Source: Microthyrium microscopicum
Taxonomy: Eukaryota
Assembly: GCA_010405405.1 (NCBI GenBank)
Contig: MU004230.1
Span: 1,770,627-1,834,626 of the forward strand
Reading direction: 5' to 3'
Length of the DNA stretch: 64,000 nt
Shown here: piece by piece, positions 1 through 64,000 of the stretch
Layout: each line of letters opens with the position of its first letter
Numbering within the stretch: the first letter of the stretch is position 1
Notes under the pieces: model-generated
What the model saw: only the letters and a program-made list of their open reading frames with translations
Told to the model about the DNA's origin: nothing
The model's database searches: none
Made by a program: the position numbers and the translations under genes

Positions 1-1
1 A

Positions 2-250
2 GCCAGTCTTGGTTATTGCTATAACCTCCTTCAGAACCGTTACCTTGGTTATGAGAACAAGGAGCAGGAGACTGTATCTGGCCCAGAAAATTCGGAGGCT
101 CACATAATGACCCTCTCCAATGGAGCTGACCGCAAGGAGTCACTCGAGGTTCCTCGCGCCCACAACGACATACTATGCGGTAAACTTGGCACATCTTACG
201 CAGTCTATTTCTATGATGGACTTATGTTAAATAGAAGGTTTGCTTCATAG
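2..250 (+). CDS. possible 3' end of a gene entering from the left edge (hypothetical, partial)
   Basis: Frame 2 is open from the edge to TAG at 248-250 (ASLGYCYNLLQNRYLGYENKEQETVSGPENSEAH...). No recognisable motif; a GTAAAC at 180 could be a donor site. Confidence 0.3.
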   Translation, partial: ASLGYCYNLLQNRYLGYENKEQETVSGPENSEAHIMTLSNGADRKESLEVPRAHNDILCGKLGTSYAVYFYDGLMLNRRFAS

Positions 251-649
251 GAGTGGACAGGCAGAAGAGGGTTGAGCTTATAGGAGCGGCGTATTTATAG
301 GCAGAGTTGCTAAGTGAAAGTATTATATTCAACAGACGTAAAGACACATAGTTGGGGTAAAAGTTGTTCAACAGAATGAAGTTCACGTTTATGACAGGCA
401 GGTACCTGTCGAGTTAAAAGCCCATAAAAGGTCTTTGATGAAATGTAAATAGAAGCACTGAATTTCGGATCATTGTGAAAATCAAACTATGACATGTTTA
501 TTAGTGATAAATAGCATCATAGCTGGGCGAGAGCACATATCTGGCAGCCCGTGACAAGTGTTTAGATCCATAGAATACATGTCTATACTCCAGTGTTGGT
601 AGAAGCAGACGTCCACTGAGGGTTGGTAGCATAGTACTCTTGATATGCA

Positions 650-1417
650 CTATGTTTGGAGCCGCTGGTTCGAGCCAGAGTCTGGGATAAACAGTCGGTC
701 CATCCTCGTGTTCAGAATATACTTGATAACCCGTCGCTCGGCCTTCTTCTTGCAGTCAACTGTGCGTCTCAAAGAGCACACTGGCATCGCAATCCCGATA
801 ACTTTCGGTTGTCCTAGAAGATTTGCTCCTGGCCCAATGTAATGCATGATCGTCTTATGGTATATAGCTGTAGCCTTGGAACCACAGACGACACAAGAAG
901 CTCCTCGTTTACTGGCGAGGATATAACGATCGTGTTTGTAGACGACTTGAGTAACAAAGTCCCTGATTTTGCCTTCCTGTGATTCAACTCTGGCTCTGTC
1001 CGGGTCCAGCGCTTCCTCCTCTTCACCGATGAGATTTCTGCAACGGTCGAGGGCAGGCTCAAGATAATCGGCGGCTTCTTGCATCTCGTCGCCAATACGG
1101 ATAAGCGAAGGAAAGCTATAAAAATTGAATTTGTCAATTGGGCCTCGCTTTTCGACTTGGAGTTCCTTGAGGGTCGTTTCATATTCTTCAACTCGATGTT
1201 CGCTCTCGGCGATTCTACGATAGGTTTCGCATTTGCCGGTCTCATCGATGGAGTCACCAGATGGGTCTAGAAACAGCTCGAGAGCAGCCTGTTCGATGTA
1301 TAGAAAGACATCGAACACTTCGGTGTTGTTCTTCTCGTCAGGATTAGGCGTACCAATGGCGATGTTGACTTCGACGCGTATAGCATCAACTAACGTGGCT
1401 GAGGAACGGCGACTCAT
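650..1417 (-). CDS. hypothetical protein, 255 aa, with acidic helical N-terminal half and C-terminal CxxC...PVC...C putative Zn-binding motif
   Basis: Single ORF with good ATG context (AAAATG) and protein-like composition; motif SCVVCGSKAT...MPVCSLRRTVDC. No family recognised. Confidence 0.6.
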   Translation of the reverse strand: MSRRSSATLVDAIRVEVNIAIGTPNPDEKNNTEVFDVFLYIEQAALELFLDPSGDSIDETGKCETYRRIAESEHRVEEYETTLKELQVEKRGPIDKFNFYSFPSLIRIGDEMQEAADYLEPALDRCRNLIGEEEEALDPDRARVESQEGKIRDFVTQVVYKHDRYILASKRGASCVVCGSKATAIYHKTIMHYIGPGANLLGQPKVIGIAMPVCSLRRTVDCKKKAERRVIKYILNTRMDRLFIPDSGSNQRLQT

Positions 1418-2388
1418 TTTGACTTATGGGAAATGTTGGGCTTGGGTGGTTTGATCCGTGGTTTGGGCTCTTGGATAGTCAGTGGCCATCATGGAGGTTT
1501 ATGTAGACTAAGCTGGGAGAGCCACTGTATATCACAATCACTTCACTTGTTATAGAAGAGTCTCTAGAGATATGAATCACGGGCCAGACTGACTGATCAT
1601 GGGCTGTGTGAATGGATAGCATGGAGCATCTAAGGAGTGAATCGCTGCAAATCAGCTGCCCTGCAGTCAGCGTACGAAAGACTTTCATCAGTTAGCTTTA
1701 TTCATAAGTCCAACTTACAGTCGACTTAATCTGCGCAAACCTAACTTTCAAGTAATTGTAGACCCCTCTGACATCTTTGAAGTGACTTGAGAAGCATCGT
1801 TTTGGCATATCAATAACCTTGAGCACTGGATCATGCAACACAGAATGGAGTATCAGTACAGGCATTAAGTACCTTATTCTACGCTTCAGACTTATTTCAA
1901 AGAGACGGATTTACAGTATAACCTTCTCGCTGGAGCGTTTATGGTTGGTTATGGTCGTCTCATCTGCTCCAGCTCATGGCTGAACCCCAAGTTCCGAAGA
2001 CAAGATTTCGCGTTTCTAATGCGATTCACAACAGCAATTCGCGCCGTGAACGCCAAATACCTCCAACTTTATCCGAAATCAGAACGAGGTCCATGTTATG
2101 GTCTATTTTGAAAGATAAGCAGCGCAGTGTTCTCACCAGCAATTCCTCAACCACAAACTCATCCACTTCAACCTCATAGCGCTCCACTTAGGGGAGATAA
2201 CTCGTATCTTGCTTATGGTCTTTTTTTCAGCTACACGCATCATTAGGTTCTGTTAACTTACAGAGAAAAGTCTGTGCGTTTTCACGGCTTTTTCACAAAA
2301 AGCGATAGACTCTTCACAAATTAACTTGCCATCTACGACCACAACTGCTATCGCCCCTGACTCCATTCAGACCATTTCAATCCTCAAA

Positions 2389-3036
2389 ATGAATTCCCAT
2401 ACACCCGGCAAAATATCCAACAAGAGGCAAAAGAGGTCCAGAAAAGGCCTCACCAAGCCCCACCGACTTCCCCTATCTGACGCCATGGACGAGATTAAGC
2501 GTCTTGAACAACTCCTAGAGCAGAAAATGGAGAAATACTTCAAGCGCAGGGAGAGATGGCAAGCCAGATGGGATCCAGCAACGGGCCGGCCAACTGAAGA
2601 GCAGATGAAAGACTCTACAGAAGAACGCTTGCGCGCTGAGTTTTTCAAGCACAAAGATGCGAAGCCTCGTTGCTACAGTTGCCGTATCAACCACGCAGTA
2701 TGTGATTTCCTACCACTTCCTGTGTCACATCCTCCAATACTGATCATGCTAATTGGCATCGTTTCTCAATAGGTGATGCCATCCGGCTCCGAAGCCCCAA
2801 ATGGCACCGAAGATACTGAGCTTCTGCCCTGTGGCTGTTCCTACAATGGAGCTATGTTGCAGATGTTCTTGGCTAAATCGGGCTTATTTGTGAAGGGAGA
2901 AGGTCCGGACAGCTTAGGAGTTCAACGAGTTCTCTACGTGAAGATGTTTGAGGTCTTCTTTGGCAAGTTCACTTTCGACAAATTGGTCAACGGTGCAGGC
3001 GCTCGACTAGAGGCTGCAAAGAAGCAGGCTTATTAG
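2389..3036 (+). CDS. hypothetical protein, ~190 aa, two exons, with CxxCxxxH and CGC motifs
   Basis: Exons 2389-2697 and 2773-3036. Phase-0 intron 2698-2772 (GTATGT...GCTAAT...CAATAG) joins ORF-track fragments 2326..2772 and 2773..3036 in frame (CYSCRINHA|VMPSG...LPCGCSY). Confidence 0.65.
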
Positions 3037-5359
3037 GAAGGTCGTCGAGCCTTTCTAGCCAAGAGTCTACCATTTGATGAAGAAGACGGCGCACACTCTG
3101 ATCCTGCTCCTTAGACAGGCATGATGTACCTGTGGGCACTGTTGGGCTCCTTCTGTTGAATGAAAGCCTTCGTATGTGATGAAAAGGGGGCGCGGGTGGT
3201 TAGTATAGTCGACTTATTCCCTGATTCTGTACTTTCTTTACTCTTTTGTGTGGCGACAGTCTTTTATGGCAGCGGTCCATAATGATACGGTACGACTGTT
3301 CTTCACCTTGCGACTGACTCGATCTGCGTTTGTCCAGAACTGCCATCGCCACTGCTCAACCCAGTCTCAACTATAAATGATAGTCAATCAACCGTTTCAA
3401 CTAATTACTTCAATTTCTACCCAAAAGTATCAATCTGGTATTTATATCACTCTCTACCAAGATGTCCACGGTGCGCCTCAGATAGTAGTCAAAACGGACC
3501 TGGCGAGCATTCTTTCCATCATGGAACAACACGATGGACCATGGTTTGGCAAACGTCGCATAGCACGATCAACGAAAAGTAGCCTTTGCGTAAGCACGAA
3601 AAATCCACCGACATCCTCCGCCTAGTTTTCGGGGCATCCTCCTGTGCAGCATTGCTTTTTGTATCCAGTCCCTGTATTTGACCCTCTCATCAGTTCTAAC
3701 TTCTCTGGCTTCAGTGATTACAACTTACAGCAGCATGCTAAAATGAAACCGGATCAGTTCTATGATTTTCAATGCTAAATTCAGATCAACTCACCTGCGT
3801 CTCCGCACCTGCTCGAACCGCACTCTGTTTCTCCAGCATTGCAACTACCAGCACAAAAAGGCGATATACCATCCCAACGGCAACTGAGTGCTGGCACAGG
3901 TTCCACTTTGGTATCAAGCGCAGATACACCATCTTGGAAGTTCAGATCAGAGTATCTTCGTTAGGACGTTGCTATCGACATTTACCGCGCTCAAGAATTC
4001 CCGGGCTTGTCGTGGGTTTGGCCATAACGATAGTTGCTAGTACGCAAAGAATGATGGACTTGGAGAAATGCATTTTCAAATATGGTGAAATGTTGCAGGC
4101 TTCTATTCAGAGCTTGAATAAAATCTTTTAAGAAGGAATATGGTGGCTTCTCTAGGTCATACTTATACGTTTGTATTGTTAGACACATGGCAGGCCCAAA
4201 GATCGAGAGGAGATCATGTACAACGCTCGATGAGCAATTGAGTATAGCATCCGTAACAGGTGCGATAACACTAATTCGCCTAACAATGTAAGTAAGCTTT
4301 AGATCGTGTAGTTTCCCCACCTGCGATGCTACACAACTGTGAATATCATGCGAATGATTGCTAACCAAAAGTAGTTTCTGAACGAGCGGCTGGCTCACGG
4401 TGGATAGCAGTATTTTTGTGTCACAAATCAGGCCTACCATAAAGTCATCTCAACGACATAGCGAAATGAACGACTCTTTCTCCCATCAGACTTGTTGGCT
4501 CCTAGATGCTACGCTCTTTTACTGAGTGCTTTTTCTGCCATCAAGGATGTTCAGACTTGGAATGATTTATTGAATACAATGGGAATGTAGCACCCTTTGC
4601 TTAAGAGCGTTGGTAGCAGCCATCAGAGTCAATGGGAGAACGCTATCTATTTTGTCATGCCGTTGGCCGTTGTCCAATCCCTCAAAATGTGCCCTTTGAA
4701 ACATACTTTTGGCCAGTCAGGTGGCGGTAGTGAGCTGCTCGACTCAAAAGTGCGAATTGCTAAGAGTATGAAGGAAAACACTTATAGATTGTGCCACAGA
4801 GTCCCTGTTAGCGAGTAGCAAGATCATCCAGCTCAGTTACTAGGAAGAAAGAACACAGAACCAGCTCGCGCTGTACGACAGACATTAGATTAGCCTTTTT
4901 TATAGTATATCAAGTTGGGATCACCAAAGTATATCTGAAGACACAAGCCTAACACAGGTGAAGTATCTGTCTGACCCAAATGTGAATGGATTTGATTTTC
5001 ACCAGAACGAATCGTCTCCAGAGAATCTAGAACTATGGCAGAACCTTTTATCGATGGGGACGTCGGTTGAATCGTCGTATCTGCTTCTTCCATCCAACTG
5101 CAAACAGTGGTGAGTTGTTTTGCAAGATCGCTCGAAGGCAGAAGTCAGTCAAGTCAGTCAACATCCTCTAAGAAAGCAACAACAAATGAACAACATTGAT
5201 ACCATTCCCGATATATAGAGTTAATGAAGGACTACCCCAGTCTCCTACTGACTTTTAGCATTTGATATTGGCATTGATCCAGTAATATGCCCAGTGGCCC
5301 ACCATGGCACTTATCAAAACTTGTCCTTCATTACCAACTCGAAACCATATCCCAACCTC

Positions 5360-6004
5360 TCATTCCCCAACTCTAACCGTGCCATCCGTCCCTATAACCA
5401 CCGACTCTGGCACAGTTGAATCCAGCATCTCAATCGGTCTTCTCTGCGACCGTCTCTTGCCATCCCTACTCTCTCCCCTAATCCTACTCGCTTCCCGTTC
5501 CAAACTTCTCCCTCTAGCCACCAGATCTGCCCTTTCACTATCAACTTGTCTCTCTTCATCAACCACACCTCCCAGCGCTCTCACAACAACCGGCCGTACA
5601 CCCCTAACCAACTCCATCAGCCCATAACCACTATTCCTCTTTGTTGACCCACTACTAGTACTACTACCATTTCCCCAGATACCACCACTACTCACCCTCC
5701 CGCTGTTATTCGTTTTCGTATCCCATACCCGTCTCCCCTCACCGACAACTAACTTCCGTGCCTTCCAGCGCTCATCTGCTGCTCGTGAACTATTCGACTC
5801 TGCCAGACTACCTAGCTTCGCTTCAAGAATCTCCTGTGCGCGAACGTATTGCGTGGCACAAGCGAGACAGAGAATGGGTAAGCGAAAGGAGCGGAAGGGG
5901 TGGGCTCTGGGCGAGCAATTGGGAGCGTCTGCACAGCGGAGGATGGGGGAGGGGGCAAAGATGGTGTGGAGACAGGTGTGGATGTAGAATGTGTGGTAGC
6001 ACAT
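5360..6004 (-). CDS. hypothetical protein, 214 aa, Cys/His-rich N-terminus
   Basis: ATG-initiated ORF beginning MCYHTFYIHTCLH...C...C...H...CLAC, a style of N-terminus seen in many small fungal orphan proteins; Arg/Gly/Ser-rich C-terminal half. Confidence 0.55.
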   Translation of the reverse strand: MCYHTFYIHTCLHTIFAPSPILRCADAPNCSPRAHPFRSFRLPILCLACATQYVRAQEILEAKLGSLAESNSSRAADERWKARKLVVGEGRRVWDTKTNNSGRVSSGGIWGNGSSTSSGSTKRNSGYGLMELVRGVRPVVVRALGGVVDEERQVDSERADLVARGRSLEREASRIRGESRDGKRRSQRRPIEMLDSTVPESVVIGTDGTVRVGE

Positions 6005-6826
6005 TGTGCTTAGGATGGGGTATGGTAGGTAGGGTGATGAGTTTCAGTGACGGCGAAGAGTGGTAGGGGTATGTTATGTATTGTTGTGGGAGTCTTAAAG
6101 GATAATGCGAGTTTCGTAATTGATATGATGGGTTATTTGGTGCAATGGGTTTGTTAGGAAGTGATGATATGTATGTTTGTGTCTGGTATGGATATGAAAT
6201 GGGACATTTAGTCTACACAAATAGGTAGGTCATACTATTGGACATTTGTGCGAATCGTCGATGATTTGGATATACTGTAGTAGGAAGATGTGACTGCAAT
6301 GGTTGCTAGAACAAAGGCCATTCATCGTTACTGCTGTCAGTAATTTGACTTTGATGTATGTGTGGTAAAAACAACAAAGAAGCTTCAGATAGGGACGTTG
6401 AAAGCGGTTCTCTATACTTGAACAAAGACCTGGAAGTTTGAAAGTAGTTATGAATAAGGACAGCTCTGTCGATATAGCGCTTCAGAATTGATCAGTCATC
6501 TAGCACATCCAAACAAGGCACAAGTCAATATCTCAATTTCAAAATTCAAGTCATATCAGTTTTGTAACAATGTGAACTAAGTTTATGTCAAGCCTGCTAA
6601 GCGGGGCGTTAAGCCCATGATAAAAGTACTTCTATCCTACAAAATAATATCCACACACAAGACGCCAAAACACTATGCAAAAGCCGGCTCTTCATCCGAG
6701 CAGGCTCCAATACGCCAACTAACGATTTCAGTTGCATCACAACTTGCGCGCTCGTAGGAGATACTCATCAACAGGCTTCAAAGCCGGTGGAGGCATCCTA
6801 ACAACAAAGGCAGTCGAATGATCCTT

Positions 6827-8269
6827 CTAGGATTTGACCAGTTTTGACTTATGTGGTGGAGTTCCCTTAACCCAGTCCCAAAAGCGCTTTAACGCGTTGC
6901 GGTTCAGGCTCTCGCTGAGTTTCCTATACTCAAACATTTCACCCCAGCAATCGCGGCCCCATTCACAGCCAGCCATGTTGACGAGAAAGTCGCGGTCCGC
7001 TGAGTCGTAGTGGATCTTGGTGTTTGGACCCTTGTCGTTGCAGGCACCAGGGGGGAAGCTGTTGATGCTGCGCTGTGGGAGGAAGGCAAAGTGGGAGCGA
7101 ACCCAGGGCTGGTTGGTGTACATCCATTCGAGCGCGTCTTGTTCCTTGTGTTCCCATTCCATGTGTTTTTGTTCGTATCCAACTGGGTCCCACCATATGT
7201 CTAGGAGTCTGTCGGTCCAGGCGCTACGTCGGATGAGGAATGAGCCTAGATTGAAGCCTCCGCAGTCTTGGGGAACTAGGAGGTTGATGGAATCGGCTTT
7301 GCCGTCGCCAATGGCTGATCGGGAGATGGGATCGAGGAATTCATCGGTGGGAGGATGGCTGATGTTTAACGGATTATATACGTTGATGTCTCGGTAGACC
7401 TTCTTCTGTATGTCGTTGAAAATATGTGATTGCAGGGAGTAGGTTGGCTCCATAATGAATGTATGAAGATCAAGCCACCAAAACCTATAAATCGGGTTAG
7501 AAGACCGATTTTGAAATCCGAGTAAACTCACCACTCAGCGTTTGGATACTTTCGCATTGTGTTGCGAATGGTGTCGACTTTTTCCCAACTTTCTCGCCAC
7601 TCATGAGCGTACCGCTTCTTGGTGCTCATATCAACCATTTCAAGCTCGTATCCCCATCTTTTTGCGTAGGCTTTCTTGTTCTTGACACTATCACGTTCAA
7701 TTGCCCATTCGCGAGGACCTTTCCATTCCATTACACCGCCGCCTAGATTTGTTGCCAGCATTATGACATATTTGCTGCCGCCGCCGAGAAATGCAGTTCG
7801 TCTCCAGGTATGTAAAAGTGCTATGATGGTTAGTCCACGTATGCGCTCCAGGTTACAATGACTTACGATATGCAATGATAAAGAAGAGAGCCACAGCTGC
7901 CAGTATAATTGCAAATGGAGCTCTCAACTTCCAAACCATCCTTCCAATATGTGCCGGGACTCGCTTTTGCCAATCGTCAGGCCGCCGACCACGTCCCTCC
8001 TTGTCGGCGTAGTCTTTCGAGGAGTTCCAGAATGGAATATTGGCAGATATCTTGCGCATATGAGTTTGAAATTTTTGGCCTCGAGGCGAATAGGTTGAAA
8101 AGCTCTTTGCATCACTTTTCGACGAGGCGCTCTTCCACGAGACGTTGCTTGGACTGGCAGCGTACCGAACTGGACTGGGACGACGACTTGTGCCATCGAC
8201 AGGAGTTGTCAGACCCGGACTTGACCAGCCACCGCCTCGTTGTGGAGAAGGAGATCGCGAGAGCGACAT
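6827..8269 (-). CDS. MNN10: GT34 (GMA12/MNN10 family) alpha-1,6-mannosyltransferase subunit, ~449 aa
   Basis: Exons 8269-7867, 7820-7532 and 7484-6827, with canonical introns 7866-7821 and 7531-7485. Single TM segment. Motifs KKRYAHEWRESWEKVD, WFWWLDLHTFIM, QDCGGFNLGSF, EHKEQDAL and FLVNMAGCEWGRDCW match the Mnn10 family. Confidence 0.92.
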
Positions 8270-10608
8270 GTCCACAAAGCGCGGCGCGCTAGGGGACGTC
8301 GCAGATTCGTCGACAGCGCTGCTTCTTGATTCGGCTTGGATGGGAGCAAGATGTTTTGGAGGTTGCGCGGAAGCCCGTCGGCGGTGGGAGGAGGTATTGC
8401 GCTTGCTGGAGGCGGGAGAATCCAGCGTGGAGATGAGATTGGAGATAGCAGGAGCGGAGGAGCGAGGAGACAGGGGAGTCTAGGCGGTGGAGGAAGACTC
8501 AGGGCGAGCAATTTGCTTTCAGGTGTTCAATCGTGGGTATGCACGGTAGGGAGCTGGGCCCTGGTGGATGGATGGTGTTAGGGCAGGTGCCAGAGGTCGG
8601 GTAGGAAGCTAGTACTGTAAATATGCAATGCCTCAATGTGCAATGTGCAGTAGACAAGCAATGAAGGGCAGATGTATGAACGGACGGACGTATTGAGATG
8701 AGCGCTGGGGAGTAGTTTGAAGCGAGTGTGTGTCGGAGTTGTAATAAAGGTAAGAGGTACACAGGTAGGTAGTAGTAGATAGACTCGGTCTGTCTGGACT
8801 CTGGAGAGATTGTGTTATGGTTACTCAACCAAGTACTCTGACAAGTACAAGACGGCAAAAGCCAAATGACATGCAGGGAGACTGGCGTTGCCAAGTATTT
8901 CAGAGGTACAACAGTATCAACCTCCGAAGCTTAGAGTTGACATCTGGCTCTTTCAGCAACTCGTGAGATGTTGTCCAAGATTTTGTTGATGAGATGGAGT
9001 TGAATTGGTATGGCGTACCATTTCTGCTTCTAATGGCCAATCGCTTCACAATTCGGCATTGAAGGGGTAGGTAGGTATGTACAATGTCAATCATGACCAC
9101 GAATAGCGAATTGCAGATAATGATAGCCATTTACGGGTTAGCGGCAGAGAATGAGTGCCAAGGCGCTAATACCCTACAACGGGAGAACGGCCACTACCGA
9201 CTCCTTTAAATCCTTTCTTCCAATCTTTCAATGTTAACTTGTCTTTATCACGCTGGGTCATCAGCAATAACCATTAACCAAGACATGACCTCTTTTGTTC
9301 TTGTTGCGCCTATAGCATCAGGTGTCAATAACAGTGTTCTTGAACCCGCCAGTCATATTGACACATCACTTTTCGGCATAGTGGCTTCATGCTTCATACC
9401 TACTCTACCTTCGGAGGTACTGTATGCTACCCGCAGCACCCGTGGATTACTTGTTCGGATGAACAACATATCCATGGGTTACGTTGAATCTGACATTTGG
9501 TTCTATGCAAAGATGAATGAAGACTGCGAGTATCGGTTCCTACCATTATCTAGATGTCTCTGATGCTCAGCGTTATTCGGCACCATTCGACTTTCCATCG
9601 TCTTTTTCGGATATCATTGGCTTGACGCTGTGGAATGACCGAAGCCATATCCAGAAGGCACAGGCGATCATCAGTACGGGGATCACCACGTTAATAGCCA
9701 GGCTTGCCATATTCCTGACATCCGGGTCTTACCCAAAGTATGGGATCTGGCCTATATACTACCGTACCCGATCAGGCAACTTTTGATGCAGCTCACCCGG
9801 AATATCTACCAGACTACAGCTGCGTTTATTTTATGCACAATTAAGCTTTTTGCGTTCGGGAATTATTCTTCTTCTCGAAGGCGTCTTCAGTGTCCATTCA
9901 AGCTCGATGGCGCTGGAAACCCCCAATCGGACGCTGAAGACTGGGACTGACTTGGAAGGAATCGACTAGATGGCCACGCCGCATGCTCACGAGTCCAATG
10001 CCAGCGCGTTTGAAGTCTGGCGGCAGGTTTAAGGGCGCCAGAAGCATCTGGTGGATCAAGTTGCATCAAGCAGCATATTCATAAGCGCTGGGTAAGTTGC
10101 AGCATGGATCTGAGCAGGGATATTTTGAGCCTCACGTCCAACAAGGCTGTCCAATCATTCCATTTCGCCTCTTGCAAGCGCCAGCCACCACCCCAAATTT
10201 ACCCACTTTGTCTCTTCTAGCTGCCCATTCATGCCATTCTCATAGGCTCATTAGAGATTTGATCTCTTCGATATACCCAAATTAGCTCACTAATCTGCCA
10301 CAAATTGATCCTAGTATAGCCCATCATTGTTCTCCTCAGCCTTCCCATGCTTCATGTCTTGTTTCTTGTCTTGTCTTTTCAAATTTCTACTTCCATTTCC
10401 CTTCTAACACCTAATACTATCTCTTAATACTCATTTCTAGGCCTTCTGGAAAGGCCATTTTCGCTAATACGATACCCGATATCTGTGATATCTTCAAAAT
10501 ATCTTTAATATTCCTCAAGCATAATCATTCTCCACAATATCACCAGTAGGATTCGCCATTTAGCCGCGAAGTGCGAAGGATCAACTCTTTGCATAAATCA
10601 CATTCCCC

Positions 10609-13563
10609 ATGGACGATCATATACCTTTCACCCCTCCGCCATACTATGTCAAAAACTTGCCTAGGAAGCAAAACACAAGCCCTCCACGTCCGGTCCAAAA
10701 CGTTGGTTCTCTAGATTCAAGGATAGTGCCCAATATGATGCGACGAATGTCATCCCGGAGAAGCCAGGGAGAGTCTGGCGGGAGGATAGCAAAAGCTGAA
10801 AGGAAAAGGAAGCCGGGTCTATCGATTGATACTACAGTTGCTCGTACAGGCCGTCGTCCTCCACAAGAAATCAAGATAAGCAACCCGGTAAACTTGGGAT
10901 CTTCGACAAATGGACCTCCATCGAACAGTACACCGTCTTTCGCTCCTCCTCCAACAGTCGCGGCAGCTCCAGTTCAACAGAACCAGTACCAAGCAGAGGT
11001 AAACTCGAATCCTTTTGTTCCTGCTAGCAGCCCAAGTCGATTTCCCCCTACATTTCTAGACAATACCAAACGACAGTCATCACTGCGTAACTCTACAAAT
11101 CCTCAACAGCTTTACTTTGCTCCACCTCCTCGTCCAAGGTCTAGCCTTTACTCAACAAATTCTCGTACTGGATCGAAGAGAAAGTCAAAGAATGTTGTAA
11201 GAGACTCAAACGTTACCGCCTTTGAAGAAGAAATCAACAACCAACGACGACAGCGAGGGCTATCGGGAGGTACTACTTTTGAAGAAGATCGTAACTCTCG
11301 TATCCCAGATACAGCCATGACAAACACTTCCTACAGATCGCGAGGTTGGTGGAACGTAATCACCACTCCATTTCAAAAGACTCCTACCGATTCTGGACTG
11401 CCAGCTGTGCCTCCAATTCCGGCTCATCTGGCAAGTCCTGATGCTGGCTATTTGTACCCGCCAGTGCCAGTTCCTGCACCACCTGGACAAGCTTCATCTC
11501 ACGACTCTGGATCATCTTTCCCTTTCAGCCCTAATGATAGGGAAGTACCCATCACTCTAGGTGCAGAGTTGGCGTTTGATTTGAGTTCACCCCCAGCCCA
11601 TCAGACTCAACATGCTCATACACCATCCAGCACCACTATCGATGATAGCAGCGTACGTGCAGACAGTAGACAAAGCTCGCGAATGCCCTTTGCAGATTCC
11701 AAGTCACCACCATCTGGAGCCGATGAGTTCTCGCCTGCTGGAATGCTTGGCGGTGCTGGCACTGTCCACTCATCTTTCGGAATTGTAAACCATGTCGAGG
11801 AAAACAAAGCTACTAAACAACGCCCAAACTTGACCATAAATACTGGAGAAGATCACAGTTCTGTCAGAGCATCGCTTCGTGCTACAGTTGTACGAACCGT
11901 TCGCTTCCTTACGCCTCGCAACTCTGTATTTCCCCCTCCTCCTGGAGAGTATACTTCTACTCGAAGAGCTGCTGACGCCCCGCTTACACCTGGTCCTGGA
12001 AAGATATTCTCCAAGAAATCATTTTTCAGAGCTCCTCCAACTCCGGGATTCTTCAAGGCTCCACCAACCCCTGGATTTCGTAGCGGTCCAAGTAGCGAAG
12101 AGGAAACTAGTCGAAACGCATTCAACCCTCCTCCAACACCGAGATATCCAACGTCAAGTCACCGCAAGAACTCTTCGGTGAGCTATGAAGAGTTTGAAAT
12201 AGATGATGAAGGCAAAAGTCAAAAGAAAGAACGACCACCCATGACATACTTTCATCTAAACTGTTTTGGGCGTAAGAAGAGCAAGAATGCCCAACATGAG
12301 ACGAAAGAAAAGAAGGAGAAAAAGAAGATGAGTCGGCGACGAAAATGTTGTTTCTGCTGTCTCTGTGTTCTGATCGCCTTTTTGGTCTTGATCGCTTTGA
12401 TCATCGTCCTAGCTGTCATGTTAACCAAGAAGCATAACAAAGCTCCCAGTACCATGGGTTCTCCCCCTGCATGGGTCAACTTGACGAACTTTCCACCTAT
12501 GATGACAGGTGCACTCACCATAGCTCGACCAAACCTCGTCAAATCCGAGTCTGGATGCGTACCCGTATCCACGGCATGGAGTTGTGCTGTTCCCAAAGAG
12601 CAACAAGCGGCACTTGCGCCAAACGACGCAACGCAGCCCAACTTCCTCTTCAATATCGTCTATGACAACTCCACCAGCCTCACAAAGCGCTCATCCTCTG
12701 GCCCAGCATACGCCAACCACGTCCTTCGTGCTCGCGCTCCCACCGCCAATCCAGCAGTATCCGCCCTTGACGAGCAGTCCTTCCTCGGCAACACCACCGA
12801 TGGCATTACCGCTCCCTTTGAAGGTGAAGCCGCCCCTTTCTACATTTCTTTCAGCGATGTCACCACCGCTGCACCGCCATCCAAAGTGAAGCGCGACAGC
12901 TCACCCACCTCCTCTGCAAACTCTGTCGCCAATCTCTCCACCAATCTCCCAAAGCCTGCTGTCAACCCAGACAACACACCGCAACCCGCAAATCTGCTCA
13001 CATTCCCCGCAAACCAACCCTTGAGGCTGTATAACCGCGGCCAAAGCACGGAACACTATGGCTTCTACACATACTTCGACCGCTCCATCTTCCTCCGCTC
13101 CTCAAATGCCAGCGGTCCAGCCGTGAGCGCCGACCAAAACGGCGGCTCGACACAAGCCGGTGCTAATTTCCGCTGTACATGGAGCCAGACGCGCTATCTA
13201 GTCCAAATCTGGACTCGCCAGGGCCATCTCCTTCCCAAAGGAAGCTCAGGATCCAAGGAGGCGAGTGGCACGTATGTGGCGCCTGGCAGTATGGCGATGC
13301 CAGTGAGCGTGACATTGGACAGACATGGTGGCTCGCAGAAGGGCAAGATGCTGTATTGCTATCAGATTGATGTTAGTGGAAAGGTGGTGGATGGCAGCGG
13401 TAAAATCGGGGTGGAACATAGGGACTTTGGCGGAACGATTGTTAATCCGTCGCCTGGACCATTTTTTACGCCGGTGCCACCGGTTAGTGTTAGTGAGGGT
13501 GGGCCGGGAGGTATTGATGGGGGGACGGGTGGGTGTGGGTGCAAGTGGCAGAATTGGACTTAG
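10609..13563 (+). CDS. uncharacterised fungal single-pass (type II) membrane protein, 984 aa
   Basis: Intronless ORF. ~580 aa Pro/Ser-rich disordered N-terminus, then RRRKCCFCCLC plus a hydrophobic TM helix, then a folded-looking Cys/Trp-containing C-terminal domain (WVNLTNFPP, WSCAVP, HYGFYTYFDRSIF, CTWSQTRYLVQIWT, DGGTGGCGCKWQNW). Confidence 0.85.
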   Translation: MDDHIPFTPPPYYVKNLPRKQNTSPPRPVQNVGSLDSRIVPNMMRRMSSRRSQGESGGRIAKAERKRKPGLSIDTTVARTGRRPPQEIKISNPVNLGSSTNGPPSNSTPSFAPPPTVAAAPVQQNQYQAEVNSNPFVPASSPSRFPPTFLDNTKRQSSLRNSTNPQQLYFAPPPRPRSSLYSTNSRTGSKRKSKNVVRDSNVTAFEEEINNQRRQRGLSGGTTFEEDRNSRIPDTAMTNTSYRSRGWWNVITTPFQKTPTDSGLPAVPPIPAHLASPDAGYLYPPVPVPAPPGQASSHDSGSSFPFSPNDREVPITLGAELAFDLSSPPAHQTQHAHTPSSTTIDDSSVRADSRQSSRMPFADSKSPPSGADEFSPAGMLGGAGTVHSSFGIVNHVEENKATKQRPNLTINTGEDHSSVRASLRATVVRTVRFLTPRNSVFPPPPGEYTSTRRAADAPLTPGPGKIFSKKSFFRAPPTPGFFKAPPTPGFRSGPSSEEETSRNAFNPPPTPRYPTSSHRKNSSVSYEEFEIDDEGKSQKKERPPMTYFHLNCFGRKKSKNAQHETKEKKEKKKMSRRRKCCFCCLCVLIAFLVLIALIIVLAVMLTKKHNKAPSTMGSPPAWVNLTNFPPMMTGALTIARPNLVKSESGCVPVSTAWSCAVPKEQQAALAPNDATQPNFLFNIVYDNSTSLTKRSSSGPAYANHVLRARAPTANPAVSALDEQSFLGNTTDGITAPFEGEAAPFYISFSDVTTAAPPSKVKRDSSPTSSANSVANLSTNLPKPAVNPDNTPQPANLLTFPANQPLRLYNRGQSTEHYGFYTYFDRSIFLRSSNASGPAVSADQNGGSTQAGANFRCTWSQTRYLVQIWTRQGHLLPKGSSGSKEASGTYVAPGSMAMPVSVTLDRHGGSQKGKMLYCYQIDVSGKVVDGSGKIGVEHRDFGGTIVNPSPGPFFTPVPPVSVSEGGPGGIDGGTGGCGCKWQNWT
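12023..12079 (+). repeat. two-copy 27-bp coding tandem repeat (FF[R/K]APPTPG)
   Basis: The protein reads FFRAPPTPGFFKAPPTPGF; the DNA copies differ mostly at synonymous sites. Confidence 0.7.
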
Positions 13564-14400
13564 ATGGTGTTGCTTTTTGTAGGATTATTATCGATTGAGA
13601 GATTTGGATTTTGAGGTTACTAATATGGTGTTTGGGAGGGAAAACACATGGATGATAATGGATATAGATTGTCTTTTGGAAATTCATAGCAGGTCGTTAG
13701 CTTTGGAATACTTTAGAGATATACCCGCTCTTCGCATATGGAATGACAATGAAAACTTAATCGTACTACTTGAACTTGAAAGAAATGAGTGTCATCAGTG
13801 ACAGCGAAGCTAAGTAGTATCGTTTGCTTTACTTCAACTTGACATGTGGTGGGTTTACCTAGGACGGAGAACGCTCTTCGGCATCTTGCTTAGAGCAAAC
13901 ATGGTTGGAAAGGGACGTCCTACATAAATTATAGCAGTCTCTAGCGGTTATCGCCTTCTCCGAGAATATTCTAGGTTTATTTGATCATTATGATGCGAGA
14001 TCGATGTCAAGATCTTGATCTGATCATCTTAGAGGAAAGGTAAGGTAGGAACGTTGAAATTCTAAGCAGTGACTGTGACCACCCGAGGCAGTCGCGATGC
14101 TTTCCCACGTTGCCATGCGCTCATTCTCAACTCGCACTACTTCTACTTCATATGATACTTATCTCAACTCTAATATTATCCTCAATTCCACGAACTATGA
14201 AAATCTTACCTTCATCGATACTGAAACGGAGACGATTTCAGTTGCTCCCAAGGACCCTAGAAACCGACACATAAGGCTGAACACAAGGCTGACCGTACGC
14301 TCCCCCAGTTCCATCATTTCACCCGAACTCCCCAAACCCAAGGCTCCCCATCCTTTGATCTACTCCCAATTCATATAGCTCCTAATAATGGAACCAGAAA

Positions 14401-15921
14401 ATGTTTTCGCTATCTCGAGCCCACAAAGGCTCCAACAATCTCGCAGGCAACCGTACCTCCGTAGCCAGCAACCTCACCACCCAAAGCCATAAAGCCAGCC
14501 ACGACGGATTTTTCGGCAAAGCTACTAAACGAATCGTCTCCGCCTTTGATCATCGGGCTTCTTGGGCAACAACATCAAGCGCAGCAATGACAGAAGACCA
14601 AGACCCTCGCTACCTCTCTCCACAGGTTGCCAGCTCTGACACTGCCAGTGCAACGAGTGCTGAAGGGCGAAACTCTAGTGGTAAGCGCAACCGTAACTAC
14701 GGCCCCATGATCCAAGGCCTCTTAGCTCGATTCGACCCGAACTTCCACAGCAAGGAAGGCCCGGACTGGCGAGCCTCCAAGGAAAACCGAGACTTGAGCT
14801 CCTCGCCAATTAGATGGGACATCAAAGAGCATCCTGCCAGAGAGACACCACTACCAAAGGAGAACCCGCCACAGGATGAATCATCTGAATCACCTGAATC
14901 CACAGACTCACCTGAATCCCCGGAGTCACCTGAATCTGCCGAAGATGACTTTGTAGAGCAGCCGTTATTAAGGTCACCTACTCCAGCCGGTCGCTCAACC
15001 ACAGTAACCAGTTTGCTCACGGAGATGCTTCCACCCAATGGAACCTTATTGAAGAGCAAACGCGACACTCAAATCAGCGAGACTTCCATTGACTGGGTTA
15101 ACAGCACTGCCATGGTGGAGCCGCTCAAAACCAAGGGTAAGGAGAGTTTTGGGCCCTTCAAAGGCACTCTGCGCGCCATGAAGTCTCGCATGGACATGAA
15201 GCGCGAGAGTAGCAGCCTCAAAAAGCAGACCATGTCTCTCAATCCTGAGATGGCCTCGAGTTGGGAAGCCAAAGTCGATGCTCTGGCTGCTTGGTCCGAA
15301 GAGTGCCTCAGCAAGGGACGCATGCCAGATATGGATCTTGTGGTTATGCGAAAAGCCAACGATGTTCTGACTAGAAAGGATAGCGGCGGGAGTGATCCGT
15401 CTACTGCTTCTGACGAAATTGTTCTCTTGTCACCAGAGCAGGATTTGGTGGAATGCTTCAGTCGTGAGAGCTGTCATCCTCATCAGACTGCATACTTTGC
15501 AAAAATTCTCAAGGAGGTAAGAAACATTTATGACGTCTCAACCAAAAGCATACTGACAAATGCATAGGCCAAGACCATTCTCAAAGACGAACAGGCTAAA
15601 AGCTCTCGTCACGGATGGGCCAAAGAAGTCGGCCGTATTCTCGTTCATCACAAGTGCCGTGTTCCGCTAGTCTTTCGCATAGAAGCTGCTCATCTGTTGC
15701 TTCAGTACCGTTGGCCAACGCTTGAAAACACAGACCTGCTCACCCTGGCGTGGCAGTGGTGTCACCAGCTTGAACGCACCCCCTTGGTGCTCACTTTGAT
15801 GCATACGACCCAGAAACTGTGCGACTTACAGACCGGAGACTTGTGCCTCCTCGAGTCACCCGGCAAACCTGCTCCGCCAAAGGATGGCTATGCAGTCAAG
15901 GATCGATCCAGATGCTTGTGA
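14401..15921 (+). CDS. hypothetical protein, ~489 aa, two exons, Ser-rich N-terminal region
   Basis: Exons 14401-15516 and 15568-15921. Phase-0 intron 15517-15567 (GTAAGA...CTGAC...TAG) links into the frame of ORF 15697..15921. Confidence 0.7.
14878..14940 (+). repeat. 9-bp coding minisatellite encoding (ESP)n-like repeats
   Basis: gaatcatct gaatcacct gaatccaca gactcacct gaatccccg gagtcacct gaatctgcc translates to ESSESPESTDSPESPESPESA. Confidence 0.75.
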
Positions 15922-16312
15922 AGCGTTTGATGGGAACTTGGTGAAAATAGGTTGATGGTCAACCAGGTCTACGTCTATTGATGATGCATGTTAAAAGCTT
16001 CGCGTGATACACCGCATTGGCTTGCCGGTGAACGGCCAGTAATACTGTCAGCGTTCACGTTGGGAAAATAAATCATAATGTACATAGTATAGCTCAAAAA
16101 GTGAAGCTTGAGCATAGAAGAAATGCAGTCCTAAGCCTATCACCAAGTGAAGTCGGCAAGTTCCGTCATGATTCATTCATTTTCAATCCTAGCATTTAGT
16201 CCACCAGCCCTATCAATCTCCAACTCCATATCTCATAATTCAATATTCTTCTACAGCTGGTCTGTAGATACAATCATTCATGTCTCTCGCACAATAACCA
16301 CCTACGCCAACC

Positions 16313-17203
16313 ATGTCCGCTCTCTCCAACATAATTACCCCATTCGCCCACACCCTCCATCTTTCTACCCTCCCCCTCCACATCCACCACCTCCTAGCCG
16401 GCTACCTATTCTACGAATTTCTCTTCACCATCGTCTCACCCGCCCTCTCACCCCTCTCACGCTCCTACAAAGCTCTCAGCGCACCCAAACGCATCGACTG
16501 GCACACGCACGTCGTCTCCTTCATCCAATGCCTCATCATAAACTCCCTCGCCCTCCACGCAATCCTCACATCACCCGCGTCCACAAGTCCGGCAGATAGA
16601 CTATGGACATATACGCCGCTTGCGGGGCGCGCACAGGCGCTGGCGGCGGGGTACTTTCTGTGGGATGTACGTGTTTCGATTGCACATTTTGATGTATTGG
16701 GGATGTCTAGTTTGATACATGGGATTGCGGCGCTGGGCGTCACGATGTTGGGATTTAGGCCTTTTGCGAATTACTATGGGCTGCGATTTGTGCTGTATGA
16801 ATTGAGCACGCCGTTTTTGAATGTCCATTGGTTTTGTGATAAGATGGGACTTACGGGCTCGTCGTTACAACTGTATAATGGCATTCTTCTCCTCGTTAGC
16901 TTCTTTGGGGCGAGAATTGTGTGGGGCGGATGGCAGAGTTGGCGCATTTATAGCGATGTGTGGAGCGTTTGGAAAGACCGAGGGATTATGACGAAGGGGT
17001 GTGAGATGTTTTGGAAAGCGACTTGGGTTGATGTGCCGCTGCAGTGTAGGGAGTTGCCGGGCTGGTTGGGTGGGTTTTATGTTGGTGCGAATACAGCCTT
17101 GACGGTGCTGAATGTTTATTGGTTTGGGAAGATGGTTCAGGCTGTTAGGAGGCGGTTTGTGGTTGCTGAGAAGATGGAGAGGGATGAGAAGAAGGAATCA
17201 TGA
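16313..17203 (+). CDS. TLC (TRAM/LAG1/CLN8) domain membrane protein, 296 aa, intronless
   Basis: Multiple TM helices. Motifs WHTHVVSFIQ, QALAAGYFLWD, LIHG and FVLYELSTPFLNVHWFCDKM, and LNVYWFGKM are typical of fungal TLC/Tda4-like proteins. Confidence 0.9.
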   Translation: MSALSNIITPFAHTLHLSTLPLHIHHLLAGYLFYEFLFTIVSPALSPLSRSYKALSAPKRIDWHTHVVSFIQCLIINSLALHAILTSPASTSPADRLWTYTPLAGRAQALAAGYFLWDVRVSIAHFDVLGMSSLIHGIAALGVTMLGFRPFANYYGLRFVLYELSTPFLNVHWFCDKMGLTGSSLQLYNGILLLVSFFGARIVWGGWQSWRIYSDVWSVWKDRGIMTKGCEMFWKATWVDVPLQCRELPGWLGGFYVGANTALTVLNVYWFGKMVQAVRRRFVVAEKMERDEKKES

Positions 17204-17510
17204 GGATGATTATGATAATGAGGAGTTGATGTTTGGATAATCACGAAACAGCTTCTCAGACTATATGAAAGATGGGTTACAGTATTACTCGAACTTGTGT
17301 GATATGCTTTTGTACAGGCCTGTTATCACAATGCATCCGATGAGAATGTATAAATGGTACATATGATCCGAATTCTATCTAATCGGAAGGGTATTAAGCC
17401 CATTACTATATGAGCAGTTGGGGTATACACATAAAGAGGAGATCTGAATCTAATGCTGCATCACTTGTCGTCATCTCGTACAAACCAAAAATATGTCGTC
17501 CATTAAGCCA

Positions 17511-18578
17511 CTAGGCGCTTCCGAAAACCTTCAAGAAGCCCCATAATCCAATTGCACTGAAGACTGGGATTGTAAAGTTGTCATCCCAGCCATAGACATC
17601 AATAGCTTCGCTTACACTGGCAATAACGCCTGTGACCAAGCTCAAAGTGCCCATAGCAAGAGTGCCTGATATCGTTCCACTATCGTCACTCCAGCCCAGT
17701 AATTCTTTAACTGCGCTCGGTAGTCCCAATGTGCCTCGGAAAGCAAATGGACTTGGGAGTACGCCGAAGCTACCAACTTCAACTCTTGGAGCTGCCCAGC
17801 CCCAGAATCCCCAGGCTGTAGCAACGCCTACTAGAAGTGCCGCGGTAGATCCAGCAAGACTTTTGCCTTTTCTTAAGCTGTATGAGTATTTACCCCATGC
17901 TCGTCCAACAGTGCTTGCTGCTGTATCGCACCAGCTAAGCAGAAGTACTCCCATGACTCCAATATCCTTCGGACAGAAACGCAGCACAGCCCATGTACCG
18001 GCAAGATACCAAATGACACCATTGTAGCCATCAACCTCAGACTCGCGCATCAGGGCGCCACATAGGCGAATGTAAAGCTTGTTGACAGCGGGAAAGTTGT
18101 GCCGTAGGATGTCCGCAGTCGCAACGGGAATCAAAGCAGTCAGTAGAACGGGATGAATCTGATCTGTCTGGAAGCCTTTGGCGTAAAGTGTAAGGGTAAG
18201 GAACCCGATGGAAACGTGCAGCGCTTTCCGTGGGATTTCATGTCGATGTACCTAGAAAAAAAGTTAGCATGACGTTGAAGAATAAAGTGTTGGGCCATGG
18301 CATACGAATGACCTGAAGGTCGAATGTATAGGTATTAGGCCCAATGGACTCGGACTTCTGCTTGGCTCTCGCCGTGCGGATGTTCGCGGCACTTGTAGGT
18401 GTCCGTTTATGTCGCTTGAAGGCCCGTTTGCTGTTGAACTACTTGTTCTTTTGCCAGCAGTTTTCCGTTGCGATCGCCGGAGAGGTTTCCTGGGTGTATC
18501 AGATCCAGATGTAGTCAAGTCTTCAGAATCGAAGGTGCCCGCACGGAGGCCGTTTGGTGGGGATAGAGTATCAGGCAT
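17511..18578 (-). CDS. DGK1: CTP-dependent diacylglycerol kinase (cytidylyltransferase family), ~337 aa
   Basis: Exons 18578-18306 and 18251-17511; intron 18305-18252 (GTATGC...CTAAC...TAG). Motifs HEIPRKALHVSIGF, LMRESE..YNGVIWYL, LLLSWCDTAASTVGR, KSLAGS and DDNFTIP. Confidence 0.9.
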
Positions 18579-18880
18579 GCCGAGTGTAGTTGAGGTTGAA
18601 CGCTTTGGCTTAGGTAGTGGGAGATGTGGTATGTTTCAGACGAAGTTAGAACGGTTGATTGCAGAGCATGGTGGTATGAATGAAGTGCAGTTAAAAGAAG
18701 TTAGAGTCGAAATAATAGACATAGGAAGAATAGTTGGGACCGAATGTAGATGTTGGACCTTGAAGGTTGGAGGAGGCTCAGACCTTGCAGCTTCCAAAAT
18801 CCTGGCTGGGGTTCCTGCGCACTTGGCATCGTCACCCTGCCTTTCCCCTTGTTCCTGATTGGCTACAGCTGTCCGACTAC

Positions 18881-18890
18881 AAAATTTCTA
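18881..18890 (+). promoter_or_regulatory. RRPE-like AAAATTT element upstream of the ribosome-biogenesis gene SPB4
   Basis: aaaatttc lies ~70 bp upstream of the SPB4 ATG, in the 372-bp divergent DGK1/SPB4 spacer. It resembles the core of the yeast RRPE motif but is short and could be chance. Confidence 0.25.
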
Positions 18891-18950
18891 TCGCGAAGTC
18901 AAGAAACTTTCTTTTTTCACAGTCTTTGATTCTTGATAGCCACGATTGTT

Positions 18951-20861
18951 ATGGCGGGCCCTGACAAGAAATTACCGCCTGGAGGCTCATCCAGAGCATG
19001 GGAAGCGCTCACTCCAGCTCTTTCAGAATGGATACTAAACGCTGTGTCCACCATGGGATTCATCAAAATGACCCCAGTACAGGCCAGTACAATTCCCCTC
19101 TTCATGGGCAACAAAGACACCGTAGTAGAGGTAGATATTCTCAAAGATCTATGCCTAATTAAATCTTACTAATCTATTTAGGCTGTCACCGGCAGCGGCA
19201 AAACTCTCTCGTTTCTGATACCAGTTGTAGAGAAACTGCTTCGACTTTCTGATCCTATCAAAAAGCATCATGTTGGCGCAGTGATAATATCTCCCACTAG
19301 AGAACTGGCATCGCAGATACATTCGGTCCTCGTCTCTCTTCTAGGCTTCCATCCACCGTCAGCTGCTGCAATAAGGCCACCATCCGACGAGGACGAACAG
19401 CTTGAAGTCTTTCCAGCTGCAACTCTCAAAGTTGTGCCCCAGCTTGTTGTAGGAGGAAGCCAGACCCCAAAACAGGACCTGGCAGACTTTCTATCCAGTG
19501 GCTCAAACGTACTCATCGGCACTCCTGGGCGGCTGCTCGAACTCCTCAGCTCTAAATATGTTCATTGTCCTCAGTCCTCCTTTGAAGTGCTGGTTCTTGA
19601 CGAAGCAGATCGATTACTGGATCTTGGTTTCAAAGAGGATCTCCAAAACATTCTCTCACGACTACCAAAACAGCGTCGAACCGGTCTTTTCAGTGCTAGT
19701 GTCAGTGAAGCTGTTGATCAGATCATTCGAGTCGGCCTTCGGAATCCTGTGCGCATATCCGTCAAGGTCAAATCGATAACAGGTGCACAAGACAAAAGAA
19801 CTCCAGCAAGTCTACAAATGTCGTATATGGTGACAAAGCCTACTCAGAAAATACCTGCCTTGAAACAACTACTCGCCAAACTCCATCCTACACCCCAAAA
19901 GACAATTGTCTATGTCTCTACTTGCGCTGCTGTCGATTATTTTCAGCATCTGTTACCAGAAGTATTTTCCGACTTCACAGTTGTACCTCTTCATGGAAAA
20001 CATCCACCAAAAGTTCGGGACAAAAACTTCAAGCGCTTCACCGAATCTCTGACATCTACGATTCTCCTCACAACCGACGTCGCTGCACGCGGGCTGGACA
20101 TTCCTTTGGTCGACCTTGTTGTTCAACTGGACCCACCTAGTGATCCAAAGGTTTTCCTTCATCGATGTGGCCGTGCCGGACGAGCAGGACGTCGAGGACT
20201 CGCTGTTGCATTCATAACCCCTGGTCGTGAGGAAGATTTTATACCATTCCTAGCGGTGCGCAAAACTCCGATCACATTACTGGAGGAGCCTAGGATATCT
20301 GTTAGTGATGAAGAGGCTGCAGAAACTGTTAGTCAAATGCGGGAAATTGTGCTGACAGACCGGTCCATCTATGACAAAGCTCAAAAGGCTTTCGTTAGCT
20401 GGGTCAAATCCTACGGCAAACATCAAGCAACCAGCATATTCCGCGCAAGCGACCTGGACTGGAATGAAATGGGCCACGCGTGGGCCCTTCTCAGATTACC
20501 CAAAATGCCCGAATTGAAAAACTGGACTGGTGACAAATATCTTGGACTGGATGTCAACTTCAAGGAATTCCAATACAAGGACAAGGTCCGGGAAAAACAT
20601 CGATTAGAGGAAGCGGAGACTCCTACTGCCAGACCTGCGAAGAAGGTTGAGAGAACAGAAGCTTGGAGTGGCAAGAAGGCTGTGAAAGAACTGAAAGAAG
20701 AGCGTCGTGAGAAACGAAAAGTCAAGAGGGATACCATCAAGATCAGTAAGATGAACGAGTCTGAGCTGAAGGAAAAGAAGGATCTTGATGAGATGATTGC
20801 GCAAGTTCGCCTACAGACAGCGGCCGCTGAGGAGGACGAGTGGAACGGATTTGAAGATTGA
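18951..20861 (+). CDS. SPB4: ATP-dependent rRNA DEAD-box helicase Spb4/DDX55, ~619 aa
   Basis: Exons 18951-19130 and 19182-20861; intron 19131-19181. Q motif [14 protein letters not shown], Walker [27 protein letters not shown] (motif III variant typical of Spb4), [16 protein letters not shown]-terminal [10 protein letters not shown] and a basic tail. Confidence 0.95.
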
Positions 20862-20867
20862 GCAAGT

Positions 20868-21063
20868 ACCTTATAAAGCTCATACTCCCATCGAGTGCGA
20901 TATTTGCCATCGCACCTCGTAAAGTGCGTTCTCCTATCGAGTGCGATATCAGCCATCGCACCTTATAAATTGCACTACTCCCATCGAATGCGATATCAGC
21001 CATCGCACCTTATAAAGTGCACTTCTCCCATCGAGTGCGATATCTACCACCGCACTCGATGGG
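20868..21063. repeat. four-unit 46-47 bp palindromic minisatellite ending in a perfect 13-bp inverted repeat
   Basis: Units start at 20868, 20914, 20960 and 21007; consensus ACCTTATAAAGTGCACTACTCCCATCGAGTGCGATATCAGCCATCGC. The terminal inverted repeat is 21027-21039 / 21051-21063. Confidence 0.92.
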
Positions 21064-21432
21064 TTGTTTTGTTAACCCGGTTCATATAATTCCTTCTTGT
21101 TATGGATACCTTCTATTATCGGCGATTCCTCTCCAGTCTGGCTGCGAAAAGAGAAGGCGTGCTTGTGTCGAGGTGACATTCTTAGGAGTGTTAGATTGCT
21201 GATTGAGAAGCTTCTAGTGAACTTTCACCTCAAAAGGACACTCACTGGTCACTGGAAACCTCACTAGCTCAAGATGGAAGTTTCAACTTTCAAATTCAGG
21301 TCCTTAAATACTGAACGGGTCCTCGTTCTACTCTTACCAATCCTCTTCACCACCATCATCAAGAAAATTCCAAGTCTTACTCTTCAACCCTTCTAAAACC
21401 ACAAATCACGCCCTCTAAATTCCACAGCTCAA

Positions 21433-21978
21433 ATGGACAAAGCAAGCGACCGCAACGAAAGCCCGCCTTCCCAATTCACTCAAGAACACCCTCCCAATCC
21501 AAATCCGCAGCAACCATCCGCATCCATCGCTCAAACCTCCTACAATCATGGCTACTACAACTCTCCGCGCCAGGACGCCATTGCCCGTTTGCCACCAGCA
21601 AGCGTCTTCCTGCCCGAAGCGGGCTCCTCAGTCGCTAACAATCTTCAAGCGCAGCTGATTGGCCTTGAAGCTTCCATTCAAGGAACGTACGACCGAACTC
21701 GTCATGTCGTACTTGGCGAAGCTCTGGAGCGCATTTTCACTATTCGTCAGCTGGTTAACTTTACCCTTGCCGGACGGGGTAATGAGACTTGTGGCCGTTG
21801 GCCAAACGTGTTGCCAGATGTGGAAGTGGCAGATGCGACATCACCAAAAGCAGAGGCTGAAATCGTTGCAGAGAAACAGAACGAGGAGGAGCAAAAGACA
21901 GAAACGGAATCTGTGGCAGAAAGCGGCTTGGCTTCTCCTGCCTCTTATTATACTGCCCAGATGGATCAGTCTGATTGA
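21433..21978 (+). CDS. hypothetical protein, 181 aa
   Basis: ATG in CAAATG context after a pyrimidine/CA-rich leader; P/Q-rich N-terminus, helical core, acidic C-terminus. No family recognised. Confidence 0.55.
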   Translation: MDKASDRNESPPSQFTQEHPPNPNPQQPSASIAQTSYNHGYYNSPRQDAIARLPPASVFLPEAGSSVANNLQAQLIGLEASIQGTYDRTRHVVLGEALERIFTIRQLVNFTLAGRGNETCGRWPNVLPDVEVADATSPKAEAEIVAEKQNEEEQKTETESVAESGLASPASYYTAQMDQSD

Positions 21979-22443
21979 GTATAGCAGAAGATCACGGTTT
22001 GGATATATTCATGACTAGAGAGTGTATATAAAGGTCGATGAAGGACTGGTAAATCAAAGTTACACCTCCAAAACTTGTCTCCTTTTATAGTGAAATGGTC
22101 GTTTATGAATTGAAATACTGTTTTGTAGATATCTATCCACATGAGCTAGACATGGGATCCAAGGAAGCATCTGGACATCACAGGTGCGGTTCGCCCGAGG
22201 ATGTTGTTTTTGAAGGCAACTTGCAGGGGAGGCTGAGCGCCCGCGTCACTCTGAGATCATCGCCTTCCTCGGATTCTCCCCATACATTTTTTTGACACTC
22301 GACCCTAACTGAACAACTTGCACTTTGCTACCAAGTGCCCTATTCCTCCCCGTCTGGCATACTTCGCGGGTTGCCTACTTCCATCCTTCCTTTAACCTTC
22401 TTTGTGCTCCACCAACCGTTACACGGAGCTCGCCCTCACCACG

Positions 22444-23589
22444 ATGCTGGATCCCTATCCCCTACCGAACCCACCGTGGTTGCGCGAGCTCGTCACTCCT
22501 TTGGCCAAAAGAGCCGGCCTCCATACATTGCCCGATCATATTCATCAAGTTCTGCTGGCATTTGCAATCTACCAAGCAACGCTGCTATGGATCTCACCTC
22601 TCATCACCAAGATCTTCTTTGCCGAGTCATACGCCAAGCTCAGTAAACGGACTCAATTCAACTGGCATGTACATGCTGTCGCGTTCATTCAAGCTATAAT
22701 CATTTCTGGTGTGGCTCTATGGGTGCTAGCAAAGGAGCAAGAAAGACCTCATATGAATTGGCAAGAGCGCATCTATGGATACACCGGGGCACTTGGAATG
22801 GTACAGGCTTTCGGAGCTGGGTACTTTGTTTGGGACTTGTACATTTGCATTCGATACTACTCGATGTTTGGGTTTGGCATGCTTGCACACGCGATTTCGG
22901 CTCTAACCGTGTATACTACTGGATTTGTAAGTCATCATGGACGACTTTCACGAGATCTCTCGCTGACCATCATGTAGTACCCTTTTGTCAACTTTTACGC
23001 ACCTGTATTCGTACTCTACGAGATTTCCTCACCCTTCCTCAACATACACTGGTTCTGCGACAAGATGGAGCTCACTGGCAGCAATATTCAATTTATCAAC
23101 GGAATCCTCCTACTGATCACATTTGGCGGCGCTCGTCTGATTTATGGCACCTGGGCCAGCTATTCACTCTGCCGTGACATCCTTACGGCCGTTTATACTG
23201 CACGAGAAGCACCACACACACCACCATTGGCATTGTCACACTTTGCGCTCAACGCGACTACACTTTTCAACAATCCCATTGAGGCACTCCAAGTGCTCAA
23301 ATATGCACCAGCAGGACCTCACATTCCCACGTGGATGTGGATGTCTAATATTGCAAGCAACATCACTCTCAACATCTTGAACTGGTACTGGTATCAACAA
23401 ATGATCTCAGCAATTCGCAAGCGCTTTGATCCGCCATTTGGTACACGCAAGAAGCTCAAGGCCGATTCGGATATCAAGGTTACACGAAGTGAGGACGCAT
23501 CTGGAAGCAAGACACTCAAGGTAGATTCGCTGGAAGTTAGAAGACGACAGCAGCTTGAGCGACTTGAGTCTACTGGTATGATTCCGTGA
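22444..23589 (+). CDS. second TLC-domain membrane protein, ~364 aa
   Basis: Exons 22444-22926 and 22978-23589; intron 22927-22977 (GTAAGT...CTGAC...TAG). Motifs WHVHAVAFIQ, QAFGAGYFVWD, LAHA, YEISSPFLNIHWFCDKM and LNWYWYQQMISAIRKRFDPPFGT. Confidence 0.92.
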
Positions 23590-24537
23590 TTTTCGGGCTC
23601 GGCACGGAGTTTGTGGCGGTAGAGCAGTACTATGCTCTGCTAGACATCGGGTTTTTGGAAACTGGAGCATTTTGTGCGTAAGTATGTTTTCCGCTCTTAT
23701 TGGGACCTTGTTCCTAGCTGCGTAGACCTGAGATAGATAATGAGTTATCATTATAATTGTGTGCACGGTTTGCCCGGAGCTGCATAAATTCGCTCAGTCC
23801 AAAATAGTACAAGTTTTATAGGTTTAAGAAACGAAGGGAACAGCTGTGGATATTCACAGCCCATCGAAGTCAAAAGGTTATTAATAGCAGTGCCACAACA
23901 GCAACAGAATATCTGACTAACCAGCCCTGTGAGCCCTTTATTGCAACCTCCTACTTTTCGGTAACATTCATGAGGCAAGCTGCAAGCTGCGCTCTAATCA
24001 GATCTAGAAGTTTAACCACCGCTTCGCCAAGATACTCAGCCCCACGCAATATCAGCCTTTGATTGCTTACATCGCGCTGACAAAGTTCTTGTCTTTGCCA
24101 AGATCAAAGGGGTAACTCTTTCAGTACTATTATGAGTGTTATCATGAACTTCTGCGTACCCAGACATTGGCAAAAGGCTTTTGTTGAGAAGATAGATTGG
24201 ATATCCCCTCTCTGATTCAGCTGCAAGCCGAAGCAGACTCAGCAGCAAGATTAATGATCTAGACTTCGTCTGCATGGATTGGTGGGACACAGAAATCCAC
24301 GGAGTCTTTGAAAAGTGCCAGCCGCATCCCAGTCCAGAACATTCAGCGCCACCGCACGCTGCGCCTTGATTCAACCAATCTGAAGAACGCTTCTGCACGC
24401 CAAAGCAGCTTGGAAAGCGGTGGCGCTCTTTTAGCATTGCCTCTAGTGCATGCTTTTCTGCGTGTCGATTGTTTAAGTAAGGTTGTATCAGCTGCTGGCA
24501 AAGATGGGTTCTCTTCTCAACATCTCTTTTGGCCGAC

Positions 24538-27283
24538 ATGGAGAGCGCATATCAACCACAGTATACTGTCGCTCACTACGGTGATGGTGGACAGCCTGGA
24601 TACACTGATCAAACGGCCTATCATGGCGCACAAGCTGGATACAATAGTCAACACACTGGATATGGACCACAGTCCCCTGGTGTTTATGGCGAAATTCCCG
24701 CGAACAATGCTGGATATGCCCAACAACATACACAAGGCACTTATGCTGAACTTCCTGTGAATAATGCTGGTCAAGTTGATCGTAGCAGCTTTTCATCTTA
24801 TGGAGATAATACAAATCGCTCCAGTATACCCGCCTATGACGATCAGAACTACAACTACAATTATGCAGGTATGTCGATCTATGTCAGGTACAGATTTCAA
24901 CGACGCATATGAACTAACCAGCGTTTCTAAAGCCCAAGCTGATCCTATAAAACAACATCCTGCCGTAAATCCAAAACCACTACGGAAAGGCCATTTCTAC
25001 ATTCCTCCTGTACTTCGACTACCGTCTCTACTCATCGTCTTCCTTATCACGGTGGCACTTCTTGGTGCGGTGGAGTATGGAGTTCAAAAGTTACCGCACA
25101 AAGAGAAAAACAAACATGCTGATCCTGCGGCGTTCGTATCGTCTGTTGTATCGCAGGCTAAGAGTGTGGCTAGCAGCATCGTCAAGCGAGCTCCACAGAC
25201 AACCGTAATTCCTGCCCAAACCACGACGGTTCCGTCGGAAAGTGCAGGCGGAACAAGCGCTGTTCCGCGAAGCTCGTATGTCACCACCACAACATCCGAG
25301 CAAGGAACGATTGTTGGGACTGTTCCGCCAAGTTCCTATGCTACCGCTCCACCAACTTCTTATGCTCCTACGGCTCCACCAAACTCCTATGTTACCTCGA
25401 CGGTCGCTTCTGGGTCTTATGTGGGTGGTGGAACGAGTTCTGTCGCCAAAGACAGCTATGTTACCGCGTCTGCTAGTCTAACAAGTGGATCATATGTTGG
25501 AATCCCTTCAGTAGCACAATCATCATATGTGACCACACAACGCCTGACGACTCAAATACCTACAACTCAGGTCACTTCTGTAGCATCAACAATCATATCA
25601 ACAAATGCTGCTGGACAAGCGACAACACTCGTCACGTATGTTCCAACCACTTCAACCGGCCTGGCCACTGTGGAAACCAGTGTCGCAACGCTGGTTGGAG
25701 CCGGAACCAATGTCAAAGGACAGAATGGGAATGAACCTTTCCCGAGATGGCAGGTCTTTGTTGGCAACTCGTATTTGGCTTTGCTTGTTGCAGTCATCTT
25801 CAAACAGTTTTGGACTGCCATATCCTCTCAGGCAAGATTGATTGAACCTTTTGCTCAAATGAATACCGACGCCGGCGCCACGGCGAAGAGTGTGCTCAGC
25901 TCATTTTATCTCTCGAGTAGTCTCATTCCAGAGCCAATTCTTGCTTTGATGAAGGGACAGTGGTTCATTCTTGCTACATCGACGGTTTACTTGGCAGTTG
26001 GCTTACTCGCACCATTGGGCTCAGAGCTAGTGTGGCTGGACACGAATTATACGCCATGTCCAAATCCAGTGAACACTGTCAAAGTAAATAACATCAACAA
26101 TCCATGCTGGCCTCCAAGACTTAGCATCGATCCTGTCCTGGCTCGTGTTACTGAAGGTCTTCTTACCTTTACAGCTGTCATGACGCTAACCATCATGTTT
26201 ATGATGTGGCGCATACGAACTGGTGTTTATTCCGATCCCTCATCACTGGCTACAGTCGCGGCACTAACACATCATCCCGAAGTCCTCCAAGACTTCCGCG
26301 CAATCTCTGACGAAGCAAGTTCCAAAGACATTGCACTTCTCCTGGAGAACAAACGCTACAAGCTAGATGAGTACATGCGTCCGGATGGAACTTGGCGCTA
26401 CGGAATCGTCCCAGCACATGGCATGGGGGCAGTACATCACTATACGCCTGTCGACGAAAAGCGCGCAGTTCAGGAAGCCAAGCCCAAGCACCGCGCTTGG
26501 AGGACAATAGATCTCATACTTGACATTCTGTTTATCGTCTGTCTCTTGGCACTTTTGGGTATTGTTGTGGCGTACTACAAAGATGGCAACTTAGAGGATC
26601 CATTCAACAAGTTTTTCAATACCATGTCATTTGGGCCACGGTTTGTTCTCACTGCAACTGGAAGTTTGTTTGCTTTGAACTGGAAGAGACTTGAAAGAGG
26701 TAAGTTCTTATATCACAGACTTTGACTTCCAAGTACTAACTCTGGAATAGATGCCCATACTTTATCACCATTTCACTCCATGGCGCAAGCTCCGGCGGAT
26801 CCTCTTCGCACCATTCTTTTGCGCAAATCTTCAGTTCCACTCACATCGATATTTCCCATGCTTTTCAAAAGCCACTACTTTGCTTCCTTCATCGCATGTA
26901 TAGCTGTACTTGCAGAGCTACTGGTCATATTCCTGGGCGCAGTACCTTTTGCGCCTGGCCAGTTCTACGAGGAGCTTCTGATGGCGTGCTATACATCCAT
27001 GGCTCTTCTGGGTCTAATGGTAGTCTCGGTTGTTATAATGATCATCTGGAAACGACGTATGCCGGATCTCCCTAGAGCGCCGGATACAGTTTCTGCAGTG
27101 ATGACTTATGTTGCAGATTCACGCATGCTGGATGATTTTGAGGGCGCAGAATATTGCGATGATAATGAGTTAAGAAATAGAATTGGTGGACGTGGGAAGA
27201 GATATGTGTATGGGAAGAGGCCGGGCAGTGATGGTCAATCTCGGTATCTGGTTGATGAGGAAAGTACTTTGGTCTATTCGTGA
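24538..27283 (+). CDS. multi-pass membrane protein with two DUF3433-like repeats and a Ser/Thr-rich loop, ~876 aa
   Basis: Exons 24538-24868, 24933-26699 and 26751-27283 (introns 24869-24932 and 26700-26750) give one continuous frame. Paired motifs FWTAISSQARLIEPFAQM...ATAKSVL and NWKRLERDAHTLSPFHSMAQAPA...TILL, and C-terminal LPRAPDTVSAVMTYVADSRML, resemble DUF3433 proteins. Confidence 0.8.
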
Positions 27284-27670
27284 AGTATCGCATTGGGAGG
27301 TTGCATCTTGCGTTTTGAAGCTAGTTTGCATTTATGATACCCAGTCTTCCATAGCGCAATCAAATTTGTCGATATCTATGAGTTGATACTTGTCTCAATC
27401 TCCATGGTGGTTTTCACCTCTCACTTTAGGTCAACGATGCTTGTGAGCAGATGAAGCAGGCGCACCACGAACCAAAAGTCGGTTCACTAAAAGCACCTTA
27501 ACCACGGCGACACCCGCAATACCACACCTGAAATAGAAATTGCCTACCTTCGCACATGAATACTACGCTTTCCCCAGCGGCACTTGATTCAGCATATTTC
27601 CATCAAACCAAATCCAACATCCAACAATTCTTAGCACCCCAACCAATATCACACAGCCAAAACCTCCAAA

Positions 27671-28840
27671 ATGCCGAGCAAGGACGAGACATTCGATATA
27701 CCCAAACAGACATCAAGTTCAGTGACAAAGTGGGCATCAAAAGCGGCATCAAAAGCAGGCAACTCCATCCTCGCCTACCTAGACGCTGCTCTCGACGGCC
27801 GCGCCGAACAGCCAATCAGCGCCCCCGCTGAGCGCCAACGTAGCTCCACAACGCCGCGAGCAGCCCTCTCAGACCCTGAACCCCGTCAAAGATCAGCAGA
27901 GCAAGAGTCCAAGCTCCCCGGAGGCCGCCCATCACTCCATCAAGCTCCAACTTCATCATCATCAACCCGCCGCAACTCCTCCGCCGCTAGACGAGAGCCA
28001 TCCTACGAGATCCCCCTTCCAACAATCCCATCTGCATCAGCAGTCCTCAACACGCTCCTAGACCACGTGCCCTTTCGCCGCCGCACTGCAAAAGAAGCTG
28101 GCGATTACGATCCATACTGGGGCAATCCCGAGTACGCGCGCACAGATTCCAACGCGGAGTTGAAGCGTGTTGGCTGGTACAAGGTCACGTTCAATCGCGA
28201 CGATAGCTGGGTGGAGTTTGAAGATCCGCCGGATCATTTGAAGAGTGAGGCTGCTCGGAAGCGGCAGGATAGTTTGGATAGAGAGTTGGAGGAGTCATTT
28301 CAGGGCGAGGCTGAGGCTGAGAGATATAAGAAGTTGAGTCAGAAACAATTGGAGGAGTCGTTTTATGGTGAGGACTGGGCTGAGGAGGATAAGAAGGAAC
28401 GGGAAGAGAAAGAATTGAGGGATAGGGAGGAAGTGGAGTGGAAGAATCGTGAGCGGGCGAGATTGAAGAAGGAGGAACGAAAGAGGGAGAAGTACGAGAT
28501 TGCTTTGAAAGAAGCTGAGGAACTTGAGCGCGAGAAAACAGCAGAAAAGAAGAAACGACAAGAGAAAGAGAGACGCGAGCGACAAAAGCGTGAGCAGGTG
28601 GAGCGGGAACAACTGGAACGGGAGCAGGCTGAACCTCTTGGAATAAAGCCACTCAAAGCGAAGGCTGTCAAATCTGAGCCAAGCAAGGGGAAAGATATCG
28701 AAGAAGGTTAGTATTCTGATCATTTGCCATATTTGTTCATTTGCTAATATCATAGATCAGACGAAGACGAGGAAATCTCGCAAAACCCGTTTTATCGAGA
28801 ACCGAGATACTGGCAAGCTCTCAATGGCGCCGGAAGTTGA
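27671..28840 (+). CDS. hypothetical protein with Ser/Pro-rich N-terminus and Glu/Lys/Arg-rich coiled coil; 3' end ambiguous (see findings)
   Basis: ORF 27671-28711 ends inside a GTTAGT donor at 28707. Branch GCTAAT at 28743; acceptors at 28755 (TAG) or 28760 (CAG). The end given here is for the CAG acceptor (371 aa, ...DEDEEISQNPFYREPRYWQALNGAGS*). Confidence 0.65.
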
Positions 28841-30341
28841 ATCCTCAAGACGGGACTTTCCGTCAACAAAACCGCATGCATCGAACGTATCAAATAAACC
28901 GCCTGTACGCTATACACTTATTGTCCGATTGCCATTTGCCAGAGGGGACTTTGTTGATCCTCAACCTGTCAACTGGGATGCTGCCAAAGATAGAAAGCTA
29001 TGGAAACTCATATCTCGGACTGGAACAAAGCTGTCTAACCGTGGGCCTACCTCGTCTGCATCGGCTTCAGAAGGCGGTGCTGGATCAGCCAATGAAGTCG
29101 ACTGGGAGGCTCGAGCCGCGGAGTTTGGAGTTGACACCCGATTTCTATTACAACAAGCTGCTTGGCTTTACGAAAGACATTTGGAGCATGTCAAGAAGCA
29201 GGTTGTGAGACTTAGAGCTGGAAGTACTGCTGGAACTCCCGTACCGGGCCAAACAAGTATGCTAGGAAAGAAATCTGCTCTACAACCAGGCTCAAGAGCT
29301 CCATCTGCAATGTCGGGCCGCTCTCGTGATAGTCCTCTTCCCAAGGTGGACAATTCTATTGCAAACACCGCTTCTCGTCCATCGGCCCTCTCTAGAACAC
29401 CATCAACCAATACTATAACACAAAGTCGCTTATTACCAACGCAAGGGAATCCTTCGTCTCCTAGAATCCGCTCTGCTAGACCATCATCAATACGACGTCA
29501 AACTGGCACCCTGGCAAACGTCAAACCCCCTGGTGAAGGCTTAGATTCTCCGGGCGTAGAATCAGATTCTTCGTCCTCTTCATCATCGGACGAAAATGTT
29601 GGTCAGATGTCACGCAGTGTCGCGGCCTTCCGTAGACCACCACGCTTCGGCGCCAAACGTCATGCAGCACTACTCGGTCATGATGGCGATGATGAGAATG
29701 AGACTGATGAAGATGAAGATGACGAACCAACATTTTTATCCTATGCTCAGGTTGATGGCACTTCCAAAAAACCTTCTGATCCAGATATGGGTGACACGCT
29801 CAAAGATGGACTCGCTAAACGCGGCTTTGCAAATCGCCATGGCACGACTGCTGAAAACTCCGAATCAAATACCGCTACAATACCCACTACGACTACAGGC
29901 CTCAAACAACCAAAACCTACCCGCCCTGTTGCTGGCGAGCCCATCCCATCCCAGGAGCAACAACAACCACAAACTATCCGATCCCCTGGCGTTCCCACGG
30001 AATCTTCAGTGAGCTCTGCCAGTTCCGCCGCAACTCCTGCCCGCCGCACCTCGCAAATACCCTCGCCTCGTCACCGTGCCGATCTCGCAAGACTAAGTAG
30101 TCCACGAAGACACACGGGTGAAACTAGCGACGGAACGCCCAGTATGGGCAGCAGCTTCAGTGACCTGGACGGTAAGCTTTCCTGCCCCTACATGTTGAAG
30201 GTCTCAATATACTGACTGGTTGTAGATGCTTCATTGACACAATCGGCGCTTGAAGAAGCGTTAGCGAGTAACTTTCGCAATGGCGGCGCGAGTCGGCTGA
30301 GCAATATTAGCCATGCTTTTCGTTCACGTTATATGCAGTGA
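28824..30341 (+). CDS. ATG29: autophagy-related protein Atg29, ~487 aa
   Basis: Exons 28824-30171 and 30226-30341; intron 30172-30225. N-terminal YTLIVRLPFARGDFVDPQPVNWDAAKDRKLW...FLLQQAAWLYERHL and C-terminal SDGTPSMGSSFSDLDDASLTQSALEEALAS...SRY match filamentous-fungal Atg29. Confidence 0.9.
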
Positions 30342-31221
30342 GCATTTCTTATCAATTTGTTATTTGTTTGGCGATGCGGGTAGGACAGATGTCCAAGGCT
30401 GGATTTGTTTTTTAACAGCACATCATGTGCGTTCGGAAGTAACGTAATCGGTACGCACCGCTCGTAGTTTTAGGGTCAATTTGATACTGTATGTCACTCT
30501 TCTTTCCCCATTCATTTCTTGAAATGCGGCTGTTTCATGGCCTCATTAAGGCTGTGTTCTCCCCCACGATCCAATTCCCTTAACTTGTTCAGCATAAATG
30601 TAGTTGTTCGTCATCACGCATGCTGATATAGAGGAACAACAGAGCTGGTGATCCGTAGTTAGAGTTTACAGTCCTGGATGGAATTAGTCCACCAATTAGG
30701 GATGCTTTTCACTCAAGATTCCATTGGTAGTCCAGCCTAATAACGCGATAGCAGCTTGGTCTGCACACAGCCATTTCTGGACTTGTGCAGCATGGGGCGA
30801 ATTCAACACCATTCCCAACTAGCCACCCAACCATCGATTGCCTTGCTGTCGAACACGTATCTTCTCGAACAGCTCATCTGGAATAAAGTCTACAGCAACT
30901 GATAAAAATATCATTACCAACACGTATGGTTCAAGGCAACAGGGTTCCCTCAGTAAGCCACTGGTTTAAGGCTCATGTAAGGCTGAATCAGGTAGAATAG
31001 AATATGTCTTGCTGTCGTGCTGACAGTGCCCAACAAAATGCTCCTCTACACGTCGCCATCGAAATTCGACGTGGCCCTCGATTATTGCTGTGCAAGCACC
31101 AATAATACGTCCCTCTATCAAAAATGGTTCGCATGGTTCAGTCTCCTTTGACCTCTCCAGAGGAACTATCAAATACCTGCTATAAACTTCCTCGGCTTCA
31201 TATTCGCAGCTCAACTTGAAG

Positions 31222-34200
31222 ATGGAAGGCTTCAATATCTCAGTTGACCGCTACAATGCTCTTACAGGAAATGCGGACGATACAGACAGCTCAGTCACAT
31301 CAACTAGCAGTGTTATTCGGCATAGAATGTCGAGCAGTGATTCAGAGCTGGAGACATCAGCTCATGGCTTGCAGTCTGTCCACTATTATGCGCAAAGCCT
31401 CCGTCGTAAGTACCCACAGAGCTCATTGGCTTCCCCTTTCACCATAGACTCTAAACCTCTCACAGAAATGTCATCGATGCCTCTTAAGAAAGACCTAGAA
31501 GTATCAAGCGCCGAGAACTCTCAATCTTCTAACTATCTTGGACAGCGGAAAGCTCAGGTCAAGCCAGTTCCTCGTAAATCTGCAAATCCGAGGCTAGGTA
31601 TTCTCTTTCCGATATCTGAGCTGCTGAGTAATTTCGAGAAGAAGTACTTGCCCAGGTTTAAAGAGAGGGTCATCCGCCAATCTAGAGTGGAAACATGGGC
31701 ACCGTGTATTCATGCCAGTGAGCAACAAATTCGATTCCGCTTACTGAGCCTGATTATACAATTTGTTGACGAGATTGCTAAGTCTCAAGTGGTTGAGACT
31801 CAAGAGTATGATACGAAGGCCATTCACAATTGTGCCCACCAGCTTATACGACTGCATGGAGCACAATTATTGTGGGACTTGCTGCCATTCAAAAACTTAT
31901 GTCTGGAGGGCGCAGGAAATGGAACACCGTGTCGAGAAGAGGTCCGGTTGCAGGGCCCTCGCAATTCGAAGACATCCAATGTTCTCATACAACAGACAAT
32001 TGAGCGCTGTGCATTGGGTATGACATCCTGTTTATGCTTCTTTCAGTTCTTCACGGTCGTCCAGTTTGCAAGTCACTATTCAGTCTAAGCTCGGCAGAAT
32101 AAGATTTGAGCAGGTCATGCTCCTTTTATTGCAGCTCTCATGGGTCTATGTGACAACCTAGCTAACAGTACCAGGCGCCAATCAACACTATCGATCGATG
32201 TTCCAAAGGATATGCACTACGTTTGCAGAGCTCTTGACATCCGAGGAATCTTTGTGCCGTATTTCGGACTTGATTCGTCGTTTATATTACGATAGCAATA
32301 GAAAACTCTCAGACATCAAACTCTGGACATGGGGCAGCATCACGAACCCGAACAAGACGCCCGCCGTTATCACCGCAAAGTTCCAGACTGGCTGGAGTGC
32401 TCATCAATTCCTTCGAGGGCAATTTCCGAGTGCGAAGTCCCTCCCACGTCTGGGATCAGTATTAGTCTTGAGTGGTTCGGTCTTTCATGCTTATGCCACT
32501 ACATGTTCGGAATATGTCGAACAGTATTGGCCGCAAACCGGAAGCTTTGTTCTTTTACTAATTCAAGAAGTTTACGACCAGTCACAGCGGTCAAAAAGCT
32601 CACGGCTAAGTGGAGATCCGATTAGAATATCAAGTAAGTGAAATTCTGTCCCGGTCTTTGACCGTACACTGATGTATGGGCTAATCGAATCGTAGAAACC
32701 GACAACAGATGCACTGTCGCAATCAGTCTGTCTCTTGATGATCTACTAGAGGTCACTGCTACCGCATCACAGGATCAAATTATACAGATAGCACAACAAC
32801 TTTGTTGGATGAAGGCTGCGTTGAGCACTCCGCCAATTGAAAATGAGCCTCTAAAGTATGCTGATGCAAGTTTGGAGAAAATCACCGATAATTCAAACTT
32901 CCAAGGAAATAATGGGTCCGAACATTTCTCGTATCGTATCAGATTAGGCTTTGAAGATTTACACCCAGTCGAGAGGAACAGCTGTTGGATCGGTCTCTTC
33001 TCAGGAGCCATAATTGCTAGGAATTTTCCCTGTCCAGAGCGTACAACCCAACTGGGACTAGAAATCAGCATTGCCATTTTGTCGCAATTGGTTAATGCTC
33101 CTCATGCGGTAGCTTTTGATGGTGGTGTGGTCATGAAAGGCTTTTCGACAATGCTCGTTCCGACTCAACGAGACGATGACCTGATTCAGTGGCATCTAGT
33201 GCTATCAAACGATAGAAATCGGGGTCTTTCATACCGTGAAGGTCTTGAAATGTGCAAGAGTCGCTTAAAAGTTGACCAATTCGAGCTGGGACATCTCCAA
33301 GAAACGCGCCATTTCATCGGCTGGTGTAGCCACGTTGAGAACTTGGCTGGGCACAAGACTGAGATCGACTACGAGAATCTAAGTTACTCCGGAGCTCCTC
33401 AGGCTGCTCCACTGACTTCAAGACGAACTTCATTTGCACGTCATATAATAGATCGAAACACTACCAACGTGGCTTTCGGTCTTAGAGATGGAGTTTATTA
33501 CTTTCGGCGTGGTGGAACCTTTCCCAACATCATCTCAGCTGCTGAAAGGACTCCAATACTTCTGTACGACGTAGGACAGCAAAGAGGGTTTTTACTTCCA
33601 GCCTCAGATGTATTGCTCCATCTCGAACGCACCAGGCTACATCGTGATCCTCGAATGCGTCGTCGTCAAATAAGGCTGATCAGGGGTAGAAACAATGCAG
33701 AAACATTGCTTCTGAATGAAGAACTCGCGCTTTCTAACTCCAGAGATGACTCCTTTGGGAACCTGGTAGCTCGACACTGGTCGATCATGGAGTTTCTACA
33801 ACAAAAGCTCTATTTTGACCAGCTAGGCTTTGTGAACACATTGAGCCACCACGCGTTATTGGGCTTTGAATTCAATGCCGTCGCGGATGAAACCTCGCCC
33901 ATACAGCTTAAACAGACGCTGATTAATCGGCAGAGCGGTGGTTGGTTAGACTTATGCCGCGAGAAAAATGTGCTAGTTTTGTTCGCAGATGGCTATGGAG
34001 ATTTGCTACGGCCAAAAAAATATGAAGACGGCACGTATTCTGTATGCAAAAGATTTCGGTCACTCCCCATAGGTCATCATCACATCGCCACCACAATTCA
34101 AATGATCGTCCAACTATACGAAGAAGCAGGTCAAAGGCTCAACCGACGATGTCTGACCATCAGCGGTATGCAATGGAATTCCACTGGCTCATTATTTGGA

Positions 34201-34557
34201 GCATGTCCGGACAGACGCAACCCCAGCTGCCGTTGTAGCAGGGTACAACAGATATCGCTCCCAAATTCCCCAGGGCTCTTCGGGCCTGGGCCTTTGGAAA
34301 ATAATAGGGAAGGTGCTGTGATATATGGTTTCGAAGAACTTGCAAATTGCACCGCAATTTCCACACAACAACAGGAAACCGAGAGACTATACAGCCTAAG
34401 CAATACCCAGATTGAGAACGTTGACACAGTTTCTTTGTCCACAGATTCAATTCACAGTCTGGATGATATAGTCGGACTGCCCCCTTCACATTTCGCTCAA
34501 GAGAACCAGGTACCGTTAGCTCCAAGTCATTATATGTTTAATCCGCACGGAGCTTAA
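31222..34557 (+). CDS. large uncharacterised fungal-specific protein, ~1038 aa, three exons
   Basis: Exons 31222-32017, 32175-32633 and 32696-34557; introns 32018-32174 and 32634-32695 join three ORF-track pieces in frame. Blocks ATTCSEYVEQYWPQTG, QIAQQLCWMKAAL, SCWIGLF, GLEISIAIL, KGFSTMLVPT, IQWHL and RHFIGWC look like a widespread Pezizomycotina family of unknown function. Confidence 0.78.
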
Positions 34558-34824
34558 CCCACTATTTATACGTTTAATCATGAAGATCCATGGTAATGTT
34601 TCCAGCCACAGGATGCGCTCCAAAATCTTCGCGATGTGCGAGCTGCTCTGTCGACGAATGTTGTGCTCGACTTGTTCAACGAGAATATTTCGAGGTCGCA
34701 ACTTGTACACTTTTTATAAGCATCAGTATTCAATCCATGTTCAACCAAATTCTCTATTGTTCTATATAGGTATCAGTACCTAGTTGTGTACCCTACTTTC
34801 TGACTCCAGTTTTGTTTGGACAGC

Positions 34825-35385
34825 TTAAGCAGAGAAGTCCTTGATGCCCTTGGCCAAAGCATCGTTGAGCTGATCAAAGTACTTGTTGGCAGTGGCAGTG
34901 TATTGATCTGGGATCTTAGTCTTGGCGATAGAGACAAAGTCATTGGAGACCTTGAGGAGATGCTCAAGATCAGTAGCAACAAGCTTCTGTACACCGGCCT
35001 TTGCGAAAAGAGCCTTCTTGGACACAAGTCCATTGACAATCTTGACAGTCTTGTCAGCGACCTCGCTCGATGGCTTGGCAACAGAGATGGCGGCCGCGGA
35101 GGTGAGTTTGGCGCCAGTCTGCTTCTTGATATCCACAATCATTTGCTCGCCGGCCTTTTCGGTGGCACCGCTGAGAGCGGCCATCTCCTTGAGTTTGGCA
35201 ACGACATCGTCGCCTTCTTTGAGGGCAGTGACTTTCTCAATGAGCTTGTCGGCGTTGGCGCTGATGGTCTTATAGCCGGTGAGGACGAAGGAGACGTCGC
35301 TGATGTCGTCGGCTGGGGCCTGGATGGCTGGGGCGGCGAAGACGGCGCTGGCGAAGGCGAGGGTGGTGAGGAGTGAAAGACGCAT
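34825..35385 (-). CDS. secreted HsbA / cell-wall mannoprotein-like helical protein, 186 aa
   Basis: Signal peptide MRLSLLTTLAFASAVFAAP; Ala/Lys-rich amphipathic helices; LVSKKALFAKAG and LAKGIKDFS ending typical of the HsbA/Mp1 family; strong C/G-ending codon bias suggests high expression. Confidence 0.8.
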   Translation of the reverse strand: MRLSLLTTLAFASAVFAAPAIQAPADDISDVSFVLTGYKTISANADKLIEKVTALKEGDDVVAKLKEMAALSGATEKAGEQMIVDIKKQTGAKLTSAAAISVAKPSSEVADKTVKIVNGLVSKKALFAKAGVQKLVATDLEHLLKVSNDFVSIAKTKIPDQYTATANKYFDQLNDALAKGIKDFSA

Positions 35386-37486
35386 GGTGATTAGAGTTGA
35401 TTAAAGATTGTTTTGGGAATAGGTAAAGACTGAGTTTGAATTGGCTGATGGGTAGCCACCACAAATGGCGGATTGGCCCCCTTTATGTATTTGATGGCTG
35501 TCATGTTGTGCTGTCGTTACTTACGAGAGCAATTCTGAGCATGGAAATATGACCAGCCCTTGCAACTGTTAGACATGTATAACCATGGTCAGATCAAATA
35601 AGTTCATAAGACTTTCTAAAGAAGCTTGTGGCTGCTTTGATGTTCAATTCTGGCCACATGCACGGCAAAGTGTCGATTTAATGTGAGCCAAGTCACCAGG
35701 ATTTTTTTTTAACACCGTGCGTCGTCCTCTGAGAGCCATGTTGTAATTTCGGATGGGGGATCTCATGAGCCATGGGAGATTGGGCTTTTAAATTTCTGGC
35801 GAGTGGAGAATGAACATATATATGCCAGTGTTTCGTGTGCATCATATACCAGCACGAGTCTTTTTTGTCCAACTACAGCAGTCACTGCAGGAAATATCAA
35901 CAACAATGAGTTGGATCAGAAATTGTACTTAGTGTTTTGAACTCTTTGGAACGCTAGATCTGTCAAGATGTTGAATACTCTATAATTTGGCGTCCAGAAA
36001 ATAAACCATAGCGTAATACCAGGTAGAGGTTGAACCTTATAGTGATTGCAATATAAAGTAGGCGTAGGAGCGGCTTGATACTAGCCTTATACCCCCAGCC
36101 CAGTCTTTACAGCAATGCATGCTATGCCTTATATAGAAAATAAACTCAAACGACAATTCTATCGCTTTGAAATTCCATCGAGCTTATACCTCTATGAACG
36201 TGTTCTCATACACCCCAGCCACGATGTCGACTTTTGAAGTGGCGTTAGATATCTTATGGAATATTTGTGGCTTTGCATAGCTGTGGGAATATATCATATT
36301 ATTCATCACTCTACTGCCAGTGAAGGAATGACACGTTGCTCATTCTGGGATCACAACTGAGTACATTATTGCAACCGCCGCCAGAAATGTTCTTCACAGA
36401 AGGTCGTTCAATCTTCCATATTGGAATCACGCCTTCTAGTCTTCCAGAACGAAGTCTTGATCTCTGATGCAATATCATAAATCATTAATGGTTGATAGAT
36501 CACACGTCTTCAAATAGTACACGGTCAATCGTCACAGCACTGAGCAGGACACGGGCACGAATGGACTCAAAGTTCTACGCCTGTACCTGAATAATAGATG
36601 GTAGACCCTGAGATCCCTCTCCACAGCCAATTACATATACTTTATGGAAAAGAAGCTGCCGTCCACGACACTAGGTCGGCACTCGTGGATCGGCTGAATA
36701 CCTTTTGGCCCCGATGTATAGAATGCTACGAATACCAATATGTAACATATAATTTGAGGGACATAGCTCTTGAGCTCAATGTATAAGATGTCAAGTTCGG
36801 CTGATAATGCCCTAATAACATCAGATTTGCAGAGACCAATATACCGAAGGGACGGGGATTATCCTGTCAGAAGAGCGCAACTCTCAGGTACATCGCTATG
36901 ACCCACAATGTAGTATCATAGTATGGATGACAGATGATGCTTAAACATCATATCACACAGAACCCGTGGAGAAACGGGCCGCGTTCAAGTTTAAATCAAA
37001 AGATTAGAGCCTCACTATGGGCCTTTTTGTCCGCATCGTGCAAGTCTCGGAGCATTGCGAGAGCTGTTCACTGCAGGGACTGTAGTTCCTTAATCCAATA
37101 TCTTTTTAATGGCTCTCACTGGTTCATATAGCTAGGTACTCGCGTATATATGCTGACATTATGAAGAAGCACGGGTTCACGCATCAATCTTTTAAGCTTT
37201 CACATCTTCCTTCCGCAACAAGGCTCGGGGGCCTGCCATGTATGTCGGCATCCTTTCAGCTTGGTGCATTTCGAGAAGTGATACTGAAAAGCATGTATGG
37301 TTTGTCAGCCGTCAAACGTCAAACCTGTCATCTTACTATATAAAATGAAAGCACAAGACGATCAGAAATTCTGGAGGGTCTCATATCGAGAGAGCCAATA
37401 CATTTGCGCAAAGCTTAAGAATACCAAACTCAGGTTACACCTTTAGCCGGCAAGAACCTCAGCCCGATGAAAACCCCATATTCATT

Positions 37487-37697
37487 TCATAACATCATAA
37501 TCATGCAGCTCTTTTGCAATTTCAAATCGTATCGCGATGGCGGCAGTTTGATCAGGCATCATAACATCGCATGTCTTTGCGACTATGAGGTCCCATCTCT
37601 TAAAGCAGTTTCATATTCATCATAAGATCATAAGGTCGCATTTCGTTCCAAGCTTCATACCCGCTGATATCAATTTCATAGTTGTCGTAACATCATA
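37487..37697. repeat. cluster of nine TCATA (minus strand TATGA) pentamers with longer shared words
   Basis: TCATA at 37487, 37495, 37559, 37611, 37620, 37628, 37655, 37676 and 37693; repeated words CATATTCAT, TAACATCATA, GCAGTTT and CAATTTCA nearby. Confidence 0.55.
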
Positions 37698-37717
37698 GTT
37701 TCACTCCAAGGGATTGC

Positions 37718-38206
37718 CTAGACTGGCCCCAAAGGCACTCTCTGGTCAGGAAACACCACTCTGATGGTATCTCCATCACCGACGTCTCCTTGACCAACGA
37801 CCATGCCCATAACACCAACTCCTCTTGGCACCAATTCACTCAATCCCTTGCGGAAGCGTTCAATGCCAGGCCCTGCCTCGCGCACACCTACGACTTGTAC
37901 AATGGCTTTATCGCCGAAATACAAGTAGGTGCCACGGGGCAAGTTGAGCAGGTCAAGGCCGGCGGTGGTGATGTTTTCGCCTAGCTGGCCTGGTGCAACC
38001 GATATGCCGTAGGCAGCGAGCTGAGAAAGGAGCTCGTAGGCGATGAGATGGACTTGGCGGAGATTGGTAGAACCGTCGGACGATGGCCCCGAATGGATGT
38101 CGCCTTGCACTCCGTGGTTGGGCACGAGGGTGATAGAAGGTGTATAGGTTTTGGAGAAGGAGTGGGAGGAGGAGAGATGGGTGGAATGGACGACTGGCGC
38201 AGACAT
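37718..38206 (-). CDS. MOSC-domain (YiiM-like) protein, 162 aa, intronless
   Basis: HSFSK...ITL...GVQGDIHSG, NLRQVHLI, PGQLGENITTAGLDLLNLPRGT and GVMGMVV..GDV..GDTIRV are diagnostic MOSC blocks. First ATG is at 38206. Confidence 0.85.
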   Translation of the reverse strand: MSAPVVHSTHLSSSHSFSKTYTPSITLVPNHGVQGDIHSGPSSDGSTNLRQVHLIAYELLSQLAAYGISVAPGQLGENITTAGLDLLNLPRGTYLYFGDKAIVQVVGVREAGPGIERFRKGLSELVPRGVGVMGMVVGQGDVGDGDTIRVVFPDQRVPLGPV

Positions 38207-38816
38207 GGTTTGAGTAGTACGAATGGTGGTACTAGCACTAGCCGGCGTAAGTAGATGATAGACCAAGTAGTAATGATGACCTGAATGGAAGAGCCCTAGT
38301 TGTTGTCAATATTGACGCTCATGGGCGTCTACACAAGGCGTATCAACGATGGTGTTGGCTGTAGCTGGCGCGGTCCGAGGACCATGTCGCTGCTCATTTG
38401 CGGATTGCAGCTGCCTTGCATCATCAATCTACTACCTTCTTACCAACTTGCACATGCGACACTATTTTCTGGAACTCTCATCCTTCTCGTGAGATTTTGA
38501 CAGTTTGTTGTCGCTGTTGTCGTTGTTGTCTCGGTTGCGCGCCGAGTCGTTGCAGCCAATCCCGCTCCAGCTCCACTTCAAAGTTGCACCTCCAGCAAAA
38601 GGCCCAGAACGCGTCGCTGTTCCTGAATCCTCAACCTTCATCTCCTTTCCTGCGTGTCACCAACTCCCCCAACTGTCCTTTGCGCATCTGTTCGTACTAC
38701 TTGATTCCGATACCACTGATTCCTACATCTTCTTTCTCACTAAGCGGGATCTGCGAACCGTGTTTCTTCATCCTAGGGGCGAGGAAGCCTGATTGAGCGG
38801 CTCTTTTCTTTTCGCC

Positions 38817-41800
38817 ATGGCGTAAGTTCAGCTTGCAAATAATGTCTTGAGATTTGTTTTCATACTGACGATTGACCTGCAGGAGCTCCAACAATATAAA
38901 AGGTACCCTTTCTTCCAACCCTGCGCCAGAACAATGAGCCTGCTCTAACGAGTTCCTACTACAGTCGTCGCCCGGTTCCGACCTCAGAACAAGATCGAAA
39001 TCGCAAGCGGTGGTGAACCAATCGTTCATTTTGATACCGAGGATACGTGTAGTCTCCAGGTACGTTTGCGCGCGTTCGCTGCCAGTGGTTATATACGGGA
39101 GATATTGCGATTGTTGCCACTGAGCACACTACTTGCGCTGGGCCCTACTTGTGCGTTGCAATGCTAACATGTTGTTCTTATAGTCTAAAGATGCCGCCGG
39201 CTCATTTACCTATGATCGTGTCTTTGACATGGCCTCGCGACAGGCCGATGTCTTTGACTTTTCCATCCGCTCGACGGTCGACGATATCCTCGATGGTTAC
39301 AATGGCACTGTTTTTGCTTACGGTCAAACCGGTGCCGGTAAATCATATACTATGATGGGCGCTGACATCGATGATGAAGAGCAAAGAGGTGTTATTCCAC
39401 GAATTATCGAACAAGTTTTCGCATCCATCCTTTCAAGTCCAGGAAATATAGAATACACCGTTCGCGTCAGTTACATGGAAATCTACATGGAAAGAATTCG
39501 AGATCTGCTGCAACCGCAAAACGATAATCTACCAATACATGAGGAGAAGAACCGGGGCGTCTATGTCAAAGGTCTTTTGGAAATATATGTGTCCAGTGTT
39601 CCAGAAGTTTACGAGGTTATGAGAAGAGGTGGAACGGCAAGAGCTGTTGCGGCGACGAACATGAACCAAGAGTCCTCACGATCACATTCAATTTTCGTCA
39701 TCACTGTCACTCAGAAAAATGTCGAGACTGGATCAGCGAAGAGTGGACAATTATTCTTGGTTGATCTGGCGGGTAGTGAGAAGGTCGGCAAAACTGGCGC
39801 AAGTGGTCAAACGCTAGAGGAAGCCAAGAAAATTAACAAGAGTTTGAGTGCTCTCGGAATGGTTATCAATTCATTGACAGATGGCAAATCGTCGCATATT
39901 CCCTATCGGGACTCCAAACTTACGAGAATCCTCCAAGAGTCGCTTGGTGGTAACTCGCGGACAACTTTAATCATCAATTGCTCACCTAGCAGCTACAATG
40001 ACCAAGAAACACTCGGAACATTGCGTTTTGGTATGCGAGCCAAGAGCATTAAGAACAAGGCCAAGGTCAACGCAGAACTTAGTCCAGCAGAGCTCAAGAT
40101 CATGCTCAAGAAAGCACAGTCACAAGTCACAAGCTTTGAGTCTTACATCGATGCTCTAAAAGGCGAAGTTCAACAATGGAGAAGCGGAGAGGCCGTGCCG
40201 AAAGAAAGCTGGACACCTGCCATAATAGAAGGATTTACGAAGAAACCCGATGCAAAAGGTCCAAGTACTCCCTCAAAAGGCCCTGCGGCCGATGCGCGAA
40301 GATCAGACACGCCATCAAGACCTGATTCGCGAGCGGATATAGAGCGATCTGGTACGCCGGCTCTGCTGGAGAAAGATGAACGTGATGAATTTTTACGACG
40401 AGAAAATGAACTTCAAGATCAAATTGCGGAGAAAGAATCGCAATTCGCAAATGCCGAAAACACCATCAAAGGTTTACGGGAAGAGCTGGTTTTCTTGAAG
40501 GAACATGATTCGCTTGCCAGCAAAAACAACGAACGGCTTACAAGTGAAGTAAATGAGCTACGCATGCATGTGGAAAAGATGAATTTTGAAGCCAAGGAAG
40601 ACCGGATCTCCATGGACGGACTCAAGGAAGCGAATACCGAGCTCACGGCTGAACTGGACGAAGTCAAGCAACATCTTCTCGAAGCGAGAATGTCAGCACG
40701 AGAGAACGGATCCCTTTCGGATGAGAAGGAGAGACTAAAGAAGGAACGAATGGCCACCATGATGGCTGGTTTCGATCTTGGTGGTGAGATTTTCAGTGAC
40801 AACGAACGAAGCATTCGACGGGTCATCGAACAGATCGATAACCTTCAAGAGTCTGGGTCCATTAACCCCGATGATCTCCAAGAGCTTCGACGAAAGTTGC
40901 TCGAGACCCAAGGAATCGTTCGACAGGCTGAATTATCTGTCAACCAACGAGTCGAGGTTGAAGAGGCCGCTGCTCTACGTCGCGAAGCACTAGAGCAACG
41001 CTTGTCCAAGGTTCAACAAGAATACCAAGCTGTCCTTGAAGGCAAGCTAGAAGGTTCTGACGTGGAAGCGGTCAAGGAGCAGCTATCTGCAGCTTATAAT
41101 GATCGTCAAGCATCTGAAGAGGAGCACATCAATCAACTCAGCGATGATCTTGCTAAGCGTACCGAAGAGGCGAAACGTCTTAAATTCGAGGTTGATGAAT
41201 TACAACAACGATTCAAGACTGGTCTTAGTAGTGTCAATGGGTTGGCCAACGGTGACGGAGATAGTAAGACGGTGTCGCAGCAAATCGCCGAGTTCGACCA
41301 GATGAAGAAGAGCCTTATGCGGGATCTTCAGAATCGCTGCGAGCGCGTCGTGGAGCTCGAGATCTCACTCGACGAGACACGCGAGCAGTACAACAATGTA
41401 TTACGCACTTCCAACAATAGGGCACAGCAGAAGAAAATGGCCTTTTTAGAGCGCAACCTTGAGCAGCTCACCGTCGTGCAGCGCCAGCTGGTCGAACAGA
41501 ATTCGAGCCTGAAGAAGGAGGTTGCTATTGCTGAGCGAAAACTCATCGCTCGCAACGAGCGCATTCAGTCTCTCGAGAGCTTGTTGCAAGAAAGCCAAGA
41601 GAAACTCATCTCTGCAAACCACCGGTATGTCTTTCCTACTTACCGTAAAATTTCGTCCATCATGCTAATATAGTCACAGCTTCGAAGTCCAGCTCACAGC
41701 TGTCAAGGAGCGTCTCGAGGCCGCCAAAGCTGGCTCTACACGTGGTCTTGGTGGATCAGGGGCACCAGCCAGCTTTGCCAGCTCGCGTATTGCCAAACCA

Positions 41801-41920
41801 CTTCGCGGAGGTGGAGCTGTCACTGAAGCGGCGCCCATACCTACATTGGCTGCGCTCCAACAAGAAAATGGCACCTCTGGAGGTGCGAAACGAAACAGTT
41901 GGTTCTTTAATCAGCGATGA
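38817..41920 (+). CDS. kinA: conventional kinesin (kinesin-1 heavy chain), ~933 aa
   Basis: Exons 38817-38821, 38883-38902, 38965-39059, 39184-41624 and 41680-41920, all with canonical splice sites. NIKVVARFRP, P-loop GQTGAGKS, switch I NQESSRSH, switch II DLAGSE, HIPYRDSKLTR, coiled-coil stalk, IAKPLRGGG tail and KRNSWF end. Confidence 0.97.
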
Positions 41921-42931
41921 TGAATTCACGATGCGAATACAATCGAGCGAGCTTTGGGTAATGATGATTCATTGATATGAGCGAACGACAGCGATCAGCA
42001 ATGTTGGAATGAAAGATTAGCGAGATGAGCTCTTTCATGAACGAATTGTCATTGTTAATTGCATTTCTGCCTTTCTACTCGGCATCTAATGCACTCCCGA
42101 TATGGACTCATGGAGAGAGGGATACGGAGTTGGTTCGGGCATTTGGGATCGGAGCTTTAGATGGAGTGGTGGCTTTAGATCATTTTGGCATCCGATATGT
42201 ACTCGTACTTAATGCTACCGCGATACACCACGAATGGGCGAGATCAGACAGTGCCTTGCAGCTCGTAGTAGCATTCCAGCTTTTCTGCTACTAAGTTTTC
42301 GAGTCTCATAGTCATCTCCCAAGTACAGCCAGTGCGACAAGCAATGTGGCCATCTCAAGATGCCTACAACAAAGAAAGATAGGCACCTCAAGCAACAAAG
42401 ACTTTGAACTACTCTTGTTCGGTCCCAGAACTTTGAGGTGGTGAAAATAGTGACTTGATCGCAGTTGCCTTTCTTGATGTTGGTCCGTGCACTATTCACG
42501 AAATCACAGTCCCCAACTTTGACTACTTGAGCCTCCATCACCAATACTTCAACATTTATCATCCCCATCACCCTGCTCGCTCTCTCTCAAATCTTGAACT
42601 GCCGCTGCGACCGCGCCCGCATCATCACAGCAAGCCCATCGACTCTCGCGCGACTACCCTCGAGTGCGCAATCCAACGCTGAACTTTCGGTTGCCTGGTC
42701 GCGACATTGCCTGTATCCAGCGCTACAGCGCCAGTCGACCGTAATACTTGTACGAAGAGATTGAAACCATTACAAAGCATTGGGACTGGGTCATTGTAGT
42801 TGGCGCCAGGCCAATCGACCGCTAGTTGGAGATGAATCAGTCGCAAACTCGAAATTCTTCGAGGTAGTTTCCTCGCCTCATTAATTCCGCATCCCTCCAT
42901 ACCTCTCTACAAATCTCGAACCCCCATAAAG

Positions 42932-45900
42932 ATGTCCGGTCTCCCTCTACCTGAGGATGGCGCGCCCCCTCCTATTATAAACACGCCGAAGTTCACTGTG
43001 TCGCATCAAGATGTTGAGCTCGATATCGATTTCTCGTCGCGTACGATATATGGCAAGACAGCAATCACAATAGACCCATCAGACAAGGATTTGCGCGCGG
43101 TTTCCCTGCGATGCCGCCAGCTGAAGGTTAAAAGCGTCAAGGTCGACAAGTGGCCGGTTCACAATTTCCAATACAAAGACGCGCATGAGGCTCTCAAGTT
43201 TCGGGAGGGGTTTACACCTCGTCAACATCATTGGATACAAGAGAACTACGATCATTCGACTATGGGAAATGATCTGATAATACCGCTTCCTTCCAAAATG
43301 CGAGTTACGCCAGCCACTACGACGTTGCGGGTCAATAATGCTAGCTTTACTCCCTCGGCTGATTTATCGTCCGCCACTACGCCAGCATCTGGATCTGACT
43401 TTCGAGCTTTCGTTGTCTATATCGAGTACGAGGCGCACGACATGCGGGATGGGTTACACTGGGTTGGGTTAAACGATCAGGATCCACGATATCCACATGT
43501 CTACACTTATAGCAACTCGCTGGCGTGGACCACTGCCAGCTATATGTTTCCCTGCGTTGATGAAGGCAATTCAAAACACCCTTGGCGATTATCGATCACT
43601 TGTCCTCGAACTCTAGGGGATATCAATTCACCGTCCTTACGAGGCTCAAATATTCCCCATACGAACGGTCTTACCAATGGAGTTAGTGACGCTATGCAAA
43701 TAGATGTTCCTCGCCGCGAAACTACCTTTTCAGAGGAGGAAAAAGCCATGGAGCTCGCAGTTATTTGCTCTGGGTTTATGGAAGAAAATGATGTACCAGT
43801 GCAAGGAGCAGAATACCGTCGCAAATGGGTTTTCAATTGCACCACACCTGTTCTCCCCAGACATGTGGGGTTTGCTATTGGTCCATTCGAAGAGGTTGAC
43901 TTGTCAGAATACCGCGAGAGCGAACAAGATGACAAGATGGGCCGAAGTGTCGTTCGTGTTCATGGTTTCTGTCTGCCAGGGCGGGCGGATGAATTGCGCA
44001 ATACCTGCATGCCTCTTGCATCTGCTCTTGATAAACTATCAACTTCTTTCGTTTTCTATCCATTCGAAAGCGAGTCGTCGAGCTACAAAGTCTGCTTTGT
44101 AGATGATCTTTCCGTGGACGTTGTCGATACCGCTACATTGTCGATTTGCAGCACACGACTTTTGGTTCCTGAAAATGTTATTGACCCTCTCTACGACTCC
44201 ACGCGAGAACTGGTTCACGCCGTTGCCAGCCAATGGCTCGGAGTGAAAATTTCTGCCAAGTCCGTTGAAGATTCTTGGTTGATTATAGGCGGTTCCTATT
44301 TCATGGCTGACTGGTTTATGATGACTCTAACTGGTCGGAACGAACACCGCTTCCGTCTGAAGCTTGCGGCAGACAAAGTCCATGAACTGGACATCAACCG
44401 CCCAAGTCTCCATTCCATGGGAACCGTTCTTGAAATTGATCCACAAGAATATGACTTCATAAAACTCAAAGCTCCAACAGTATTATCCATACTGCACAAC
44501 CGTATTCTCAAAGCAAACGGACGAATTGGTGTTAATCGCGCCCTTTCTCGTGTGATGCTTGATGATCAGGTTGGAAAGTTGCAAAACAGTCTTCTGGAAA
44601 CGGATAGATTTATTCGCGCATGCGAAAAGGTCTCACACGGCCGTGTCGACACATTCTTTGCACAGTGGGTCTATGGTTCTGGCTGCCCGACTCTGCGGAT
44701 TCAACAGCGCTTTAACAAGAAAAAGCTTGTGGTTGAAGTGACAATCCTTCAAGTGTCACGCGATGAACAAGTGCTTCCCTCCCTAAATGCCGAGACATTC
44801 ATGCGAGAAGCAAAGGAGATGGAGGAAACCTTTCCCGTTGGCTTGCATCCGGTCTTGTTTACAGGCCCGATGACAATTCGAATCCACGAGGCTGATGGGA
44901 CACCGTATGAACATATCGTTGACATCAAGGAGCTGACCACGAAAGTTGAAATACCTTACAATACCAAGTACAAGAGACTTAAGAGGAATCGACGTGCTAA
45001 GGAACGTGCGGCAGCTGCAGCTGGTGTGGACATATCGGGTGAACCTCAGGATGATGCACTCTTGTATTGCTTGGGCGATGTCCTGCAATCCGAGGAAGAG
45101 ATTCGTGAATGGGATCTGGCAGATTGGTCCAAGGAGGACGAGGACAAAATGAACAACGAACATTTCGAATGGATTCGACTGGACAAGGATTTTGAATGGA
45201 TTACCAAGATCAACTTCAACCAACCACATTATATGTGGGTCTCCCAATTGCAGCAAGACAATGATGTGGTTGCGCAGGTCGAGTCATTGCAATATTTGCT
45301 TAGGCAGCAACCGTTCCCTCTGGTCTCGACAATCCTTACTCGCACCTTGATGGATACCCGATACTTCTATGGAGTTCGCGTTATGGCTGTTCACGCTCTG
45401 GCGAAGAACGCCGTACATGAACTCGACTGGATTGGCTTGAAGCACCTAGAAAAGGCGTTTCACGAGTTATACTGCTATGAAGACTCCAACATGACTCGAT
45501 CAAATGACTTTTCGGATACTCGCAACTACAAAATCCAATGCGCCATACCAGAAGCGATGGCTATGGTTCGTGACTCAAATGGCAAAGCTCCAGATCGCGT
45601 CAAGAAATTCTTCCTGGACACGCTAAAGTTCAACGACAACTCCAATAATGGCTATTCAGACTCTCATTACGTGGCAACCTTGATCTCATGTCTTGCGCAG
45701 TCTCTTGCTGTAACTGGTGATCAACCTCGTCGACTGAAAAGTTTGACTTACGAAGAGCTTGAGAGTATGACCATGGAAGAACAGGATAACGCTGTACAGG
45801 CTGAACGCGAACAAGTGCAACAAGACGTGATTGATGCTGAAAACCAACGAGCGGCTCTTGAGATCATCCAGCAAGTTCGACGAATTGACGAATGGATACC

Positions 45901-47296
45901 ATCCTATCAAAACCTGACCACTGTTACTGCTCTTGATAGCATCCGACTCTTGATGGGCAATGGAATCATACCCAAGCGACTGGTCGATTTCCTACAGTAT
46001 ACAAGCCCGGGTCATTCATCTTCCATTCGACTAAAGGCATTCGAATGTCTCATTGAACTTGGAGTATTTGTCCAGTCCGAGGTCATGGACTATTTCCTTG
46101 TCAGCTTTTATGAGGAACCCTCACCATATTTTCGTTCTAAGCTTTGGAAACTGATTGGACGTGGATTGGCACAGATTGCACTCAGTGTAGAAGAAGAGCC
46201 TGTTGTCGTCGAAACTGCTCAGCCAACTTTGCATTTGGAAATGGAAGCCATGGATATTGATAAACCAAAGCCACCTCCTCGAGATATCAAGACAATGGCA
46301 GAGGCTAAGGCTAATTTGAGAAAACGCATTGGTGGTCGGCAGGAGCTCGAAGATGGTCTGCTGGATGCTTTGCGTTCTCCAAAGATCAGTATCGATCATT
46401 TTCTTGATCTTCTTACAGTGTGTCGAATGCTGTATGATACAGTCAATAGACTCATTGTCAAGCTGAGATATCCCACTTACAAGACAGTCAAACACATTGG
46501 AGATGGCAAAGTGCGGTTCAGATCGACAGGTCGTTTCCGTACCACACCACACACTCGCCTCGAGGATCGATGGAAGCGTCCCTCTCCAGAGCCTGTCTCT
46601 TCGCCTCTCAAACGTCCTCATCTCGAATTCCCCGAAGACGCGCTGATCAAGACGGAAGATGCTCCAGATTTCAAACGGCCACGCCTTTCGATGGAAGAAA
46701 TACCACTCTCCAATGGAGCACCAGTAATACCTCCAATTACATTACCATCCACATCTGCTTTACCTGTACTTGCACCTCCTCGACCTACACCTCCTGCTCC
46801 ACGACCGGTATCTGCAACTCCCAAGCCTGAATCACCTGCTTCAAACTCGGCTCCCAAAAAGAAGCAGAAGCCATCCGAGAGCGTTGCCAGCGTGCCTCCT
46901 CGCAAGCCCATCACCATCAAGCCACCTAAAGTTACGAAAACAAAATCGAGAATTGTGCAGCTGCATCTGGCCCCTCGCTTGCTCTCCCGATTCCCGGTTG
47001 GTGTCTCAGGCACTCCTGGAAAGGCCGTCCCTATCTCTCCCATATCTGCCGCATCTCCTCCTTCAACACAAACTTCTGCGACACTTACACCAACCAAGGG
47101 TTCACGAATCGTGAAACTTCCCTACCCAAAAGGCTTTGACTTGGATAAAGGCAAGCACAAAACGAAGACTTCCGGTTCGCCACCGGTTCGGCCCGCTAGC
47201 ACTACTTCTGCAGTGCATATAAGCCCTCCAGCATCTATTCCTGAGACTGCTCCAAAGAAACTGATGCTCAAGCTAAATCTGGGGGCCAAGAAGTAG
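42932..47296 (+). CDS. TAF2: TFIID subunit 2 (Taf2/Tsm1), 1454 aa, intronless
   Basis: M1-aminopeptidase-like fold with degenerate metal motif (ELVHAVASQWLG); FFAQWVYGSGCP, QRFNKKKLVVE, FTGPMTIRIHEADGTPYEH, EWIRLDKDFEW, DVVAQVES and LKFNDNSNNGYSD; Pro/Lys-rich tail. Confidence 0.95.
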   Translation: MSGLPLPEDGAPPPIINTPKFTVSHQDVELDIDFSSRTIYGKTAITIDPSDKDLRAVSLRCRQLKVKSVKVDKWPVHNFQYKDAHEALKFREGFTPRQHHWIQENYDHSTMGNDLIIPLPSKMRVTPATTTLRVNNASFTPSADLSSATTPASGSDFRAFVVYIEYEAHDMRDGLHWVGLNDQDPRYPHVYTYSNSLAWTTASYMFPCVDEGNSKHPWRLSITCPRTLGDINSPSLRGSNIPHTNGLTNGVSDAMQIDVPRRETTFSEEEKAMELAVICSGFMEENDVPVQGAEYRRKWVFNCTTPVLPRHVGFAIGPFEEVDLSEYRESEQDDKMGRSVVRVHGFCLPGRADELRNTCMPLASALDKLSTSFVFYPFESESSSYKVCFVDDLSVDVVDTATLSICSTRLLVPENVIDPLYDSTRELVHAVASQWLGVKISAKSVEDSWLIIGGSYFMADWFMMTLTGRNEHRFRLKLAADKVHELDINRPSLHSMGTVLEIDPQEYDFIKLKAPTVLSILHNRILKANGRIGVNRALSRVMLDDQVGKLQNSLLETDRFIRACEKVSHGRVDTFFAQWVYGSGCPTLRIQQRFNKKKLVVEVTILQVSRDEQVLPSLNAETFMREAKEMEETFPVGLHPVLFTGPMTIRIHEADGTPYEHIVDIKELTTKVEIPYNTKYKRLKRNRRAKERAAAAAGVDISGEPQDDALLYCLGDVLQSEEEIREWDLADWSKEDEDKMNNEHFEWIRLDKDFEWITKINFNQPHYMWVSQLQQDNDVVAQVESLQYLLRQQPFPLVSTILTRTLMDTRYFYGVRVMAVHALAKNAVHELDWIGLKHLEKAFHELYCYEDSNMTRSNDFSDTRNYKIQCAIPEAMAMVRDSNGKAPDRVKKFFLDTLKFNDNSNNGYSDSHYVATLISCLAQSLAVTGDQPRRLKSLTYEELESMTMEEQDNAVQAEREQVQQDVIDAENQRAALEIIQQVRRIDEWIPSYQNLTTVTALDSIRLLMGNGIIPKRLVDFLQYTSPGHSSSIRLKAFECLIELGVFVQSEVMDYFLVSFYEEPSPYFRSKLWKLIGRGLAQIALSVEEEPVVVETAQPTLHLEMEAMDIDKPKPPPRDIKTMAEAKANLRKRIGGRQELEDGLLDALRSPKISIDHFLDLLTVCRMLYDTVNRLIVKLRYPTYKTVKHIGDGKVRFRSTGRFRTTPHTRLEDRWKRPSPEPVSSPLKRPHLEFPEDALIKTEDAPDFKRPRLSMEEIPLSNGAPVIPPITLPSTSALPVLAPPRPTPPAPRPVSATPKPESPASNSAPKKKQKPSESVASVPPRKPITIKPPKVTKTKSRIVQLHLAPRLLSRFPVGVSGTPGKAVPISPISAASPPSTQTSATLTPTKGSRIVKLPYPKGFDLDKGKHKTKTSGSPPVRPASTTSAVHISPPASIPETAPKKLMLKLNLGAKK

Positions 47297-48116
47297 CGTT
47301 AACTTGGCCTCAGAATATTGTCTTTCTCACCACAAAAGACCCACGGAGAAATTGCCGGTGTCGGTATAGTTCGGTATGATCGGATTGTGATCCCCGTGAA
47401 GGATCTTGAAGGCTGTTGTTCAGTCAGGTCTCTGTCATGCGGACCTGAATAAGGAAAAAGCATCACATGCGTAATTTTTTCTTCTACCTGCATTGCATTG
47501 GCGTTGGGTGCCCACATCTGGGCTAAATTCATTATTTTTGTATACTTAGTTATAAATTCCCCCGTCTTGATGGTAGATCCAAATGGTGAAAATCTAGACC
47601 ATTGGTTTTGACGCTCTTCCTTGTTGTCATGTCATCTGAGCGAGCGGCGCTGCAGGTTCGCTGTGCGCAATGCTCCCCGTCGTGATAGCACGTTGCTCCC
47701 CTGCTCGGTCGCGCGTTTGCTGCTAATCCTGTCAATCTACTGCAGCGTTCACTCGTTAGCTGCTTCTGTAAGACGTGTATACGCGGTAGTGTCAGATTCC
47801 CTGTGTGAGGCTGCCGCTGTCCATCGTACGTGCGTTTAAGTCTACTGGGGAGTGGATCCTGTTTCCTCTAGTATCGTATTTCGTGAATTAGCCGTCGCTG
47901 TTATCTAGAATGCCATTTTGTCTTCTTATGATACCACTTTGAAGTTGTCTCTTTCATTCTTTCTCTCCTCTACTACTCTTGTTCGGACTTAACCAAACTG
48001 ATTCACCAGCCGTCTTTTGTATCACTGATCCAGACGCACAGAAACATCAATCAGCAATCTAACGGAAGCAGCAAAAACTATCCGTTACAAACCTCCAGCA
48101 TTCGCTAGCCGCAACT

Positions 48117-48794
48117 ATGTCTGACGCTTCCACACTAGCCTCTAACTTCGCCAAAGTTATACCCCTTACCCGGGAAACCGCATGCGCAATCCGTAACTGG
48201 AATCAGACGCCATACCAGTATGCTCCGCCCAACTACACCCGTCTCATGGACCTCTTTGTCCGCTTCCTGGAAGAGTGGGCCGTTGCCATGGGTCCAAATG
48301 ACACCCGACAAGCAGCACAACGGCAACTCGAGGCATGCTTGAATGGCAAACGATCTGGCAAGACTCTTAGCGTGAACAACGACCTGGCCGTGGTGATAGG
48401 TCTATGTATGCCCAGTCATCCATCTAGTCAATAGCGATTACCCACAGAGCTAACCGTGAAGACAGTAGAGTTACGCGGCGGTTGGGCGGCGATTCTGAAG
48501 CGGTTTGATCGAGTCGTGGAGAAGGCTGAAGACGACGACACACGGCGACACACCACAGTCTATCAATATAGACAAGGCTTACCGACGGTACTGCAGATTG
48601 TGATGGTGCAGTTGGCAGTGTTGGAGAAGATGGCTTTTGAGGTGCCGGAGGTCTGTGAACAGGATTTCAGGCCAGAGTACTTTCGGAAGCTAGTACTGGA
48701 CATAAGTTGTGAGTTGATAGAGGAAGAACTACCAGCAGTAGTGGAGAGGGTAAGATTCCCTTGCCAACCAGCATTTCTGGACGACATCCGATGA
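48117..48794 (+). CDS. orphan helical protein A, ~205 aa, two exons
   Basis: Exons 48117-48405 and 48466-48794. Phase-1 intron 48406-48465 (GTATGC...CTAAC...CAG) joins ORFs 48117..48434 and 48456..48794. Confidence 0.7.
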
Positions 48795-48815
48795 AAGCAG
48801 AAAACATCATTTCTC

Positions 48816-48885
48816 CCATCGCACTTGATGGCCACCATAGAATTCGTTCCTGATCGAGTGCAATGGTGGCCATCGGGTGCGATGG
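48816..48885. repeat. 23-bp inverted repeat (hairpin, 24-nt loop)
   Basis: Left arm 48816-48838 CCATCGCACTTGATGGCCACCAT; right arm 48863-48885 ATGGTGGCCATCGGGTGCGATGG. 21 Watson-Crick pairs plus two positions that are U-G wobbles in the + strand RNA. Confidence 0.9.
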
Positions 48886-49212
48886 AAGGTTCGAGTTGCA
48901 CCATTTAAAGACCAAATGGGCTTTTCAAGGCATGTCAACTCTGATCGTGTGCCTGTACTAACAAATTCCAGCCTGAAGAGCCAGCGATAGCGACGAACGG
49001 GACATGAGCTGATACAAATGGGAATCATGGATTGGTAAGACTTGGAGGCTTCACTGCACAGTGGTTGTATAAACGATATAATTGACTTATAATTGAGTTA
49101 AATTGACTGAACACCAGTCACAGATACTGTCACTCCATTGCCATTATGTGTTCAAAATCAGTTGACCTTCACAAACCAGTTCCCTTGCCAACCTTGACGT
49201 ACATGTCCAGAA

Positions 49213-49954
49213 CTATGGGTACCATAGAGGATCTGCATCATCGCGCCAACTATACTGTTTTCCATGAATAGCAATCTTTTCAGATCGATTCTTGCGGCAC
49301 AGGCTACAACATTCTCGATTATCGTCTGGCATCGTTTCGACAGATGTCTTAGAGCACAACTGGTACTTTGTATCCTCCACACTGTCGTTGGTGTCTGCCA
49401 TTTTGCGCTGCAGCTTTTCCAATTCCCGTCCAGTCCAAACTTTCGGCGCTGACCATGTTGCATGGTCGGTCACCATAAATGTTGTAAGCCTCAACAAGAT
49501 CTGGAATCCTTTGTTGATATCATCGTGTTCATCTGTGAGTTGTGTGGAACGGTTAATGAAGTGGTCGGCCCAGTACTTCTTCGTATACTTGGCTTGCTCC
49601 ATATTAGTCGTTGCTATATGAGTGCTTTTATTCTTACGTACCATAAGATAACGTCTCGCGAAGAGTATCGTACAAGTTATCGCGACCGACGTAGCCAATA
49701 TCGATCAATTTGGCGTTGGGCTCGTCATTGTCTTGATTGCAGGTGGCCAATAATTTGGCAGATGCACCTTTCCATTCCTTTATGAATTTTGTAAATAGTT
49801 CAGGTAGCGTATAGAAGGGAGTGCAATAACATGGCGTAACAATGAGAGGAGCAGCTTCTGCCACGATCGTTTGAAGTTCAGAGGCCTCTTTTATTACCTC
49901 TGCGATAGAGGCTTGGATAGCGGATATGTCGTTCTTGACTTGCCGTGAGGCCAT
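49213..49954 (-). CDS. orphan helical protein B, ~230 aa, two exons, probable distant paralogue of protein A
   Basis: Exons 49954-49642 and 49592-49213. Phase-1 intron 49641-49593 (GTACGT...CTAAT...AAG) joins ORFs 49634..49954 and 49213..49698. Confidence 0.68.
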
Positions 49955-50828
49955 TTCGGATTTTGTTTCCGCACTACAGCCTGAAGGTTTTTAGGTTAAC
50001 AAAAGGATTACTGAACAAGATGAGGACTGTAGTTTCCCGTGGGTTATTTTAAAAGACTTGCGGCGAGAAGTATCGTCCTAAGTATCACCTAAACTTCTTG
50101 TGCGTTTGATCAATCAATCACTCTGGGCAATTTGGGTACCCGCCTAAGTAGATGTGTAAGTGGTGAAGCGTGTAAAGGTGAACTAGCTATTGCTTTGCTG
50201 GAGACAACACTAGCCGGCATCTGCCGTCGAATCAATGGCAAGTATAGCATCTCTTTTTGAAAAGAGATGGTGGGAGCCATCGGCGTTGATGGGAGTGCGC
50301 CGTTTATGTTGGCATGTCGTTGGCAGCGTGCTAGGATCAGCACTTTCCTAAGGAAATGCAATAATATATATCCGGAAGTGTTCTATTGAAGCCTGTAGCC
50401 CAATCGCGGCACCAGTGCGATTCTATCCCGTTCGTGCCAGCCTAGACCTAGTTTCGCCAAAAATGGTAGCCTGATTTTGCAGCTTTAGCAATATTCAACA
50501 CTTATTCTTGCCCCTCTTCCAACCTGCTTCGATATAAGAGCGTAGCTCCTGGGAGCCAACGAGGCTGATAGGAGCGCGCCTTGATTTCGTTGGTGTGGCA
50601 GACCCAGGATCGAGAAATTACAGCCTGATAGGTCAGCCTCGCAGCTTCCACAAGCGAATCACGCTCCTGCTCAATACAGTCAATGCATTTGATTGGGTTA
50701 AGGAAGGAGCGAACTCACCCACTAGACCTAAAGAGGTCGAGCCTCTTCTTTACTCCATCTTTTGGTCTGCTGCGACGAGAAGCATTGCGACAACCAAGCA
50801 CCATCATTCGCAGCCGTTCAAAGTCATT

Positions 50829-51696
50829 ATGTCTCGTCCACAGAAGCCACGCGTAATTACTATGCGAGATATGCAGGTGGTATATCTCATTTTCGAACCA
50901 ATTTTCAAGCCACACGCCTCTCTCAAAAACATACACACAGTCCGAGTAAAGGTTGAGGCAGCCCGCCAGTCCTTACCAGGCGCACGCGATCTAACCAATT
51001 TTTACGGGATCGATCTCCTTGTTCAAATACTTCTACGCCTGCTTACGGAAGGCCACTTTCATCAGTCCATCTTTCAAGCACAAGAGCTGATGCCCGCGGA
51101 AGCAGCTGTGCCGGTCACCGTACACGAAAATATAGGTCAGCATAGCCACAAAGCTATCGTCGCTTGTAATATCTACTGACATTTTTGTAGTCCGAATAGT
51201 CGACAGCAATAAATACTGGCCTACCATCCAACAAATCATCATCACCAATCTCAACCGCCTCGCCCTGGAATGCTGTTTCGAATTCGGGAGAGAAGTCGTC
51301 CCGGATCATCTAGCAATCAACGGGTTTTCATTCACAGGCTCCGGTAACCTTGAGGACTGGACGAGGTTTTTTATCAGTCTGTTCGATCACGGCCTCCTTG
51401 ACAAAGGGCTCCTAGCCTGCAATATGGCCGACCCGCCAAGGAAACTTCAACCAGTGCTCGTCCTCGATGAGCTAATTCAGCTTACATCGCCGCAGCTTTC
51501 AATGCAGAAGATTTGCTTGGTCGTAGACATCGCTGCAGAGTTCATGGCAGTGATGCACGACATAGTTCGCTTTGGGCAAGTCCTGAAATTGAGAGACGAG
51601 TTGAGCCACCATATGAAGAAAGAGACGGCGCAGACTCGGGATGAGTGGGTAAGGCTTAGGAATGCCGTAATCAAAGTCTTTGAGCTGAAGGACTGA
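50829..51696 (+). CDS. hypothetical helical protein, ~270 aa, two exons
   Basis: Exons 50829-51135 and 51191-51696. Intron 51136-51190 (GTCAGC...CTGAC...TAG) restores frame into ORF 51424..51696; contains LNRLALECCFEFG...GNLEDW. Confidence 0.68.
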
Positions 51697-52753
51697 CGAA
51701 GATGAATTGTATGATCAATCGCATTTTTTGCAGAATAGAAGCGGGCTTCTGTCAATCAAGAAGGCTGCTGTCATATCTTAAAGGATTGAGCGTCTCCTCC
51801 TTTTTACGTGTTTCTGATGGGAAAGCATGCATGATCAACGAAAGAATGAAGCCGTTACTAAACATAAAGTTGATCCACTTCGCGTGAAACCTTTAATTTG
51901 ACATTGGAGTCTTCTAGGTCTGTTTGTCTTTCTTCTTCTTTCAAGGAGCAGAACCCTTTTGCCATCTCGCAGAGCTCACTACCATATTCCAACTCGATCA
52001 AGGATTTATTCTAGAACAAGGAGGTGAGAGATGGAGCGCCTGCTCAATCTAATAGGTCTCAACGATTGCACAAAAGCGACAGATCGTTTGTTCCCTTTAT
52101 CTAATGATTATACTATAACACTGGGGATGTGCATGAGGTTTTGTGCAGCTTTCTTTGATCTTGTTCCGAATCTTATTATTTGCTATGACAACCAGAAGCT
52201 GAAAATCCATTCTCATCCGATCGTATCCAATACGAGCTGAGCACATATGTTATCAAAGCCAGAGATATCATATTCTGTATCATGAGTACGGATGGTCCTC
52301 GATCGCTTTCCTGCTGTTGCAAGTTGAGTAGCCTTCAGAAATAGAGAACTTGCCATATCCATCGTTACATCAATAAAAGGGTCAGTTCTACGACTCTCTA
52401 TAGCAGATATTTCACTAAAGGTCTGTAAGGGTTTTCGGATATTGTGATTGACTGTCATTCATCACGCGCGTTTGTCGATTGATATGCAACCTTGTCCTTG
52501 ACGAAGGCAAAAAGTCTATGGTCTGAACATCAGCGAATGAGACAACCACAGAATCAAAATACACCAGGCGGGAAACAGAGCAGAGGTGTCAATGAATGCA
52601 TTGTAGGTATATGGTCAATCCAACGCCAAATATAAAATGCTAAACCCAGCGGTGATGCTTCTCCAACGCCAGGAAATGCATACAATTTCCCAAATCGCCG
52701 TGGCAATGGGTATACAAACAAGAGTGACTGAGTCATTTTAGCATCGATGTGCC

Positions 52754-55700
52754 TCACTTGAGTCCAAATCCTTCACTTTCTACAACAGCATACCAGAACT
52801 TCCTGATAAATGACCGTCTTGAAGAGTAGTTCCATAGCTGTAGCATGTTGAAGCATGTACGGGCTTGTGGTAATCTATCATCCTCAGTGCCCAAGCATTG
52901 GATGCGAATTGTCAGACTACCAGCAGCTGGTATTCGATCGCTACCAGTGATCCAGCGTAGGACTCGACGTTGATCATCAACTTCGGAAAGTTCCATGAGT
53001 TCCCAAAACCACTTGACCACGGGGAAGCGAGTCTCGACTTCATCTCCTTTGGTGATGTCTTTGTCTGTGTCATCATCTTTCCAGTTTTCATAAACAGCTG
53101 TGCCGCGGAGGATGTTGAAGTCGAGTTCACCAGAGCCTCTAATGAGCAATTCAATCTCCTCGCCGCGAAACAGGGATAGTGCATTGCCGCCACAAACATT
53201 GAAAAAGCCTCGAGCAAAAGGCTCAAACTGGCGTCGGACGGCTTTGTCTAGCAGGTAATCGACGTACAAGTCGACATACTCCTCCCTATTCTTCTTATTG
53301 ACCACCCGGTTCTCTCCGCCGGGTCCAAGAGAAACCTGCTGTATTTTGCCGTAGTTGACTGTGTCAATTTGAAAATAGGCCCCGATATCCTCCGCAACAT
53401 TGCCGTCATAGTCTAGAATCTGTTGCAGATTTCGTGCGAGAGCAGGATCGTATTGGGCTAAATCCCCAATGTCTGGTCGCCAGGTTGGCCGCCAACCCTG
53501 ATGAATTTCTGCGCCCATGCCTTGTGGTGCTGCAGCAGCAAGTTTGCGGAAAAGGAATGGTGGAAATGGAACATCCAAGATTGTAAAGTTGTATATGGCG
53601 AGGCCAAGAACAGCTCCAACTAGCTGATACTGTTCAGACGATTCTAAAGAGCTAGGATTGAAGTAGCAAAAATTTGTTTCTTCATTGTAAAGAAAGAGGC
53701 CTAGCAAGAACGTGTTAGTTGGACCAAGAAACGATATATCAAAACTTACCAACATCCGGATCGAGCAGTTCCTTGACCAAGAGAAGGAACCACTCTTTCC
53801 GCAAACCGCCGGCATCAATTCCATCTTCTCCCTCGAAATGGACTTTTAATGCTTTCTTGGCTTCTTCTTCAGAGGAACTAATTGCTTCAGATATTCGCTG
53901 TAGGCTGTCTTCGATGATGCATTTCCGACGAATGTTGAGATGAAAGTACTTGTCCGCACTGGTATTCCGAAGAATAGAATCGAAAAACTCCTGCCTAGCC
54001 TTGCTAGCCATCTTCTTCCGGGCATCGAATTCGAGGATCTGGATCTTGGTTCCAAGAGTAAGAAGAAAGGGATATTGGCTCAAATGAAGGCCTTCCTCTT
54101 TCTTTTCCCATTCATCAAAGTCCCTTCGGGGGTTGAATCTCTCCTCAGAGTCAAGTTGAGAGTTGTAAAAGTGCTCGGTTGATATGAGTTGTTTGACACT
54201 GGGTCGTCGTTTTGTTGATGATGGACCGTTACTGTATGGCTTGCTTGATATGGACTTCGCGTGAAAATGGTCATTTGCTCGGACAAAAAGCTGGAGAACT
54301 TTGCAAGCGGCTCGCAGTTGCCAATCTTGAGACCGAGAGGCTTTTGTAGGAACAAATTCTGTTTGTAGCATATCGTTAAACATTTGAGACGTCGGAATGC
54401 CGTTGTAGTTCGCAGACTTTTTGTCTTTTCGATGTTCTCTTGTGCTGTTGTATCGTAGGGAGACCCTCTCATTAATGAACTCGAGAATCATGTCTGCATG
54501 TTTCCGGAACAGGTCTTCAGGATAGCGAGATAGCCATCCGGTTATGTAAGTGTGACATTCCAAAGGTAAATTCGCGATTGACCCAAGGATTAGTGACAGC
54601 ACCCTTGATCGTTTAGAAGGGTTCCAGAGTGCCTTGGACCCGTTTCGAGGAGGAGAATTTTGTTGTCTTGACTTCCCAGGAGAATTGTTTGAGTTGGGCA
54701 GAGTGGCGCTTCGAGTTCTTCGTGATCCTCTTACTGGGTAATCATTTGGACTGAGCAGAAGAGGGTTGGCCATCAAAATGAGTAAGTAGCGGATGTCTTC
54801 CGTTTCTTCTGGTGGTTCTTGAGGGGACACTAGTACTTGCTCGGCTAAATCGAGAACGGTACTTCGAATGTGAAATCGTAAATCTTCTATGATTTGTGCA
54901 TGACGGCTTGCTTGGTCCTTTTCGAATTTTCCAGCATCGGATTTAGTATTTTTTAGTTCTGTCGGCTCGTTTGATTTTGAACCACTGTTTAATATCACAT
55001 CATACCACTTCTGAAGTAACCTCCAATCGATATGGGGCGATCCCTGACTGACATATTTTGGGCCATTTGTGTCCCCAGTTGACTGTTTCTTTGATGGGGA
55101 CGAACGTTCCGTGACCTGGATTTTGTTAGTACATAGCCATCGCGGTAGGTTGTGAGGACAGGATTTGAAAGACAACATTTTTCAATCGAGCTATCAAATG
55201 TCCTGGCAGCCACAGCTGATTTGAAATTTCGAAGGTCGTCATGGAAATGTGCTCTGATATGGGGGGAACTCTTACCAATGATGTTGCAACGTCATAGACA
55301 TCTCCGATCATTAGATCTTTATGGTCCATTTGCGATATTTTGGGAGGAGGAGTAGTACTTCGGATTTCCTGAGAGACCTTGGAAACATGCCGCGCGGGAT
55401 GCTCATTGGCTGATCTGCCATTGTGATGTCGCCGTATTGTACTGAACGAGCCATTTAGGTTGTTCCGGCGGAAGTTCTCCATCAAATAATCAAACAAGGG
55501 GCGAAATGATTCACGTAATGGATCAGGGCGAGCCCGTCTGGATTGGATATGATCATTAGCCTTGGGGCTTGGTGTACTCGTATTCATACTCCAAGCTGGT
55601 GGTAATGGGGGAAGGTTAGTCGTAAGCCTTGCAGGACTAGGCAAAGGGCTCGAATCTCCTCTCCTGGGTGGATTCAGACCATTCAAAGCGAGTGGCCCGG

Positions 55701-56457
55701 GTGAATTTCTACGATTGCTTCGTTTTGCCTGTCCATTTGGTGGTGTTCCCTGAAAAATGACAGAGGGTCTGGAGGTATCCGGGGCGCTTCCACGACGCTG
55801 GTTAAGCTGCAGAGGTCCTTTTGGAGGTGGAATAAGCATGGATTGACGAGCTATTATATCAAGATTTGCGCGTCCTGGCGCGAGTCTGTTTGTGTTTGGT
55901 CCAACTGCTATGCTCTCAGATTTGCGCTCATCCATTCGTTTTAGACCGTCAGTGATTGAATGATCCAAGACATCTTGTGCGCGACTAATAGACAATGGTC
56001 GTAGATTCCTTTCATGGTCGGATCGCTGAGTTGGTGTTTTGAGATTGTTTATAGTCGAACATTGGTCGCATCGCCATGTTGAAGTTGAACCGGTCTGAAA
56101 TGCCTTTGAACAAGTTCGACATTTGCCTTTTATAAGCGGTCTACTGGGTTCTGGTACTATTTCCGTTTCTGTCGGGCTATGAGAGTACTCGACAACTGGA
56201 AAGCCATAGTCGTCCGTCTCACTAAAGACATTATCTCCGAACGCCGTGGTCCTTCTCTTCGCGGTGGTAAAGTAGGAATCAGATGTGGTGCGATCTATAA
56301 CTGGAGGAGTTGGAAGGTGAGACGCCGGTTGGCTATTCTCATGCCTTCGCTTGTCGCTAGACGATCTCCCACGCGTTTTCTTGGTTGCGCCATCTTGGGC
56401 GGTATTGGCCTTGGATCCACCAGACGAAAGGAGCTTCCCCAAAGCTAGAGACGGCAT
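52754..56457 (-). CDS. HUL4: HECT-type E3 ubiquitin ligase (Hul4-like), ~1164 aa
   Basis: Exons 56457-55276, 55115-53750 and 53700-52754 (introns 55275-55116 and 53749-53701). HECT motifs IRRKCIIEDSL, FEGEDGIDAGGLRKEWF, GLAIYN, LFRGEEIELLIRGS, ITGSDRIP, catalytic LPQARTCFN and terminal EGFGLK. Hul4 orthology is inferred from architecture. Confidence 0.9.
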
Positions 56458-58367
56458 CTGGTCACACGCGTATCACCATATTATGAGCTGTCGTATAGCG
56501 GGGGTTAAGACGGGTATGCTTGGCGACGGATGTAAGGGTAGTATGAATTGTATGGCTGCGTGGTATGAATGCACTGTAGGTTGCCGTGAAGCTGATGGAT
56601 GTGGCATAGGCTGGCAGCGTCAAAGGGATGGCAGAGTGACAGGCTGGATGAAGAGGGTGAGAGATGACGTGGTGAATGCCAATGTCTAAAAGTCGCGGAG
56701 AAGCAGCCGTCTTAGGTCTAAGAGCACTTGAAACGAGCGGTAGCGAACTGTGAGATTGGCAGGAGAGCGACGACAGAAGGGGGAACTGGAGAAGATTGAG
56801 GTTCAGGAGAGAACAAAGCACCATCAATCAGAGGCTGAAGCAGCAGCGAGGGACTAGAGAAGTATGGAGTACTAGAGTAGCAGAAAGGTAATGGACAGAA
56901 AAGAATAGAAAAGAGAAAATTACAAAATAGACGGGATCGAGATCAGGCTCAGGCTGCGGAGACTGAGAGGAGAGGGAGAGGGGGAAATAAAGGAATGGGC
57001 TTGATGCCCTCGTAACCAACCGCTGCTGATTATTTGAGAAGTGACAGCTCGCGAGACGTCAAAGGCTTGTTTCCAAGCACCATCTCCAACGCCTCTTTTT
57101 TCCCCGTTGGCATATCGCCCTGCCTCTTTACCGTAACAGGTCAAAGTTAGGTAAAACAATCATACAGTCTAATTTCGTTATGCTTTTGACTACTTTGCTA
57201 GCCTAATGGTCTTTCAATTGGCCCAAGGCGCGATCTGATCGCGATACCTACGCGAGTTCCAAGGCGAAATCTAACTGCATAAAGTTATGATATATCCCTA
57301 GTACTACCAATAGAGTACTCCAAAATCTCCCCTGACCTGATTCCATTTCCATCTTGTCCCTAAACATCTGATATGATCTACGCTTAGGCTAATAGCAAGG
57401 CCTGCAGCCCTATCTTCAGGGCAGCTCCCATTATGCCGGTAGTGGTACAAGTATATCTTGCTTGTGAATTTCTTAATCCATATGCTCACCTTTAGGCTCT
57501 GATTTGTACTTTTTACTAAACCGTGGCTGTTCGTATTAGATTTTGATCATGACACTAAACATTACACAGATACCATCCCTGGCTGTTCACCTGTACGACC
57601 AATGTTCTGTCCCAAATGCTTGTGAGAGGAAGCAACTTCTCCTTTTATTAATAGAATAAGCATAACCGATGCCTGTTCACCTTTCCCAATTCCGCGGTCC
57701 ATGGATACAAAGGCCTCGAACCAGCCCAGGGTCTTGGTGATCCAAGTCTGGGGTTAGCCAGCGATAAAATCAGCCTCTTTTCCAGCCAAAATATGTTCCC
57801 CAGACATGGTGGCGGTTGGGCGTCCTTTAATCCTTTATTCTCTTTATAGCAATCGCTCCGATAACACACTTAATTGTACAAACTCTACTAACTTAAAGGT
57901 ATATTCTAGTAACTAGCGCGCTATGGTGTGCGTCATGACCTTTTGCTCAACCATCATGGCCCGTTATCAGCAACTCCAGACTTGGCCCAATTCCAGTACG
58001 CGATGTCTCCTAAATCCAAGTAACACTTGATCATGATCTGTTACTGAGTACGTTGTTCTACTTCACATATTCGGACACAAAATGATAGAATAACGCTTTC
58101 TGACGATACCTTGGTATTGGTCTGATTTCCATTGTAGAAATTAGCAAAATTATTTGCATTATGAAAGCCTGCTCCATAATATGTGAGCAATTTTGCTTCG
58201 GAGGATCGTAGGAACGGTCTGTTGCAAAAAACAAAAATCTGTTGTCGGTCGATGGTTGTGTGTGATATACACTCATTTTGCACCATTTTCTAACAATTCA
58301 TGTTTGGATTTCATCATTTAGATCTTGTGCAAAGATCTAGCAGAGCTTGTCCCGATCGGGAACAATC

Positions 58368-58467
58368 TCCGGTATAGTCCAGAGGTTAGGATACCTGTCT
58401 TTCATTAGTGCGCCAGTCGCCTACCGTTAGAACACAGTAGACCCGGGTTCGATTCCCGGTACCGGAA
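58368..58467 (+). tRNA. tRNA-Glu (anticodon TTC) with a 28-nt intron at 58405-58432
   Basis: Acceptor stem TCCGGTA/TACCGGA; D arm GTCC-AGAGGTTA-GGAT; anticodon arm CCTGT-CT-TTC-A[intron]C-ACAGT; variable loop AGAC; T arm CCGGG-TTCGATT-CCCGG. The intron sits at the canonical 37/38 position. Confidence 0.9.
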
Positions 58468-58490
58468 AACGGTAATTTACTACTTGTAGA

Positions 58491-58499
58491 TTTTTTTTT
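58491..58499 (+). terminator. RNA polymerase III terminator (T9) of tRNA-Glu
   Basis: Run of nine T starting 24 nt downstream of the tRNA 3' end. Confidence 0.75.
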
Positions 58500-59090
58500 G
58501 CTTCTGCAGGCTTCAAGTTCAAGTCTCCGCATCGTCAAAAATGTATCTCCCAGCTCAGTTGCTAAAAAGTCATAATTATTGATTGGGTTTTCACTAATAT
58601 GAACCTGATTCTTTTTTGTCCATCATTTTACCATAGACTGGGCTAGAAGGAGGAGCAGAAGTATGATAGATAATATCGTCCTTGTATTTTGATGCTTCGT
58701 ACTTCCTTTTACTTCCAAGAGATCTTGGGGTACCAATTGTTTTGTCCCGTGAGAGCCAATGTACTGGATCAAATGAACGGCTCAATTCTGATGAGAGTCT
58801 CGGACATATCACTCGAAAGGAGGCATATATTGGCATTTTATCCCATCAAAGTCATGGCAGCAGGCAAAGAAAAAAAAGTCAGCCTTATCCTCTCCACATC
58901 AAGCAAGCCAATCAGATGAGTGGAGCTACGCCACATCATCATTGTTTGCATTATCATTCTATTGTCGATATCAGTACCACGGTTTTGCCATGAACAACTT
59001 TTCAAGTCGTGATATATTCTAAATGTGCACTCCTCCGCTTCTCAGTAATGAAACTATTCCTGACATACTGATGCTGTTTTTCCTAACGCC

Positions 59091-61202
59091 ATGCCACTCG
59101 AAAATCAGTCTCGGTCACAATCTGCCATTGAATTTGCCCAGCAGGCGGAAGCACTAGGACAGTATAAGCTGGATGAAGAAAATGACCAGACCGTTTCGAC
59201 GCAAGCAGTGGAAGCCAAATTCATAACAGCTCAAGATCCGGTTATCATCACTGCAGATGGTGGCAGACTACCCTCCGTTCCTCTCGCGGAGGCATTGAAA
59301 CTCAACAGGTTACGCGACAAGCTAGAAGGACGAGACCCTCAAACCCAAGGAGGGATCAATTATCCGACACGAAAGGCTAAAGATGGCACAATCCATGGAG
59401 TTGTGCCTCCGAGTAATCCAAAACTACGACAGTCCACTGATGCAGATGCTCCACTCAGAAGAGCAGTGGCATCGGCCAAAACAAATCCACTCTTTCCGCC
59501 TTTACCAATGTATGGTCCCCCGAGGCTGATGCATCATGTGCAGTATAGGCTATTTCGACTCTCTTCCGCAATTCTCTCTTTTCTCTTTCTGCTGGTCATC
59601 ATTCTCGGAGCAATCTTTACAAGTGCTCCGATTGCATGTCGCCGTGTCTGGCGAGAATTGACAAGGAAAGATCCGTACAAGGATCGAATTTTTTACGACA
59701 GAGAGCAGGAACAAGCGGCTGTTCGGAGTGAGAAAGAGAAAGCCTGGATCAGGAGGAGGGAAGCAACCCAGAGCACTTCACCGAAGAGTAGTGAGACGTT
59801 GGAAAAGGGGTATTCCTCGCGCTCCTCAACTCCCAGTAGCGAAGAATTTATACCTACAGAAGGAGGGCCAGATCGTTTAGTATGCGACATCCGCTATTAT
59901 GCCCGACGAGTTGGTCTTGATTGCGAAATCTACCAGGTTGAAACCGAAGACGGCTTTGTATTAGAATTATTCCACTTATACAACCCACTGACAACAAAAC
60001 CACGACCAAGTTCAGAGCGAGAAGCACTATCACCAGATGTTTTTACAGATAAGACCGCGGCGAACATCCAGGATCTGAAGGATAGGCAATATCCAGTCCT
60101 CTTAATCCACGGTCTTCTCCAATCAGCCGGCGCCTATTGTTGCTCTGACGAGACCTCCCTAGCCTTCTATCTCGCCAAATCCGGCCTCGACGTCTGGCTC
60201 GGCAACAACCGCTGCGGCTTCCACCCAAAGCATACCCTCCTCTCACCCAACGATCCACGGATGTGGGCATGGAACATCAGACAAATGGGCGTCCTCGACC
60301 TGCCCGCTCTAATCTCTCGCGTCCTGCACGAAACACGCTTCCCACGCCTCGCTCTCGTCGCACATTCCCAAGGAACCACACAAACTCTCGTCGCACTCGC
60401 CAAAGAGCAACGACCAGATCTAGGACCCCGCATCAGTCTGGTATGCCTGCTTGCGCCAGCGGCATATGCTGGTCCGCTGATTGGCAAGATGTACTTCAAA
60501 TTCATGCGGATCATTTCGCCAGGCATGTTCCGCGCACTGTTTGGCATACATGCTTTCATTCCGTTCATGATGAGCATGCACTCCATACTGCCAGGCCAGA
60601 TATACGGCTTCATGGGATATCGCGTTTTCAGCTTCCTGTTCAACTGGACGGATGCGCGCTGGGATCGGGGATTACGAGATCGATTCTTCCAGTTCTCGCC
60701 AGTATACGTTAGTGCAGAAAGTATGCGCTGGTGGCTCGGCCGAGAGTGCTTTGCGACGCAAAAGTGCATTTTAGCGACACGCGAGGAGGGCCGGATTGAA
60801 GATGCTGAAGACGAACAGCTGGGGCGTGGAGAATGTGCTCTAGATGATTCTCCAGAGGCGGTGGAGGAACGCAGAAATTATGCCTGGTATGATAATCGAG
60901 TGCCGCCTATGGCCATTTGGGTCGGTGGATCGGATCATTTGGTGGATGGGAGGCGTCTACTGCGGAGATTCGAGCGCGGGCGGGAGCCTTATGTGAATGT
61001 TGTTCACAGTAAGATTATACCGGAGTATGAGCACTTGGATGTGCTGTGGGCGATGGATGCTATCGATCAGGTTGGTAAGGAGGTTTTGGAAAATATCTGG
61101 AAAACCATACCGGCAGATGTGAAGGAGGTTTGCAGGATACCCAAAGGCTGCGAGCGACACAAATCTGCTGCAGGAGGTGCGGACGAGCGTGATGATTTAT
61201 GA
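59091..61202 (+). CDS. alpha/beta-hydrolase lipase of the steryl-ester hydrolase (Tgl1/Yeh) family, 703 aa, with an N-terminal TM segment
   Basis: YQVETEDGFVLELFH (abhydro_lipase region), oxyanion HGLLQS, DVWLGNNR, nucleophile elbow AHSQG, catalytic His in YEHLDVLWA; TM segment LSSAILSFLFLLVIILGAIF. Confidence 0.9.
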   Translation: MPLENQSRSQSAIEFAQQAEALGQYKLDEENDQTVSTQAVEAKFITAQDPVIITADGGRLPSVPLAEALKLNRLRDKLEGRDPQTQGGINYPTRKAKDGTIHGVVPPSNPKLRQSTDADAPLRRAVASAKTNPLFPPLPMYGPPRLMHHVQYRLFRLSSAILSFLFLLVIILGAIFTSAPIACRRVWRELTRKDPYKDRIFYDREQEQAAVRSEKEKAWIRRREATQSTSPKSSETLEKGYSSRSSTPSSEEFIPTEGGPDRLVCDIRYYARRVGLDCEIYQVETEDGFVLELFHLYNPLTTKPRPSSEREALSPDVFTDKTAANIQDLKDRQYPVLLIHGLLQSAGAYCCSDETSLAFYLAKSGLDVWLGNNRCGFHPKHTLLSPNDPRMWAWNIRQMGVLDLPALISRVLHETRFPRLALVAHSQGTTQTLVALAKEQRPDLGPRISLVCLLAPAAYAGPLIGKMYFKFMRIISPGMFRALFGIHAFIPFMMSMHSILPGQIYGFMGYRVFSFLFNWTDARWDRGLRDRFFQFSPVYVSAESMRWWLGRECFATQKCILATREEGRIEDAEDEQLGRGECALDDSPEAVEERRNYAWYDNRVPPMAIWVGGSDHLVDGRRLLRRFERGREPYVNVVHSKIIPEYEHLDVLWAMDAIDQVGKEVLENIWKTIPADVKEVCRIPKGCERHKSAAGGADERDDL

Positions 61203-61405
61203 GAGTTATGGTGCACAAGATGTGGCTAATGAGCACATGATGAATGAAAAATGATAGAGTTTTAGACGATAGACAGCGCATGATAGATCGAAAACATTGG
61301 TACAACAGACCATGATTAATAACCTATTTCATGTGTCAACCGACCATACTAATCCTATGCTGTGTCGTGGAAGACAGTAAATACATAATTTCACTTTCCT
61401 CATCG

Positions 61406-64000
61406 TTATTTGTACATGTCATCATCGCCGTTCGTGGAATTACCAAAGGCTGGTGAATGTGTTTTGCCTTTCGAGTGTTTGCCCATAACTTTTCCGATCC
61501 CGAATGGTAGTTTTCTGTGTGTGCTGCTGCCATTTCCATGCTCACTTCCATGAGGACTATTGCTCCTATGAGGGCTCGCACTACCGTTCCTGTTCCCGTT
61601 TCCATTTCCATGACCATTGCCATGACCGTTTGTTCCGGTGGCTAGGTGGTCCGTCCGTATTGTGTATTCATCTTCATCCCCAAGCGGCTCTTCCCCCGAG
61701 TCTGGGTTTGCGAAATGAAAGGTGGCCTGGTCGGGCTGTTTCTTGCCTTGATGTGGATGATTGCTACCGCTGTTAGCGCGTCGACGGAAGGTCAGCTGCT
61801 TGGCGATGTTATTGATTGGCGACGAAGTCGGAATGACACTGCGGTTACTCTGTTGGCTATCCGGTCTGACCTTGAGTGACAGGTTGCCACTCGGTTGTTG
61901 GGCATGAGTCGCAGCAGCAGGTTGAGAATCGTTGCCTTCAAAAGCTTTGCGGACACGCTCGTAGTGACCGAATTCTTCTGCGCTGACGGAAGGCACAAGT
62001 TCCTTGTGAGCTGCGTAGAAGTCTTCTTCCGTCACAGTCACCGAAGTATCCTCCTCGGTTGCGAAATGATCGAAGAATTGAGCAATGGTAAGTGGGCTTT
62101 GGCCAGGTCGAAGGTTGGCATTACGTTGTGCAACTTTGCCATCAACTTGCTCAGCGGCGCGCGTTATGGCCTTGAGCATAGCATCAGAGCAAAGAGCATA
62201 TAGATCGGCACCTGTGAATGTGAACGGTAAAGTAGCAGAAACTCTTTGTAGAGAACAGCTTGGATGGATGGAGAATCTAGACAAGTTAGTGTTTCATAAC
62301 GTCAGGCGGAAATTGGGTACATACTTTCGAGTCAGAGCCTCCATAATCTTGAGCTGCTTGTCGTGAGTGTCACTGATACCCAGGTATAGCATCTTGTCGA
62401 ATCGCCCAGGACGTAGCAATGCCTGATCAAGCAAATCTGGTCGGTTGGTAGCTCCAATCACAAACACTCCTCCACCGCCCTCTTCGCCATTACTCATTCC
62501 GTCCAATTCAGCGAGCAACTGACTGACAATTCGATCCATGACACCACCACTATCGCCTTGATTACCACGTTTGGGCGCAACAGAGTCCAGTTCATCAAAG
62601 AATACCACACAGGGTCGAGCATCTCTAGCACGCTGGAAGACTCTTCGAACATTGGCTTCTGATTCACCAATGTACATGTTGAGTAGTTCTGGCCCTTTGA
62701 CGGAAAAGAAATTGAGTGAGAATTCTGTAGCAATAGCCTTTGCGAGCAGGGTCTTTCCAGTTCCGGGAGGTCCGTAGAAGAGAATACCACTTCGTTTCTT
62801 CATGCCCTTGGCGAAAAGTTCTGGACGAGCCAAAGGAAGCTGAATGGTCTCTATGACTGCTTCTTTGACGTGTGAAAGACCACCAACATCGTCCCATCCA
62901 ACATTTGGAATCTTCGGAGCTCCAATGGCGTCTGCAAAGTTCTTTCGAGCGGCATCGACAGCACTTTCCAAGTCTCCTTTCGTTACGCAAAGACTAGATG
63001 AGCCACCTGCAATCTCCAAGTCACGAATAGACAATTGCATGTCAGGTGCGGACGAGTTCGCGCCTTTGATAATTTTCTCCAGGCGAGTCTGTTTGGCAGC
63101 CGATGCACGGCTCACAACATCAAGCAAGTCGCCAGCTACAAGTGCTGCAGTCTTCAGCGCGACGGATGATAATTCGGCATCAGGAGCAAGTTTGACGCCA
63201 AGGCTGTCCACAATGTCCTTAAGAATACCTTCTCTTTCACCCTCATCTGGGGCTCCAAGTTCCAATTCATTGTTGAAGAATGCTCGAATATTATCCGGTA
63301 TTTTCTCAACGTCCGTAGTCGTTGCGATGACAACTCGAGATTCTGCCAAAATATCTTTGAACACTGCGAGCATGCGATCTCCAGAAAGGGCATCCATGTG
63401 CTTGAACAGTAAGACTGTGTTCTGAGATCCACAAGTCAGAGCACGCTGAGCTCGTTGCTTAACAAACTCTTCAGTCTCGCTTGTTCCAGCTGAGTTGTTC
63501 GTAGTTGCGTCGTAGGCATCGATTACACAGCAATGCAGGCCTAGATCTTCACATGCCATCTGCGCTGTGTATGCCTTTCCAATCTGTCGTTGCGTGGAAG
63601 TCAGCAGTATAGTGACAGGCGGGAGGCCTACGTGAATAGCCTGTGGGCTTGTTGCCGCCAGCATCAAACTCCGTAGTCTTCGTCGCATTGGAGAAATGAA
63701 CGATTCCGGAAGAGGTGCAATGGCAGCCATGCGTGAAACATTGGACGATGGTATTCGCTTGACGCCTTGGTAATATGGCCATGAGCTGTCTTGCGCAGGT
63801 GGTAGTCGAGCCATCTCGTTCCCGTTCTGCATTAATTTGGTTGAGGAAGAGCTAGAAGAAACGTCGACAAAAGCAACACCTCCCCACACATCGTCTGCCT
63901 GCTCATCAGCTGGGCTGTCTGGAGATACACTAGCAACTTTGAACCAGACAACGCTCGTGCTGTTACTGCTCTGTGAGCTATGATTGGCTTGACCACGCTT
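61406..64000 (-). CDS. PEX6: peroxisomal AAA+ ATPase Pex6 (3' part; the gene starts beyond the window)
   Basis: The frame is open from the right edge; intron 62324-62277. Degenerate D1 Walker A LTSTQRQIGKA; D2 motifs GAPKIPNVGWDDVGG, GPPGTGKT, GPELLNMYIGESEANVR, FFDELDS, GATNRPDLLD, TGADLYALCSDA and PSVS. Confidence 0.96.
61583..61630 (-). repeat. coding low-complexity (N/H-G)n tract in the Pex6 tail
   Basis: Encodes NGHGNGHGNGNGNRNG. Confidence 0.7.

Follow-up and report, generated by a model that had tools for sequence, protein, structure and literature searches.

An orphan gene nearly free of ATG triplets overlaps the start of ATG29 in Microthyrium microscopicum

The window analysed here is a 64,000-nt stretch of the Microthyrium microscopicum genome (contig MU004230.1, positions 1,770,627 to 1,834,626). 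Within it a long reading frame, hereafter ORF1, stands immediately upstream of the autophagy gene ATG29 on the same strand. The arrangement raises the question of how ATG29 is expressed: as a part of a fusion protein, from a promoter of its own or by ribosomes that have already passed over ORF1. A sequence-only reading of the locus had proposed that two competing 3' splice sites decide between an ORF1-Atg29 fusion and a pair of overlapping genes, with a bicistronic locus as the fallback.

ATG29 and the intron that creates the overlap

28824–30171 (exon 1), 30172–30225 (intron), 30226–30341 (exon 2, TGA at 30339–30341), + strand: ATG29, 487 aa, according to the Pfam match and the deposited protein

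The downstream frame had been taken for Atg29, and the database searches bear this out. Its product matches the Pfam family PF18388 (ATG29_N) over residues 30–66 with E = 1.8e-19 and 69.8 bits against a cutoff of 25.7. It is matched by 622 proteins at E <= 0.001, the best of which is 487 aa long and 100% identical. This protein (P0002) is the annotated M. microscopicum Atg29, which begins at ATG 28824 and comprises 449+38 = 487 residues; intron 30172–30225 is seen in an RNA contig. The relatives P0003–P0005 (53–56% identical) carry 24–28 residues ahead of the conserved V/S-YTLIVRLPF motif, as does the Atg29 of the window. The orthology extends over the full length and includes the conserved C-terminal motif SDGTPSMGSSFSDLD; G437–D449 are among the invariant columns of an alignment of 8 sequences (A1). 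The start codon lies in a middling context with T at -3 and G at +4. Atg29 is part of the Atg17-Atg31-Atg29 scaffold. With regard to N-terminal domain, SDGTPSMGSSFSDLD motif, length and start position it is the same as the orthologs from other Dothideomycetes, so that the protein itself is no different from known Atg29 and the setting of the gene alone is unusual.

The unspliced ORF1 (27671..28711) encodes 346 aa and is separated from ATG29 by 112 nt. Its 3' end reads ...ATC GAA GAA G|GT TAG, and the stop codon TAG (28709–28711) sits inside an intron with the donor GTTAGT at 28707–28712. The elements of this region are as follows.

27671..28706, + strand: first exon of ORF1, the orphan gene upstream of ATG29, with 345 codons and the first base of a split codon
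28707..28760, + strand: intron of 54 nt, GTTAGT...GCTAAT...TAG..CAG, skipped in an RNA contig
28743..28748, + strand: branch-point-like element GCTAAT with the putative branch A at 28747, assigned by sequence pattern
28753..28755, + strand: proximal TAG, the candidate fusing acceptor, not used in the RNA contig
28758..28760, + strand: distal CAG acceptor, used in the RNA contig
28761..28840, + strand: coding part of ORF1 exon 2, ending ...DEDEEISQNPFYREPRYWQALNGAGS* with TGA at 28838–28840
28824..28840, + strand: 17 nt shared by the end of ORF1 and the start of ATG29, ATGGCGCCGGAAGTTGA, given by the spliced RNA contig and by an ATG29 start that the deposited protein and its relatives back

The positions of the donor, the branch element and both acceptors, the ends of the reading frames, the 112-nt spacing and the consequences of either splice for the reading frame had all been described correctly in the sequence-only reading. 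The element GCTAAT fits the DYTRAY pattern that has been used for introns of Aspergillus nidulans (PMC5587772).

The RNA evidence consists of the assembled contigs of one run, X1, whose RNA type is a guess and is not on record; the contig depths (1275 vs 269) were not used for ranking genes. A contig of 852 nt (depth 1275) joins position 28706 to 28761, the raw joint being 28704->28759 with 54 nt skipped, GT..AG borders and the cut shifted by +2. Intron 28707..28760 is real. Since the CAG acceptor is used, ORF1 ends at TGA 28838–28840, 17 nt inside ATG29. Removal of the intron extends the frame by 26 codons, resulting in a product of 371 aa in total. Codon scores of exon 2 fail to separate the two frames that the acceptors would open (0.129 vs 0.128 bits per codon).

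ORF1 is a transcribed gene with coding-type codon bias

The ORF1 frame is open from stop to stop over 358 codons and contains no internal Met. In three consecutive segments its frame 1 scores +0.13, +0.31 and +0.35 bits per codon and the other two frames score negative; the value for ATG29 is +0.19 bits per codon. ORF1 is thus coding by a frame-specific codon bias of a strength like that of ATG29. RNA contigs cover 27300–27712 and 27981–28704, leaving a hole at 27713–27980. The start codon, CAAAATGC, has A at -3, a context that the fungal consensus would rate as strong. The region in front of it is also free of ATG.

27557..27670, + strand: 114 nt without ATG ahead of the ORF1 start codon

This region probably holds the 5' UTR, because ATG 27556 would open an out-of-frame ORF of 91 codons across the ORF1 start; if that ATG is excluded from the transcript, whose start is placed here by this argument, the 5' UTR is at most 114 nt long.

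ORF1 is an orphan: a gene that is transcribed, spliced and biased in its codons, with no match in the protein collections searched, whether fused or alone. No homologue was returned by a word-based protein search over lengths of 189–604 aa, by phmmer among 1.84 billion representatives or among the PDB sequences, and no Pfam family matches either at E <= 0.1 or at E <= 10. The protein atlas gave no relative, and the recognition value is low (1034). Synteny was sampled in metagenomes, where 80 Atg29 loci were retained out of 259 encoding a relative. In these 80 loci tblastn found no relative of ORF1 or of its exon-2 peptides at E <= 0.85, and none of six neighbouring ORFs of the window at E <= 1e-5. 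The idea that ORF1 could be a hidden Atg31-like partner was rejected as unsupported, ORF1 having no relatives even in other Dothideomycetes. Probably ORF1 is missing from the annotation because it overlaps ATG29.

We propose that the product is disordered over its N-terminal half and further comprises a short beta element and a single long charged helix. The helix is predicted for residues 188–320 by a single-sequence AlphaFold model, which is poor apart from it (pLDDT 63.9). The coiled-coil module of the sequence-only reading corresponds to this helix, which may or may not pair.

Scarcity of ATG between the starts of ORF1 and ATG29

27674..28823, + strand: the ATG-poor tract that separates the two start codons, 1150 nt long, with one ATG when all frames are counted
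28365..28418, + strand: the sole intervening ATG, context TTTATGG, opening an ORF of 17 codons whose end lies 400 nt ahead of the ATG29 start

The single ATG of the tract is to be compared with 15.6 expected from a Markov-1 model and 16.7 expected from base composition, and the minimum among 5000 Markov simulations of a 1150-nt tract is 4. None of the other 63 triplets is as depleted as ATG (observed/expected 0.06; TAA comes next with 0.42), and CAT, the complement of ATG, is not depleted (20 observed, 14 expected). Among 125,702 segments of 1150 nt taken from both strands of the window the tract ranks lowest; elsewhere the minima are 7 and 6 and the medians 22 and 21 on the two strands. The one remaining ATG is harmless, with T at -3 and a short ORF far from ATG29.

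The depletion goes beyond what the amino acid sequence of ORF1 dictates. Synonymous-codon shuffles with the protein fixed contain 6.05 ATGs on average, the fraction reaching <=1 being 0.0022; under the codon usage of the whole window these values become 7.9 and 0.0002. In the N-terminal 597 nt of ORF1 taken alone, 0 ATGs stand against 4.28 in the shuffles (fraction 0.0006). In the charged half, with 1 ATG observed and 1.66 expected, it is not significant once the protein is fixed. Nor does ORF1 have an internal Met: at the mean Met content of 2.0% in ten other ORFs of the window, the chance of none in 370 residues is P = 5e-4. Seven other ORFs taken as a control show no ATG depletion (shuffle fractions 0.21–0.99), and each of 44 other fungal Atg29 loci has at least 10 ATGs in its upstream 1150 nt.

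How ribosomes may reach ATG29

From these observations we infer that one transcript covers both ORFs and that ribosomes pass through ORF1 by scanning until they reach ATG29, on a bicistronic mRNA or on one with a long leader. This is the best explanation at hand and, based as it is on a single genome, we give it an even chance. Two same-strand genes would be packed into one expression unit. The last intron of ORF1 is removed with the CAG acceptor, so that ORF1 stops at 28840, 17 nt inside ATG29, and a fusion isoform made with the TAG acceptor would be a minor by-product at most. The overlap leaves ATG29 no space for a separate upstream region, and we propose that it is translated by ribosomes scanning ORF1, either after leaking past its start on a bicistronic mRNA or after entering on transcripts that begin just inside it. 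If ribosomes scan ORF1 in order to reach ATG29, selection would therefore have removed nearly every ATG between the two starts, as we propose.

A weak start context of ORF1, as leaky scanning would expect, is not what was found. With so strong a context little leakage is to be expected, save with a very short 5' UTR or a second start site. In a more specific form of the model, which we regard as rather less likely than not, ATG29 would stand second on a natural bicistronic mRNA, behind a 371-codon cistron purged of Met codons and of out-of-frame ATGs so that scanning ribosomes can leak over 1.1 kb. The dosage of Atg29 would be set by the stringency of start-codon selection, which changes under starvation, and not by a promoter of its own. 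ORF1, an orphan, may then have been shaped, or even born, inside that leader. The extreme lack of ATG across ORF1 supports independently the bicistronic fallback of the sequence-only reading; the overlap that it assumed is seen in RNA and the single mRNA is presumed. The ORF1 and ATG29 contigs merely abut, with a 30-nt overlap at 28857–28886, and contigs also bridge other neighbours. As contigs commonly bridge neighbouring genes here, contiguity is no proof of a single mRNA.

The strongest alternative is an ordinary pair of overlapping tandem genes. Here ATG29 would have a promoter and a start site inside the 3' part of ORF1 or its intron, a short leader would follow, and the lack of ATG would be a by-product of a T-poor, Met-free protein of low complexity. 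Transcripts of neighbours do commonly overlap at this locus, as the ATG29 contig continues for ~4.6 kb into the downstream genes through intron 30489–30642, and co-transcribed genes of Agaricomycetes are also transcribed independently (PMC4503453). The T content of ORF1 is only 14–16%, and its charged half shows no depletion beyond the dictate of the protein. On the other hand, the depletion persists under both the Markov-1 and the synonymous-shuffle nulls, it is specific for ATG with CAT spared, and the tract is the extreme of the whole window. It also takes in the N-terminal 600 nt, a long way ahead of where the transcript of a short leader could plausibly begin. We consider this alternative unlikely, though it deserves to be taken seriously.

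Alternatively, ORF1 might not be translated at all, and the whole tract would be a long ATG-free leader of ATG29. The lack of a homolog, a family or a deposited protein and the low recognition value in the protein atlas would suit such a leader. Against it stand the 358-codon open frame, the frame-specific codon bias as strong as that of ATG29, the strong context of the start codon and an intron placed precisely over the stop codon, adding 26 codons. We regard it as improbable.

The regulated competition of the acceptors TAG (28755) and CAG (28760), resulting in a functional ORF1-Atg29 fusion, is less probable still. The geometry is correct: splicing to 28756 puts ORF1 in the frame of ATG 28824 and gives 345+1+22+487 = 855 aa, and the fused frame would avoid premature termination. 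The proximal TAG lies 4 nt past the branch element, which is the minimum of the N(4,24) spacing rule of A. nidulans and just within it (PMC5587772). However, the CAG junction alone was assembled; neither the TAG junction 28706^28756 nor intron sequence occurs in any contig of run X1, although contigs may drop rare isoforms, so that a low level of TAG use would agree with these data. The deposited Atg29 starts alone from 28824 and its closest relatives have short N-termini. Seventeen long Atg29 proteins were found, and all ten of those read carry their extra sequence C-terminally with Atg29 at the N-terminus, and no protein in the collections searched matches ORF1. The open linker of 22 codons is unremarkable, being expected by chance with P ~ (61/64)^22 = 0.35, and, counted from stop to stop, the frame of ATG29 already opens at 28647. 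A fusion also gives no reason for the ATG depletion. The overlap described in the sequence-only reading stands, and nothing in these data supports the splice-controlled fusion that it placed first.

Finally, ribosomes could terminate on ORF1 at 28840, move backwards over the 17-nt overlap and start anew at ATG 28824. Reinitiation at overlapping stop and start codons occurs in some RNA viruses, but after a long ORF, here of 371 codons, it needs a special tethering element; the calicivirus-type motif TGGGA does not occur on the + strand from 27298 to 28974, and reinitiation does not account for the depletion in the leading 700 nt of ORF1. Hence, in spite of the overlap and of a scarcity of AUG near the ORF1 stop that would also suit reinitiation according to the study of green algae (PMC11892635), this mechanism is hardly to be expected.

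If scanning through ORF1 is confirmed, the locus would offer a clear and natural example from the Pezizomycotina, in which a long first cistron is kept free of ATG to feed a second one. It would mean that a coding sequence of ~1.1 kb can be left open to scanning by eukaryotic ribosomes and that the dosage of an autophagy scaffold subunit is tied to the control of translation initiation. The locus also cautions that an open "fusion" frame over tandem acceptors is no evidence of a fusion protein. In practical terms it draws attention to a gene that is transcribed and spliced and has the codon bias of a coding sequence, with no match in the protein collections searched.

Among known systems, the two AGs 5 nt apart past one branch element, the choice of which sets the frame, resemble tandem alternative 3' splice sites. 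In contrast to these, the distal CAG alone is seen in RNA and the proximal TAG stands at the minimum branch spacing (PMC5587772). In a limited search of the literature on fungal bicistronic expression and leaky scanning, no filamentous ascomycete turned up with a natural bicistron translated in this way, though one may be in print. In Agaricomycetes tandem genes are co-transcribed into polycistronic read-through transcripts, which may interfere with the downstream gene (PMC4503453), and the RNA assemblies of the present locus are likewise contiguous across neighbours. An upstream ORF purged of ATG, as found here, is not described in the abstract of that work.

The closest counterparts are the nuclear bicistronic mRNAs of green algae (PMC11892635), in which leaky scanning goes along with depletion of AUG ahead of ORF2 and with weak start contexts of ORF1. 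The present locus differs from them in its long ORF1 of 371 codons, a start context that looks strong, the 17-nt overlap of the ORFs, its filamentous ascomycete host and a single transcript that is presumed here. It shares with them two ORFs on the same strand with a tiny gap or none, the depletion of ATG between the two starts and a rare internal ATG in a weak context.

Acceptor use and the overlap of ORF1 with ATG29

The upstream orphan gene ORF1 ends next to the autophagy gene ATG29 in the following arrangement:

27671–28711, + strand: unspliced ORF1 from ATG to stop, 346 aa, ending in ...GAA GAA G/GT TAG
28707–28712, + strand: donor GTTAGT, containing the stop codon of unspliced ORF1
28743–28748, + strand: branch-type sequence GCTAAT
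28753–28755, + strand: candidate TAG acceptor, 3' of GCTAAT
28758–28760, + strand: CAG acceptor, 3' of GCTAAT

The observation made in the sequence-only reading is confirmed, and all its coordinates are correct on the window sequence. Splicing to TAG (next base 28756) gives ...IEE-D-QTKTRKSRKTRFIENRDTGKLS-MAPEV..., in the frame of ATG 28824 and 855 aa in total, while splicing to CAG (next base 28761) gives ...IEE-DEDEEISQNPFYREPRYWQALNGAGS and then TGA 28838–28840, 17 nt beyond the ATG of ATG29. Pfam ATG29_N identifies the downstream ORF as Atg29 (E = 1.8e-19, 69.8 bits with a cutoff of 25.7).

A single public run covers the stretch; it is stored as assembled contigs, its kind was guessed as RNA, and its contigs were placed on 27300–30600. 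The contigs are spliced and therefore derive from RNA or cDNA. The segments 27981–28704 and 28759–28886 are joined in one 852-nt contig (depth 1275); the joint is described as "skips 54, GT..AG (cut +2)", which sets the intron at 28707–28760 and identifies CAG as the acceptor. ATG29 from 28857 onward, with the 54-nt intron of this gene at 30172–30225, is on another contig (6225 nt, depth 269). Among the contigs of the run, none has the TAG form (49-nt skip) and none lies in the intron interior; the bin depths are wholly explained by four listed pieces. Assembled contigs lose rare variants. This assembly contains the CAG form as its dominant one, and the TAG form may exist at a rare level. The branch-to-acceptor spacing is 9 nt for CAG and 4 nt for TAG, the latter being the minimum of the rule DYTRAY N(4,24) HAG given by one group for Aspergillus nidulans introns (PMC5587772).

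Inside ORF1 no contig of the run covers 27713–27980 (268 nt): the contigs on either side stop at precisely 27712 and begin at precisely 27981, without loose ends. The gap is possibly meaningless, as a filter can omit records; a start site within it would fit a variant with a long ATG-free leader. In a 43-nt contig (depth 11.9), 28857–28886 (30 nt) runs directly into 13 letters of sequencing adaptor. Position 28886, 46 nt past the ORF1 stop, is thus the exact end of some fragments. The same 30 nt form the break between the ORF1 and ATG29 contigs. This fragment end could be a transcript end or a library artefact.

Coding character of ORF1

ORF1 looks coding. Its frame is open over 358 codons, and the intron exactly covers its stop codon, so that splicing lengthens the frame. 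The codon log-odds score, trained on the other long ORFs of the window, is +0.13, +0.31 and +0.35 bits per codon in the N-terminal, middle and charged parts of frame 1 and negative in the two remaining frames; ATG29 scores +0.19. Searches with ORF1 gave no Pfam family, even with a cutoff of E <= 10, no relative in PDB, no usable match in the protein atlas and none among 1.84 billion representatives, itself included; the gene is therefore apparently missing from the deposited proteome. The single-sequence AlphaFold model (mean pLDDT 63.9) is disordered in its first half and contains three short strands at 165–184 and one helix at 188–320, with pLDDT >95 over ~241–310. Neither ORF1 nor six other neighbouring window ORFs occur within 5 kb of Atg29 at 80 metagenome loci, so synteny is uninformative.

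Opposite the charged region, the - strand at 28295–28753 contains a 152-aa ORF with abundant L, F and S; it mirrors the GA-rich codons and is almost certainly not a gene. The ORF1 start codon also lies within an ORF of 91 codons in another frame, 27556–27831, whose ATG at 27556 has the context CACATGA. Transcripts starting 5' of 27556 would carry this ORF as an overlapping upstream ORF; in all other cases its ATG would limit the ORF1 5' UTR to <=114 nt.

Scarcity of ATG between the two start codons

Since the ORF1 protein has no internal Met, ATG triplets were counted in all frames. The 1150 nt between ATG 27671 and ATG 28824 contain a single one, at 28365 (T at -3, start of a 17-codon ORF, 28365–28418). 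The expectation is 15.6 (Markov-1) or 16.7 (base composition), and 5000 Markov simulations went no lower than 4. Of the 64 triplets, ATG shows the strongest depletion (observed/expected 0.06, the next being TAA with 0.42), while its complement CAT is not depleted (20 seen vs 14 expected). Synonymous-codon shuffling with the protein fixed gives a mean of 6.05 ATGs (sd 1.55; fraction 0.0022 at <=1), and codons drawn from window-wide usage give 7.9 (fraction 0.0002).

ATG triplets in parts of the tract
ORF1 N-terminal part, 597 nt: seen 0; Markov-1 6.2; shuffle mean 4.28; fraction at or below seen 0.0006
ORF1 charged half, 435 nt: seen 1; Markov-1 6.7; shuffle mean 1.66; fraction 0.448, not significant
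Intron plus linker, 118 nt: seen 0; Markov-1 1.9

The synonymous shuffle reveals no depletion in seven other window ORFs (fractions 0.21–0.99). With the 2.0% average Met of ten other window ORFs, zero Met in 370 residues has P = 5e-4. Among the 125,702 segments of 1150 nt that the two strands contain, this tract with its count of 1 ranks lowest (elsewhere the lowest are 7 and 6, the medians 22 and 21). No ATG-free gap in the window is longer than the 694 nt that begin at 27671; the gap beginning at 28365, with 459 nt, ranks fourth. Among other Atg29 loci (73 with a domain match, 69 with a start call, 44 with the full 1150 nt upstream), these 44 have 10–33 ATGs there, none below 10.

Translation of ATG29 and comparison with known loci

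The best reading, at about even odds, is that ATG29 is translated by ribosomes scanning through ORF1. They would either leak past AUG 27671 or load on transcripts starting just inside ORF1. Against scanning stand the ORF1 start context, CAAAATGC, which is presumably strong by the fungal consensus, and the middling context of the ATG29 start (T at -3, G at +4); the evidence also comes from one genome.

A conventional internal promoter for ATG29 is a possible but less favoured explanation; it would make the paucity of ATG incidental, despite the shuffle results. Polycistronic transcripts are known from Agaricomycetes, and their genes are also independently transcribed (PMC4503453).

The contig bearing ATG29 removes a 154-nt GT..AG intron (GTATGT...CAG) at 30489–30642, 3' of the ATG29 stop 30339–30341, and continues ~4.6 kb into downstream + strand genes, so contig contiguity means little for a shared mRNA. 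This intron belongs either to the 3' UTR of ATG29 or to the 5' UTR of the gene that follows (ORF from 31222). Two AGs shortly 3' of its putative branch GCTGAT (30622–30627), at 30630–30631 and 30632–30633, are skipped.

That ORF1 is untranslated and the tract a leader alone is improbable in view of its codon scores, even with its lack of relatives.

The functional ORF1-Atg29 fusion by splice choice, proposed in the sequence-only reading, is not supported and appears very unlikely, the contigs having the CAG junction alone. Its stop-free linker is without statistical weight, because the stop-to-stop ORF in the ATG29 frame already begins at 28647 and 22 codons lack a stop by chance in ~1 of 3 cases; the two exon-2 frames also score equally (0.129 vs 0.128 bits per codon). 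The best protein match of the ATG29 exon is a 100% identical "hypothetical protein" of Microthyrium microscopicum whose length of 487 aa matches the 449+38 residues encoded from ATG 28824 onward; the deposited model is thus unfused. In the three closest relatives (53–56% identical), as in the window, 24–28 residues precede the conserved V/S-YTLIVRLPF motif. ORF1 has no match, alone or fused, in two large protein collections. A search limited to proteins of 787–2245 aa found 17 long Atg29 proteins; the ten examined all carry Atg29 N-terminally and the extra sequence C-terminally, none being an N-terminal fusion. Their appended second protein reflects either merged gene models or true read-through with the downstream neighbour. 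The 17 deposited "Atg29" proteins (P0122–P0138, 790–920 aa, other fungi) comprise 8 from Pleosporales taxa and 9 from Hypocreales genera (e.g. Fusarium, Claviceps), the latter with Pfam PF22749 (Arb2 domain in source names).

Termination-reinitiation, for which TGGGA is a motif, is just as unlikely, as the + strand has no TGGGA in 27298–28974.

The overlap and bicistronic alternative of the earlier reading stands in part: the CAG junction is seen, and the bicistronic mRNA remains a proposed reading. The object of interest is not the proposed one; it is an unannotated orphan gene, nearly ATG-free, that overlaps ATG29. A limited literature search found no natural leaky-scanning or long-leader bicistronic example in this fungal group. 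The locus probably belongs with such loci. Bicistronic mRNAs of green algae, in which leaky scanning gives access to the second ORF, have sense-strand-specific ATG removal between two start codons as their reported signature (PMC11892635). The algal loci described there differ in having weak ORF1 start contexts, whereas the context here is presumably strong.
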